A stretch of 44,302 nucleotides of DNA from UHGV virus genome UHGV-0470999, one strand, 5' to 3'. This DNA comes from a virus. Below are positions 1 through 44,302 of the stretch, in pieces; within the stretch, counting starts at the first letter, position 1, and each line of letters opens with the position of its first letter. A model generated the notes under the pieces. That model saw only the letters and a program-made list of their open reading frames with translations. It was not told the DNA's origin and made no database searches. The position numbers and the translations under genes are program-made.

Positions 1-4
1 GGAG

Positions 5-466
5 GTGATGCCGGTGGACAAGGAGGTGCTGATACAGTATTGCGAGATGAAAGAGGAGATAAAGGACATAAGACGGCGGATTCAGAAGCTGGATAAGTTT
101 CTTTCGGAGCCGCATCAGGTATCGGATACCGTTAAGGGGACAAGGCGGGACGGAACGATAGGAAGCATCAAGGTGACGGGATACCCGGTGCCGGAGCATT
201 ACCGGAAGCAGCGGCTGAGGGAGCGGTATAGGCAGCTTCTGGAACGTAAGGAGGCAGAGCTGCTGGAGCTGACCTGCCAGGTGGAGGAATATATCCAGAG
301 CATACCGAAGAGTGAGGTGCGGATTATGTTCCGTCTGTATTACATAGACGGCCTGCCCTGGTGGAAGGTGGCGCAGGCCATGAACCGGATGTTCCCGAAG
401 CGGCGGGTTAAGTTTACGGAGGATAGCTGCCGGGTAAGAAATAACAGATTTTTTGAGGAAATTTAA
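5..466 (+). CDS. putative phage late-gene transcriptional activator (ArpU/RinA-like, sigma-70 region-4-like HTH); possibly 5'-truncated by window edge or continuous with ORF at 44235 if circular
   Basis: Position immediately upstream of terminase genes; C-terminal helix-turn-helix-like segment RIMFRLYYIDGLPWWKVAQAMN; ~150 aa size typical of ArpU family. Confidence 0.45.
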   Translation: MMPVDKEVLIQYCEMKEEIKDIRRRIQKLDKFLSEPHQVSDTVKGTRRDGTIGSIKVTGYPVPEHYRKQRLRERYRQLLERKEAELLELTCQVEEYIQSIPKSEVRIMFRLYYIDGLPWWKVAQAMNRMFPKRRVKFTEDSCRVRNNRFFEEI

Positions 467-884
467 AAATGTTCGGCCATGTTCGCTTGAAAAGTGTTAA
501 TATGCTATCATGCGGAAGCCAGAGGGCGGAAGCACCCTCCCCAAAATGTGGAATGTTAAACCGCCGGGGAATGGCAGTCTACTTCAAGGTGATGTTACTG
601 CCTTATCAAAAGCGAGGACATTGTGCGCCACGGAAACCTTCACGCAATCGGTATTAACGGCGGGTATGGATTGCATCCCCCACTGGCTGTCAGGCATCAC
701 ACCCTGGCTGCCGACTGTATCTGGTTTTTATCTCCCCAAGACATTTTCCAGATACCTTAGGGCATCCTAGAAATAGGGTGTCCTTTTCTTATTCGCCCCT
801 TGACTTGAGCAAACATGCGTTCTGTATTTTGGTTACGAAGAGAAGAAACGGGCATGTTTTTGTATGATTTATAAAATTGGGAGG

Positions 885-930
885 GGGATATTTGTATATT
901 CTTCCCATTCGTCATGTGATATAATTAAGA
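885..930 (+). promoter_or_regulatory. sigma-A type promoter with extended -10 (TGATATAAT at 917-925) driving the NACHT moron
   Basis: TGnTATAAT motif 30 nt upstream of ATG 955, AT-rich leader, GGGGAG RBS at 943-948. Confidence 0.4.
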
Positions 931-954
931 AAATGTCGAAATGGGGAGAAACAT

Positions 955-2916
955 ATGTGGGAATTATTTTTTATGCAGATAAGTAAATTAGGGCTTAGTG
1001 AGGCTATTAAAAAATTGGTAGGTGTTGTTATTGACGAGAAGGTAAGACCGATATTAGAAACATCTAATATAAAGGAAGAGGATAGAAATAATATTGAACA
1101 ATGCCTAATGGAATATTTGGCTACAAGTCATAATAAGGCGATAACAATGAATACAATAGTTTTTAGAGGGTATCCAAAAAAGCTTTATGACCTTTATGTG
1201 CCTATTACACTTACAGCAAATATGTTTGGAAATCGGTCGCGAGAAGAATATGTTATGAATGAAAACTATGACACATTGTTAAAACGTTATAATAAAATAT
1301 TAATTGTAGATACAGCAGGGATGGGCAAGTCCACACTCGTTAAGTATTTAGCAGTTCAGTCAATAAACAATAATACAAGTATACCTATTATAGTTGAATT
1401 GCGTAAATTAGAAAAGCATGAAGATATATTAGATTATATTTTACGTCAATTTGACTCGATTGATAAGAAAATAACAAAAGAACATTTTATACCCATGTTA
1501 AAAAGGGGAGATTTTACAATATTTTTTGATGGCTATGATGAAGTTTCAGTAGAAAAAAGAGGTATAATTATTGATAATTTAAAAGATTTTATTTACAAAG
1601 CAAGTGATAATAAATTTGTACTTACGTCTCGGGAGGAATCTGATTTAAGTGCTCTTGGTGAGTTTATAAGGTTTTCTATAAAGCCTTTAAAGATTTCAGA
1701 GGCCTATGAATTAATAAAAAGATATGATGAGGAGGGTACAATATCGGAAAGTCTGATAAATCGTTTACAAGAAGATTCTCGGATGAAGGTGGTTAGGGAT
1801 TTTTTAAAGAATCCACTATTAGTATCACTCTTATATAAAACATATGAATATAAAGAAGATATAGCTTACAAAAAATTAAGTTTTTATGAGCAAGTCTACG
1901 AAGCGCTATTTTATGACCATGATAAAACAAAAGGAGGCGCATATGTCCATGATAAAAAAAGCGGTCTAGATGCTCATAGTTTTGAAAGGCTCCTTCGGCG
2001 AATTGCTTTTTTCTCTTTGCAGGAGAATAAAGTAGGGTATTCAAAGAATGAAATTTATGAATTTATAGATAAATCCATTAAGGGAATGTCGAGCTTAAAT
2101 TTAGTTACATCAGAAAGTGTATTAGATGATTTATTACATGCCGTACCTCTTATGCACAAAGATGGAAACGATATAAAATGGGTACATAAATCGTTTATGG
2201 AATATTTTGCAGCAAGTTTTATTTGTTATGATAGTGGTGAAATAGATAAACTTTTTCGTCATATGATGAAATCAAAAGGTGTGGAGAGATACACAAATGT
2301 TTTGGGATTTTGTTATGAGATAAATCCTGATGTATTCCGAAGGGTAATCATACTACCTTTTTTAAAAAAGTATATTGATTTTTATGATAAAGTTTTTTGG
2401 GATATAAAGCAAAGAAATTGGGACAAAAAGCTTATATGTAAAATAGTTAGTTTAGAATTCTGTCATTCGTTCAGATTGGGGATTTATGATTCTGTTGAGG
2501 CCGCTACTGCCGCATTTAATGATAAACATTCAATACTTAATAAAATGTTTATGCCAGTAAAAGGTGTGAATATTAGAATGCTCACGCATGTAGGTAATAT
2601 TTTGATAGGACAAGGAGATAAGAATGAATGTTTTCTTTCCAATGTCTTATATGACAATGGCATAGATATTTTTTTGAGAGTCCCAACTAAAATTAGTCAT
2701 GATTTATATTTCGCATTAGAAGGGATGGAAAGAAAAATATATGTTTGGGACAATATTTTAAATCAGACAGAAGAAAATGTTAGCACAATTATACAATCTG
2801 TTCTTCCATGCATTACTGAAAAATATTTTATAGATTATGAAAAGTGTGTTCAATTAAAAGCCGAAATTGAAGACGAAATGATGATAGCTAAAAGCTTAAG
2901 TTTTGATTTGTTTTAA
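955..2916 (+). CDS. NACHT/STAND-family P-loop NTPase (candidate antiviral STAND, bNACHT/Avs-like), AT-rich moron
   Basis: Walker A LIVDTAGMGKSTLVKYL, Walker B hhhhDGYDEV (FTIFFDGYDEV), 653 aa; GC content far below flanking phage genes; own promoter. Confidence 0.6.
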   Translation: MWELFFMQISKLGLSEAIKKLVGVVIDEKVRPILETSNIKEEDRNNIEQCLMEYLATSHNKAITMNTIVFRGYPKKLYDLYVPITLTANMFGNRSREEYVMNENYDTLLKRYNKILIVDTAGMGKSTLVKYLAVQSINNNTSIPIIVELRKLEKHEDILDYILRQFDSIDKKITKEHFIPMLKRGDFTIFFDGYDEVSVEKRGIIIDNLKDFIYKASDNKFVLTSREESDLSALGEFIRFSIKPLKISEAYELIKRYDEEGTISESLINRLQEDSRMKVVRDFLKNPLLVSLLYKTYEYKEDIAYKKLSFYEQVYEALFYDHDKTKGGAYVHDKKSGLDAHSFERLLRRIAFFSLQENKVGYSKNEIYEFIDKSIKGMSSLNLVTSESVLDDLLHAVPLMHKDGNDIKWVHKSFMEYFAASFICYDSGEIDKLFRHMMKSKGVERYTNVLGFCYEINPDVFRRVIILPFLKKYIDFYDKVFWDIKQRNWDKKLICKIVSLEFCHSFRLGIYDSVEAATAAFNDKHSILNKMFMPVKGVNIRMLTHVGNILIGQGDKNECFLSNVLYDNGIDIFLRVPTKISHDLYFALEGMERKIYVWDNILNQTEENVSTIIQSVLPCITEKYFIDYEKCVQLKAEIEDEMMIAKSLSFDLF

Positions 2917-2988
2917 AAGAAATAAACGTTTTTAGCAACCAATTACTACTAAACATAATCTAAAACAATACGAAACGAGGTGAGCCCG

Positions 2989-3540
2989 ATGGCATTAACG
3001 CCCAAACAGAAAATATTTGTAGATGAATACCTAATTGACCTTAATGCCACCAGGGCCTACAAGGTGGCGTATCCCAGTTGTAAGAAGGATGATGCAGCAG
3101 CAGTCAACGGAAGCAAGCTGCTAAGAAATACTAAGGTCGCAGAATACATACAGGAACGTATGAAGGAACGCTCAAAACGCACAGAAATTACTCAGGACCG
3201 CGTTCTGCAGGAACTGGAAAAACTGGTTCTGTTCGATATCAGGAAGTTGTTTGACAGTAATGGAAAACCAGTGGATATATCAATGCTTGATGATGACACG
3301 GCTGCCTGTATTGCAGGGCTGGAAGTGGTAGACTATTTCGAAGGAGCAGGAGAGGAAAGGGAGTTTGCGGGATATGTAAAAAAGTATAAGCTTACGGATA
3401 AGTTAAGGGCGATAGAACTGATGGGCCGCCACTTTGGTATGTTTAAGGACAAGCTGGAGCTGTCCGGTGAGATAAGGACCAACAATCCTTACGCCAGCCT
3501 GACAACAGAAGAATTAAAGAAGCTGATACATGGTGGATAG
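2989..3540 (+). CDS. terS: terminase small subunit (P27/Terminase_2-like)
   Basis: N-terminal LTPKQKIFVDEYLIDLNATRAYKVAY motif typical of TerS; GAGGTGA RBS before ATG 2989; directly upstream of TerL. Confidence 0.75.
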   Translation: MALTPKQKIFVDEYLIDLNATRAYKVAYPSCKKDDAAAVNGSKLLRNTKVAEYIQERMKERSKRTEITQDRVLQELEKLVLFDIRKLFDSNGKPVDISMLDDDTAACIAGLEVVDYFEGAGEEREFAGYVKKYKLTDKLRAIELMGRHFGMFKDKLELSGEIRTNNPYASLTTEELKKLIHGG

Positions 3541-3554
3541 GGAGGGGGTGATGA

Positions 3555-3755
3555 TTGGTAGTGGTTGATGGAAAGCTGATACGAACAGGAGCGATGTTAG
3601 AGCTTGCGCGGCGCGAGTTCTTTTTTTATTGTCATTTGAAAGCACCAGATTTTTACAAAGAGAATCGGAAGTATCTGGTGGACCTTTGTAAAGGATTTCA
3701 GGAGTTTATAGAGGGCGAGGATGAAGTATTGGTAGTAAATGAACCACCCCGATAG
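3555..3755 (+). CDS. terL: terminase large subunit, N-terminal fragment (ends ...VVNEPPR, stop caused by frameshift)
   Basis: Continues in another frame as ..PIDCHGKSRTAG.. (Walker A) if one C is added to the C4 run at 3747-3750. Confidence 0.55.
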   Translation: MVVVDGKLIRTGAMLELARREFFFYCHLKAPDFYKENRKYLVDLCKGFQEFIEGEDEVLVVNEPPR

Positions 3756-3799
3756 ACTGCCACGGAAAGTCAAGAACAGCGGGCCTTCTGGTTGAGTGG

Positions 3800-4966
3800 G
3801 TGCTGGGGAATGACCAGTCGCAGAAAATCATGACTGGCTCATATAACGAGACACTTTCCACCATGTTCTCCAAGAACGTCCGTAATGACATCCAGGAAGA
3901 GAAGGCAGATGAAAACCGCATTGTGTTCTCTGATATCTTCCCTGGGGTATCCATCAAGCGCGGTGACGGAGCCATGAACCTATGGAGCCTGGAGGGCGGA
4001 TACAGCAATTACCTTGCTACATCCCCAACCGGCACGGCCACCGGATTTGGCGCCACACTGCTCATCATCGATGACCTCATCAAGAACGCCGAGGAGGCCA
4101 ACAACGAGCTGACCAAGGAGAAGCACTGGACCTGGTTCACGGATACGATGCTGTCCCGTCTGGAAGAGGGTGGTAAAATCATCATTATCATGACCCGGTG
4201 GGCCAGCGATGACCTGGCAGGACGTGCGCTGGAGCATTTCAAGGAGGCAGGGGCAAAGGTGCGGCATATCTCCATGAAAGCACTCCTGAATCCGGACACA
4301 CATGAGATGCTCTGCCCGGAGGTTCTGTCCTATAAATCCTACCAGGCCAAGATACGGGCCATGGGCGCCGACATTGCATCAGCCAACTATCAGCAGGAGC
4401 CGATTGACCTGAAGGGCAGGCTGTATACCAGCTTTAAGACCTATTCCGGGGAGCTGCCTCAGTTTAAGGAAATCCGCAACTATACAGATACAGCGGATAC
4501 CGGCGAGGACTATTTGTGCAGCATCAACTACGGCGTTACCTTTGCCAATGAGGCTTATGTGCTGGATGTGCTGTATACTAAAGAACCCATGGAGGTTACG
4601 GAGCCGGCCACGGCCAGGATGCTACAGGAAGGTTCTGTAAACGTATCAGACATTGAATCCAATAATGGCGGTCGCAGCTTTGCCCGGAGTGTGGAACGGA
4701 TTCTGCGGGAAGTTCTGGGAAGCAACCACACGGTGATACGGTGGTTCACCCAGACAAAGAATAAGCAGGCCCGGATTTATTCCCATTCCGCCTGGGTAAT
4801 GCAGCATGTGTATTTTCCAGAAGATTGGAAGAACCGCTGGCCGGAGTACCATAAGGCGATGATAAAGTACCAACGAGAAGGGCAGAACAAACATGATGAC
4901 GCTCCGGATACGACCACGGGCATTGCGGAAAAGATTGGCGCCGGCAGCGCATTCAGTTTTGATTGA
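3800..4966 (+). CDS. terL: terminase large subunit, main portion (ATPase Walker B LLIIDD plus C-terminal nuclease domain); true reading frame open from 3743
   Basis: Motifs LIIDDLI, IIIMTRW, C-terminal nuclease-like region with conserved D residues; position between TerS and portal. Confidence 0.8.
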   Translation: MLGNDQSQKIMTGSYNETLSTMFSKNVRNDIQEEKADENRIVFSDIFPGVSIKRGDGAMNLWSLEGGYSNYLATSPTGTATGFGATLLIIDDLIKNAEEANNELTKEKHWTWFTDTMLSRLEEGGKIIIIMTRWASDDLAGRALEHFKEAGAKVRHISMKALLNPDTHEMLCPEVLSYKSYQAKIRAMGADIASANYQQEPIDLKGRLYTSFKTYSGELPQFKEIRNYTDTADTGEDYLCSINYGVTFANEAYVLDVLYTKEPMEVTEPATARMLQEGSVNVSDIESNNGGRSFARSVERILREVLGSNHTVIRWFTQTKNKQARIYSHSAWVMQHVYFPEDWKNRWPEYHKAMIKYQREGQNKHDDAPDTTTGIAEKIGAGSAFSFD

Positions 4967-6507
4967 GAAAGAAGGTGAGGTCTATGATAGATTACGGCAG
5001 TGAGACCAGGCGTATCAATGCCATAGTAAACGCTGGCGCCAGGACCAGAATGACGGACATCCGGTTCCTGGAGAAGGAAATACAGAAGTGGAAGCAGTCA
5101 CCGGTCCGCCGCGTTATGATTCTGGCTGAACGGTATTACCAAGGGGACCACGATATTCTTCATACCCCCAGGACGGTTATCAATGAGAAGGGGGAGCTGG
5201 AGCCGGCGAAGAACCTTCCGGACAACCGGATTGTAGATAATCAGTACCAGAAGGCCGTTGACCAGAAAAAGAACTACCTGCTTTCAAAGCCCTTTTCGCT
5301 TACCGCGGATAATGACCGATATGCGAAAGCCTTGAAATACATTCTGGACAAGAAGTTCATGCGTTCCTTGAAGCGGGTGGCAGGGGATTCCATTAATGGA
5401 GGGATTGGGTATTTGTACCCTTACTATAATGAGCAGGGACAGCTGCTGTTTAAGCGGTTCAACAATTACGAGATTATCCCCTTTTGGGCAGACGAGGAGC
5501 ATACCGAGCTGGACTGTTTTGGCAGGCTGTATCAGATTGATGGATACGAAGGCGAGACGGAAAAGACCTATGAATTTTTCGAACTGTATTCCCGTAGTGG
5601 TATTGACCGTTACCAGCTGGATGGCAGTCACCTGATTCCGGACGTCATGCACCTCTCCGGCGCCCATTACCTGGTGGAACAGCACGATCCGGACGGCCAG
5701 CACAAGGAGGTACCCTATAACTGGGAGAGGGTGCCGCTTATACCATTCAAACGCAACGCCCATGAGATACCACTGATTAAGTGCTGCAAGAGCCTGCAGG
5801 ACGGCATTAACCTGATGGTCAGCACGTTTGAGAATAACATGTGCGAGGATGCCCGGAACACGATTCTGATTATTGTCAATTATGATGGGACTAACCTGGG
5901 TGAGTTTAGGAAGAATCTAAGCCAGTATGGAGCAGTGAAGGTACGCAATGATGGAAGCGGCGCCGGAGGTGACGTGCGTGCTCTGACGGTGGAGGTCAAC
6001 GCAGAGAATTACAGAGCCATTCTGGAGATATTTAAGACAGCCCTGATTGAGAACTGCAAAACCTATGACGCCAAGGATGCCCGGCTGACCGGGGACGCCA
6101 ATCAGATGCACATACAGACCATCTACCAGGACATTGAGCTGGATGCCCAGGATATGGAGACAGAGTATCAGGCGGCCTTTGAGGACCTGCTGTGGTTTGT
6201 GGACCAGCATCTGGCCAACACTGGACAGGGTGACTTTGACCTGGACGAGGTTGATATCACGTTTAACCGTAATATCCTGGTAAATGAAACGGAGCTGATT
6301 GATAACTGTGCCAAGTCTGTGGGGCTGCTTCCCTCAAGATTGATTCTGCAAAAACACCCGTGGGTGGATGATGTGGACGAAGCCATGCAGATGATGGAGG
6401 AAGAGGAAGAAAAGAAGATGCAGCGGATGGACCCATACCAGCAGGCATTTGGGCAGGAGGTGCCGGAAGGCGGTGATATAGATGGCGAAGGACAGAGAAC
6501 AGAATAG
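4963..6507 (+). CDS. portal protein, SPP1 gp6-like (likely ATG start at 4984)
   Basis: 514 aa, sequence flow typical of Phage_prot_Gp6 portal; follows TerL. Confidence 0.8.
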   Translation: MRKKVRSMIDYGSETRRINAIVNAGARTRMTDIRFLEKEIQKWKQSPVRRVMILAERYYQGDHDILHTPRTVINEKGELEPAKNLPDNRIVDNQYQKAVDQKKNYLLSKPFSLTADNDRYAKALKYILDKKFMRSLKRVAGDSINGGIGYLYPYYNEQGQLLFKRFNNYEIIPFWADEEHTELDCFGRLYQIDGYEGETEKTYEFFELYSRSGIDRYQLDGSHLIPDVMHLSGAHYLVEQHDPDGQHKEVPYNWERVPLIPFKRNAHEIPLIKCCKSLQDGINLMVSTFENNMCEDARNTILIIVNYDGTNLGEFRKNLSQYGAVKVRNDGSGAGGDVRALTVEVNAENYRAILEIFKTALIENCKTYDAKDARLTGDANQMHIQTIYQDIELDAQDMETEYQAAFEDLLWFVDQHLANTGQGDFDLDEVDITFNRNILVNETELIDNCAKSVGLLPSRLILQKHPWVDDVDEAMQMMEEEEEKKMQRMDPYQQAFGQEVPEGGDIDGEGQRTE

Positions 6508-8122
6508 AGAGTATTGGCAGCGGCGCATGGCCGTTCTGGAGGATGACCAGTACCGGCGCAGTGCCACTTACTACAAGGATGTCCAGCGCCAGTACATAAG
6601 AGCTACCAACAGCATCCAGATGGACATAAGCCGGTGGTACCAGCGCCTGGCAGACAACAACGACATCAGTTATGCGGGCGCCAAGAGGCTGCTTAAGAAG
6701 GACGAGCTGGAGGAGTTCAGGTGGACGGTCGAGGATTACATAAAGGCTGGCCAGGAAAATGCCGTTGACCAGCGCTGGATGAAGGAACTGGAGAATGCAT
6801 CCGCCCGGCATCACATCTCATACCTGGAGGCCATGAAGCTCCAGATGCAGCAGCATGCGGAACTGCTGTTAACGGAGTTTGATGGAGGCATGATGGATTA
6901 TCTGCATGAAGCCTATAGGGAACAGTATTACCGGACCGCTTTTGAGGTGTCAAAGGGAACCGGGGTGGGTACCAACCTTGCACGGCTGGATGACCAGAGG
7001 ATGGATGCCATCATCAGGCATCCCTGGGCACATGATGGGGAAAACTTCTCAAGCCGTATCTGGACCAATAAGGATAAGCTTGTCAGGAACCTGCATACCG
7101 AACTGACCCAGAACATCATCCGTGGTGAGTCCCCTCAGAAGGCCATAGACAGCTTGTCAAGGACCATGGAGGTCAGCCGGGGCCAGGCCGGGCGTCTCAT
7201 CATGACCGAGTCAGCAGCCATCTCTTCGGCGGCCCAGAAGGACTGCCTGAAGGGGCTGGGGGTGGAGAAGTATGAAATCCTGGCCACGTTGGATGGTCAG
7301 ACTTCTGAGATATGCAGGGATATGGACGGCAAGGTCTTTGACATGAAGGATTATGAGGTCGGGACTACGGCGCCGCCCTTCCATCCGAACTGCAGGTCCA
7401 CTACGGTGCCGTATTTTGACGACGAATTTACAGAGGGTGAGATGAGAGCCGCCAGAGACAGTAGTGGGAAAACATATTATGTTCCCTCTGACATGAAGTA
7501 TAGGGAATGGGAAAAGCGGTATGTCCCCAAGTCTGAGAAAGCAGGGGCATCTGGGATGAAGAGGACTTCTGGACAGATGGAAAAGCGGTGCATACCACTG
7601 AGGACGGAGGTAGAAAAGTACTCTCCACGGAAAAGCAGATGGAGTGGGAAAGTCAAGGCAGATAATGAACGATGTGAACAGGAATGCTGTTTGGGCATAA
7701 AGGAGTGGAACTGTGACATTATTGTAAGGGATGATGTACCGGATGGGATAATGCTCCATGAGTTACTGCATTCCTGCTCTGCCAGCTACCATAGTCCAGC
7801 GGATTATATCGCACATCAGGGTATAGAGGAAGCAAGTGTGGAACTATTGACCCAGGAGATTGCGGAAAAGATGGGAATAGCCCATATCCCTGGCTATACG
7901 GACACGGTTGGAATCCTACGGAACCTAAACAATGGATTAGGCCTATATGAGTCCGATATGGAATTTGCGAAGGAACTTTTCAAGCACCCGATGACAGAAC
8001 GGTTCAGCTGGTTGCAGGATAAGGTGAATGGGAGTATAATCCATAATGAGAAGGTATCCGTTGATGAGGCTGCAGCAATCATGGATTATGTTGGAAAATT
8101 GGGGGGTGGGTCTGTTGGATGA
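6482..8122 (+). CDS. head morphogenesis protein, MuF/SPP1 gp7 family, with ~215-aa C-terminal extension carrying an HExxH motif (candidate MuF-fused toxin/metallopeptidase domain)
   Basis: MuF signature ...ILATLDGQTSEICRDMDGKVFD...PPFHPNCRSTTVP; C-terminal LHELLHSCS (HExxH) and lower GC in last 650 nt. Confidence 0.75.
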   Translation: MAKDREQNREYWQRRMAVLEDDQYRRSATYYKDVQRQYIRATNSIQMDISRWYQRLADNNDISYAGAKRLLKKDELEEFRWTVEDYIKAGQENAVDQRWMKELENASARHHISYLEAMKLQMQQHAELLLTEFDGGMMDYLHEAYREQYYRTAFEVSKGTGVGTNLARLDDQRMDAIIRHPWAHDGENFSSRIWTNKDKLVRNLHTELTQNIIRGESPQKAIDSLSRTMEVSRGQAGRLIMTESAAISSAAQKDCLKGLGVEKYEILATLDGQTSEICRDMDGKVFDMKDYEVGTTAPPFHPNCRSTTVPYFDDEFTEGEMRAARDSSGKTYYVPSDMKYREWEKRYVPKSEKAGASGMKRTSGQMEKRCIPLRTEVEKYSPRKSRWSGKVKADNERCEQECCLGIKEWNCDIIVRDDVPDGIMLHELLHSCSASYHSPADYIAHQGIEEASVELLTQEIAEKMGIAHIPGYTDTVGILRNLNNGLGLYESDMEFAKELFKHPMTERFSWLQDKVNGSIIHNEKVSVDEAAAIMDYVGKLGGGSVG

Positions 8123-8384
8123 TAAGCTTCAATTGTTATTAGGGGAGATTAAGAACCAGAAGAAAATAAGGGAAGAGTTAAAGCATAGTAATTCGGAAGG
8201 TGACCGATTGTTTTATTGCCTATGTTACAACCAGCCAAAAAACAAGGAAGGGTGGTTCAATCTCAAAACAAAGGTATCCGCCTTTCTAAAATCGGATAAC
8301 CCTGAATCTGAAAAACAGAAGCTGATGCAGTATACGGAAATGCTTGCCATGATAACAAGCGGATATGAAAGTATGGAGGATTGA
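8088..8384 (+). CDS. small AT-rich ORF downstream of MuF C-terminal extension (candidate immunity protein); start uncertain
   Basis: 98-aa ORF overlapping MuF 3' end, AT-rich unlike flanks, followed by strong hairpin terminator. Confidence 0.35.
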   Translation: MLENWGVGLLDDKLQLLLGEIKNQKKIREELKHSNSEGDRLFYCLCYNQPKNKEGWFNLKTKVSAFLKSDNPESEKQKLMQYTEMLAMITSGYESMED

Positions 8385-8420
8385 TACCACCAGTCAGTAA
8401 TGGCCGGTGGTATTTTGTTT
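8384..8420 (+). terminator. rho-independent terminator (ATACCACC...GGTGGTAT stem + T-run)
   Basis: 8-bp perfect stem 8384-8391/8406-8413 followed by TATTTTGTTT. Confidence 0.55.
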
Positions 8421-8560
8421 AGATATTGCAGTAACAGTGCAGAGGGAAGCACGCAGGTTTATCCTGACGTGTTATTTTTATGCCCAAATAATAATTAATC
8501 AGGTCAAGGTCTATGCAGACCTTGTGGATTGAAATATGCCAAAAAGAAAGGAAAGAAACC

Positions 8561-9160
8561 ATGAAAAAAGAAGATTTTGTCGCCCTGGGCATCAGCGAGG
8601 AGCTGGCATCCAAAGCAGAACAGGAATCAAAGAAGGAGTTAGAGGGCTACGTCCCAAAGGCGGACCTGGAGGCAGCCAATACGGCCAAAGCCGGCCTGGA
8701 GAAGGATATCAAGGCCAGAGACAAGCAGCTGGAGGAACTGAAGAAGGCTAGTGGCAGCAGCGAGGAGCTCCAGAAACAGATTGAAACCCTCCAGACAGAG
8801 AACAAGACCGCAAAAGAGAAGTACGATGCAGACATGAAAGAGCTGAAGCTGTCTACCGCCATTAAGCTGGCTTTGGGAGACAGCGCCCATGATGCGGATT
8901 TGGTGGCCGGTCTGTTTGATAAGGGTAAGCTGATGCTGTCAGATGACGGGAAAGTATCCGGCCTGGATGAGCAGCTGAAGGCCATTAAGAAAGATAAGGC
9001 GTTCCTGTTCAAGGAAGATAAGGGCCCAGGCCAGCAGATTAAAGGCGGGAAGCCGGCAGAAAGCAAGGGAACTCCGCCGGCAGATAAGAAACCGTCTGAA
9101 ATGACGTACAGTGAGATGTGTAAATACCTAGAGGCTAACCCAGGAGCAACCATTGAATAA
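8561..9160 (+). CDS. capsid scaffolding protein
   Basis: K/E-rich coiled-coil protein (MKKEDFVALGISEELASKAEQESKKELEG...) immediately upstream of major capsid gene. Confidence 0.65.
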   Translation: MKKEDFVALGISEELASKAEQESKKELEGYVPKADLEAANTAKAGLEKDIKARDKQLEELKKASGSSEELQKQIETLQTENKTAKEKYDADMKELKLSTAIKLALGDSAHDADLVAGLFDKGKLMLSDDGKVSGLDEQLKAIKKDKAFLFKEDKGPGQQIKGGKPAESKGTPPADKKPSEMTYSEMCKYLEANPGATIE

Positions 9161-9184
9161 GACAAAGAAAGGATGATGTAAGAC

Positions 9185-10306
9185 ATGGCAAAATTTAACG
9201 AGAAAACATTTAATCCGGAGGCATTTGGGAAATACGTGGACCGGATTCCGAAGACAAAGAAGAATGAACTGATTAAGTCAAGGGCAATTAAGGGGAATGA
9301 ACAGATCCGGCAGGCATTCAGCTCCCAGACAGGTACCTCCTACGCGACCCTGCCCATGAAAGGCCTGCTGGAAGGCAATGCCCTTAACTATGACGGAAAG
9401 ACAGATATCACCGCTGAAAGGACAACCACTTTTGAGCGTAGCGTAGTGGTATGGGGCCGTTCCAAGGCCTGGACCGAGGATGACTTCTCTGCGGATATCA
9501 CTGGTGGAGTAGACTTTATGGACAATGTGGCCCAGCAGGTATCCGGCTGGTGGGATGACGTATACCAGGATGTGTTGCTGGCGGTACTGAAAGGTATCTT
9601 CGCCATGACCGGAGCCAAAAATCTGGAATTTGTTAACGGTCACACCTATGATATTACTGCGGTAACCGGTGAGGACAAGGAGGGAAACCCATTAAGCTGC
9701 GTGGGGCCGACTACGCTGAATACGGCAATCCAGAAGGCATCTGGGGACAACAAGTCCAAATTCACTATTGCCATCATGCACTCCACCACGGCAACGCATC
9801 TGGAGAACATGAAGCTGCTGTCCTATATGAAGTATACGGACGCGGACGGAATCCAGCGTGACTTGTCCATCGGGACATGGAATGGCCGGGCCGTGATTGT
9901 GGATGACTCCATGCCGGTGGAACATGTGGACGCAGTGGAGGCGAGCGGGACCGAAGGACAGGAAGGTTACATACCGGCGGCTCCGGCTTATGATAAGTTC
10001 ACCACCTATGTTCTGGGAGACGGTGCTATTGACTTTGAGAAAATCGGTGCCGAGGTTCCCAATGAGATGCAGCGTGACCCGAAGACCAACGGAGGAGAGA
10101 CTACCCTGTACACCAGGGACCGTGCCTGCTATGCTCCATATGGAATCTCCTACACGAAGAAACGCCAGGCTTCCCTTTCCCCTACCAATGAAGAACTGGC
10201 GAACGGAGAGAACTGGACACTGGTGAATAATGGTGGTACTGGGGCCGGGCTTAAGGCGATTGACCATAAGGCTATCCCGATTGCGCGGATTATCTCCAGG
10301 GGATGA
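9185..10306 (+). CDS. major capsid protein
   Basis: 373 aa, position after scaffold, N-terminus MAKFNEKTFNPEAFGKYVDRIP typical of this capsid family. Confidence 0.75.
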   Translation: MAKFNEKTFNPEAFGKYVDRIPKTKKNELIKSRAIKGNEQIRQAFSSQTGTSYATLPMKGLLEGNALNYDGKTDITAERTTTFERSVVVWGRSKAWTEDDFSADITGGVDFMDNVAQQVSGWWDDVYQDVLLAVLKGIFAMTGAKNLEFVNGHTYDITAVTGEDKEGNPLSCVGPTTLNTAIQKASGDNKSKFTIAIMHSTTATHLENMKLLSYMKYTDADGIQRDLSIGTWNGRAVIVDDSMPVEHVDAVEASGTEGQEGYIPAAPAYDKFTTYVLGDGAIDFEKIGAEVPNEMQRDPKTNGGETTLYTRDRACYAPYGISYTKKRQASLSPTNEELANGENWTLVNNGGTGAGLKAIDHKAIPIARIISRG

Positions 10307-10310
10307 TACT

Positions 10311-10649
10311 ATGGAACTTAACAGACTAAAGGGACTGCTGGGAATACCAGGAGACGACACGTCCCAGGATATTCCCCTGCAGTTTGTGATGGACGACGTG
10401 GAGGAAACAATCCGGAATTACTGTAATTTGGATGCAGTGCCTGGAGGGCTTACCAGTACGTCATACCGTATGGCAATCGACCTGTACCGCTGCGACCGGC
10501 CTGGGGATGGGGAGGCACCAGTAGAGGTGGCATCCATATCAGAGGGGGACACATCCACCAGTTTCACCAATGCGGCAGACGCATTATCAGGCGGTATCCT
10601 GAAGGATTATCAGGGGCAGCTTAACCGATACAGGAAGCTGGGGTGGTAG
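10311..10649 (+). CDS. head-tail connector protein (gp6-like)
   Basis: 112 aa, position and size; MELNRLKGLLGIPGDDTSQDIPLQFVMDDVEETIRNYC typical. Confidence 0.55.
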   Translation: MELNRLKGLLGIPGDDTSQDIPLQFVMDDVEETIRNYCNLDAVPGGLTSTSYRMAIDLYRCDRPGDGEAPVEVASISEGDTSTSFTNAADALSGGILKDYQGQLNRYRKLGW

Positions 10650-10652
10650 GGA

Positions 10653-11039
10653 ATGATAAGGGATGCAATCAGGCAGGCTCAGAGGATGCACAGGAAGGCC
10701 ATAGAGGCCACCTATGATGGCATATGCCGGATTTATGGCATGCAGTCTGTAAAGGACCCTGTGACGAAAGTGACGAGGCAGGAGGAAGTCCCTGCACAGG
10801 ATGGCATAGCCTGCCATCTGTCTTATTCCAGTACGGCGCCGGCGGCCGGCAGTGATACGGTCACGGCTGTGGCGCAGGCCATAAAGCTGTTCCTGGCCCC
10901 GGAGCTGACAATACCGCCCGGATGCCGGATTGAGGTAACACAGCAGGGACGGGCGGAAAGCTATGCCCAGAGCGGTAAGGCTGCCGTATACCCTTCCCAC
11001 CAGGAAATCCTGCTGGAGCTGTGGAAGGGGTATGCGTGA
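10653..11039 (+). CDS. head-tail adaptor / head closure protein
   Basis: 128 aa in neck gene block. Confidence 0.5.
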   Translation: MIRDAIRQAQRMHRKAIEATYDGICRIYGMQSVKDPVTKVTRQEEVPAQDGIACHLSYSSTAPAAGSDTVTAVAQAIKLFLAPELTIPPGCRIEVTQQGRAESYAQSGKAAVYPSHQEILLELWKGYA

Positions 11040-11593
11040 TGGCAAAGGGAGGAAGTTTTGATTTTAAGGATGTCAGGAAGCTGCAGAGACAGATTGAGCG
11101 CCTTGAACAGGAGCGGGAGGCCTTCAACCAGGAGTGTATCCAGGAACTGGCATCCCGGCTTCTGAGGAAGGTCAAGCAAAGGACACCGGTAGGGAAGGCA
11201 CCAAAACTGGACGGGCCAAAGACTGTAAAGGTAAAGGGTTCCGATGGGAAGTCAAGGACCTTCCTGTCAAAGAATGGCGCCATAAAGCAGAAATACTGGG
11301 CCGGATACCAGGGAGGGACATTAAGACGCGGCTGGACGGTGGGTGATATCCAGAAGGTAGGGGATAACTACCAGATTGAGATAATCAACCCGACCGAATA
11401 CGCATCCTACGTGGAATATGGTCATAGACAGACGCCCGGCCGCTATATCCCCGCTTTAGGTGTGAGGGCAAAGAAAGCCTGGGTGCCCGGAAAGTTCATG
11501 CTGACCATATCCGAAAAGGAAATTAATTATATAGCGCCAAAACTGATAGAGAAGAAACTGGAAGCGAAGCTCCGGGAGGTGTTTGATGCTTAA
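11039..11593 (+). CDS. neck/tail-completion protein (HK97 gp10-like)
   Basis: ATG overlapping upstream stop (TGATG); 184 aa in neck block. Confidence 0.45.
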   Translation: MAKGGSFDFKDVRKLQRQIERLEQEREAFNQECIQELASRLLRKVKQRTPVGKAPKLDGPKTVKVKGSDGKSRTFLSKNGAIKQKYWAGYQGGTLRRGWTVGDIQKVGDNYQIEIINPTEYASYVEYGHRQTPGRYIPALGVRAKKAWVPGKFMLTISEKEINYIAPKLIEKKLEAKLREVFDA

Positions 11594-12017
11594 TGATATC
11601 ATGGATGCCGTCACCAGGCGGCTGAATGAGCTGTTTGGCGATGGTTATGAAATTTACACAGATGCGGTAGAGCAGGGCCTTAAGGAGCCTTGTTTTTTTG
11701 TGCAGTTTCTGGAGCCGTCTGAAAAGCCGATGATTGGTCGGCGATATTATCGTGAGACGGCTATGTGTATCCAGCACCTTCCTGGAGATACCGTCCAACC
11801 CTCCCGGGAACTGAACCGTGTGGCGGATATCCTTATGGATGGGATGGAATATGTCACGCTGGCCAACGGTGACCTGCTGCGCGGGACTGGACGCAGCCAC
11901 CGGACGGAGGACGGGGTCCTATCCTTTTTGGTCAGTTATAACATGTTTGTTTTGAAACAGCCGGCGGGCGAGGACCCAATGGAATCAATTGAATTTGAGA
12001 AAGGAATGGTGAAATAA
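11586..12017 (+). CDS. tail terminator / sheath-stabilising protein
   Basis: 143 aa immediately upstream of sheath gene. Confidence 0.45.
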   Translation: MLNDIMDAVTRRLNELFGDGYEIYTDAVEQGLKEPCFFVQFLEPSEKPMIGRRYYRETAMCIQHLPGDTVQPSRELNRVADILMDGMEYVTLANGDLLRGTGRSHRTEDGVLSFLVSYNMFVLKQPAGEDPMESIEFEKGMVK

Positions 12018-12018
12018 T

Positions 12019-13356
12019 ATGGCACTTGGAGGCGGCGGTTTTACGGCGCAGGACAAGGTCCTGCCCGGGGCCTATATCAATTTTGTATCAGTGGCAAGGG
12101 CCGCCATGATACTGTCAGAACGCGGGTATGTGGCCATGCCCCTGGAAATGGACTGGGGCCCGGACGGGGAAGTGTTCACCCTGGAAGCGGGTGACCTTCC
12201 AAAACAGGGCCAGACGTTATTCGGCTATGCGTATACCCATGAGAAGATGAAGGGCATACGGGACCTGTTTAAGAACGCCCGGACCTTATACGGTTACCGG
12301 GTAAATGGCGGCGGCGTTAAGGCGGCATGTGACTACGGCACGGCACGGTATGCCGGAATCCGTGGAAACGCCCTGCGCATGGTAATCGAGTTAGACGAGG
12401 ATGAATACACGGTAAGGACACTGTTGGACGGCCGGGAGGTGGACCGTCAGCAGGCATCCGGCATGGGCGGCCTGTCCGATACGGATTATGTCGTATTCAA
12501 GAGGGATGCAGCCCTGCAGGCCACAGCGGGCATCCCATTTACAGGCGGGACGAACACGGAGCCGGCCCTTGCGGACTATCAGGGATTCCTGGATAAGATA
12601 CAGGGCCATTCCTTCCAGGCGGTCGGGCTTGTTACCGACGATGAGGAAATCAAGAAGCTGTTTGCCGATTTCACGAAAACGATGCGGGATGAAATGGGGA
12701 TTAAGTTCCAGACCGTGCTCTTCCGGTATGCGGCGGACTATGAGGGAGTGGTATCCCTGGATAATACGGTGGCGGGCAGTGCTGCTGCAGGGGAGGGAAA
12801 GGCCGGGGAAGTGGAACTGAGCGCGGATGCCTGCGTATTGGTGTACTGGGTGACAGGGGCCATTGCGGGGTGCGCAGTCAATGCCTCCAACACCAACAGG
12901 ACCTATGACGGGGAATACACAGCGGACACCTCCTACACCCAGAAGGAGCTTGAGGAGGCAATCCAGTCCGGGACATTCATCCTCCACAAAGTCGGTGATG
13001 AGGTGCGCGTCCTGGAGGATATCAACACCCTGGTGACCCTGACAGAGGAGAAGGGGGAAGACTTCAGGGGCAATCAGACCATGCGTGTGCTGGACCAGAT
13101 TGGTAATGACATAGCGGCGCTGTTCGGGAACAAGTACCTGGGTAAAATACCCAACGACGAGGCCGGCCGGGTAAGCTTCTGGAATGACGTGGTCACATAC
13201 TATAGGGAGCTGGAAAAGATCCGGGCGATAGAGGATTTCAAGGCGGATGATATCGTCATCACAAAGGGCGAGGGCAAAAAGTCCATCGTGGCCCGGTGCC
13301 CGGTGACGCCAATCAACGCAATGGCACAGCTCTATATGACCGTGGTGGTCCAGTAA
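12019..13356 (+). CDS. contractile tail sheath protein (XkdK-like)
   Basis: 445 aa; N-terminus ...KVLPGAYINFVS typical of sheath proteins; followed by tube. Confidence 0.8.
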   Translation: MALGGGGFTAQDKVLPGAYINFVSVARAAMILSERGYVAMPLEMDWGPDGEVFTLEAGDLPKQGQTLFGYAYTHEKMKGIRDLFKNARTLYGYRVNGGGVKAACDYGTARYAGIRGNALRMVIELDEDEYTVRTLLDGREVDRQQASGMGGLSDTDYVVFKRDAALQATAGIPFTGGTNTEPALADYQGFLDKIQGHSFQAVGLVTDDEEIKKLFADFTKTMRDEMGIKFQTVLFRYAADYEGVVSLDNTVAGSAAAGEGKAGEVELSADACVLVYWVTGAIAGCAVNASNTNRTYDGEYTADTSYTQKELEEAIQSGTFILHKVGDEVRVLEDINTLVTLTEEKGEDFRGNQTMRVLDQIGNDIAALFGNKYLGKIPNDEAGRVSFWNDVVTYYRELEKIRAIEDFKADDIVITKGEGKKSIVARCPVTPINAMAQLYMTVVVQ

Positions 13357-13373
13357 GGAAGGAGTGAAATCGT

Positions 13374-13850
13374 ATGTTGAATAACCCGATTATGAATGCC
13401 AAGGATGCAGTGAGCGCTTCCCTGGCGGAATGTTTTATTACCATTGACGGTAACAGGTATAATTTCATGCAGGCCATCAACCTGGAGGCCAGCATAGAGA
13501 AGACCAAGTCGGAAATCCCCATCCTGGGAAAAACCGGGAAGGGGAACAAGACAACCGGATGGAAGGGGAGCGGATCGGCGACCTTCCACTATAACACGAG
13601 CATCTTCAGGCAGCTACTGTACCGCTATAAAGAGACGGGGGAGGATGTGTATTTTGACATCCAGATAACCAATGAAGACCCGACCTCCGCAGTGGGACGC
13701 CAGACAATCATCCTGAAGGATTGTAACGTGGATGGTGGCATTTTGGCAAAGTTTGATGCGGATGCGGAGTACCTGGACGAGGACCTTGATTTTACCTTCG
13801 AGGACTGGGAGATGCCGGAGGTGTTCGCAAACCTACCGGGAATGCAGTAA
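13374..13850 (+). CDS. tail tube protein (XkdM-like)
   Basis: 158 aa, position after sheath. Confidence 0.7.
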   Translation: MLNNPIMNAKDAVSASLAECFITIDGNRYNFMQAINLEASIEKTKSEIPILGKTGKGNKTTGWKGSGSATFHYNTSIFRQLLYRYKETGEDVYFDIQITNEDPTSAVGRQTIILKDCNVDGGILAKFDADAEYLDEDLDFTFEDWEMPEVFANLPGMQ

Positions 13851-13871
13851 AGGAAGAGAGGATAAGAAGAT

Positions 13872-14300
13872 ATGGGAGAGTTAAGCTGTTTTTTAGCACA
13901 GAATGCATTAAAGGCAGAGAATGAAATGTATGTGGTTTCAAAACGTTTCCTTGACACCGATAAGAAGCCGATGAAATGGGAGATACAGGCCATCACATCA
14001 ACCGAGGACGAAGCAATCCGGAGGGAGTGCACCAAGAGGGTCCCAGTGGTCGGGAAGAAAGGGCAGTATACACAGGAGACAGACTATAATCTGTATCTCG
14101 GAAAGCTGGCCGCCAGATGTACCCTGTTCCCCAACCTGAATGACAAAGAACTCCAGGACTCTTATCATGTGATGGGCGCGGATGCACTCCTGAAGGTTAT
14201 GCTGACAGCCGGGGAATATGCGAACTATCTTGAGAAGGTACAGGAAGTGAATGGGTTTGACATACCGATGGATGAATTGGTGGACGAAGCAAAAAACTGA
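13872..14300 (+). CDS. tail assembly chaperone (XkdN-like)
   Basis: 142 aa between tube and tape measure. Confidence 0.6.
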   Translation: MGELSCFLAQNALKAENEMYVVSKRFLDTDKKPMKWEIQAITSTEDEAIRRECTKRVPVVGKKGQYTQETDYNLYLGKLAARCTLFPNLNDKELQDSYHVMGADALLKVMLTAGEYANYLEKVQEVNGFDIPMDELVDEAKN

Positions 14301-14314
14301 TTGATGGGGGCGAT

Positions 14315-14482
14315 ATGGAAGCAAACATTGCTTACTATTGCCTCCATAAATTACACCGTTGGCCGCACGAATTCCTGGAGCTTAGCAGATATGAGAAGGC
14401 ATTGGTGATTGCTGCAGTGGAGATGAAACTGGAGAAGGATAAGAAGGAAGCCCAAAGGGCAAAAAGCAGAGGAAAAAGATAG
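14315..14482 (+). CDS. small ORF (55 aa) between chaperone and tape measure, possible second chaperone product
   Basis: MEANIAYYCLHKLHRWPHEFLELSRYEKALVIAAVEMKLEKDKKEAQRAKSRGKR; not in ORF track (<60 aa). Confidence 0.25.
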   Translation: MEANIAYYCLHKLHRWPHEFLELSRYEKALVIAAVEMKLEKDKKEAQRAKSRGKR

Positions 14483-14526
14483 GAACTGGGCGTGGTGAGG
14501 CAGGCACGTCAGGAAGGAGGGAATCC

Positions 14527-16608
14527 ATGGCAACATTACAGTCATCACTTCGGCTCTATGATGGCATGACAGGCCCATTGCGTGCGATATCGAATGCCAT
14601 GAACATAACCATCGGTACTTTTGAGACAATGCAGGCGGCGTCCGGAAAAGCGATGGATGTGTCGGCATTAAAAAGTGCACGAGCAGAACTTGTAAAAGCA
14701 AACGTGTCAGTTGACCAGATGGAACGGAACATACAGATGGCGGGACAGTCACAGGATAAGTTCAATAGGAAGATACAGGACGGGCAGGGTATCGCCGATG
14801 GGCTTGGGGCGAAGATAAAACAGTTTGTAGGTGCCTATGCAGGTATCCAGGGAGTCAGGATGGCGGTCAGCTTCATATCGGATACGGTTTCGTTACAGAA
14901 TGTCCAAAACGAAGCAGAGACGAAGCTGGGGGCTATCATGCAGCAACGCATGGGGGCCGGTCCGGCGGAAATACAGTCGGTGAAGGCACTTACAGCAGCC
15001 CAGCAGGGACTGGGGGTGGTGGGGGATGAGGTACAGCTATCCGGAGCCCAGCAGCTGGCCACGTTCCTCAACTCCACGGACGCCCTCAATACCCTGATAC
15101 CCGCCATGAACAACCTGGCCGTACAGCAGAATGGGGTAAACGTAAGTACCCAGGATGCCATTAATATCGGAAACATGATGGGGAAAGTGATGCAAGGGCA
15201 AGTCGGCGCGCTTACGAGGGTAGGCGTCACGTTCGATGCCGCCCAGGAGAAGATATTAAAGTATGGAAATGAGCAGGAGCGTGCGGCCGCCCTTGCGGAG
15301 GTAATCACGAACAACGTGAGCGACATGAATGCCATCATGGCAGCAACTCCACAGGGCCAGATCCAGCAGATGGCAAATACCTGGGGGGACATAAAAGAGA
15401 CTGTAGGCGCCAGGCTGTATCCGGCGGTGATGCGTGTCTTTACCGCCCTCAATTCAAATATGCCTCAGGCGGAGAATCTCATGATGGGATTTGCCGGAGG
15501 GTTGAACGTGGTAGTCACGGTCCTCAGCTGGCTGGTTTCTGGTGCCGGTGCAGTAGCAGGATTCTTTCAGGATAACTGGCCAATAATCGAGCCAATCATA
15601 TGGGGGATTGTGGGGGCCCTGATAGTGTATAATGCAGTGATGGGCGTAGGATGGTTGACAACTATGAAGAATGTTGGTGCAAAAGTATTAGAGTCGGGGG
15701 CGTCAATTAAAGCGGCAGCGTCAACCTTTATACATACAGCGGCCCAACAAGGTTTGAATGCGGCATTTGCTGCCTGTCCAATCACCTGGATAATTGTGGG
15801 CATCATTGCGCTCATAGCCATCATCTATGCGGTGGTGGCGGCAATTAACAAGTGGAAAGGAACCACCGTAAGCGCGACCGGCATCATCGCCGGGACTTTT
15901 GCCGTACTGGGTGCCTTTGTCATCAACACTTTTGTCATACCTGTCTGGAACATGATGGCGGCACTTGTTAATTTCTTCTATAACGTGTGGAATGACCCGG
16001 CAGCGGCGGTTAAGGTACTGTTTCTGGATCTGGCAAATTCCGTGATTGGGTACATGGCTAATATGGCCCATACAATCGAGGACATCATAAATAGGATTCC
16101 TGGTGTGCACGTGGACATAACATCAGGATTGGACAATTTCAAGAATAGGATAGAGGATACGGCGGCAAAAGTAAAGTCAGAATCAGAATGGAAGGAAATT
16201 GTCAGTGCCAAGGACTTCATCGATTATGGGGATGCTGCAAAGGCAGGCTACAAGTTTGGACAAGGAATAGATGCCAAGGTAAGTGGCTTCTTTGATGGGT
16301 TTGGGGATTTCGACATGGGGGGTGGCGCACAAGGGGCCTGGGAAGGTATTAATGCAAATACTGGCAATACAGCAGGCAACACTGCTAAAATGGCTGACTC
16401 CATGGACGCGATGGACGAGGACTTAAAATACATGCGTGACGCCGCCGAGCAGGAGATTATCAACCGCTTCACCCTGGCGGAGCTTAAAGTGGATGTCAAA
16501 AATAATAATACGCTTACTAAAAAGGCTGACTTTGATGACATGGGCAATTTCCTGTCCGCATTCACGGGTGAGTTCCTGGCGGCCGCCGCGGAAGGAGGGC
16601 ATGTCTGA
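14527..16608 (+). CDS. tail tape measure protein
   Basis: 693 aa, alpha-helical N-terminus, central hydrophobic segments, position. Confidence 0.8.
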   Translation: MATLQSSLRLYDGMTGPLRAISNAMNITIGTFETMQAASGKAMDVSALKSARAELVKANVSVDQMERNIQMAGQSQDKFNRKIQDGQGIADGLGAKIKQFVGAYAGIQGVRMAVSFISDTVSLQNVQNEAETKLGAIMQQRMGAGPAEIQSVKALTAAQQGLGVVGDEVQLSGAQQLATFLNSTDALNTLIPAMNNLAVQQNGVNVSTQDAINIGNMMGKVMQGQVGALTRVGVTFDAAQEKILKYGNEQERAAALAEVITNNVSDMNAIMAATPQGQIQQMANTWGDIKETVGARLYPAVMRVFTALNSNMPQAENLMMGFAGGLNVVVTVLSWLVSGAGAVAGFFQDNWPIIEPIIWGIVGALIVYNAVMGVGWLTTMKNVGAKVLESGASIKAAASTFIHTAAQQGLNAAFAACPITWIIVGIIALIAIIYAVVAAINKWKGTTVSATGIIAGTFAVLGAFVINTFVIPVWNMMAALVNFFYNVWNDPAAAVKVLFLDLANSVIGYMANMAHTIEDIINRIPGVHVDITSGLDNFKNRIEDTAAKVKSESEWKEIVSAKDFIDYGDAAKAGYKFGQGIDAKVSGFFDGFGDFDMGGGAQGAWEGINANTGNTAGNTAKMADSMDAMDEDLKYMRDAAEQEIINRFTLAELKVDVKNNNTLTKKADFDDMGNFLSAFTGEFLAAAAEGGHV

Positions 16609-17279
16609 TGGCATATGAGGTATACATAGACGACATGCTCCTTCCAATCCCTCCCCAGAAGATACAGATAAAAAACTCCAGCCAGAACAAGACAGTCAAC
16701 CTGATTAACGGGGATGAGGTCAACATCATTAAAGGTTACGGCCTGGCGGACATCAGCCTTGCTGCCGTGTTCCCCCAGGTGTGCTATCCCTTCGCCATGT
16801 ATGACGGCGGCTTTGAGGATGCAGGGTACTTCCTGGATAAGCTGGAGGAACTGAAAGAGGGCGGGGGAGCATTCCCCTTCATCGTAGTGCGCAATGGGCC
16901 GGGCGGCAGGGAATTCCACGACACCAACCTGGATGTCACCCTGGAAAGCTTCACGGTATCGGATGATGCCAAGGAAGGCTGTGATGTCACCGTATCAATC
17001 AGCCTGAAGGAGTACCATCATTACGGGGCGAAGCGCCTGAACATAGTCATTGTCCCCGAGACACAGGTGCCACAGGCTTCTACACAGGAGGACAGACAGA
17101 CGGATACGGCGCCCCAGAGCGGGGGGACGTATACAGTGGAATCCGGGGATAACCTGTGGAAGATTGCGAAAAAGCGTCTGGGGGACGGCGGGCGGTGGAA
17201 GGAAATCCATGAGCTTAACCGGGATAAGGTCAGCAACCCGAATCGTATCTACCCTGGCCAGGTGCTTACGCTGCCATAG
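16608..17279 (+). CDS. XkdP-like tail protein with C-terminal LysM domain
   Basis: C-terminal YTVESGDNLWKIAKKRLGDGGRWKEIHELNRDKVSNPNRIYPGQVLTLP is a LysM motif. Confidence 0.75.
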   Translation: MAYEVYIDDMLLPIPPQKIQIKNSSQNKTVNLINGDEVNIIKGYGLADISLAAVFPQVCYPFAMYDGGFEDAGYFLDKLEELKEGGGAFPFIVVRNGPGGREFHDTNLDVTLESFTVSDDAKEGCDVTVSISLKEYHHYGAKRLNIVIVPETQVPQASTQEDRQTDTAPQSGGTYTVESGDNLWKIAKKRLGDGGRWKEIHELNRDKVSNPNRIYPGQVLTLP

Positions 17280-17291
17280 GAGGTGTGTGAC

Positions 17292-18257
17292 ATGGACATA
17301 AGGTTATTATTACAGAACGCGTCCCAGGAGGTATACGAGCCGATGCTGCTGGGACGCGTCACCTGGGAGACGCAGCGCAGGGGACAGCCAGGGAAGCTTA
17401 CCTTCACCATGCTGGCTGACAGCCGCATGAAGGTGGAGGAGGGCAACGCGGTGCGACTGGATGTGGGAATCACCCCGGCCTTCTTCGGCTTCATCTTTGA
17501 GCGTTCCTGGGGTTCGGACGGACAGGTGAAGGTGACTGCCTATGACCAGCTGCGTTACCTCAAAAACAAGAGCAGCTACCAGTACGAGAATAAGACAGCG
17601 GGGGATGTGGTCCGCATGGTGGCTGAGGATTTCCAGCTGAGTGTCGGGGAACTGGAGGATACGGGATACCCCATTGACCTGCGCCGTGAAAAGGACAAGA
17701 CCCTGTGGGATGTAATCCTTAACGCCATCGACATTACCATGACCTACACCAAGGAGCTGTATATACTCTATGATGACGCAGGGAAACTGACGCTCCGGAA
17801 TATAGGGAACATGAAGGTGGACCTGATGATGGATAAGGACACAGCCCAGGATTATGATTACAAGTCCAGTATTGACGGGGATACCTACAATCAGATCAGG
17901 CTGTACTATGACAACAAAGAGACAGGAAAACGCGATGTCTACATGACAAGGGACAAGGAAACCATCAATAAGTGGGGAATCCTCCAGTATGATGAAACCC
18001 TCCAGGATGCGTCCAACGGCCAGGCGGCGGCCGAGGCGTACCTGTCCCTGTACAACCAGCCGTCAAGGAGCCTGTCCATCAAAGGGGCATTCGGGGAAAT
18101 CAAGGTGCGGGCGGGATGCCTGGTGCCCGTATTTCTGGACATCAGGGACATGCAGCTGAAAAACTACATGCTGGTGGAGCAGGCTAAACACGAATGGAAT
18201 GAAGGGATCCACACCATGGACCTGGTGCTGAGAGGAGCTGGGATAAACAATGCCTGA
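17292..18257 (+). CDS. XkdQ/YqbQ-like baseplate hub protein
   Basis: AGGAGG RBS 8 nt before ATG; PBSX gene order. Confidence 0.6.
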   Translation: MDIRLLLQNASQEVYEPMLLGRVTWETQRRGQPGKLTFTMLADSRMKVEEGNAVRLDVGITPAFFGFIFERSWGSDGQVKVTAYDQLRYLKNKSSYQYENKTAGDVVRMVAEDFQLSVGELEDTGYPIDLRREKDKTLWDVILNAIDITMTYTKELYILYDDAGKLTLRNIGNMKVDLMMDKDTAQDYDYKSSIDGDTYNQIRLYYDNKETGKRDVYMTRDKETINKWGILQYDETLQDASNGQAAAEAYLSLYNQPSRSLSIKGAFGEIKVRAGCLVPVFLDIRDMQLKNYMLVEQAKHEWNEGIHTMDLVLRGAGINNA

Positions 18258-18573
18258 TACGAGATGGATTGAAAATTTAAGCAGGATCGCAAGGCAGTCA
18301 GCGGAACAGGAGGGGCCCTGTGATGTAATCATGGGAACCGTGGCTTCCGCTTCCCCGCTCCAGGTCGCGCTGGACGGGGAACAGCAGCTTCCGCCCTTGT
18401 CCGCTGGAAACCTGCTGGTCCCGGAACATCTGACCGACCATACGGTGCAGATGGACCTGCCAGAACTGGGGACGGCATCCGTTCTGGTCCACAGCGGCCT
18501 AAAAGCTGGGGAACGGGTGCTGCTGGTGCAGAGACGGGGCGGACAGCAGTATGCCATATTGGGCCGACAATGA
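18250..18573 (+). CDS. XkdR-like (DUF2577) baseplate protein
   Basis: 107 aa, gene order. Confidence 0.5.
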   Translation: MPDTRWIENLSRIARQSAEQEGPCDVIMGTVASASPLQVALDGEQQLPPLSAGNLLVPEHLTDHTVQMDLPELGTASVLVHSGLKAGERVLLVQRRGGQQYAILGRQ

Positions 18574-18588
18574 GAGGAGGAATAGCCA

Positions 18589-18990
18589 GTGCTGCCAGAA
18601 ACAGGAGGGCTGCTACGCCGGGGAATCGAGGTCGTAGAGCAGCCGTCAAAGACATACCGCATCCAGGACGGGCGGATACAAGGCACGGTAGACGGGCTGG
18701 AAGCGGTAAGACAGTCCGTGTACTGTATCCTTAATACGGAGCGGTATGACTGTCTGTTATACAGCTGGGACTATGGGGTGGAGTTAAAAGACCTCTACGG
18801 GAAGCCTGTAGGATATGTAAAATCAGAGTTAAAGAAACGGGTCAAGGAAGCGCTGGCACAGGATGACAGGATCCTGAGTGTTGACGCTTTTGAATTTGAG
18901 CAGAAACATAATGCCCTGCTGGTAACATTCACTGTCCATACGAAGCAGGGGGATTTCCAGGCAGGGAAGGAGGTGCAGGCAGGTGTATGA
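18589..18990 (+). CDS. XkdS-like (DUF2634) baseplate wedge protein
   Basis: 133 aa, GTG start with AGGAGG RBS, gene order. Confidence 0.5.
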   Translation: MLPETGGLLRRGIEVVEQPSKTYRIQDGRIQGTVDGLEAVRQSVYCILNTERYDCLLYSWDYGVELKDLYGKPVGYVKSELKKRVKEALAQDDRILSVDAFEFEQKHNALLVTFTVHTKQGDFQAGKEVQAGV

Positions 18991-20038
18991 GGATGTGACC
19001 TATGAGGCCGTATTGAAGCGGATGCTGGACCGTGTGCCGGCCGATATGGATAAACGGGAAGGGGCCATCATCTATGACGCCTTGGCCCCGGCGGCGGCAG
19101 AGATGACAGGGATGTATATGGAGCTGGATGCGGTGCTGGATGAGATGTTTGTGGACACGGCCAGCCGGGAGTACCTAATCAGGAGGGCGGCGGAACGGGG
19201 GATTACCCCAAAGGCAGCCACTTATGCGGTACTGAAAGGGGAATTCAACCAAGACATCCCACTTGGCAGCCGGTTTTCCCTGGAGAAGTTGAATTATAAG
19301 GCCGTAAAACGGACTGCGCGGGGTGAATATGAGATGCAGTGTGAAACATTGGGGACAGCAGGCAACAGCCTGTTTGGGAAACTAATACCGATTGAGTACA
19401 TCCAGGGGCTTACCAAAGCGGAACTGACGGGACTGCTGGTCCCTGGGGAGGATGAGGAGGACACGGAGGTACTGCGCGGCAGGTACTTCGGAAGCCTTAA
19501 GTCCCAAGCATTTGGCGGGAACATTGCAGATTACCGTGAAAAGGTGACGGCGATTACCGGCATCGGCGGGGTGAAGGTGTATCCTGCCTGGGACGGCGGA
19601 GGGACAGTAAAGCTTGTAATCATCAACTCGGAGTATGCGGTCCCTTCGGCTGAGCTGGTCCAGTCCGTCAAGGATGCAATCGACCCAAAGCCAAACGAGG
19701 GGAAGGGATACGGCCTGGCCCCCATCGGCCACATGGTGACGGTGGAGGCGGCGGAAACGACAGCCATATCCATCACAACCACAATCATGTACCAGACGGG
19801 TTACAGCTTTGAGCGGTGCAGGGAGGATATCCTTAAGGCAGTCGATGATTACCTCCATGAACTGAATAAGACATGGCAGGACAGTGACCAGTCCATAGTA
19901 AGGGTGTCCCGTATCGAGGGCCGCCTGCTGGACCTTGAGGGCATCATGGACGCCTATGACACGACCATCAATGGAAGGTCCGGTAACTATGCGGTACCAT
20001 CCAATGCCATAGCAGTAAGGGGTGATGTAAGTGGCTGA
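18983..20038 (+). CDS. baseplate J-like protein (XkdT-like)
   Basis: 351 aa, gene order and sequence flow of Baseplate_J family. Confidence 0.65.
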   Translation: MYEDVTYEAVLKRMLDRVPADMDKREGAIIYDALAPAAAEMTGMYMELDAVLDEMFVDTASREYLIRRAAERGITPKAATYAVLKGEFNQDIPLGSRFSLEKLNYKAVKRTARGEYEMQCETLGTAGNSLFGKLIPIEYIQGLTKAELTGLLVPGEDEEDTEVLRGRYFGSLKSQAFGGNIADYREKVTAITGIGGVKVYPAWDGGGTVKLVIINSEYAVPSAELVQSVKDAIDPKPNEGKGYGLAPIGHMVTVEAAETTAISITTTIMYQTGYSFERCREDILKAVDDYLHELNKTWQDSDQSIVRVSRIEGRLLDLEGIMDAYDTTINGRSGNYAVPSNAIAVRGDVSG

Positions 20039-20963
20039 TGCAGGGCGGGTGGTTGACCTGGCGGGGTATTACCCGGACTTCCTCCGGGATGTACGCGAAC
20101 TTAAGCTGATTGCACGGACGGAAGGGAAGGAGGTTGGGCGCCTATATGAAGAAATTGACGGATTGTGGGCAGGCGGCTTCATCCAGACGGCCACCATCCA
20201 GGGAATCAGGCGCTGGGAGTCCATCCTGGGGATAAGGCCTTATCCGGGGGACAGCCTGGGGGAGCGCAGGGCGGCGGTAATGTTAAAGTGGAACCAGCAG
20301 TTACCGTATACGATCCTAAGGCTGATGGAACGTCTTAATGCGGTACTGGGGGCTGATGGATATGGGCTGTATGTGCGCAATAAGGACTATGAATTGGAGC
20401 TGCAGGTAACCGACCAGCCTTACCGGACACTGCGCGAAGTGCAGGACATGACCCGGGATATGATCCCGGCCAACCTGCTGTTCATCTTTGCCGCCCTCTA
20501 TCCGGTAAGCATCCCTGTGGACATTGCGGCATCCAGCCGTCTGGAGCTGATGTCGGATTTTTACGCCCGGTACAACCGGGAATTACTGTATCTGGACGGG
20601 ACATGGCTACTGGACGGGACCTATCTGCTGAGTGGATACAAGGAGGACGTGGGGCTGGATGTGTACCCGGCCAGGCTGGCCATGACAGGGGGGTATGGTG
20701 TGCCCTGCGGAATCGGGGGTGGAACCACATCCACCGCATCCATCCGGGCGGCGCCGGATACAGAAACCGCCATACGGATACAGGGGACGGCGGAGGGACA
20801 TCCCGGGAGTGCCAGCCATCTGACCATATCAAGCGGGACGGAGGCAGGGCTGGACACCAGCGCCCACCTGCGGGTGGAGAACGACCTGTGGTACCTGGAT
20901 GGGACGTACCTGCTGGATGGCACGAAGTTATTGGATGCGGAGATATTTGAATACGACTTATAG
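20031..20963 (+). CDS. tail protein XkdU-like (DUF2313)
   Basis: 310 aa after baseplate J; YmfQ/XkdU-like N-terminus. Confidence 0.5.
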   Translation: MADAGRVVDLAGYYPDFLRDVRELKLIARTEGKEVGRLYEEIDGLWAGGFIQTATIQGIRRWESILGIRPYPGDSLGERRAAVMLKWNQQLPYTILRLMERLNAVLGADGYGLYVRNKDYELELQVTDQPYRTLREVQDMTRDMIPANLLFIFAALYPVSIPVDIAASSRLELMSDFYARYNRELLYLDGTWLLDGTYLLSGYKEDVGLDVYPARLAMTGGYGVPCGIGGGTTSTASIRAAPDTETAIRIQGTAEGHPGSASHLTISSGTEAGLDTSAHLRVENDLWYLDGTYLLDGTKLLDAEIFEYDL

Positions 20964-20981
20964 AAAGGAAGGTAAGGATAT

Positions 20982-21368
20982 ATGGCACAGGGAGTAATCA
21001 CGGAGATTGGGCGCAGGAAGCTGTGCAGGTCCCACGCAGGGGACCAGGCGCTTCCGGCTATCACACAGATGGCTTTCGGGTCTGGAGGGGTGGATGCAGA
21101 CGGAAACGTCATCGAAACCACGGGCACGGAGACAGCGCTGAAAACGGAGCTGCTGAAAAAGAACCTGGACAGCCACAAATACACGGATGATAAGGAAACG
21201 GCCTGCCGTTATACGGTAAGGCTGGGGAAGTCGGAACTGGCCAACCAGAACATATCAGAACAGGGACTATTTGATGCGGACGGTGACCTGATTGCATATA
21301 AGGCGTTCATGCCCAAGGGCAAGGATGATGACATGGAGTTCATCTTTGACATGGATGAAATATTTTAA
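20982..21368 (+). CDS. hypothetical tail/fibre-associated protein
   Basis: 128 aa upstream of fibre genes. Confidence 0.35.
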   Translation: MAQGVITEIGRRKLCRSHAGDQALPAITQMAFGSGGVDADGNVIETTGTETALKTELLKKNLDSHKYTDDKETACRYTVRLGKSELANQNISEQGLFDADGDLIAYKAFMPKGKDDDMEFIFDMDEIF

Positions 21369-21379
21369 GGAGGTATAGG

Positions 21380-21802
21380 ATGGCAGATTTATCTATAACA
21401 GACAACCCGGTGTTCAGCCCAACCATGGAGCAGATAACCAATAAGCACCGGGGGGCACCGGATACATTCAACTCCCGTTACCAGGTACTGCTGGATAATG
21501 ATAACCACCTGAAAAAGGTGACGGATCGTGCGGTGCACATTACTTCCGTCACCATCCCTGCATCCGGGTGGAGTGCCACAGCGCCCTATACGCAGACGGT
21601 AGCCGTGGAGGGGCTGACGGCGGGGGATAACCCGTTACTGGTCAGAGCCATCCCTGACGGGGCCACACCGGAACAGGTAAAGGCCTACAACAAGGCGTTC
21701 GGGATGATTGATGATGGGGATACGGTGGACGGTCAGGCCGTCTTCAAGTGCTACAATAAGAAACCCTCCATAGACATAACGGTGGGATTGAAAGGGGTGT
21801 GA
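21380..21802 (+). CDS. hypothetical phage tail-associated protein
   Basis: 140 aa ORF with RBS AAGGAGG. Confidence 0.35.
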   Translation: MADLSITDNPVFSPTMEQITNKHRGAPDTFNSRYQVLLDNDNHLKKVTDRAVHITSVTIPASGWSATAPYTQTVAVEGLTAGDNPLLVRAIPDGATPEQVKAYNKAFGMIDDGDTVDGQAVFKCYNKKPSIDITVGLKGV

Positions 21803-21806
21803 CACG

Positions 21807-23018
21807 ATGGGGAATATAGCAACATCAGGAGGTGCCGGAGGCGGCACGGGGAGTGATGAGTGTACGGCAGTACTCGCCCATGTATTGGCAGGAGAGACTG
21901 CCGTGACATCGGACAGCGGGGACGAACCCAGGCCGGGTACGATGACCGTAAACAGCTTACTGTCTTTTAGCTGTGCCGCCTATTCTGGCCGGAGGGTGCT
22001 GGCAAAATGGCAGAATCCAAGGGCGGCAATTGGGAAACCATACAGCGGTGTGTACATCCGTTACAGTACCGGCGGATACCCTGGAAAGACCGGGGGGACG
22101 CAGATATATAAGGGGGCCGGTAACAATGCGGCGTCTGAAGGGCAGTCACAGACATATCTGGACCTGCCTGCCCTGAACACAACCTACTACCTGAGTATAT
22201 ACCCATATGTGACCTGCAACGCCGGAGAAATGACAGGAGGAGTGATTAACACATCCGTCAAAACAGCAGCACAGCTTATCCTGACCATAAAGGGGACACA
22301 GAACTATACCATACCAATAGGATACAGTCAGGCTGATATATTCTGTGTTGGCGGAGGCGGGGCTGGCTCGTTTGGTAATTATGATGCCCCGAACGGAGTA
22401 GGCGGAGGCGGCGGAGGTGCGGGATATACAGCTACCGCAAACAACATTGCTATTTCTGCGGGTCAGGTTCTTTCCTGCATGGTTGGAGCAGGAGGCGAAA
22501 AGGAGTATACTTACATACCAAAACCCGGAGCAGCATCATCCGTAAGCAGGAATGGAATCACATTAATTACTGCAAATGGAGGGGGAATATACAGTACTAC
22601 AAGCAATTCGAATGAAAATACAGTAGGAGGACCTGGAGGTTCAGGAGGAGGCGCAGGTGGATATAAAGGCGGGAGCAGTTGGATAGCCGGATATCCAGGC
22701 GGGGCTGATGGCAGCAATGGAGGTCAATATTATTTTGATGCAGGGGCAGGCCAGGGGAGGACCACAAGGGCCTTTGGTGAGGCGAACGGGACACTGTATG
22801 CCGGAGGCGGGGGCGGGGGGACCGGTAGCAATGGCGCTGGTTATGGAGCCGGAGGTGCCGGAGGCGGAGGTACAGGTGGGGCCTGGTTCAGTAATGGAGG
22901 AAATGCATCAGCCAATACTGGAGGCGGGGGAGGCGGGGCCGGAGGGACAAGCAACAATACCACGCATACCTCAGGAGGAAATGGTGGTTCAGGGTTAATA
23001 TTAATCAGACTAAAATAA
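21807..23018 (+). CDS. glycine-rich tail fibre protein, paralog 1 (no homopolymer tract)
   Basis: Conserved ~170-aa domain (GTMTVNSLLSFSCAAYSGRRVLAKWQNP...) + (GGX)n region + conserved C-terminus GGSGLILIRLK shared with two downstream paralogs. Confidence 0.7.
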   Translation: MGNIATSGGAGGGTGSDECTAVLAHVLAGETAVTSDSGDEPRPGTMTVNSLLSFSCAAYSGRRVLAKWQNPRAAIGKPYSGVYIRYSTGGYPGKTGGTQIYKGAGNNAASEGQSQTYLDLPALNTTYYLSIYPYVTCNAGEMTGGVINTSVKTAAQLILTIKGTQNYTIPIGYSQADIFCVGGGGAGSFGNYDAPNGVGGGGGGAGYTATANNIAISAGQVLSCMVGAGGEKEYTYIPKPGAASSVSRNGITLITANGGGIYSTTSNSNENTVGGPGGSGGGAGGYKGGSSWIAGYPGGADGSNGGQYYFDAGAGQGRTTRAFGEANGTLYAGGGGGGTGSNGAGYGAGGAGGGGTGGAWFSNGGNASANTGGGGGGAGGTSNNTTHTSGGNGGSGLILIRLK

Positions 23019-23029
23019 AGGAGATTGAC

Positions 23030-23356
23030 ATGATAGCACATGAAGTATTTGCAATGATTGCAGACAATACGGTACAGAACGTATGCGTGGGGGACAGCTA
23101 TGAAGAAGCAAACCGTGTAGCAAGAGCGGTGTACGGAGATGACGCCGCGGCAGTGGATTGCCTGCAATATCCTTGTGCAAAGGGAGACAGATATATTAAT
23201 GGGGTATTTTATAAACCGGATGGAGTGACGCCGATTGAGTACATACCAACCCAGGAACAACAGATACAGCAGCTTTGGGCGGAGAATATGATGTTGAAGC
23301 AGGAAAGCCAGGAAATGACATTGGCTTTGGCTGACATGATAGGGGGTGCAATATAA
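23030..23356 (+). CDS. XkdW-like protein
   Basis: 108 aa directly after fibre gene, PBSX xkdV-W-X arrangement. Confidence 0.4.
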   Translation: MIAHEVFAMIADNTVQNVCVGDSYEEANRVARAVYGDDAAAVDCLQYPCAKGDRYINGVFYKPDGVTPIEYIPTQEQQIQQLWAENMMLKQESQEMTLALADMIGGAI

Positions 23357-23511
23357 TGTTATCCACCATACAGAAAAATATTATCATACGTGCCTTGCGC
23401 ATCAGGCAGGAGGCGGGGGAACAGCCGGAGAAAGTATTGACAGGATACAAGAATCTGTCAGAGGAGGAAAAGACGGAGATACTGGCAATCGTGGTCCAGG
23501 GAAAGGAGTAA
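23356..23511 (+). CDS. XkdX-like small protein (51 aa)
   Basis: MLSTIQKNIIIRALRIRQEAGEQPEKVLTGYKNLSEEEKTEILAIVVQGKE; overlaps stop of previous gene (TAATG); not in ORF track; the listed ORF 23346-24677 N-terminus is this region in another frame. Confidence 0.35.
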   Translation: MLSTIQKNIIIRALRIRQEAGEQPEKVLTGYKNLSEEEKTEILAIVVQGKE

Positions 23512-23514
23512 GGC

Positions 23515-24677
23515 ATGGGAAAGATTTATGTTACCCCAAACGGGGGGGGGGTGGATTGAATCCAGAGGATTTGAATACCACACCAGATAAGGTTCTGGCA
23601 CCGTATATATTCGGAGGAAAGGATTCAGACGAACCTCAGGTAGGGACCATGACAGTAAACAGCCTGCTGTCTTTTAACTGTGCCGCCTTTTCTGGCAGAC
23701 GGATATTAGCGAAATGGCAGAATCCAAAGGCGGCGAAGGGAAAACCCTATAGTGGGGTATATATAAGATACAGTACAAGCGGATATCCAGGAAAGACCGG
23801 AGGGACACAGATATACAAAGGGGCTGGCAGCAATACGTCCTCGGAAGGGCAGTCACAGACATATCTGGACCTTCCTAATCTCAATACCACATATTACCTA
23901 AGCTGTTATCCATATGTGACATGCAGCGCAGGAGAGATGACAGGGACGGCAATCAATGCCACTGTTAAGACATCCGACCAGATTAGTGTGACAATTAAAG
24001 GCACCCAGACATACACCATACCAGCGGGATTCAACAGAATGGATGCGTTTGCAGTAGGTGGCGGAGGCGCTGGTGCAACCTCTGATTATAGCGAAAAGAC
24101 TACAGGAGGCGGCGGTGGTGGTGGATATACTGCCTCACTTAAAGATGTCTCCATAATCCCAGGCCAAGTGCTGGCATGTACGGTAGGGAGCGGTGGTACA
24201 AGTGCTGGAAGCGGAACAATCAACGGAGGAAATACCATAATCTCCAGAAACGGAACCACATTACTAGCCGCGAACGGGGGAAACGGGATATACCGAAATT
24301 ATTATGGGGGAAATGGAGGCTCTGGAGGAGGAAGAGGAGGAACCACAACCGGAAACGGAAACACGGGAGGCTCAAACGGAGGAAGTGGAGGAGGAACCAA
24401 TGGCGGAAGAGGACAAGGCACCACAACCAGGGCATTCGGGGAAACATCAGGGACCTTGTATGCCGGAGGTGGAGGCGGAGGTGGAGGTAGCAACGGCTCT
24501 GGTGGCCCAGGAGGTGCCGGAGGTGGAGGTGCTGGAGGCGGGGGAAACAGTAATGGTTCTAATGCCGCAGCCAATACTGGAGGGGGTGGAGGAGGCGGAG
24601 GAAGATTTAACTATGGGGGATATGAAGGGGCCGGAGGTTCAGGTGGTTCAGGAATAATATTGTTAAGATTAAAATAA
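23515..24677 (+). CDS. glycine-rich tail fibre protein, paralog 2; out of frame at a G10 tract (phase OFF as sequenced; G11 would restore the full ORF)
   Basis: ATG 23515 MGKIYVTPNGGG then stop at 23557-59; +1 G gives MGKIYVTPNGGGGGLNPEDL... joining the long ORF ending 24677; homologous to paralogs 1 and 3. Confidence 0.6.
23542..23551 (+). repeat. poly-G homopolymer tract (G10) in 5' coding region of fibre paralog 2
   Basis: 10 consecutive G read directly. Confidence 0.9.
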
Positions 24678-24695
24678 GAAAGGAAGCAACAAACA

Positions 24696-25874
24696 ATGGG
24701 AAAAATCCTTATATATCAGGCAGGGGGGGGGGGCTTAACATCCGAGGATGTGACACAGGTTAAGGCCCATGTACTTGAAGGTGAAACCGCCCTTACATCG
24801 GACAGTGACGATGAGGTAGTAACAGGAACCATGACCGTGAACAGCTTACTGTCTTTTAGCGTTGCCGCCTATTCTGGCAGGCGGGTCTTAGCCAAGTGGC
24901 AGAATCCAAAGGCGGCAATTGGGAAGCCATATAGTGGTGTATACATCCGCTACGGTACCAGTGGATATCCGGGAAAAGCTGGAGGGACACAGATATACAA
25001 AGGAGCTGGCAACAATACATCGTCAGAGGGGCAGTCGCAGGTATATCTGGACCTGCCTAATCTCAATACTACGTATTATTTAAGCTGCATACCTTATGTG
25101 ACATGCAGTGCAGGGGAGATGACGGGGGAGGCCAGAAATGCAACTGTTAAGACATCGGCACAGATTAACCTGACCATAAAGGGAACACAGAATTATACAA
25201 TCCCAACAGGGTATAGCAAGGCTGATATCTTTGCAGTAGGAGGAGGCGGAGGTGGTGGTGACAGCAGCTACTCCAGCGGCTATAGCGGCGGTGGTGGCGG
25301 CGGCGGTTATACGAAAACGGTTAAAAATATTGCGGTATCATCCGGGCAAGTACTAAACGTTATTGTAGGGGCAGGTGGTCCACACGGGGATAAAGGAAAA
25401 ACTGGGAATCCGTCAACCGTGATGAGAAACAACATCACCCTTATATCGGCAGCGGGAGGAAACTGCGTTGGATTCGGCTCTATGGACGGTGGGGATGGTG
25501 GCTCTGGAGGCGGGCAGGGTGCAGCACTGCGAGTGGAAGCGGTGAATGGAAGTGCTGGTGCTTCTGATGGAGCAGATGGATCCAAGATGTTTGATGGAAA
25601 AGGGCAGGGAACAACTACCCGCGCATTTGGAGAATCATCGGGAACCCTATATGCAGGAGGAGGTGGTGGAGGTGCTGCTGGCCGTGGTGGTGGAAGCGTC
25701 GGAGGCCCAGGGGGTGCCGGAGGAGGAGGCGCGGGAGGAGGCACATATGAAACAGGACTAGCAGGAGCAGCCAATACTGGAGGAGGTGGTGGAGGAGGTG
25801 GATATACGAGGAATAGTACATCATATGCCGGAGGAAATGGAGGTTCTGGCATTGTATTAATTAGATTATATTAG
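24696..25874 (+). CDS. glycine-rich tail fibre protein, paralog 3; in frame through a G11 tract (phase ON)
   Basis: MGKILIYQAGGGGLTSED... G11 tract at 24723-24733 encodes GGGG; same domain architecture and C-terminus GGSGIVLIRLY. Confidence 0.7.
   Translation: MGKILIYQAGGGGLTSEDVTQVKAHVLEGETALTSDSDDEVVTGTMTVNSLLSFSVAAYSGRRVLAKWQNPKAAIGKPYSGVYIRYGTSGYPGKAGGTQIYKGAGNNTSSEGQSQVYLDLPNLNTTYYLSCIPYVTCSAGEMTGEARNATVKTSAQINLTIKGTQNYTIPTGYSKADIFAVGGGGGGGDSSYSSGYSGGGGGGGYTKTVKNIAVSSGQVLNVIVGAGGPHGDKGKTGNPSTVMRNNITLISAAGGNCVGFGSMDGGDGGSGGGQGAALRVEAVNGSAGASDGADGSKMFDGKGQGTTTRAFGESSGTLYAGGGGGGAAGRGGGSVGGPGGAGGGGAGGGTYETGLAGAANTGGGGGGGGYTRNSTSYAGGNGGSGIVLIRLY
24723..24733 (+). repeat. poly-G homopolymer tract (G11) in 5' coding region of fibre paralog 3
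   Basis: 11 consecutive G read directly. Confidence 0.9.
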
Positions 25875-25887
25875 GAAGGTGAGGTAT

Positions 25888-26346
25888 ATGAAGATGAAGT
25901 TTTTGGATAAGTGTAATGCAACCTACGGAGCAGTAGTGACAATCCTTGTAGCCATACTGGGGCCATATTGGTACATATTTGCGGGATACCTGCTCTTCAA
26001 TGTCCTGGATTGGTTGACGGGATGGTATAAGGCCAGGAAGTTAGGGAGGGAATCAAGTAAGACTGGATTGAAGGGTATCCTGAAAAAGCTAGGCTACTGG
26101 GTAATCATCCTAGTGTCCTTCCTGATGCCGAAATTATTCATCGGATTAGGTCATGACATCCTGGGATTTAACCTGGATTTCCTGCTGCTTTTAGGTTGGT
26201 TCACGCTGGCCTGCCTATTAGTCAACGAAATCCGTAGCATACTGGAAAACCTGGTTGAGTGTGGCTATGATGTGCCAGCCTTTTTGATTAAGGGGTTGGA
26301 GGTAACAGAAAAGCTTATTAATGCAGAGACCGAGAAGGTCAACTAA
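25888..26346 (+). CDS. holin (phage_holin_4_1 / TcdE-like family)
   Basis: ~150 aa with three hydrophobic segments, position upstream of endolysin. Confidence 0.65.
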   Translation: MKMKFLDKCNATYGAVVTILVAILGPYWYIFAGYLLFNVLDWLTGWYKARKLGRESSKTGLKGILKKLGYWVIILVSFLMPKLFIGLGHDILGFNLDFLLLLGWFTLACLLVNEIRSILENLVECGYDVPAFLIKGLEVTEKLINAETEKVN

Positions 26347-26362
26347 GAAAGAGAGGTATATC

Positions 26363-26557
26363 ATGTCGGTAGTAACAAATAAACACGCAGCAGACCTTAA
26401 CAGGGACAGGACATCTGGCCCAGACTTTGTCCCAAAACAGCCCACCCCGTACCTATATGATGCACCCACGGATGCACCACACCCAGGTAAGCACCAGAGC
26501 GGTGTTGGCGGCCCCAGTGACCGCGATAATAATGGAGTGGACGATAGCGAAGATTAG
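26363..26557 (+). CDS. small acidic hypothetical protein between holin and endolysin
   Basis: 64-aa ORF with RBS GAGAGG. Confidence 0.3.
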   Translation: MSVVTNKHAADLNRDRTSGPDFVPKQPTPYLYDAPTDAPHPGKHQSGVGGPSDRDNNGVDDSED

Positions 26558-26638
26558 TTGCGACACTGCAACAGTGGAACCGGTACAACTATTGGCCTGG
26601 GGGTATCCTTGGGCCTGATTTCGAGTGGAGGTATTATT

Positions 26639-27379
26639 ATGAGAGACATTACATTATGCCATCCTCGCCTGCAACTGCTGGCCATCCGGCTGGTTGAGGA
26701 ATGTAACAAGCAAGGACTGCATATTAAGATAGGCGAGACCCTACGCACCACGGCAGAGCAGGACGCCCTATATGCCCAGGGACGCACCAAGCCAGGCAGT
26801 ATTGTGACCAATGCATCCGGAATCAGCTACAGTTCTTACCATCAATGGGGCACTGCATTCGACATTTTCAGGAATGACGGCGCTGGCGCCTATAATGAGT
26901 CTGACCGTTTCTTCCAACGGGTCGGGGTCATCGGCGTGGCCCTGGGCCTGGAATGGGGCGGGGACTGGAAATCCATCGTGGACATGCCGCATTTCCAGCT
27001 TCCGGACTGGGGGAGCAGCACGTCCGGGATTAAAAAGATATACGCCAATCCGGAGGCGTTCATGAAGACCTGGACTGTGGAGGAACGGACCGGATGGATT
27101 AAGGACAGCAACGGCTGGTGGTACCGCAGGCCGGATGGGACTTATCCGGCCAATGCCTGGCACATCATCAATCACCACTGGTATCTGTTCAACCGCAACG
27201 GCTATGCCTGCACCAGCTGGCACCGCTGGAATGGCAGCGTGTGCGACCCGGAGGACGGCTCTGGTGACTGGTACTATTTCGACCCGACCCCGGATGGGCC
27301 GCTGGAGGGCGCCTGCTGGCATAGCAGGAACAACGGGGCGCAGGGGGTATGGTACGTGGACGCCCTGGATAGTATATAA
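26639..27379 (+). CDS. endolysin: VanY/M15-family peptidase domain + C-terminal cell-wall-binding repeats
   Basis: SYHQWGTAFDI (SxHxxGxAxD of M15), C-terminal GWWYRRPDGTY...GDWYYFDP repeats (CW_binding_1-like); GGAGGT RBS before ATG 26639. Confidence 0.75.
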   Translation: MRDITLCHPRLQLLAIRLVEECNKQGLHIKIGETLRTTAEQDALYAQGRTKPGSIVTNASGISYSSYHQWGTAFDIFRNDGAGAYNESDRFFQRVGVIGVALGLEWGGDWKSIVDMPHFQLPDWGSSTSGIKKIYANPEAFMKTWTVEERTGWIKDSNGWWYRRPDGTYPANAWHIINHHWYLFNRNGYACTSWHRWNGSVCDPEDGSGDWYYFDPTPDGPLEGACWHSRNNGAQGVWYVDALDSI

Positions 27380-27420
27380 AAAGCGGCGGGGAATGCCCCG
27401 CCTGTCATCATAATTTTTCA
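27380..27420. terminator. bidirectional rho-independent terminator (GGCGGGG aatg CCCCGCC) between endolysin and convergent Spo0A_C gene
   Basis: 7-bp GC stem with T-runs on both strands. Confidence 0.55.
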
Positions 27421-27752
27421 TATTGATTTGATATATAATGCGATACGGCATCAATAAATTCACCATTTCGTGGTTTCTGAGTAAGTTCATAGCCAAAGAT
27501 TGAGTTTAATAAATTTCTATCCCCACGGTTCCATATTTTATGTATAACAGTTCGCATATCTCGTTCCACACATCCTGTTGTTGTATGGTATTTGGTGGCA
27601 ATTTCCACATACAAGCCTTTGGAGATATAAGTAATTAAATCTGGATTGTGAATATTGAGTGTAACGCCATAGGCGATATAGCTGAAACCTATGTAAGAAT
27701 TGTTCACACCCAATTTGCGTAGTATTTGAGCAGCTTTTCTTTCGTAAGTCAT
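27408..27752 (-). CDS. stand-alone Spo0A C-terminal DNA-binding domain protein (Spo0A_C homolog without receiver domain)
   Basis: Aligns with B. subtilis Spo0A C-domain: LGV..GY.Y, LYVEIATKYHTTTGCVERDMRTVIHKIWNRGD, IFGYELTQKPRNGEFIDAV versus [32 protein letters not shown]...[29 protein letters not shown] RBS. Confidence 0.7.
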   Translation of the reverse strand: MTYERKAAQILRKLGVNNSYIGFSYIAYGVTLNIHNPDLITYISKGLYVEIATKYHTTTGCVERDMRTVIHKIWNRGDRNLLNSIFGYELTQKPRNGEFIDAVSHYISNQYEKL

Positions 27753-27866
27753 AGTAGTCCTCCTTAAGTTATCAATACATATATTAAACGCATATAGGCG
27801 GCAAATGTTAACAAAAATTAGACGACAAAATACGACTTTTTATGGTGATAAATAGTGTATAATAGA

Positions 27867-27899
27867 ATAAAAAAAATACGGCGATTGCATTGCCGTACT
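27867..27899 (-). terminator. rho-independent terminator for XRE gene (GTACGGC aatgcaat CGCCGTA + T8)
   Basis: Read on minus strand directly after stop of 27898-28122 gene. Confidence 0.5.
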
Positions 27900-28122
27900 A
27901 CTTGCTTGGAAAATGTGACTTGATATTAGAACATCCGCATATATAGTCCATGCTGACATCATAAAGCCGCGCAAGTATTATGATGGAGTCAAGCGGGATT
28001 CTGGTCTTACCCAGTTCATAATCCGCATATGTCCTCTGGCCTACGTGCAGGATACTGGCAATGTATGTCTGTGTATACTCGTGGTCCTCTCTTAATGCTC
28101 TAATTCTTTTCGTATAATGCAT
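27898..28122 (-). CDS. XRE-family helix-turn-helix transcriptional regulator (74 aa)
   Basis: RIRALREDHEYTQTYIASILHVGQRTYADYELGKTRIPLDSIIILARLY is a classic XRE HTH; GGAGGTGGAGG RBS 6 nt before ATG 28122. Confidence 0.7.
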   Translation of the reverse strand: MHYTKRIRALREDHEYTQTYIASILHVGQRTYADYELGKTRIPLDSIIILARLYDVSMDYICGCSNIKSHFPSK

Positions 28123-28138
28123 GATATACCTCCACCTC

Positions 28139-28217
28139 CATTCCACATATTGTACATTAGAGCTATATACTCTATTGACTTTTAGAGTTATAAACTCTAA
28201 TATTAATATGTGGAATG
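28139..28217. promoter_or_regulatory. divergent control region: 13-bp inverted repeat CATTCCACATATT/AATATGTGGAATG flanking two 17-bp operators TAGAG-N7-CTCTA and a sigma-A promoter (TTGACT 28175-80, 17-nt spacer, TAATAT 28198-203) for the + strand small ORF
   Basis: All motifs read directly; operator 2 lies in the -35/-10 spacer. Confidence 0.5.
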
Positions 28218-28233
28218 AAGGAGGGGGTTAATC

Positions 28234-28392
28234 ATGAGACAAAGGAAAAAATTTAGTGACGAACAATTACTTCAAGAATTCTACCTTGCCCAAAGGGTAC
28301 CAGATAAGGACGTGCCAAAGCCAAAACCAGATGAATTTAAACGAATTTGGGAGAGGATACAAAGCGGAAAAGAAAAGAAGTCGGCTGAATAA
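28234..28392 (+). CDS. small hypothetical protein (52 aa), divergent from XRE regulator
   Basis: MRQRKKFSDEQLLQEFYLAQRVPDKDVPKPKPDEFKRIWERIQSGKEKKSAE; GGAGGGGG RBS. Confidence 0.35.
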   Translation: MRQRKKFSDEQLLQEFYLAQRVPDKDVPKPKPDEFKRIWERIQSGKEKKSAE

Positions 28393-28393
28393 A

Positions 28394-28436
28394 TAAAAAA
28401 AGGTGACGACCCTCAATTGGCTAGTCACCTTTTAAC
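28394..28436. terminator. bidirectional terminator (A-run GGTGAC ... GTCACC T-run)
   Basis: 6-bp stem flanked by A7 and T4 between convergent genes. Confidence 0.45.
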
Positions 28437-28453
28437 TTTACCTTGTTTGAACT

Positions 28454-28708
28454 TTATATGTCCAACATGAGCCTAGAAGCGATTCGGAAACCTTGCACAA
28501 AGCCATCCTCCCGAGCGCTTGTTGCAATAATGTCTTGTTGTTCAATGTAATTTTTAAAGTCTTTCAGAAATTCTGGCGGTAATCTTTGACACAGTTCATC
28601 TTTTAGCAATTCCGCTTGAGTCATTGCGTTGACATATTCGGCAGAGTCTATGTCTGCAATCTCATCATCTTGTAACATGTCAAACCTTCGGTAAATTTCT
28701 CTTATCAT
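28454..28708 (-). CDS. hypothetical acidic protein (84 aa)
   Basis: ORF with AAAGGAGA RBS; adjacent to candidate attP. Confidence 0.35.
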   Translation of the reverse strand: MIREIYRRFDMLQDDEIADIDSAEYVNAMTQAELLKDELCQRLPPEFLKDFKNYIEQQDIIATSAREDGFVQGFRIASRLMLDI

Positions 28709-28784
28709 TTGTAAATCTCCTTTTTAATATATTATATATAAGGATGGATATTTCCTATTATTAGATAGATTCATATTAGACGGT

Positions 28785-28975
28785 TATTAGCAACAAATTT
28801 CTCTAAAGTGACGTATTTGCGTTATTTTAGGTATGCACTCTGCATTGCAATTATCCCATTTTTTACAATTTATTACAACAAATAAACACAAATACGTTGT
28901 TTTTGTGGTGATATAGGTAAGCGTAAAGCGCTGAAAAAAAATCTATTAGCAACAAATTAGCAACGTATTAGCAAC
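28785..28975. repeat. candidate attP region: direct repeats of TTAGCAAC (28787, 28946, 28957, 28968; last three phased at 11 bp) immediately 3' of the integrase gene
   Basis: Repeats read directly; 15-mer ATTAGCAACAAATT occurs twice; AT-rich ORF-free 270-bp region next to int. Confidence 0.45.
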
Positions 28976-28982
28976 AAGGTAG

Positions 28983-30164
28983 CTAAATACTATAGCCTAT
29001 CTTATTAACTTCTCGCAGTAATTCATCCGGGGTTCGATGGGTATACACGTTTTCTGTCAAGTCCTGTATTGCATGTCCCACTATGAGTTTTAGACAATAT
29101 TCATCCAGTCCAGCTTGCTTGGCACGGGTGACAAATGTATGGCGGGTGTCATGAGGTGTGTGTTTAGTTTTCATATCTGCCATGATGGCCCTAAAACGAT
29201 GGGCATACATGTTATAAGTCACGTCGTCGTCCGCTATCTTAAACAGTTTACCAGTATTAATCCTTTGAGCAATCAAATTATATATTTTGTCATGGATGGG
29301 GATAATTCTATCCCGGCCAGCTTCTGTTTTGCTCCCACCTACCATATAGTGTTCCCCCAGATTTATATTGCCGGACTCCAGAGCGCAGATCTCACCGGGC
29401 CGTAGTCCCGTGTATAATCCCACCAATACCATATCTGCACATTCCATGTCCAGCATTGTCCAGAGTTGTTGCACTTCCGTGTCCGGGAATACGATACGTG
29501 TTATACTGGCATCGGGTCTGGATACTACATCAGTCAGTTCAGCATAGTTCCGTTCGACAATCTCATATTTTAATCCCCACTTAAATAGATTAATTAACAG
29601 GCTTCGGGCATCCCTGCGAACGATGGCAGATTTTGAAGGATCAGAAATTAGTTCGTCAAGGTCAGCAGTTTTAAGGTCCCGGAGCATTTTATTGTGTATA
29701 GGGGCGCAGAATTTATAGGCATCAGCCCATGCTCTTTGCCGGCCTGCGGATAGTTTTTTGTCTTCAAAGTATTTTTTAGACCATTCGTCATATGCTTCGG
29801 ATAACGTGGTGTCATATTTCTTTTCGTGTGGAGTTTTGTTGTAATTTATTAGAGCCTGATATGCCGCAACATATGTTTTGAAACTTGCTACTGGCTCGAT
29901 GGGTTTTTGAATCGGATGTCCTAGAGGGGTACGTCCTACAGTCTTCCGTACATAATAAGGCTTACGCCTGTTTGAACCTTGATACGATATACTTCCAAAT
30001 CCGTTAGGCAGACGCATCTCGGTTGATGGCTTTGGCCGCTTGGTCTTGGTAGATGAAGATTTGTGGGGAACCTGCTGGATTGAGATTGGGAAACCGCAGT
30101 GAGGGCAGGCCTGAGCCCTATCACTTACTTTACCCTCACATTCTGGACATTGTATGAGTGCCAT
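28983..30164 (-). CDS. int: tyrosine-type site-specific integrase with N-terminal Zn-ribbon (start at 30164 preferred; ORF opens at 30221)
   Basis: Catalytic signature GLRPGE ... HDTRHTF ... GH ... VYTHR (R, HxxR, Y); N-terminal CPECEG...CPHCG; AGGAAGGA RBS 8 nt before ATG 30164. Confidence 0.85.
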   Translation of the reverse strand: MALIQCPECEGKVSDRAQACPHCGFPISIQQVPHKSSSTKTKRPKPSTEMRLPNGFGSISYQGSNRRKPYYVRKTVGRTPLGHPIQKPIEPVASFKTYVAAYQALINYNKTPHEKKYDTTLSEAYDEWSKKYFEDKKLSAGRQRAWADAYKFCAPIHNKMLRDLKTADLDELISDPSKSAIVRRDARSLLINLFKWGLKYEIVERNYAELTDVVSRPDASITRIVFPDTEVQQLWTMLDMECADMVLVGLYTGLRPGEICALESGNINLGEHYMVGGSKTEAGRDRIIPIHDKIYNLIAQRINTGKLFKIADDDVTYNMYAHRFRAIMADMKTKHTPHDTRHTFVTRAKQAGLDEYCLKLIVGHAIQDLTENVYTHRTPDELLREVNKIGYSI

Positions 30165-30181
30165 TAATACCATCCTTCCTG

Positions 30182-30195
30182 TTGCGATATCGCAA
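30182..30195. promoter_or_regulatory. perfect 14-bp palindrome TTGCGATATCGCAA in integrase leader (candidate operator)
   Basis: Read directly, immediately upstream of int RBS on minus strand. Confidence 0.4.
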
Positions 30196-30315
30196 CTATT
30201 TTTTGGTACAAAAAAATACACCCATTGACCGGATGTATTTAAGGATGATATAATATGGTTGTTGAGACCGATATTATCATCCGGGACATACCGGGCAATA
30301 GTATCATCAAAAGCT

Positions 30316-30350
30316 CTAGGAGTTCGCAGCTCCTGGGGCTTTTGTTTTTT
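30316..30350. terminator. hairpin CTAGGAG ttcgcag CTCCTGG followed by GGCTTTTGTTTTTT (terminator downstream of ImmA gene / upstream boundary of int)
   Basis: 7-bp stem and T-run read directly. Confidence 0.45.
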
Positions 30351-30813
30351 AAAATTTAAAATACCTTCCTATCCTTAGATAGGGTTCGAACTGTACATAG
30401 TAATCCTCAACAATAGTACCAGTCCCATAAATTTGCCTATATGCTTCTAACGCCTCGGATATAGTATCCTCGGACACATCTAAGTATTCGGAAAGCTCAT
30501 AGATATTTTGGCAATGTGCATTGTAGGCTTTTATAATATCGACAAGAGGAATTTGCATATTATAGGCCTTAATGCGCGCACGGCGTTCCTGCTTTCTTGC
30601 ATCTACAGTATTCTGTTCGATAATCCTGCCTACCGTGGTATAGTAGTGGCCCAATTCTTCTGCAAGGACATCAGCTTTTTTCTTCAAGGTTGGAATGTCC
30701 TGTCTGATAGCAATACGCTTTCCCTTAATACGTCCATCACTCAATGGAAGTGGTTTTTCCTTTACAACCAGTCCGGCTCTTTCAGCCTCTATCAGTAACT
30801 CTTCATATCCCAA
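30349..30813 (-). CDS. immA: ImmA/IrrE-family metallopeptidase (anti-repressor protease)
   Basis: HEXXH as AEELGHYY, size 154 aa, immediately downstream of and co-oriented with the XRE repressor (ImmR/ImmA arrangement). Confidence 0.7.
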   Translation of the reverse strand: MGYEELLIEAERAGLVVKEKPLPLSDGRIKGKRIAIRQDIPTLKKKADVLAEELGHYYTTVGRIIEQNTVDARKQERRARIKAYNMQIPLVDIIKAYNAHCQNIYELSEYLDVSEDTISEALEAYRQIYGTGTIVEDYYVQFEPYLRIGRYFKF

Positions 30814-30829
30814 GCAATCACCTCAACGA

Positions 30830-31438
30830 TTAAAAGTCTGGGTTATCCATGATATCATCTTCTTGTCGGATTAGTTCGTCTGTGCGTTCATCCTCTGAGA
30901 TATCAGTACGGTTATGGGCAGCATCAGGAATTAAGTGAGCATTGTCTGATGTAGCAACAGATTCATGCATGAGGAAAACATTATTTTTGATATTGTCAGA
31001 TGAACCATAAGGGGCCGGTTCATCGGAGGCCGTAGATGGAGGTTGTATAGTTTTCTTTTCGGAATATATCTTTGCAAGATCCTCCAGATTATCGAGAGCC
31101 TTTTTCTGTCCAATTTCATTAAGCATTGAGTAATATTGCATAAGCCTTAGTGCGCGGTCTTTTTTTTGAGGACTCATGTATTCAACAATACAAAGGATTT
31201 TATTATCAGGTGAGACAATGGCTATATCTGACTTTGATTCTTCCCAGCCCATTAGGTCAGCCGGTGTTGTTTCTAACACACTAGCTAAAGGTTCAAGTAC
31301 TGTTATTGGTAAATCTTTAATGTCATCTTTTTCATATCTGTATACAGTAGCTCTGTTTTTCCCTAATTTCTTCGCAACTTCATCAACGGATAGCCCTAAT
31401 TCGTTTCTTCGTTTTTTTATTCTTTGCCCAATCGTCAT
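30830..31438 (-). CDS. immR: phage repressor, XRE-family HTH (ImmR/cI-like)
   Basis: N-terminal IGQRIKKRRNELGLSVDEVAKKLGKNRATVYRYE HTH; AAGGTGGTGA RBS 6 nt before ATG 31438; divergent from cro-like gene. Confidence 0.8.
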   Translation of the reverse strand: MTIGQRIKKRRNELGLSVDEVAKKLGKNRATVYRYEKDDIKDLPITVLEPLASVLETTPADLMGWEESKSDIAIVSPDNKILCIVEYMSPQKKDRALRLMQYYSMLNEIGQKKALDNLEDLAKIYSEKKTIQPPSTASDEPAPYGSSDNIKNNVFLMHESVATSDNAHLIPDAAHNRTDISEDERTDELIRQEDDIMDNPDF

Positions 31439-31460
31439 GTTATTCACCACCTTGTAGGGC

Positions 31461-31600
31461 TATTATATTATAAAAGTCGCAAAAATGCAATAGATAAATA
31501 AAGGAATTAAGATTTAAATTGCATAAAATGCGAAAAAAGTATTGACAGAATAGCACTTGAGATGTATCATGCAATTAGTCGCATAAAATGCGAAAAAGAA
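31461..31600. promoter_or_regulatory. lysis-lysogeny switch: divergent promoters (minus strand -35 TTGCAT / -10 TATAAT at 31489-31461; plus strand -35 TTGACA 31542-47, 17-nt spacer, -10 TATCAT 31565-70) with operators O1 (31520-34) and O2 TCGCATAAAATGCGA (31579-93)
   Basis: Motifs and near-palindromic 15-mers read directly. Confidence 0.6.
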
Positions 31601-31613
31601 AGGAGGGAGAAAA

Positions 31614-31832
31614 TTGGTAAATGTAAATAAGTTGAAGGCGAAAATGGTGGAGCTTGGTATAAATGCAGATGAATTGTCTGATAGAATCAACATTGATAGA
31701 GCCACCTTTTACCGCAGATTGTCTTGCAATGGAGAGACATTTTCCATTAAGGAAGCTGATGCCATAAGTAGAGAACTTAAGCTAACTCGCGATGAAGTTA
31801 ATGCTATTTTTTTTAGTCAGTTTGTCGCATAA
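31614..31832 (+). CDS. Cro-like/XRE HTH early regulator
   Basis: 72 aa, HTH ...DELSDRINIDRATFYRRL; TTG start after AAAGGAGGGAG RBS; divergent from repressor. Confidence 0.6.
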   Translation: MVNVNKLKAKMVELGINADELSDRINIDRATFYRRLSCNGETFSIKEADAISRELKLTRDEVNAIFFSQFVA

Positions 31833-31839
31833 AATGCGA
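31825..31839. promoter_or_regulatory. third copy of operator TCGCATAAAATGCGA (O3) overlapping cro stop codon
   Basis: Identical 15-mer to O2. Confidence 0.5.
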
Positions 31840-31864
31840 ATAATTGAAAGGAAGGTGAAAGGGG

Positions 31865-32062
31865 TTGTTTATATCAAAAGGATGTCTGATTGCGATACTG
31901 GATAACTTGTCCGTGCTAAACAGAGAGGTGGAAGAACTAAAAAAGGCTACTGATTTTGATGCGAAGTTATTGGCTGAAGCTAACGTGGTAAATAATAGGT
32001 GCCCCAATAGAAACAACGAAGCACCTATTGATGAAATTGTTGAAAAATTTATTAAAAGATAA
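31865..32062 (+). CDS. hypothetical protein (65 aa)
   Basis: ORF with RBS GGAAGGTGAAAGGGG. Confidence 0.3.
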   Translation: MFISKGCLIAILDNLSVLNREVEELKKATDFDAKLLAEANVVNNRCPNRNNEAPIDEIVEKFIKR

Positions 32063-32465
32063 AATCGTCTACAATATCATCGATTTCATTTAAAGGTAAG
32101 TCCACAATATTATAGAGGCGTTTTAGAAGTGCAACGAGATTGGCGTCATTACATTTGGACGTGTTTAAATATTCCTTGGCAAACTCAGAAGTATTGCTTT
32201 GGACTCTTAGAGAGAGTCCATTACTTGATAAACCAAATGGTGCCACCAAAAATATCAAGAAAACATATCCTCCATTAATTGATGCAACATAGCTAGATTT
32301 GGGGTCTATTTCTTCTGCATAAGAATGGGTGACAGGTGCAAATTTATCATCAGGTAAAGGCCTCAAATTTATCCCAGATGATGAAAGTTTGTTCCACTCA
32401 ATAGACTTACAGTTTGTAGTGGATATAAGTTTGTCAATGAATACAGAAATTGGAATATCAGCCAT
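32052..32465 (-). CDS. hypothetical protein (137 aa), second gene of antisense AT-rich two-gene moron
   Basis: Overlaps upstream gene by 8 nt (operon); AT-rich; opposite to early-gene direction. Confidence 0.4.
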   Translation of the reverse strand: MADIPISVFIDKLISTTNCKSIEWNKLSSSGINLRPLPDDKFAPVTHSYAEEIDPKSSYVASINGGYVFLIFLVAPFGLSSNGLSLRVQSNTSEFAKEYLNTSKCNDANLVALLKRLYNIVDLPLNEIDDIVDDFIF

Positions 32466-32859
32466 TTGTGTAATCCTCCTTTTTGTTAAATCGTGCTACC
32501 AAAAAATCAATACTTATACATAATTTATGGCGATTAGGTTCGGTTATACGTAATTTGTTTAAAATATGAAGACTTCTAAAAAGATGGAATAGGCATGGGA
32601 TTGATGACAACTCTAAATATTTTTGTCGATACGTAAATAAATCCGTTCTTAACTTACTGCGTATTTCAGTAGTGAGTAGTCCATCGTTCCATATATTCAT
32701 CCTTAAGGCGGCTAATGAAGTCTGGAGTTGGAATCGTTCTTGTTCATATTCAGCTCGTTGCGTCTGGATGTTTTTTAATATGGTTTTAGACATTATAAAA
32801 AGCAAAAAACTCATAACACAGCTGATAATGCCCAATATATCAGCGGCAATACTCAACAA
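32458..32859 (-). CDS. hypothetical membrane protein (133 aa, N-terminal TM helix), first gene of antisense moron
   Basis: N-terminus ILGIISCVMSFLLFIM hydrophobic; AT-rich. Confidence 0.4.
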   Translation of the reverse strand: MLSIAADILGIISCVMSFLLFIMSKTILKNIQTQRAEYEQERFQLQTSLAALRMNIWNDGLLTTEIRSKLRTDLFTYRQKYLELSSIPCLFHLFRSLHILNKLRITEPNRHKLCISIDFLVARFNKKEDYTNG

Positions 32860-32932
32860 ATAATCACCACCTTTCGCTTAAATTTTACCATAAGCGACAA
32901 GATAAAACAACAAAAGAAAGGAGAAACAAAAT

Positions 32933-33247
32933 ATGTCAATAGAAGAACAACAGGAAACTGTTCAGAATTTATTTAATGCTTATCAGATAGCAGAGCATGT
33001 AGCCCGCATCCTCATGTCGGCAATGCAACCATATCCGGAGTTTGGTACCGGTGGTGTGCCAATGGAGGTTGCGGCTAAAGTATACGGCAAGGATGTTACA
33101 TATGTCCGCGAGGGGATTGATGCGGGCTGGTTGCCAATTGGCCGTTGCACTAAACGCAACAAGAATCGAAGTTTTTATGTAAGCCCCAAGAAACTATGGG
33201 AAGATACAGGCTATGTATGGAGGGGAAATAATGACAAAGGTAACTGA
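32933..33247 (+). CDS. hypothetical early protein (104 aa)
   Basis: RBS AAAGGAGA before ATG. Confidence 0.35.
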   Translation: MSIEEQQETVQNLFNAYQIAEHVARILMSAMQPYPEFGTGGVPMEVAAKVYGKDVTYVREGIDAGWLPIGRCTKRNKNRSFYVSPKKLWEDTGYVWRGNNDKGN

Positions 33248-33497
33248 GTTAGCCATCCGCGCCAAGGCGGCCATCCGATACCCTGGCTGGCGCCTGGACA
33301 TCGTAGGCCCCACCACAGCAGTGCTTACCAATGTGATGGGCAGACGGCGGACGGTCACGTTCCGGCGGCGCAGGAAACGTTGTGACAGTCCATGGATGCG
33401 GCTGGCCAAATGGGCGGTACCCATGGTCATCTGGATGACAGGGATGTGGATGGTGTCCATTGTGGTCATGGCACTGGCCATGGAAGTGAGGCTGTGA
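33231..33497 (+). CDS. small basic/hydrophobic protein (88 aa), likely membrane-associated
   Basis: GGAGGGG RBS 7 nt before ATG 33231; C-terminal hydrophobic segment. Confidence 0.35.
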   Translation: MTKVTELAIRAKAAIRYPGWRLDIVGPTTAVLTNVMGRRRTVTFRRRRKRCDSPWMRLAKWAVPMVIWMTGMWMVSIVVMALAMEVRL

Positions 33498-33606
33498 AAG
33501 GAGGTGGGGCCTATGAACGCAGAAATAAAAAGATGCCGCAGGTGTTGGCGCACCGAACGGCATTAAGGAAACGAATAAAATCTAATCACCCTTATTGTAA
33601 GGGAAA

Positions 33607-33966
33607 ATGGAGGAAAAATCAATGGTTAAAGGAACAATCGAGTGCAGTTTCGGAGAAGTTAAGACTAATGCTGAGTTAGACCCATGTAAGCTACTTTTCG
33701 CAATCGGCATCAAGGAAGCGGAAAGTAACATCGGCCAAGTCAGACACCTGTCCCAGTGCGCGATTATAGGTGAGGGGATGAATCCCCCTTATGTAATTGA
33801 GTGCCTTGGGAAGTCAATCATGTCAATGTTGAAGGAATACTGCGAGGGTAATGCAGATGCCACCCTGAAGGCCATGATGACGTTCCAGAAACTGGTCAAA
33901 GAAGAAACGAATGAATACATGATGGACCATGTCAAAGAAATCCTGGCGGAAAAGGAGAAGGTGTGA
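33607..33966 (+). CDS. hypothetical early protein (119 aa)
   Basis: ORF with RBS AATGGAGGAAAAA. Confidence 0.35.
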   Translation: MEEKSMVKGTIECSFGEVKTNAELDPCKLLFAIGIKEAESNIGQVRHLSQCAIIGEGMNPPYVIECLGKSIMSMLKEYCEGNADATLKAMMTFQKLVKEETNEYMMDHVKEILAEKEKV

Positions 33967-34294
33967 TGCCCTGGCCAGAGCGGTACCCAGACAGCCAGGT
34001 AAAGATTACGGCACCATTTTTTATACTTAACTGTAGCTGTGGGTTTCGGACCTGGTCCCTATTGGGGGAGATTACACCATGTCCCAACTGCGGGAGGATT
34101 ATGGCAAGAGAAGGTGATACGGAATGTATTACAGAGGGATAGGACCTGAGGTTGATAAGGTTGTGGAAGAAGGGAAGGCCTATACATATGCGTTGGAAAG
34201 ATGCCTGGAAGGGACCGTAGAGGAGCGGGAGGAATTTAAGCAGATGCTGGTGGAGTGGTATTATTCCGGGAACTGGATTAAGGAGGAATGATTT

Positions 34295-35278
34295 ATGGAA
34301 CAGATTGCAAATATTTTTGAGAACAATGCTGTGGCAGCGCCACGCGGAACAATAACGGAAATGGTAGTAAGTCGTCAGGCCCAGGAAGTACAGGCGGCCA
34401 TGGTGATTGCCAAGAAGTTCCCGCGGAATGAGTTTGAAAGTTTCAACCGCATCATGAAGGCCTGCCAGCGTAAGGGTCTGGCAGAAAAGTCTATGTACGA
34501 ATACCCCCGTGGCGGTGAGCGTGTGACTGGGCCATCCATCCGCCTGGCGGAGGCAATGGCCCAGAACTGGGGGAATATTGATTTTGGGATCATTGAGCTG
34601 GAGCAAAGAAACGGGGAAAGCCAGGTCATGGCCTATGCTTGGGATTTGGAAACAAATACCCGACAGGCAAAGATTTTCTCCGTGCCGCATGTCAGGGAAT
34701 CAAAAAAGAACGGCAATGTCCCCCTTACCGCGCCGCGGGACATTTACGAACAGGTAGCAAATTATGGGGCCCGCAGGCTCAGGGCGTGCATCCTGGGCAT
34801 TATCCCTGGGGATGTGATTGAGGCTGCGGTTGCACAGTGTGGGAAAACGCTGGCGGGTGAGAACGGGGAGCCCCTGGAAGATACAGTCCGCGCGATTGCT
34901 GGCACGTTTGAAAGGGAATACGGCGTGACAGTGGCAATGCTGGAGAAGTTCATGGGATGCAAGATAGAGAGTTTTACCATGCAGAACCTAATCCGCCTGA
35001 AAAAAGTATACATGTCCCTGCGTGATGGTATGGCAGACCGTGAAGATTATTTTGACATAGCGCCGGCTGTAGATGAATCCGAAATCAATAGGAATCCGTT
35101 CGAGGGAAAGGAAGAGGCCGGGAAGGATAAGAAAGGGAAATCCAGGAAGTCAGAATCCCAGCCGGTAGGAACAGGAAGGCCTGCAGGTGACAGTGCCCGG
35201 GAAACAGGGCAGGCCCAGCAGCAGGATCTGGACCCGTCCTTCGTTCCGGATGAAACCCAGGAGCCGAGGTTTAAATAG
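34295..35278 (+). CDS. RecT/Bet-like single-strand annealing protein
   Basis: Sequence flow similar to RecT core; acidic/lysine-rich C-terminal tail; followed by exonuclease gene. Confidence 0.5.
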   Translation: MEQIANIFENNAVAAPRGTITEMVVSRQAQEVQAAMVIAKKFPRNEFESFNRIMKACQRKGLAEKSMYEYPRGGERVTGPSIRLAEAMAQNWGNIDFGIIELEQRNGESQVMAYAWDLETNTRQAKIFSVPHVRESKKNGNVPLTAPRDIYEQVANYGARRLRACILGIIPGDVIEAAVAQCGKTLAGENGEPLEDTVRAIAGTFEREYGVTVAMLEKFMGCKIESFTMQNLIRLKKVYMSLRDGMADREDYFDIAPAVDESEINRNPFEGKEEAGKDKKGKSRKSESQPVGTGRPAGDSARETGQAQQQDLDPSFVPDETQEPRFK

Positions 35279-35288
35279 GGGGGAAGTT

Positions 35289-36029
35289 ATGGAACTGACA
35301 TCCGAGAATTATTACAGCCAGGAAGCCAATGAGCAGTACTTTTCAGTGTCCCAATACAAGGATTTTGCCAAATGTGAGGCAATGGCCCTGGCAAAGATAC
35401 GCGGGGAATACCGGCAGCCCATCACCAGGGCGCTGCTGGTCGGCTCCTTTGTGGATTCCTACTTCGAGGGAACCCTGCAGCAGTTCATGCAGGATAACCC
35501 GGCTCTGTTTACACGGAATAATGAACTGAAAAGTGAGTTCCGCAAGGCCAATGAGATTATTGGCCGGATAAAGTCAGACCCGTTGTTTATGCGGTTTATG
35601 AGCGGGGAAAAGCAGCGGATCATGACCTTTGAGGCATTCCCGGATATCGTCTGGAAGATGAAAATGGACAGCTATTTGGAAGGCATCTGCATCACGGACC
35701 TTAAAGTGGTGGCGAACTTTAAGAGCCTGCCGCTTTGGAGGTATGACCTGCAGGGGGCTGTCTATCAGGCAGGGGTTGAGGTTGTGACCGGGGAGCGCCT
35801 GCCGTTCTATCTGGCGGTAGCGACTAAGGAGCGGGTGACGGACCTGGATATATTCCAAATCCCCCAGTCAACGCTGGATATGGCCCGGACTGAAATCATC
35901 GGAAACATAGAACGCTTCAGTGATGTAAAAAAGGGCCTGGTCCCCCCGATGTATTGCGGCAGGTGTGATTACTGTAAATCCGTGAAAGCGGCATCCATCC
36001 GTAACTATAACGAGCTTTTGGAGCTGTAA
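35289..36029 (+). CDS. PD-(D/E)XK exonuclease, Cas4-like with Fe-S cysteine cluster
   Basis: Motif KMDSYLEGICITDLKV (D...(D/E)xK), C-terminal CGRCDYCKS plus N-terminal Cys (FAKCEAMA). Confidence 0.6.
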   Translation: MELTSENYYSQEANEQYFSVSQYKDFAKCEAMALAKIRGEYRQPITRALLVGSFVDSYFEGTLQQFMQDNPALFTRNNELKSEFRKANEIIGRIKSDPLFMRFMSGEKQRIMTFEAFPDIVWKMKMDSYLEGICITDLKVVANFKSLPLWRYDLQGAVYQAGVEVVTGERLPFYLAVATKERVTDLDIFQIPQSTLDMARTEIIGNIERFSDVKKGLVPPMYCGRCDYCKSVKAASIRNYNELLEL

Positions 36030-36040
36030 GGGAGGAATAT

Positions 36041-37588
36041 ATGAAACTTGTAAAAATATTAAGTGACAGCGTCCAGATAAGGACAAACCTGTCAGAGTTC
36101 CGGGATATCCGCATCAATGACCTTTTATCTGTGTCTGATGGGGAGGTGAGCCTTGTGACCATGGTAACAGGGCTGACCGACACTGATCCGGAGGAACGGA
36201 TTGGGGAGGAGGATTTCCTGGGGGAGATAACCGGGATTAAGAGTATTGACTGTACCATCATCGGCAGCCTTAAGGATGGGCGTTTCTTAAAGGCCATAGA
36301 CGCATACCCAACAACGAATGTCAGTATCTGCCGTATCGGGATTAGGGAGTTTGAGGATATGCTGGGCCGTGGCCGGGGAGGGTTCCGCATTGGCACCTAT
36401 GCTGCCTACCCCTGTGACGCGGTTGTGGACGGCAATAAGTTTTTCCAGCGCCATTCCTGTATTGTAGGGAATACCGGAGCCGGCAAGTCGGAGACAGTGG
36501 CAAAGATACTGGAGGAGACAGCAAAGCTCCCGGGGGCTAACCTGGTTGTGTTTGATATCCACGGGGAATATAGCCAGCTGTCGTATGCCTCCAATATCCG
36601 CATCGGGGAGGACTTCCCATTCCCAATCTGGATGTTTGGGTTTAACGACATCGTGGCTAATATCCTTAAAATCCGCGAGGAGAGCGCCACCACGGTGATG
36701 ACGGCGCTCCGCAAGGCATATTACAGGGTATGCCCGGATGGGAAGGAGAATAAGCCGGTGTATTTCAGCTATCAGGGATTAATTGATGAAATGGAAAGCC
36801 TGGACAACCAGGTATCCATGACAGGGGAGTTTTACAAGACCGGGGATAAGGCCGGGATGGCTAAGACGACCAAAGGTGAGTACAACGGGAAACTTACCAG
36901 TACGGTGAACCTGCTGAAGGACCGGATGATGGACAGCCGATATAGCTTCCTGTTCGTGGAGAAGCTGCAGGGCTACCTCTATGAAGTGATGGAAGCCGTC
37001 CTGGGAACGGATAAACCAGTCAAGAACATTGACCTGTCGGCAGTACCCCATGATGTGTCCCTGCCCATAATAGGGGTCATCTCGCGGCTTATATTTGATA
37101 TCCAGCGTCAGCAGGACATGGACAACATCCGTCCGGTGACCATTGTGTGTGACGAGGCCCATGTCTATATACCGGATAACTTCCAGCTGACAGCCAGCCA
37201 GAGGCGGATGGTGGAAGTGTTTGAGGACATTGCCAAGGAGGGACGTAAGTTCGGAATCACGCTTTTCCCGGCAACACAGAGGCCGTCAGAGCTTAATAAG
37301 ACCATTGTTGCCCAGTGTGCCAACATGATAATCGGTAAACTGAACAACGAGAATGACAAGGCCTTAATCAAGGGGATGCTGCCGGACGGGGATGATAAGA
37401 TAATCGATTCAGTCACAATGTTCAACCCTGGCGAGGTCCTGATTGTGGGGGATGCGGTTCCAATCCCCCTAAAAATCAAGGTTGAGCTGGCAAAGGAACG
37501 GCCAGTGTCAAGGACGGTGGACTTCTGGGATATCTGGAGCCAGGAAAGGTCCTATGATATTGCAGGGCTGGTAGATAGATATCTGTAG
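36041..37588 (+). CDS. HerA-like (DUF87/FtsK-HerA superfamily) ATPase with N-terminal HAS-barrel-like region
   Basis: Walker A VGNTGAGKSE, Walker B TIVCDEAHVYIP, 515 aa. Confidence 0.6.
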   Translation: MKLVKILSDSVQIRTNLSEFRDIRINDLLSVSDGEVSLVTMVTGLTDTDPEERIGEEDFLGEITGIKSIDCTIIGSLKDGRFLKAIDAYPTTNVSICRIGIREFEDMLGRGRGGFRIGTYAAYPCDAVVDGNKFFQRHSCIVGNTGAGKSETVAKILEETAKLPGANLVVFDIHGEYSQLSYASNIRIGEDFPFPIWMFGFNDIVANILKIREESATTVMTALRKAYYRVCPDGKENKPVYFSYQGLIDEMESLDNQVSMTGEFYKTGDKAGMAKTTKGEYNGKLTSTVNLLKDRMMDSRYSFLFVEKLQGYLYEVMEAVLGTDKPVKNIDLSAVPHDVSLPIIGVISRLIFDIQRQQDMDNIRPVTIVCDEAHVYIPDNFQLTASQRRMVEVFEDIAKEGRKFGITLFPATQRPSELNKTIVAQCANMIIGKLNNENDKALIKGMLPDGDDKIIDSVTMFNPGEVLIVGDAVPIPLKIKVELAKERPVSRTVDFWDIWSQERSYDIAGLVDRYL

Positions 37589-37609
37589 GAGGAAGGAGGT
37601 GAGTAGCAA

Positions 37610-38044
37610 GTGGCAATCACATTTGAAAACATTGCCGGCGGTGAGCTGGCTGAGAAATTCACAATGGCCCTGGCCCAGATAGGCCGGAACATACTGGACC
37701 CAAACATGGAGCCGGAGGCAGCCAGGGGGATGACCATCAATCTAAATTTCAAGCCGAAGTCCAATGGGGTGATTGATATCAGGTTTGAGGTCAAGACCAA
37801 GCTGGCCGGGTTCCAGAAATCAGAAACGGTATTCCTAGTGGGACAGGATATCAACACAGGGCGTATAGAGATGTCAGAGTACGGAAGTGACCGCCCCCAG
37901 GTAACATCTGTTGCAGCGTCACCAGCTGCGGCTTATACAGAAGTACGGCAGCCAGCAACACAGACATATGACCCGGCGACAGGGGAAATCTATGAGGAAC
38001 CCCGCAAAGCCCCTATTGATTTAAGGGCTGCGGCTAACCAATAA
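37610..38044 (+). CDS. hypothetical protein (144 aa)
   Basis: GTG start after GGAGGAAGGAGGTGAG RBS. Confidence 0.35.
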   Translation: MAITFENIAGGELAEKFTMALAQIGRNILDPNMEPEAARGMTINLNFKPKSNGVIDIRFEVKTKLAGFQKSETVFLVGQDINTGRIEMSEYGSDRPQVTSVAASPAAAYTEVRQPATQTYDPATGEIYEEPRKAPIDLRAAANQ

Positions 38045-38065
38045 AATGAAAAGGAGATAAGAAAG

Positions 38066-38821
38066 ATGATGGAAGGATTAAAAGCAGCATTGGAGCATGT
38101 GGAGGAACTGGCACGTGAGAACGAAAAGACAGAGGTGATTGAGATATGTGGTAAGACCTACGCCAACAAGAGCCTGAAACGGTATGACATGACCGAAAAG
38201 GCGGATGCCGTCACAGCTACCACCTTGTCATCCCTTGTGGACTATATCGGAAGCTGCAGCAGGGAGTTCCCGGAAGGTATGGATATGATTATACATATCG
38301 TAAGCCCAACCAAGGTCGAACTTATATCAGAACTGGATAAGGAGCGCAGGAGGGAATGCCTGTTTGAGACTGTGGCCGAAACATCCGAATACCGGTATGA
38401 CAAATGGTATGACCAGGAGAGCTTCATGATTGCCCTGCAGGCGAACTTCCAATTCAGTCCAGACCTGGATGCAGTGATGAAACTGTCAGGAAATATTGAG
38501 AAGAAGAATGACCAGACCTACTCAGATGATGGTCGGACACAGGTGGCAACCATGACAGTTGGGGTAGCAACAAAGGCGGCGGCGATTGTCCCTAATCCTG
38601 TGGAACTGATTCCTTACAGGACATTCCAGGAGGTCGGACAGCCTGCCAGCAAATTTGTGTTCCGAATCGGCGAAAATAATGATATCCCGATTTTTAAATT
38701 GATTGAGGCCGAAGGTGGAATCTGGAAGAATGAGGCGGTATCCAACATCAAGAGATACTTTGCGGATGCCATCATGGGAATGCCTGAGGAAATCAGCAGC
38801 CGAATCACAATCATAGGTTAA
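38066..38821 (+). CDS. hypothetical protein (251 aa)
   Basis: AAAGGAGA RBS. Confidence 0.35.
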   Translation: MMEGLKAALEHVEELARENEKTEVIEICGKTYANKSLKRYDMTEKADAVTATTLSSLVDYIGSCSREFPEGMDMIIHIVSPTKVELISELDKERRRECLFETVAETSEYRYDKWYDQESFMIALQANFQFSPDLDAVMKLSGNIEKKNDQTYSDDGRTQVATMTVGVATKAAAIVPNPVELIPYRTFQEVGQPASKFVFRIGENNDIPIFKLIEAEGGIWKNEAVSNIKRYFADAIMGMPEEISSRITIIG

Positions 38822-38944
38822 TCAGTACTTTACCTCCGGTGGGATTGATATGTCACGATATTAAATGCCGGAGGTGTCATAGGGGCGGCCCAACAATTAC
38901 TTTCTGACCGCCGCCCCGTCCTCCATAATGAAAGGAAATGCAAC

Positions 38945-39940
38945 ATGGCAGGCAAGGCAAAGAAGAAACTTGATTACGCCGGCTGGTCAGTTGACATATT
39001 CGATAGTGATACAAAGATTGACAAGCTTCTGGATGCACAGGGATGGGTAGGGTTCTCCATTTACTTTTATCTCTGCCAAAGGGCATTTGGAAGTGAAGGA
39101 TATTTTTACCGATGGGGCTTTGACGATTGTGCATCGACCGCCAGGAAGATGGGCTGCGGCATTGGTTCCGGTACTATCCGCGAGGTAGTGGGCTACTGCT
39201 TACAAATAAATCTCTTTGATAAAAGGGTATTTGATAGGTGGGAGGTCTTAACCAGTAAAGGTATCCAGAGGAGTTACTGGACGGTTGCTTCTGGACGAAG
39301 GGACAGGACGGTATATAAGGAATTATGGCTTTTGCAAAAAGAGGAATGCAAAGGTGTGGTTTTTGTACCCTTTTTTAAGGATATGTCGGAGACAAATGAC
39401 CATTCGCAGGCTACAGATGGCGATATGTCGGCTACAAATGACCCTGTAGTAAAGGAAAGTAAAGTAAAAGGTAATAAAGAAAAGAGTGTTGCACCTCCTG
39501 CGGAGCTGGCAACGTTCTCTTCGGAATCATTTGAAATGCAATGTGTTGATAAACTGATTCAATCCATCCTCAGCCAGATGCCCAATGCAAAGGTACCGGC
39601 TGCGGATAGGGACAAGCAGAGGTGGGCGGAGGAGATTGGGCGTATGCAGCGCCTGGACAAGCGGGAACCGGAACAGATCACACAGGCCCTTGACTATGCC
39701 ATCCATAGCCCATTCTGGAAAACCAATATCAGGAGTGCGGCCAAGTTCAGGGAGAAGTTTGAAACCCTCTATCTGCAGGGTAGGGAGCGTGGCAGCAGAC
39801 CTGTAGACAGGAAACCAAAAAACCAGTTCCATAATTTTGACCAGAGGGATACGGACTATGATGCCCTGATGCTAAAGCAGGTGAGGGAGTGGGCCGGGAA
39901 AGGGGCAGAAGATGAAGGAAACACATCGGAAGATACTTGA
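38945..39940 (+). CDS. replisome organiser / replication initiation protein (DUF4373-like N-terminus, DnaD-like C-terminal region)
   Basis: N-terminus KKKLDYAGWSVDIFDSDTKIDKLLDAQGWVGFSIYFYLC... typical of phage replisome organiser N domain; C-terminal YAIHSPFW motif. Confidence 0.5.
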   Translation: MAGKAKKKLDYAGWSVDIFDSDTKIDKLLDAQGWVGFSIYFYLCQRAFGSEGYFYRWGFDDCASTARKMGCGIGSGTIREVVGYCLQINLFDKRVFDRWEVLTSKGIQRSYWTVASGRRDRTVYKELWLLQKEECKGVVFVPFFKDMSETNDHSQATDGDMSATNDPVVKESKVKGNKEKSVAPPAELATFSSESFEMQCVDKLIQSILSQMPNAKVPAADRDKQRWAEEIGRMQRLDKREPEQITQALDYAIHSPFWKTNIRSAAKFREKFETLYLQGRERGSRPVDRKPKNQFHNFDQRDTDYDALMLKQVREWAGKGAEDEGNTSEDT

Positions 39941-40208
39941 TTACATAACCGGTTATATGCTGGACCATGGATACCCTCCTACAACCAGGGAGATATCGGA
40001 TGGGGTAGGATACACATCGACATCTACGATATTCAACCACCTGAGGGACATGAGGATGGTGGGATTGATTAACTACATTGACGAATGTCCCAGGACCATC
40101 ACGGTACCTGGGTATAAATACACTAAAACTGAGGGGAGGAAAGGACATGGAAGAACTGGAAACCAGCGCCGTGAAGGAGACAGCCCCAGCGGCACAGAAG
40201 TGGTATGA
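39912..40208 (+). CDS. LexA N-terminal DNA-binding-domain-only protein (winged HTH, no S24 peptidase domain)
   Basis: KILDYITGYMLDHGYPPTTREISDGVGYTSTSTIFNHLRDMRMVGLI closely parallels LexA N-terminus ([34 protein letters not shown]). Confidence 0.6.
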   Translation: MKETHRKILDYITGYMLDHGYPPTTREISDGVGYTSTSTIFNHLRDMRMVGLINYIDECPRTITVPGYKYTKTEGRKGHGRTGNQRREGDSPSGTEVV

Positions 40209-42018
40209 GGGGGTAAGCCTGGAGGATGCAGAAATATACATACAGGCCAACCTTAAGTCAGCGGCCAGGAGCGTGATAGCGATTGGCTATTATCTCAAAT
40301 GTGTGAACAGGAATGAACTGTTTAAGGAGGCTGGATACAAGGATATATGCGAATATGCGAAGGACCGGTTCGGTTTCAGCGCATCGACCACATCCAGGTA
40401 CATGACGCGGAACGATAAGTTTTCTGTGAATGGGAACAGCCCAATCCTGGATGAGAAGTATAAGGATTTCAACAAGTCCCAGCTCCAGGAGATGTTAAGC
40501 CTGGACGCGGAGCAGCTGGAGAGAGTCACCCCGGACATGACGGTGGTCCAGATACGGGAGATGAAGAAGCCGAAGGAGATACCCTATATTGAAATCCCAG
40601 GACAGATTGAGCTGACTGATTTACCCGGGGTGAGTCCGGAGGACGTGGTCGCGGCCGCCCAGGCCAGGAAAGAGTTAGGGACCAGCAGCCTTGAAAGACA
40701 GACCTATACCATATCCGCGGAGGACCTTCTACCACAGGATGAACCGGATTCTGGGAAGGAAACCATTGCGATATCGCAACAGGATTCAGGACCGGAGGTG
40801 ATACATTTCACTGCCGGGGACAGGACAATTAATGGTGCCTATGGTGCCACAATTGCCGCAGTTGTAAGGGCATATGTGGACAATGGATATGAAAGGCCTG
40901 AAAAGGAATGTGAAGTGACGGCTTTTGGGATGGAGTATAAGGTCCTGAAACAGTCAGACGTTACGGCTTTTTACACAGATGCTGGGCAAAAGGTTTTTGA
41001 TGTGGAAAATGCCCGCCTGGAAGAAGAATATCAGTATTGGCACAGGAATAGGTCCCAGCAAGAACCAGAAACTGCGGGACAACAAATCCTGACAGGAAAG
41101 TCTGGGAAGTGTATCCATAGGCCAGAGTTTGAGTGCACCCTGGAGGAAGCCCATAAGCTTATCCCAGGCACCGGGGAAGACTGCAGCCGGGTGTGCTGCT
41201 GGGAATGCGTAAAGCATGGGGACTGCAATCTGGAGTGCTACAGTTCGTCCCGGAGGCCGGTACCACAGGAACATGGGAAGGAGGAACCAAATGCTGTATC
41301 GGATTGTCCTCCCGGCATACAGGACTGTCAGAGACAGGAGTGGGGGACCAAACCTGAGGAACAGGAAGCTGGGCACAAGGAGTGTGAGAAGTGCTGGGCA
41401 TCCTGGAAGCGGAGACAGAATACCCTGGGCGCTGCAGAAGTGCAACGGGAAGCGGAGGATGCTGCGGAAATGCAACAGGAGCCAGAAGCTGAGAAAACCG
41501 TGGACGTACATCGAGAACCAGACCTTCAGGGACCGGAAGGGGAGAATATTGGAGGGGTACCGGTGTTTTCGTTGGAGAATAGGATGACTCATGGGGCCTA
41601 TGGCTGGAAGCGTTCTGAAATCATTAAAGGATACTTACAGGCCCTGCACCGGGAAGAATGCTATACCGTCTGGAATCAGGTACCGACAATTCAGTTCCAG
41701 GTCTTGGGGGATACGTATATGGCCAAATATGATGGGTTCTGCTATGTGAGTTTCAAAAACAACGGGAAGACAATGATGTTCGTGGAACTTGACCGGATAA
41801 AAGAGGAATACGCCATAAAGTATCCGCCGAAAAAAGCTAAGCCAGTAGATACGTATGATAAGTCAATCCTTCAAAGCATGATTAAGTTTGAGGAGGATCA
41901 GTTGCGTCTGATGGGACCAGCTTGGATGGAGAAACAGCCATACCACTACACCAAACACACGATGGCGCTGGAGGCTTACAGGATGCTGCTGGCGGCACAT
42001 GAAGGAGCCGGAGCATGA
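40147..42018 (+). CDS. large hypothetical protein with acidic linker, two related ~90-aa repeats (NGAYGA.../HGAYGW...) and a central Cys-rich cluster
   Basis: ATG 40147 after GAGGGGAGGAAAGG RBS; internal duplication and CxxC-rich segment read from translation. Confidence 0.4.
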   Translation: MEELETSAVKETAPAAQKWYEGVSLEDAEIYIQANLKSAARSVIAIGYYLKCVNRNELFKEAGYKDICEYAKDRFGFSASTTSRYMTRNDKFSVNGNSPILDEKYKDFNKSQLQEMLSLDAEQLERVTPDMTVVQIREMKKPKEIPYIEIPGQIELTDLPGVSPEDVVAAAQARKELGTSSLERQTYTISAEDLLPQDEPDSGKETIAISQQDSGPEVIHFTAGDRTINGAYGATIAAVVRAYVDNGYERPEKECEVTAFGMEYKVLKQSDVTAFYTDAGQKVFDVENARLEEEYQYWHRNRSQQEPETAGQQILTGKSGKCIHRPEFECTLEEAHKLIPGTGEDCSRVCCWECVKHGDCNLECYSSSRRPVPQEHGKEEPNAVSDCPPGIQDCQRQEWGTKPEEQEAGHKECEKCWASWKRRQNTLGAAEVQREAEDAAEMQQEPEAEKTVDVHREPDLQGPEGENIGGVPVFSLENRMTHGAYGWKRSEIIKGYLQALHREECYTVWNQVPTIQFQVLGDTYMAKYDGFCYVSFKNNGKTMMFVELDRIKEEYAIKYPPKKAKPVDTYDKSILQSMIKFEEDQLRLMGPAWMEKQPYHYTKHTMALEAYRMLLAAHEGAGA

Positions 42019-42197
42019 AAGAAAAAATAAACGATTATGAAATGTCCATCAGGAAAACCACTAAGGAATCTGCAAAATGCTCTGCGTGTGGATACCGACG
42101 GCCAGAGATGTATCTTATTCATCGGCATGGTGTTAGCTGTTATCTATGCCGTGAGTGTGTAAGCTATTTCCTGGTAATAGCAGCGCTGATGGAGTAA
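42015..42197 (+). CDS. small Cys-containing protein (CxxC...CxxC, 60 aa)
   Basis: ATG overlaps upstream stop (ATGA). Confidence 0.3.
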   Translation: MKEKINDYEMSIRKTTKESAKCSACGYRRPEMYLIHRHGVSCYLCRECVSYFLVIAALME

Positions 42198-42237
42198 TCT
42201 AACGATTAACGGCATAAGCCAGGAAAAGAGGAGAAAA

Positions 42238-42426
42238 GTGAAGGTAAGGTTATTGGACGAGCATAAGGCCATCAGGGTACAGTTGTGGACCAACGGGGTA
42301 TGGAGGCACAATATTTGCGGGACGGTCATTGGGAGCCATGACGGGACTGTTGGTGTGTTGCTGGATAGCGGTGAGTACGTGGATGTGCCAGAGGACCGGT
42401 TGAAGATAGTACGAATCGTTATCTAA
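42238..42426 (+). CDS. small hypothetical protein (62 aa)
   Basis: GTG start after AAGAGGAGAAAAG RBS. Confidence 0.3.
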   Translation: MKVRLLDEHKAIRVQLWTNGVWRHNICGTVIGSHDGTVGVLLDSGEYVDVPEDRLKIVRIVI

Positions 42427-42531
42427 ATAATAAATGTACATTGATAATTTCATATTGATAGATGATGGATTCTAGTATATTCTGTAAATGTAATTGGTAG
42501 TAGTTGGAATAAATACTAGGGGGCGTTCTTC

Positions 42532-43485
42532 ATTAATACACTATATATTATTGGTAACGGATTTGATATAGCTCATGGGTTAAAAACTAATTATTGGGAA
42601 TTAAGAAAATATATAGAAAAAAGAGATGATGCGTTTTTAGGTGCATTTGAAGAACTGTATGGCATATATCCTTTGGATGTTACTGAAAGGTGGTATACGA
42701 AGGAAATTCAAGAATATTGGGATAAGGATGTCAATTACAGTTTATGGAGTACATTTGAGAAATTTATGGGTAATCCCAATACGTCACAGATGATTGAACA
42801 ATCAAAGCCTGCAACTGAAGGTATGCCGCCAGTTGGAATTCGGTATTGCATGGATTTGTTTTGGAAAGAGAGATTTGGATTTATTAATAAATTGCATAGA
42901 TATGTTAAAGAATGGATTGAGTCAGTTGATACTAGCAAGGTTATATGCAGAAAGAAGGGGATGGTAAATAGCACTGATTTTTATTTCAGTTTTAATTATA
43001 CAGATGTTCTGGAAAGAGTGTACGGTATTGAGAGTGTTCTTCATATACATGGAGGTGTTGCTTCAGTATGTGATGTACCACCGATTATGGGACATAGTAA
43101 TGAGCAGGATATACAGAAATATAGGGAGTGGGCAAAAGAGGCAGCTAATGAGTTTGATGAGGCGAATGCAAGTATAATGGATGCGGTGGCAGATTACCTT
43201 GAAACAATATATAAAGATACTAAAAGCCAAATAAGATTTAATAAAAGTTTTTTTAATAGGCTCAGCACTGTCAATAGGGTTATTATTATGGGATGGTCTG
43301 CAGGTGAAGCAGATATTCCCTATCTGCAGGAGATAATAAAAAATATCAGTCATAATACAAGATGGACAGTGTATTGGTATAATAAAGATGCATATAATTC
43401 GTTAGAAAATGTATTTAAAAAAGAAAGTATTGTGGATAACAATGTAATAGAATACATTCAGTCAGATGCATTCTGGAGTGATTAA
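42532..43485 (+). CDS. abiH: AbiH-family abortive infection protein; no canonical start codon upstream of the conserved N-terminal motif (candidate ATT start at 42532; ORF track shows only the TTG-started 42673-43485 part)
   Basis: In-frame N-terminal INTLYIIGNGFDIAHGLKTNYWELRKYI matches the AbiH N-terminal signature (YIIGNGFDxxHGL); AGGGGG RBS 8 nt before ATT; AT-rich island. Confidence 0.55.
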   Translation: MNTLYIIGNGFDIAHGLKTNYWELRKYIEKRDDAFLGAFEELYGIYPLDVTERWYTKEIQEYWDKDVNYSLWSTFEKFMGNPNTSQMIEQSKPATEGMPPVGIRYCMDLFWKERFGFINKLHRYVKEWIESVDTSKVICRKKGMVNSTDFYFSFNYTDVLERVYGIESVLHIHGGVASVCDVPPIMGHSNEQDIQKYREWAKEAANEFDEANASIMDAVADYLETIYKDTKSQIRFNKSFFNRLSTVNRVIIMGWSAGEADIPYLQEIIKNISHNTRWTVYWYNKDAYNSLENVFKKESIVDNNVIEYIQSDAFWSD

Positions 43486-43545
43486 TTTTCATATGGCAAG
43501 TTATAATCGAAATGATAAGTGAATATCATTTTAGTTTCGAAGTTT

Positions 43546-43592
43546 AAAAAGAGCTATTAGCTATCAAGTATGATGTTGATTGCTCTTTTTTT
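43546..43592 (+). terminator. terminator-like hairpin AAAAAGAGC ... GCTCTTTTTTT after AbiH gene
   Basis: GAGC/GCTC stem with inner AGCTA-T-TAGCT palindrome and T7 run. Confidence 0.35.
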
Positions 43593-43624
43593 GTATTCTA
43601 AATTAACGTTTAGAGGAGGAAAAT

Positions 43625-43969
43625 ATGTTGACTATTGAAGAAGCTATCCTGCATTGCGAGGGAAGGGCCAAAGCTGATTGCTCAGAATGTGCTGATGAAC
43701 ATAGACAACTTGCGGAATGGCTGAAAGAACTTCGAGCACTTAGAAAGAACTGGATTCCGGTGGAAGAGCGGATGCCAGAAGAAACACAAGTATCTGAATT
43801 TCCAAGCATGAAACCTTTGCATAAAGTATCGGCCGAATGCTTAGTTACATTCCGGACGGAAAAAAATCTTTATGTGAGTTTCGATAATACTGTCGATGGC
43901 GAGTGGATACAGAGTGATAATGTAATTGCCTGGATGCCAAAACCGGAACCATATAATCCACAAAACTGA
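43625..43969 (+). CDS. DUF551-family phage protein
   Basis: C-terminal ...DNVIAWMPKPEPY matches the W-MPLPEP signature of DUF551; N-terminal Cys pairs. Confidence 0.5.
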   Translation: MLTIEEAILHCEGRAKADCSECADEHRQLAEWLKELRALRKNWIPVEERMPEETQVSEFPSMKPLHKVSAECLVTFRTEKNLYVSFDNTVDGEWIQSDNVIAWMPKPEPYNPQN

Positions 43970-43998
43970 TATTTTGCAAAGAAAGGGATGGGCGAAAA

Positions 43999-44235
43999 TT
44001 GAAAAAGAAAGCAGACAGTAAGCAGGTCAAGGCCAACAAGGTCCTGCGGGCATCGGCCGTGGCGGCATCGGCTGAATCAGCCATCCTGGAACCGCCGCCG
44101 GACACGTGGCCTGTCAGGATGCCGGCCTATGCATACACCAGCCTGTGCCCGGACCCGGAACTGCGCAGGACGCCGAAGGGAGTGATACGGCACCATGAGA
44201 CAGTGCTACATAGACAACGGGCGCCGCGGCTGTGA
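43999..44235 (+). CDS. hypothetical protein (78 aa)
   Basis: TTG start; lysine-rich N-terminus. Confidence 0.3.
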   Translation: MKKKADSKQVKANKVLRASAVAASAESAILEPPPDTWPVRMPAYAYTSLCPDPELRRTPKGVIRHHETVLHRQRAPRL

Positions 44236-44302
44236 TGGCCAGCGTAACAACAAGGGCAGGATACGGTACGGGTGCTGGGCATGCCCGTGGCTGGATGCGG
44301 GA

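What the first reader, a model, noticed from the sequence alone, without database searches (positions are those of the whole stretch)
885..2916. Phage-borne NACHT/STAND NTPase moron between late activator and terminase
A 653-aa protein with clear Walker A (GMGKST) and NACHT-type Walker B (hhhhDGYDEV) sits in a sharply AT-rich island (very different composition from the ~50% GC phage backbone). It has its own extended -10 promoter and lies in the late-regulator/terS gap, a common moron or defence hotspot. Bacterial NACHT/STAND NTPases (Avs, bNACHT) are antiviral sensors. A prophage-carried copy would protect the lysogen from other phages. The short N-terminal region (~120 aa) and ~350-aa C-terminal region have no effector or repeat domains that I can recognise, so the architecture may be uncharacterised.
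Basis: partly seen in the sequence, partly recalled or inferred. Interest (0 to 1): 0.7.

Follow-up and report, generated by a model that had tools for sequence, protein, structure and literature searches.

The report
Phage-carried NACHT immune sensor gene
A gut-bacterium phage carries, in a swap-in slot just before its DNA-packaging genes, a 653-aa relative of animal NOD-like receptors; it belongs to a bacterial family already described, some of whose members are shown to kill infected cells to stop other phages, so it is a solid but not new kind of find.

Summary
ORF 955-2916 (+) encodes a 653-aa protein with intact Walker A and B motifs. It lies in a 30% GC island within a 50-55% GC phage backbone, between an ArpU-like regulator and terS.

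The architecture is not uncharacterised:
- a roughly 40-aa N-terminal helical extension;
- a NACHT module (about residues 41-457);
- a hypervariable 195-aa C-terminal domain of the Pfam SNaCT5 family.

This is the layout of the 'short C-terminal' bacterial NACHT proteins (bNACHT01 and bNACHT11). In those, the SNaCT domain binds phage proteins, the protein oligomerises, and the N-terminal extension kills the cell.

The moron idea is strongly supported. In 75 related phages the same slot is either empty or holds about 20 different AT-rich cargos.

Defence activity is inferred, not shown. PADLOC gives no hit, and I could not link the protein directly to any tested bNACHT.

Verdict: a new member of a known kind. 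The hotspot may be more interesting than the gene.

The parts
5..466 (+). Phage transcriptional regulator (ArpU/DUF1492-like presumed late activator). It forms the left flank of the hotspot.
   Evidence: phrog_36 E 7.6e-17 and DUF1492 E 0.008. There are 75 viral and 32 genomic relatives at 49-96% identity.
467..546 (+). Backbone element directly after the regulator's stop codon, conserved whatever the cargo. It may be a late-promoter or regulatory site; its function is unknown.
   Evidence: blastn 83-96% identity over window 440-546 in nearly all related loci.
717..755 (+). Leader hairpin 1 (GTATCTGG ... CCAGATAC).
   Evidence: Conserved in alignment A3 and predicted in the RNA fold of 700-960 (z = -2.9).
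759..794 (+). Terminator-like hairpin (11 bp) followed by a T-run. It would insulate the cargo from upstream transcription.
   Evidence: Found by the scan, conserved in A3 and present in the fold.
800..828 (+). Leader promoter 1: TTGACT-17 nt-TGTATT. The consensus in relatives is TTGACT-17-TATACT, with the palindrome GAACATATGTTC in the spacer. The -10 is degenerate in this window.
   Evidence: Alignment A3 and the sequence itself.
915..925 (+). Extended -10 promoter element TGTGATATAAT (promoter 2). It lies 30 nt upstream of the start codon.
   Evidence: Sequence. Conserved in 7 of 9 aligned leaders that carry different cargo.
943..949 (+). Ribosome-binding site GGGGAGA.
   Evidence: Sequence. 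The GGGGAG motif is conserved in A3.
955..2916 (+). bNACHT gene, 653 aa. The cassette holds this single gene.
955..1074 (+). N-terminal extension (residues 1-40), presumed effector. It is one long helix, MWELFFMQISKLG..., ending in the conserved K31-P32.
   Evidence: AF2 helix 2-36; pLDDT 47 for residues 1-10, rising to about 90. Family consensus. Weak profile match to the N-terminus of the proteobacterial family (hhalign probability 53%).
1075..2325 (+). NACHT module (residues 41-457): NBD, helical domain, winged helix and helical domain 2.
1318..1335 (+). Walker A, GMGKST (residues 122-127).
   Evidence: Invariant G122, M123, G124, K125 and T127.
1516..1545 (+). Walker B, TIFFDGYDEV (residues 188-197).
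   Evidence: Invariant D192, G193, D195 and E196.
2179..2211 (+). Winged-helix histidine motif WVHKSFMEYFA (residues 409-419).
   Evidence: Invariant W409, H411, K412, F414 and E416. HMMER aligns it to the KFFHKSFQEY motif of NLRC4.
2326..2916 (+). C-terminal SNaCT5-type domain (residues 458-653), the presumed sensor. It is hypervariable and ends in the conserved tail ...SFDLF.
   Evidence: Pfam SNaCT5 E 0.006, covering profile positions 3-196 of 196. 14 of 44 homologues hit SNaCT5, best E 1e-23. hhalign probability 98% to the E. coli SNaCT5 domain. Column entropy is 2.5-3.2 bits against 0.5-1.8 in the core. Mean identity to homologues is 22% against 53% in the core.
2917..2965 (+). AT-rich 3' UTR of the cassette. 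No terminator was found. The right junction of the island lies at about 2966.
   Evidence: One search finds no terminator here. Similarity to related phages resumes only at 2966-3000.
2989..3540 (+). terS (small terminase). It forms the right flank of the hotspot.
   Evidence: Terminase_2 E 1.6e-38 and phrog_51. The start at 2989 follows the gene call in the identical contig L002.

Best explanation
The gene encodes a single-protein, NLR-like abortive-infection sensor of the SNaCT-bearing bacterial NACHT class. It is carried as a moron in a cargo hotspot of a Lachnospiraceae temperate phage.

Proposed mechanism, by analogy with bNACHT01 and bNACHT11:
1. In the lysogen the gene is transcribed from the promoters of its own leader. 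The upstream terminator-like hairpin insulates it from other transcription.
2. The protein rests as an ADP-bound monomer, held closed through the winged-helix histidine (H411).
3. The hypervariable C-terminal SNaCT5 domain binds one or more proteins of a superinfecting phage.
4. Nucleotide exchange at the Walker A/B site allows NACHT-NACHT oligomerisation into a ring. The conserved C-terminal tail (..FDL) may dock into a neighbouring protomer.
5. The clustered N-terminal helices of about 40 aa damage the membrane and kill or arrest the cell before the invader completes its cycle.

Shown here: the domain identity, the motifs, the fold, the hypervariable sensor, the hotspot and the conserved promoter region.

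Inferred: expression in lysogeny, the trigger, oligomerisation, the killing mode and the phage-resistance phenotype.
For: **NACHT identity**
- Pfam score above the cut-off; 44/44 homologues hit NACHT.
- Foldseek: NLRC4, E 9e-15.
- The Walker A, Walker B, sensor-1 (S225-R226) and winged-helix His motifs are invariant.

**SNaCT architecture**
- SNaCT5 matches the query over the full profile length (E 0.006) and alignable homologues at up to 1e-23.
- Profile-profile comparison with the enterobacterial SNaCT5 family: core E 4e-100, C-terminal domain probability 98%.

**Signature of an arms race**
- C-terminal identity is 22% against 53% in the core.
- Entropy is 2.5-3.2 bits against 0.5-1.8.
- The C-terminal domain alone finds only 2 relatives among 1.84 billion representatives.
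- The same pattern defines SNaCT in Kibby et al..

**Mechanistic precedent**
- In bNACHT11 the SNaCT domain binds several phage proteins, the protein forms a heptamer, the C-terminal tail docks into a neighbour, and the 45-aa N-terminal extension kills the cell.
- N-terminal hydrophobic helices of the MEPIS type are membrane-targeting killers.

**Defence-type context**
- The island is AT-rich. The NACHT gene has lower GC than its flanks in 41 of 42 viral loci.
- The same slot is empty or holds about 20 other AT-rich cargos, including PDC-M30, SLATT and DUF4062 proteins.
- Homologues lie directly upstream of terS in unrelated Firmicutes phages, including CDMH1.
- Homologues also lie in the P4-satellite integrase-psu defence hotspot of E. 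coli.
- The block 467-3100 is 99.5-100% identical in a second phage whose terminase genes are only 67-90% identical, which points to recent exchange.
Against: - No experiment exists on this protein or, as far as I could find, on any Firmicutes or SNaCT5-type member.
- PADLOC v2 gives no hit for it or its relatives, apart from weak Avs2 P-loop matches.
- The accessions of the tested proteins bNACHT01, 02, 11, 12 and 23 were not among the relatives I could retrieve.
- bNACHT11 (9ORF) is not in the PDB copy, so membership of the tested clade is not shown directly.
- The N-terminus (MWELF...) lacks the MDPIT motif whose D2 and P3 are essential in bNACHT11. It is also atypical for its own family, which starts MNIPV or MDLKE.
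- No terminator follows the gene, so expression may be coupled to late transcription rather than to lysogeny.
- SNaCT5 is below the Pfam cut-off for the query alone (17.2 bits against 27).
Confidence: 0.7

Rival explanations
1. The protein serves the phage's own life cycle. It would be a STAND-type signalling or regulatory switch, for example timing late gene expression, lysis or the lysis-lysogeny decision. This is what the CDMH1 annotation 'putative signalling/NTPase protein' implies.
For: - It lies on the late-gene strand between the late regulator and terS, and no terminator follows it.
- The CDMH1 homologue is annotated as 'putative signalling/NTPase protein'.
Against: - It has no DNA-binding or other output domain.
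- The gene is absent from 73 of 75 closely related phages. Their slot is empty or holds unrelated cargo, so the gene is dispensable for the phage.
- The AT-rich foreign composition and hypervariable C-terminus are typical of conflict genes.
- NLR-type NACHT proteins score far above MalT in the structure search.
Confidence: 0.08
2. It is a weapon used during the phage's lytic cycle rather than a defence of the lysogen. It would act against co-infecting phages or satellites, be expressed with the late genes, and abort the cell only if a competitor is detected.
For: - Read-through from the regulator and late promoter region is possible, and there is no downstream terminator.
- Relatives are carried by P4-type satellites, which themselves compete with helper phages.
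Against: - A conserved terminator-like hairpin and two promoter-like elements lie immediately upstream, which suggests independent expression.
- Mechanistically this is the same sensor. The difference is only in the timing of expression.
Confidence: 0.12
3. It is a selfish addiction or toxic module, or a decaying remnant, with no sensing function.
For: - The N-terminus is atypical for the family.
- The neighbouring terL carries an 8-nt frameshifting insertion, so the element may be degenerating.
Against: - The ORF is intact and all catalytic motifs are preserved.
- The protein is 100% identical in a second contig.
- The predicted full-length fold is confident, with pLDDT 85.
Confidence: 0.05

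Closest known systems
bNACHT11 / bNACHT01 (SNaCT-bearing bacterial NACHT proteins, 'clade 14' of Kibby et al.; bNACHT11 structure PDB 9ORF)
   Same: - Single protein of about 640-650 aa.
- Short N-terminal extension with no recognisable effector domain. bNACHT11: 45 aa. Here: about 40 aa.
- Central NACHT module. bNACHT11: residues 43-464. Here: about 41-457.
- Short non-repeat C-terminal SNaCT domain. bNACHT11: residues 466-628. Here: 458-642.
- The SNaCT domain evolves much faster than the NACHT module.
- A conserved extreme C-terminal tail.
- The best structural neighbours are NLRC4 and NAIP.
   Different: - The N-terminal motif is MWELF (family: MNIPV, MDLKE, MLLETI), not MDPIT.
- The host is a Gram-positive Lachnospiraceae and the gene is phage-borne.
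- The Pfam SNaCT subfamily of the tested proteins is unknown to me.
- Activity is untested.
Enterobacterial NACHT-SNaCT5 proteins in the P4-satellite hotspot (e.g. E. coli WP_001183325.1, cluster P0121)
   Same: - Homologous over the whole length: 33-35% identity by tblastn, core hhalign E 4e-100, C-terminal domain probability 98%.
- Same size (652 aa) and same Pfam pair, NACHT + SNaCT5.
- AT-rich relative to flanks.
- Carried by a mobile viral element in a known defence hotspot between the integrase and psu.
   Different: - N-termini are MQPVT, MLETIT or MITIE, closer to the MEPIS/MDPIT type.
- The C-terminal tail is ...SNGINQLLDGF rather than ...FDL.
- The element type and insertion site differ.
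- I know of no test of these proteins either.
Clostridium phage CDMH1 gp84 ('putative signalling/NTPase protein')
   Same: - 41% identical over residues 13-504.
- It is the last gene of the linear genome record, following a 'putative regulatory protein'. If the packaging genes open that record, which I did not check, this is the same regulator-to-terminase position.
- It belongs to PHROG 18297.
   Different: - The C-terminal domain is too diverged for BLAST.
- It is 691 aa, with a longer N-terminus.
Avs (AVAST) antiviral STAND NTPases
   Same: A STAND NTPase with a C-terminal sensor and an N-terminal effector. Avs proteins bind phage proteins directly and then oligomerise.
   Different: - It belongs to a different STAND clade (NACHT).
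- It has no TPR-like sensor and no enzymatic effector.
- PADLOC Avs models do not match it.
Prophage and satellite defence hotspots (P2 and P4 hotspots; cargo downstream of the late regulator Q in lambdoid phages)
   Same: A fixed slot between conserved phage genes is filled with interchangeable, AT-rich, mostly single- or two-gene cargo. Some phages have the slot empty.
   Different: - The slot lies between an ArpU-like regulator and terS in Lachnospiraceae phages.
- The cargos share a conserved leader of about 240 nt (hairpins plus promoters) that is absent from empty sites.
- I did not find this slot described in the papers I searched.

Membership tests
NACHT domain (Pfam PF05729; NACHT clade of STAND NTPases) | Profile score at or above the Pfam gathering cut-off | tested here: met
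   27.5 bits against a cut-off of 26.7, residues 119-257. 44/44 full-length homologues hit NACHT, best E 1.2e-10.
NACHT domain (Pfam PF05729; NACHT clade of STAND NTPases) | Walker A GxxxxGK[ST] and Walker B hhhhDG[hY]DE with a second acidic pair | tested here: met
   GMGKST at 122-127 and IFFDGYDEV at 189-197. The key residues are invariant in 77 sequences.
NACHT domain (Pfam PF05729; NACHT clade of STAND NTPases) | NBD-HD1-WHD-HD2 fold, closest to NLR NACHT modules rather than NB-ARC or AAA+; conserved winged-helix histidine | tested here: met
SNaCT-bearing bNACHT proteins (bNACHT01/11-like, Kibby et al. clade 14) | Short, non-repeat C-terminal domain recognised as a SNaCT family (query alone) | tested here: inconclusive
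   SNaCT5 (PF22711) scores 17.2 bits, E 0.006, below the cut-off of 27. The match nevertheless covers profile positions 3-196 of 196 at residues 458-642.
SNaCT-bearing bNACHT proteins (bNACHT01/11-like, Kibby et al. clade 14) | The same C-terminal domain, tested through the family (transitive and profile-profile) | tested here: met
   14 of 44 homologues that align over the full length hit SNaCT5, best E 1e-23. hhalign of the C-terminal profile against the enterobacterial SNaCT5 domains gives probability 98.2%, E 6.6e-14, over 180 columns.
SNaCT-bearing bNACHT proteins (bNACHT01/11-like, Kibby et al. clade 14) | C-terminal domain diversifies much faster than the NACHT module | tested here: met
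   Entropy is 2.5-3.2 bits against 0.5-1.8. Identity is 22% against 53%. The second homologue group has a homologous C-terminal domain at only 19% identity.
SNaCT-bearing bNACHT proteins (bNACHT01/11-like, Kibby et al. clade 14) | Conserved N-terminal 'MDPIT' (MEPIS-like) motif on a short extension | tested here: not met
   The query starts MWELFF. Its family starts mostly MNIP[VIA], MDLKE or MLLETI. These have a similar character (polar or acidic residue, then hydrophobic helix) but are not the motif.
SNaCT-bearing bNACHT proteins (bNACHT01/11-like, Kibby et al. clade 14) | NACHT module falls inside clade 14 in a phylogeny, or shows direct similarity to bNACHT01/02/11/12/23 | not tested
   The sequences of the tested proteins were not retrievable. 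Their accessions were absent from the clusters I read, and 9ORF is absent from the PDB copy.
SNaCT-bearing bNACHT proteins (bNACHT01/11-like, Kibby et al. clade 14) | Confers phage resistance by abortive infection; dependent on Walker A; oligomerises on binding a phage protein | not testable with these tools
   Needs experiments.
Avs / other catalogued defence systems (PADLOC-DB v2.0.0) | Match to a PADLOC model | tested here: not met
   0 families at E <= 1 for the query. 0 for three Firmicutes homologues. Only weak Avs2 P-loop matches for the enterobacterial relatives.
Phage moron in a variable hotspot | Same flanks in related phages with the slot empty or holding different cargo; deviant base composition; own expression signals | tested here: met
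   75 related loci have slots that are empty or hold about 20 cargo types at GC 0.26-0.39, against a backbone of 0.46-0.55. The leader with terminator-like hairpin, promoters and RBS is conserved across cargos. Actual transcription was not tested.

The most novel reading that the evidence does not exclude
The Lachnospiraceae-phage proteins form an untested branch of SNaCT-type bNACHT sensors. This branch would have its own N-terminal killing helix (not MDPIT) working in a Gram-positive envelope, and a nearly unique sensor domain.

The regulator-terS slot they occupy would be a cassette-exchange system. A shared promoter-bearing leader of about 240 nt acts as the left homology arm for swapping some 20 mostly unannotated AT-rich cargos. 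Many of these are pairs of a soluble protein and a multi-pass membrane protein, and may be new defence systems.
Probability: 0.35. Interest if true: 0.6.

Novelty: new member of a known kind. Interest (0 to 1): 0.4.

Why it matters
- It extends the NLR-like, SNaCT-type bacterial immune sensors to temperate phages of abundant human-gut Lachnospiraceae (Enterocloster, Lacrimispora, Hungatella). All tested examples so far come from enterobacteria.
- It offers a natural comparison of how the same sensor scaffold kills a Gram-positive cell with a different N-terminal helix.
- The hotspot it sits in is a compact, well-delimited place to mine new defence genes of gut Firmicutes.
- A culturable strain with a related prophage exists: Lacrimispora xylanisolvens DSM 3808.

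Tried and rejected
- **PADLOC.** No hit on the query or on ten relatives.
- **Solved structures by sequence.** Single-sequence and profile searches gave only a weak NLRC4 winged-helix match. bNACHT11 (9ORF) is not in the copy.
- **Link to a tested bNACHT.** I searched with the E. coli relative and read ten clusters for accessions. None matched bNACHT01, 02, 11, 12 or 23.
- **NCBIfam.** There is a partial, far sub-threshold match to 'antiphage_EruA' (35.7 bits against 1000). No paper on EruA was found.
- **Non-coding RNA.** Rfam at gathering threshold on the whole window and at E <= 1 on 400-3100, plus a tRNA scan, found nothing. The 490-nt upstream gap is not a known RNA.
- **Known phage.** Near-identical DNA search in GenBank phages gave no match.
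- **Structure libraries.** afdb50 was unavailable. BFVD gave only one distant phage NLR-like protein.
- **Swapped C-terminus.** I considered that the homologues with 73% BLAST coverage carry a swapped, non-homologous C-terminal domain. Rejected: hhalign probability 100%, E 2e-43, at 19% identity.
- **Extended -10 across loci.** A loose motif is found upstream of 12/41 NACHT genes against 35/346 other genes. This is suggestive only.
- **Literature.** A full-text search for 'MEPIS' returned only unrelated stem-cell papers.
Full report
**1. The observation**

ORF 955..2916 (+) is real and encodes 653 aa. GGGGAGA lies 5 nt upstream of the ATG. GC is 0.26-0.32 over 900-3000 and 0.49-0.56 on either side.

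Upstream, 5..466 matches phrog_36 'transcriptional regulator' and weakly DUF1492. Downstream are terS (Terminase_2, E 2e-38) and terL. The 'extended -10' is TGTGATATAAT at 915-925. The generic promoter scan misses it because it has no -35.

**2. What the protein is**

*NACHT identity.* Pfam places it in NACHT just above the curated cut-off (27.5 against 26.7 bits). nSTAND3 and NB-ARC fall below their cut-offs. There is no KAP or replication-ATPase match. All 44 full-length homologues hit NACHT.

*Structure.* An AlphaFold2 model built on 77 homologues is confident (pLDDT 85, pTM 0.82).
- Foldseek top hits are NLRC4 (E 9e-15), NOD2 and NLRP3.
- These lie well above NB-ARC proteins (14.8 or below), MalT (14.4), Avs4 (10.7) and AAA+ or ORC/RFC proteins (10-12).

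*Invariant residues.* Across the family these include the Walker A and B residues, S225-R226, and W409/H411/K412 of a WVHKSFMEYFA motif. HMMER aligns that motif to the FFHKSFQEY winged-helix motif of NLRC4. The NACHT module therefore spans roughly residues 41-457. It is not only the 140 residues that Pfam marks.

**3. The two ends**

[quoted passage not shown] Homologues that align with the query to the last residue match SNaCT5 at up to 1e-23 (14 of 44). A profile of the family's C-terminal domain matches the SNaCT5 domain of an enterobacterial family with 98% probability (hhalign E 6.6e-14, 180 columns). The cores match at E 4e-100.

The domain is hypervariable:
- column entropy is 2.5-3.2 bits, against 0.5-1.8 in the core;
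- mean identity to homologues is 22%, against 53% in the core;
- a second group of homologues that BLAST aligns over only 73% of the query has the same domain at 19% identity (hhalign probability 100%);
- the domain alone finds just two relatives at E <= 1e-3 among 1.84 billion representatives.

Only a framework is conserved. It consists of the FRK..ILP helix at the start, a K.P.LF element, DDI.N.IN, L.Y.KC...EIE, and the extreme tail ..FDL.

*N-terminus.* The N-terminal 40 residues are predicted as one long helix, followed by the first conserved NACHT helix. The family consensus is M-x-I-x-x-ILKELAK-G....E..VK.FVETKIKPI. The commonest starts are MNIPV, MDLKE and MLLETI. The window protein starts MWELFF.

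**4. Comparison with what is known**

Kibby et al. defined SNaCT as the short, fast-evolving C-terminal domain of bNACHT01-like proteins ('clade 14'), which lack a recognisable effector.

The bNACHT11 study shows how one such protein works:
- the SNaCT domain (residues 466-628) binds several unrelated phage proteins by beta-augmentation;
- the protein forms a heptamer through NACHT and SNaCT contacts;
- a C-terminal tail docks into the neighbouring protomer;
- a 45-aa N-terminal extension with an essential MDPIT motif causes plasmolysis.

Ibarlosa et al. relate this N-terminal motif to the membrane-targeting first helix of HeLo, Hell and Bell domains.

The window protein has the same three-part layout and nearly the same domain boundaries. 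It shares the fast-evolving sensor and a conserved tail. It does not have MDPIT.

Its enterobacterial SNaCT5 relatives start MQPVT, MLETIT or MITIE, which resemble MEPIS/MDPIT. One example is E. coli WP_001183325.1, which lies between a P4-type integrase and psu. The N-terminal profiles of the two families match only weakly (probability 53%).

I could not obtain the sequences of the tested bNACHT proteins, and 9ORF is not in the PDB copy. Membership of the tested clade therefore rests on the Pfam SNaCT assignment and on the architecture, not on a direct comparison. PADLOC v2 recognises neither this protein nor its relatives.

**5. Context: a real hotspot**

*Hosts.* The phage has no close relative in GenBank phages. 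Relatives of its regulator occur in 75 IMG/VR contigs and in genomes of Enterocloster, Lacrimispora, Hungatella and other Lachnospiraceae.

*The slot.* I used my own simple ORF calls and clustering. In these contigs the interval between the regulator and terS/terL takes one of two forms:
- empty, at about 200-470 nt and GC about 0.5;
- filled with one to three genes at GC 0.26-0.39, of about 20 unrelated kinds.

A NACHT homologue (47.5% identity) occurs in only one other phage of the group. That phage is also a prophage of Lacrimispora xylanisolvens DSM 3808.

*Cargo identity.* A few cargos match defence-linked families: PDC-M30A/B, a SLATT protein and DUF4062. Most have no Pfam or PADLOC match.

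*The shared leader.* The 80 nt after the regulator's stop codon (467-546) are conserved in nearly all these phages. Window 717-959 is 72-85% identical in phages with different cargo and is absent from empty sites. It forms a leader with these parts:
- two hairpins, the second terminator-like (759-784 plus a T-run);
- a TTGACT-17-TATACT promoter with a GAACATATGTTC palindrome in the spacer (its -10 is degenerate in this window);
- the extended -10 TGTGATATAAT;
- a conserved 5' UTR and RBS.

On the right, similarity resumes only at about 2966, just before terS. The cassette is therefore about 955-2965.

*Recent exchange.* A second contig (L002) carries the identical protein. Its DNA is 99.5-100% identical over 467-3100 but only 67-90% identical in the adjacent terminase genes.

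*Wider pattern.* Outside this phage group, homologues also sit directly upstream of terS in about ten other Firmicutes viral contigs, and after the regulatory gene at the genome end of Clostridium phage CDMH1. In 41 of 42 viral loci the NACHT gene has lower GC than its flanks.

**6. Most likely mechanism and rivals**

The best-supported reading is an NLR-like abortive-infection sensor.
1. It is expressed from its own leader.
2. The SNaCT5 domain recognises protein(s) of an invading phage.
3. The NACHT module oligomerises in a nucleotide-dependent way.
4. The clustered N-terminal helices damage the membrane.

The domain identities, motifs, fold, sensor variability and hotspot are shown here. 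Everything from expression onward is inferred from bNACHT01/11.

Three rivals remain:
- a regulatory STAND protein serving the phage, which is unlikely because the gene is absent from nearly all sister phages and has no output domain;
- the same sensor used during lytic growth, which differs only in timing;
- a decaying or selfish module, which is unlikely because the ORF and motifs are intact and an identical copy exists elsewhere.

**7. Novelty**

The protein family and its architecture are already in Pfam and in the literature. Phage- and satellite-borne STAND sensors are known. This is a new, untested member from Gram-positive gut phages with a divergent N-terminus. The regulator-terS hotspot, with its shared leader and many unannotated cargos, is the less expected result and deserves its own follow-up.

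Noticed in passing
window 3597-4966 (about 3750-3760): terL is split into two frames (3597-3755 and 3761-4966). Relative to the intact 452-aa terL of the near-identical contig L002, the window has an 8-nt insertion (TAGACTGC) inside the Walker A codons (..EPPR|HGKS..), which creates a stop. This is either a packaging-defective element or an assembly error.
   Followed up: partly
window 467-546: An 80-nt non-coding element directly after the regulator's stop codon is 83-96% identical in almost all 75 related phages, whatever cargo follows. It may be a late promoter or regulator-binding site. No Rfam match.
   Followed up: partly
window 717-954; L051, L052, L061, L063, L065, L066, L073, L076, L080: A leader of about 240 nt is shared by unrelated cargo cassettes and absent from empty sites. 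It contains two hairpins, a TTGACT-17-TATACT promoter with the palindrome GAACATATGTTC, an extended -10, and a common 5' UTR and RBS. It looks like a common adapter and homology arm for cassette exchange.
   Followed up: partly
L050:8076-10082, L053, L083, L122; L063/L065/L104/L105; L073/L076/L109; L051; L080; L092; L094: The same hotspot holds many AT-rich cargos with no Pfam or PADLOC match. Examples are a 668-aa protein with C-terminal transmembrane helices and several pairs of a soluble protein of about 300 aa with a multi-pass membrane protein of about 200-250 aa. These are candidate unknown defence systems.
   Followed up: partly
L085:1734-3647; L060:1946-2713; L088:7793-8767: Three cargos in the same slot match defence-linked families: PADLOC candidate system PDC-M30A/B, a SLATT-domain protein (RT-associated SLATT model), and a DUF4062 protein.
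   Followed up: yes
L139 (Lacrimispora xylanisolvens DSM 3808, NZ_PTJA01000008.1) 5807-7714: A culturable type strain carries a related prophage with a 47.5%-identical NACHT gene in the same regulator-terS slot. It is a ready experimental system.
   Followed up: no
L021:5998-10067: One viral contig carries two NACHT paralogues (663 and 661 aa) in tandem.
   Followed up: no
window about 27400-30221: The lysis end of the late operon adjoins the integrase (28983-30221, minus strand). The window is therefore a circular permutation of the phage genome, with attP between them, rather than an integrated prophage with host flanks. There is no terminal overlap between the window ends.
   Followed up: partly
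L048 (E. coli LD27-1 chromosome) 4001-5959: The enterobacterial NACHT-SNaCT5 relative (WP_001183325.1; present in 25 of 5426 complete E. coli genomes) sits next to ssrA, between a P4-type integrase and psu/ogr-delta. This is the P4-satellite defence hotspot.
   Followed up: yes

Follow-up and report, generated by a model that had tools for sequence, protein, structure and literature searches.

In the 0A box recognised by the sporulation regulator Spo0A (TGTCGAA), positions G2, C4 and G5 receive base-specific contacts, the contact residues are all conserved between Bacillus and C. difficile, and isolated DNA-binding domains of Spo0A bind legitimate targets without phosphorylation (PMC3485338). 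The behaviour of phages phi29 and Nf is tied to the host sporulation switch through such boxes. Neither phage encodes a Spo0A-like protein; it is the Spo0A of the host that represses the lytic promoters and origins of both, and the footprinted Spo0A site of Nf consists of two imperfect boxes with a 3-bp spacing (PMC2731898). Other phages carry copies of sporulation transcription regulators, namely sigF/sigG-like sigma factors. These belong to a different protein family, act at a later stage of the cascade and are experimentally supported: their ectopic expression reduced spore yield in B. subtilis, in the work as cited in PMC10294663. The closest described system is a set of 29 effector-only spo0A homologues from gut phages with spore-forming hosts, found in human-gut viromes and published with an alignment by Schwartz et al. 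(2023, mBio; PMC10294663), who proposed that they exert a signal-independent control of sporulation. With that study the phage-borne effector-only spo0A class is already published; neither promoters and 0A boxes nor the place in a prophage or the Lachnospiraceae are mentioned in the paper. Searches of the literature for experiments on Spo0A_C proteins, phage-borne or stand-alone, returned it alone, and no experimental follow-up was found.

The gene described here is an effector-only spo0A homologue of the same kind, lies on a complete phage genome and is proposed to have the same role. Added to the earlier study are the complete genome context, the att site, a four-gene cassette, chromosomal relatives and upstream 0A boxes. 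Within the literature searched, the breadth of the family, its chromosomal members, the multi-domain fusions, the mobile cassette and, above all, the phased 0A boxes appear to be new.

The window, that is, the whole stretch of 44,302 nucleotides that was analysed (UHGV-0470999), is the complete genome of a temperate myovirus of 44 kb, as judged from Pfam matches and gene calls. It matches a metagenome contig of 44,357 bp, 55 bp longer than the window, which we infer to be a circular assembly. The plus strand encodes terminase, portal, head, sheath, tape measure and baseplate proteins, Gly-rich fibres, a holin and an M15 endolysin; the minus strand encodes a cI-like HTH protein, an M78 peptidase and a tyrosine integrase, which form a lysogeny module on the strand of the Spo0A_C gene (Table 1). 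No RNA genes were detected in the window by Rfam or tRNA scans, and a PADLOC scan for defence systems gave no more than a chance-level match for the Spo0A_C protein. A split of the large terminase gene by an AT-rich island was considered and rejected: the ORF at 2980..3540 is the small terminase subunit.

Table 1. Features of the Spo0A_C unit, its cassette and the neighbouring att site, with coordinates in the window.
Feature	Position	Strand	Basis and remarks
Holin and M15/VanY endolysin with choline-binding repeats	25879..27379	+	Pfam; closes the late operon and converges on the Spo0A_C gene
Intrinsic terminator after the Spo0A_C stop	27385..27402	-	Terminator scan; hairpin and U-tract, -15.3 kcal/mol
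Stand-alone Spo0A_C gene	27408..27752	-	114 aa, ATG start, effector/DNA-binding domain only
RBS AAGGAGG	27759..27765	-	Read from the sequence; 6 nt before the ATG
Two imperfect 0A-like boxes, AGTCGTA-ttt-TGTCGTC (putative operator)	27821..27837	-	3 bp apart, at -85/-75 from the ATG
Intrinsic terminator ending the HTH gene	27866..27899	-	Inverted repeat; hairpin and U8 at about 27875-27899, -9.7 kcal/mol, z=-2.7
HTH_3 (XRE-type) regulator, 74 aa	27898..28122	-	Pfam HTH_3, E=3e-12; directly upstream of the Spo0A_C gene
52-aa ORF, cassette member	28234..28392	+	Divergent from the HTH gene; called in all related loci
DUF6809 gene, att-proximal cassette member	28454..28708	-	Pfam PF20648, E=2.6e-8
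attP core TATGCACTCTGCAT	28832..28845	.	Phage compared with both prophage ends
Tyrosine integrase with N-terminal zinc ribbon	28983..30164	-	Pfam, gene calls, prophage junctions
cI-like HTH and M78 peptidase	30349-31450	-	Lysogeny module with the integrase, same strand as the Spo0A_C gene

Integrated copies define the ends of the prophage. Host DNA adjoins the DUF6809 gene on one side (loci L002, L003, L005 and L006) and the integrase on the other (L092, L094, L096 and L097), and the host gene beyond att in the lysogens is a split Ser/Thr kinase. The prophage order is thus late genes, holin, lysin, Spo0A_C, HTH, 52-aa ORF, DUF6809 and att, with bacterial DNA starting ~1.1 kb from the Spo0A_C gene; in this order Spo0A_C, HTH and DUF6809 are opposite to the late-gene strand, and the 52-aa ORF is on it. 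The exact protein was found on 24 contigs (34 blocks of the collection). A scan of genome contigs returned no genome with the exact prophage; the relatives in these contigs are at most 64% identical and come mostly from Lachnospiraceae and other Clostridia. The nearest related prophage is that of [Clostridium] clostridioforme AGR2157, the tail genes of which are 46-89% identical. Since no genome with the exact prophage was returned, the host can only be inferred, as a gut clostridial (Lachnospiraceae-like) bacterium.

The product of the Spo0A_C gene is a complete receiver-less Spo0A effector domain. It matches Pfam PF08769 with E=1.4e-31 and 109 bits (cut-off 25) over model positions 3-104 of 104. 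Its score against the NCBIfam model for full Spo0A (spore_0_A, TIGR02875) is 73.3 bits, with a cut-off of 200, and only the C-terminal part of the model is aligned (positions 149-253 of 262), so that the receiver half is absent. The protein is therefore not a bona fide Spo0A, with both receiver and effector and an equivalog score: its ORF begins at the effector domain. A sequence search of the PDB gave two significant matches, 1FC3 (E=3e-15) and 1LQ1 (E=4e-14), both of them Spo0A C-domains, and identity to these solved Bacillus-group domains is 31-33%. The AlphaFold2 model, built from 30 family sequences, has a pLDDT of 94.9 and seven helices and reproduces the six-helix HTH-type effector fold of 1FC3/1LQ1. 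It superimposes on DNA-bound Spo0A (1LQ1_C) with a TM score of 0.89 and an rmsd of 1.6 A, and the structure comparison gave no non-Spo0A fold below E=1. In PHROGs the protein is assigned to phrog_24603, a 111-aa family without assigned function. The earlier note, made from the letters and an ORF list, had read this ORF as a 114-aa effector domain of Spo0A lacking the receiver and had named a PF08769 search as the check; its position and length were exact, with the gene on the minus strand, and the search, the partial TIGR02875 alignment and the likeness to 1LQ1 all bear the reading out.

For the numbering of residues we used a B. subtilis Spo0A sequence that we take to be the correct one (267 aa) and that fits the classical mutant names. 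In B. subtilis Spo0A, according to what Zhao and co-workers reportedly found in 2002, E213, R214 and R217 contact bases of the 0A box. A literature search for these residues by name gave nothing relevant; the contacts to G2, C4 and G5 given in PMC3485338 support the assignment. The three residues of the recognition helix align with E63, R64 and R67 of the window protein, and the loss of DNA-contact residues, named beforehand as the outcome that would speak against the proposal, is absent. In the close family, where 14 alignment columns are invariant, the three equivalents are 95-100% conserved (E63 and R64 invariant, R67 nearly so); conservation is 91-98% in the wider single-domain set and just 55-63% in tandem-domain proteins. 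Core DNA reading thus looks preserved. At other positions the recognition helix, CVERDMRTVIHKIW, departs from the canonical Spo0A helix, which is identical in B. subtilis and in the clostridial protein P0143. The signature of the stand-alone family is CVER[DN]IRT, as against [SR]VERAIRH in canonical proteins, and at the non-contact positions the window protein has C61, D65 and T68 in place of R211, A215 and H218. Because these flanks depart from near-invariant canonical ones, a shifted DNA specificity is possible.

The residues that activate sigma-A, which we take to be G227, S231, S233, F236 and V240, are less well kept. Two of the five are present in the window protein (G227 and F236), the other three being L, N and L, and the activation helix is followed by a loop that is shorter by 3 aa than that of Spo0A, which makes the capacity for activation uncertain; the equivalent of W224 is also kept. 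With canonical Spo0A (B. subtilis, G. stearothermophilus and C. difficile) the window protein therefore has in common the fold, the E-R-x-x-R motif and the equivalents of W224, G227 and F236, and with the engineered Spo0A-DBD proteins, which bind 0A boxes without phosphorylation, it shares the lack of a receiver. It is set apart as a natural, phage-carried protein with the C61/D65/T68 flanks, a shorter loop and no receiver.

The anatomy of the gene is that of an autonomous unit. Its GC content is 34.5%, compared with 48.4% in the window and 57% in the adjacent endolysin gene. The AAGGAGG of its RBS is kept in homologous cassettes. The downstream terminator is common, back-to-back, to the Spo0A_C gene and the end of the endolysin gene, and the upstream hairpin has a stem that is conserved in relatives and loops that vary. 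The unit is insulated, as a terminator stands on each side. The earlier note had described a moron, AT-rich, with an RBS of its own and bounded by terminators, in the lysogenic-conversion region. Each of these traits holds: composition, spacing of the RBS from the ATG and both hairpins are as given above and in Table 1, and the att-proximal placement is seen in the integrated prophage copies, the order of which corresponds to the classical position of accessory ('moron') genes.

A sigma-70 scan of the minus strand between 27753 and 27900, the 145-nt upstream gap, found no match with normal spacing, and by eye no alternative-sigma promoter upstream of the gene was convincing. The gap holds conserved blocks, the arrangement TTGTTA-N22-TAATAT and the two 0A-like boxes. 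Upstream of the window gene there is no perfect 0A box, and both half-sites retain G2, C4 and G5. The pattern GTCGTN5GTCGT, chosen post hoc, occurs once in the 44-kb window, with 0.03 occurrences expected. Across four diverged variants of the cassette, the proteins of which are 63-89% identical, GTCGT[AT]TTTTGTCG is invariant, unlike the variable positions on either side. Close relatives have TTTTGTCGTC at the equivalent place, together with reversed tandem boxes 20-35 nt further upstream. Just downstream of the window boxes lies a -35-like TTGTTA (TTGATA in relatives), itself a weak element, and the position of the boxes might be of the activator rather than the repressor type. The pair resembles the Spo0A site of Nf, also two imperfect boxes 3 bp apart. 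For a protein-DNA model of the Spo0A_C protein, the DNA of interest is AGTCGTAtttTGTCGTC.

In the 250 nt that precede each family gene of the loci fetched, perfect boxes (TGTCGAA/TTCGACA) occur at 2.76 per kb, as against 0.115 per kb across the same loci. A perfect box is present at -120..-60 in 48 of 87 unique upstream regions (55%), compared with 13 of 1,645 control ORFs of at least 100 aa from the same loci (0.8%). Because many regions are related, 102 unique upstream regions were grouped into 42 clusters that cannot be aligned with one another; 19 of the 42 groups still have a perfect box at -125..-50, versus 18 of 1,995 controls. The boxes concentrate at -73 to -111 and are arranged either in tandem with a 3-bp spacer or as a palindrome, TTCGACA-N5-TGTCGAA. 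Among GTCG core pairs on the same strand, 23 of 26 are exactly 10 bp apart, and inverted pairs are spaced by 11, 21 or 31 bp; given the 10-bp phasing, the sites upstream of family genes all lie on one face of the helix. The window boxes fall within the family-wide range of positions and follow the same phasing, and the phage-borne IMG/VR copies have the same upstream pattern. In C. difficile, the boxes of spo0A and sigH are at -75 and -78 (PMC3485338). Across the phage genome as a whole there is no enrichment of 0A boxes (TGTCGAA, 4 against 3.2 expected; TGNCGAA, 18 against 18). The window phage thus differs from phi29 and Nf in that it encodes the binding domain itself and its genome is not enriched in boxes. 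The extended -10 in the promoter of a NACHT/STAND gene at 955 is flanked by two TGNCGAA boxes, at 908-914 and 934-940.

The gene travels in company. Family members 89% (P0002) and 73% (P0003) identical to the window protein are found in the same block of DUF6809 gene, 52-aa ORF, 74-aa HTH_3 gene and Spo0A_C gene, and the placement of the DUF6809 gene next to the cassette is conserved in loci L116-L121. A Pfam search with the 52-aa ORF gave no match; inverted repeats occupy 28156-28201, in the divergent intergenic region between this ORF and the HTH gene. The phages around the block differ: one related cassette phage has the same kinase att site with a different lysin and holin, and another has a serine recombinase in place of the tyrosine integrase. 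As the four genes are constant and the surrounding phages differ, the cassette passes from phage to phage as one unit. A pair formed by a 43%-identical HTH gene and a Spo0A_C gene is also present in a chromosomal locus, L113, among genes of metabolism. A tblastn comparison of the window proteins with 80 genome loci found few neighbours in common, and the HTH partner, which recurs solely in the lineage of the window phage and in L113, is not a family-wide feature.

The wider family is large. An exhaustive, profile-free search of clusters at 50% identity gave 5,624 representatives at E<=1e-3 and 843 at E<=1e-10, with more than 100 clusters of the same length of ~113 aa. Among 190 proteins that were retrieved and assigned to architectures, 118 have a single domain and at most 135 aa, 41 a single domain and 136-200 aa, and 3 a single domain and more than 200 aa; 25 contain two to five tandem Spo0A_C domains, and a receiver is present in 3. 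The only match of canonical architecture (P0143, 276 aa, a receiver with a single effector, 40% identical) comes at about rank 100. The stand-alone members, chromosomal and phage-borne, resemble one another more than they do true Spo0A. The GTDB genomes that carry the family belong overwhelmingly to Lachnospiraceae and other Clostridia, including Enterocloster, Hungatella, Frisingicoccus, Cuneatibacter, Oliverpabstia and Oscillibacter, and several genomes have more than one copy. Four genomic contexts can be distinguished: an att-proximal position after the lysis genes (the window, L115 and IMG/VR loci L098-L103), the lysogeny-side edge of a prophage (L087 and L112), a BrxC/BrxD-type defence island (L114) and a chromosomal setting free of phage genes for 7-8 kb around (L089/L090, L091 and L113). 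The window gene, a member of an old, diverged stand-alone family shared by phages and hosts, is thus no recently clipped host spo0A. Many members sit in chromosomes away from phage genes, so that the role of the family is not phage-specific.

The reading to which we give slight preference is that the window gene encodes a receiver-less, phosphorylation-independent binder of 0A boxes, that its expression is under the control of Spo0A~P, of its own product or of both, and that it alters the Spo0A regulon of the host. The protein would need no phosphorylation to bind 0A-type boxes, which it would occupy as a dimer, either head-to-tail or symmetric. Host Spo0A~P and/or the Spo0A_C protein itself would turn on transcription of the gene via the upstream boxes. 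In a lysogen, the protein would then occupy 0A boxes of the host chromosome and perhaps also promoters of prophage accessory genes, and the occupied boxes would alter the Spo0A regulon and the sporulation decision, uncoupled from the phosphorelay. The steps differ in firmness. Binding of the protein to 0A-like DNA is quite probable, and the chances of a real effect on host sporulation are about even. The sequence does not reveal whether the net effect would be that of a latch or amplifier, or that of a competitor or damper. The earlier note had suggested that the protein acts independently of phosphorelay input, which is probably half right: the protein itself should need no phosphorylation, but its gene stands behind tandem 0A-like boxes, so that host Spo0A~P or the gene's own product may be required for its transcription.

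The tandem boxes directly upstream of the gene are also what a purely local regulator would require, that is, a protein that acts on its own operator and perhaps on accessory promoters, for example the one before the NACHT/STAND gene, with no meaningful effect on sporulation. The boxes at 908-914 and 934-940 that bracket the extended -10 of that gene, the divergence of the recognition-helix flanks from the canonical ones and the second small HTH regulator in the cassette all fit such a restricted task. However, the upstream motif of the family is the exact host consensus, TGTCGAA, and any protein that recognises it would also see the 0A boxes of the host. Nor are boxes enriched across the phage genome, and chromosomal family members have no prophage to regulate. 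We regard a purely local role as improbable.

Less probable again is a decoy that acts against Spo0A through protein contacts, either by pairing with Spo0A~P on tandem boxes or by titrating the sigma-factor surface used by Spo0A, and so poisons activation and blocks sporulation for as long as a vegetative cell is needed by the phage. Some residues of the activation helix do differ from those of Spo0A and the following loop is shortened, the geometry of tandem boxes implies contacts between neighbouring domains, and natural fusions of two to five Spo0A_C domains show that such domains can work side by side. Yet the DNA-reading residues, for which a pure protein decoy would have no need, are strongly conserved, and the gene, instead of belonging to an early lytic operon, occupies an accessory position near att on the lysogeny strand. 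The vicinity of att, where imprecise excision captures host DNA, raises one further option, namely that the gene is a passenger without function, the decaying remnant of a bacterial spo0A. The conservation pattern effectively refutes it: the domain is full-length, with its own start codon, RBS and terminators; the exact protein recurs on the 24 contigs, and its 89%-identical version is found in phages with other integrases and lysis genes; more than 100 clusters have the same length of ~113 aa; 14 alignment columns are invariant; and the protein is only 31-33% identical to 1LQ1/1FC3 and 40% to the canonical clostridial P0143.

The preferred reading, a phage-borne 0A-box binder wired to the host Spo0A circuit, makes specific predictions, as the 0A boxes of the family imply that the cassette would be induced by Spo0A~P or auto-activated and that the protein would bind TGTCGAA. 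The locus also offers an experimental handle, with a complete phage genome, a defined att site, three targets for point mutants (E63, R64 and R67) and a candidate operator of 17 bp. For the family as a whole, it is conceivable, if rather unlikely, that stand-alone Spo0A_C proteins form an unrecognised, widespread feedback or latch layer downstream of Spo0A~P in gut Clostridia, made up of phosphorylation-independent effector domains whose own genes are controlled through phased 0A boxes and moved around by phages in the four-gene cassette. For many gut anaerobes, spores are a means of persistence and transmission. A prophage able to bias the Spo0A decision would have fitness consequences for phage and host alike. 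If such a layer exists, a prophage could sense the entry of its host into sporulation and re-set it, or could time its own accessory and defence genes to the same event.

The phage carries the four-gene block DUF6809/52-aa ORF/HTH_3/Spo0A_C, which is kept together across phages (compare the homologous loci L116, L117, L118 and L119-L121). Because the phages sharing it differ in their lysis genes, and in one case even in the integration enzyme, where a serine recombinase replaces the tyrosine integrase, the block acts like a mobile module. Between the divergent HTH gene and the 52-aa ORF lie the inverted repeats ATTAGAGCTATATACTCTA and TAGAGTTATAAACTCTAAT, together with a longer, imperfect inverted pair of 52 nt; the small HTH regulator probably uses these repeats as its operator.

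Spo0A_C domains also occur in other arrangements. Some natural proteins are built of two to five such domains arranged head to tail, for example a 439-aa protein with four and an 849-aa protein with five, and in two proteins a receiver domain is followed by two Spo0A_C domains (unusual architectures are listed for the retrieved proteins P0042, P0044, P0075, P0061, P0134 and P0155). Conservation of the base-reading residues is lower in the multi-domain proteins, at 55-63%. We know of no description of either the tandem or the receiver plus two-domain architecture.

The integrase ORF contains three coding-strand TGNCGAA boxes within 240 bp, a density exceeding that in the rest of the window; this cluster may be due to chance. 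An island of 30% GC holds a NACHT/STAND NTPase gene, a candidate anti-phage defence gene. TTCGTCA (908-914) and TGTCGAA (934-940) flank the extended -10 element of its promoter; judging from these motifs, Spo0A or the phage's own Spo0A_C protein may target this promoter. Another accessory gene that is AT-rich, at 34% GC, codes for an abortive-infection protein of the AbiH type. In the tail-fibre region, two genes share an internal direct repeat of 319 bp with 80% identity, suggesting from sequence a duplicated or exchangeable receptor-binding module.

Features of the phage genome and its insertion site (window coordinates)
Feature	Position	Strand	Details
NACHT/STAND promoter	890-954		extended -10 TGaTATAAT at 918-926
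NACHT/STAND NTPase gene	955-2916	+	653 aa; phrog_18297; Pfam NACHT, nSTAND3, SNaCT5
Gly_rich_2 fibre gene	21807..23018		PF21722; holds one repeat copy
Unannotated ORF, tail-fibre region	23346..24677		holds other repeat copy
319-bp repeat copies	21921-22237, 23628-23944
Four-gene block	27408-28708
Imperfect 52-nt inverted pair	28100-28256
ATTAGAGCTATATACTCTA/TAGAGTTATAAACTCTAAT	28156-28201
GTTGCTAAT, fourth copy	about 28790-28805
attP core	28832-28845
GTTGCTAAT, three copies	about 28940-28980
TGNCGAA boxes	29553-29790	-
AbiH gene	42673-43485	+	Pfam E=6e-34; PADLOC AbiH E=2e-16
Kinase N-terminal fragment			141-152 aa; adjoins integrase; Pkinase model positions 1-117
Kinase C-terminal fragment			398 aa; adjoins DUF6809; Pkinase model positions 115-201 + tail

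Three direct copies of GTTGCTAAT lie just past the integrase stop codon and a fourth lies on the far side of the attP core; all are candidate arm-type binding sites of the integrase. The prophage inserts into a Hanks-type Ser/Thr kinase gene (prophage loci L002:7724-8920 and L092:7249-7674), and the break in the kinase falls within its catalytic loop, at ...LVEYMHSA/YKLPILYLDLQPNN...; mecA is the host gene that comes next. In a second prophage with a family member (L115:6141-7342), the Spo0A_C gene directly follows a 71-aa FeoB N-terminal fragment, and this insertion may likewise lie inside a host gene, feoB. By analogy, the prophage in the kinase gene could be a gene-interrupting element like skin or SPbeta.
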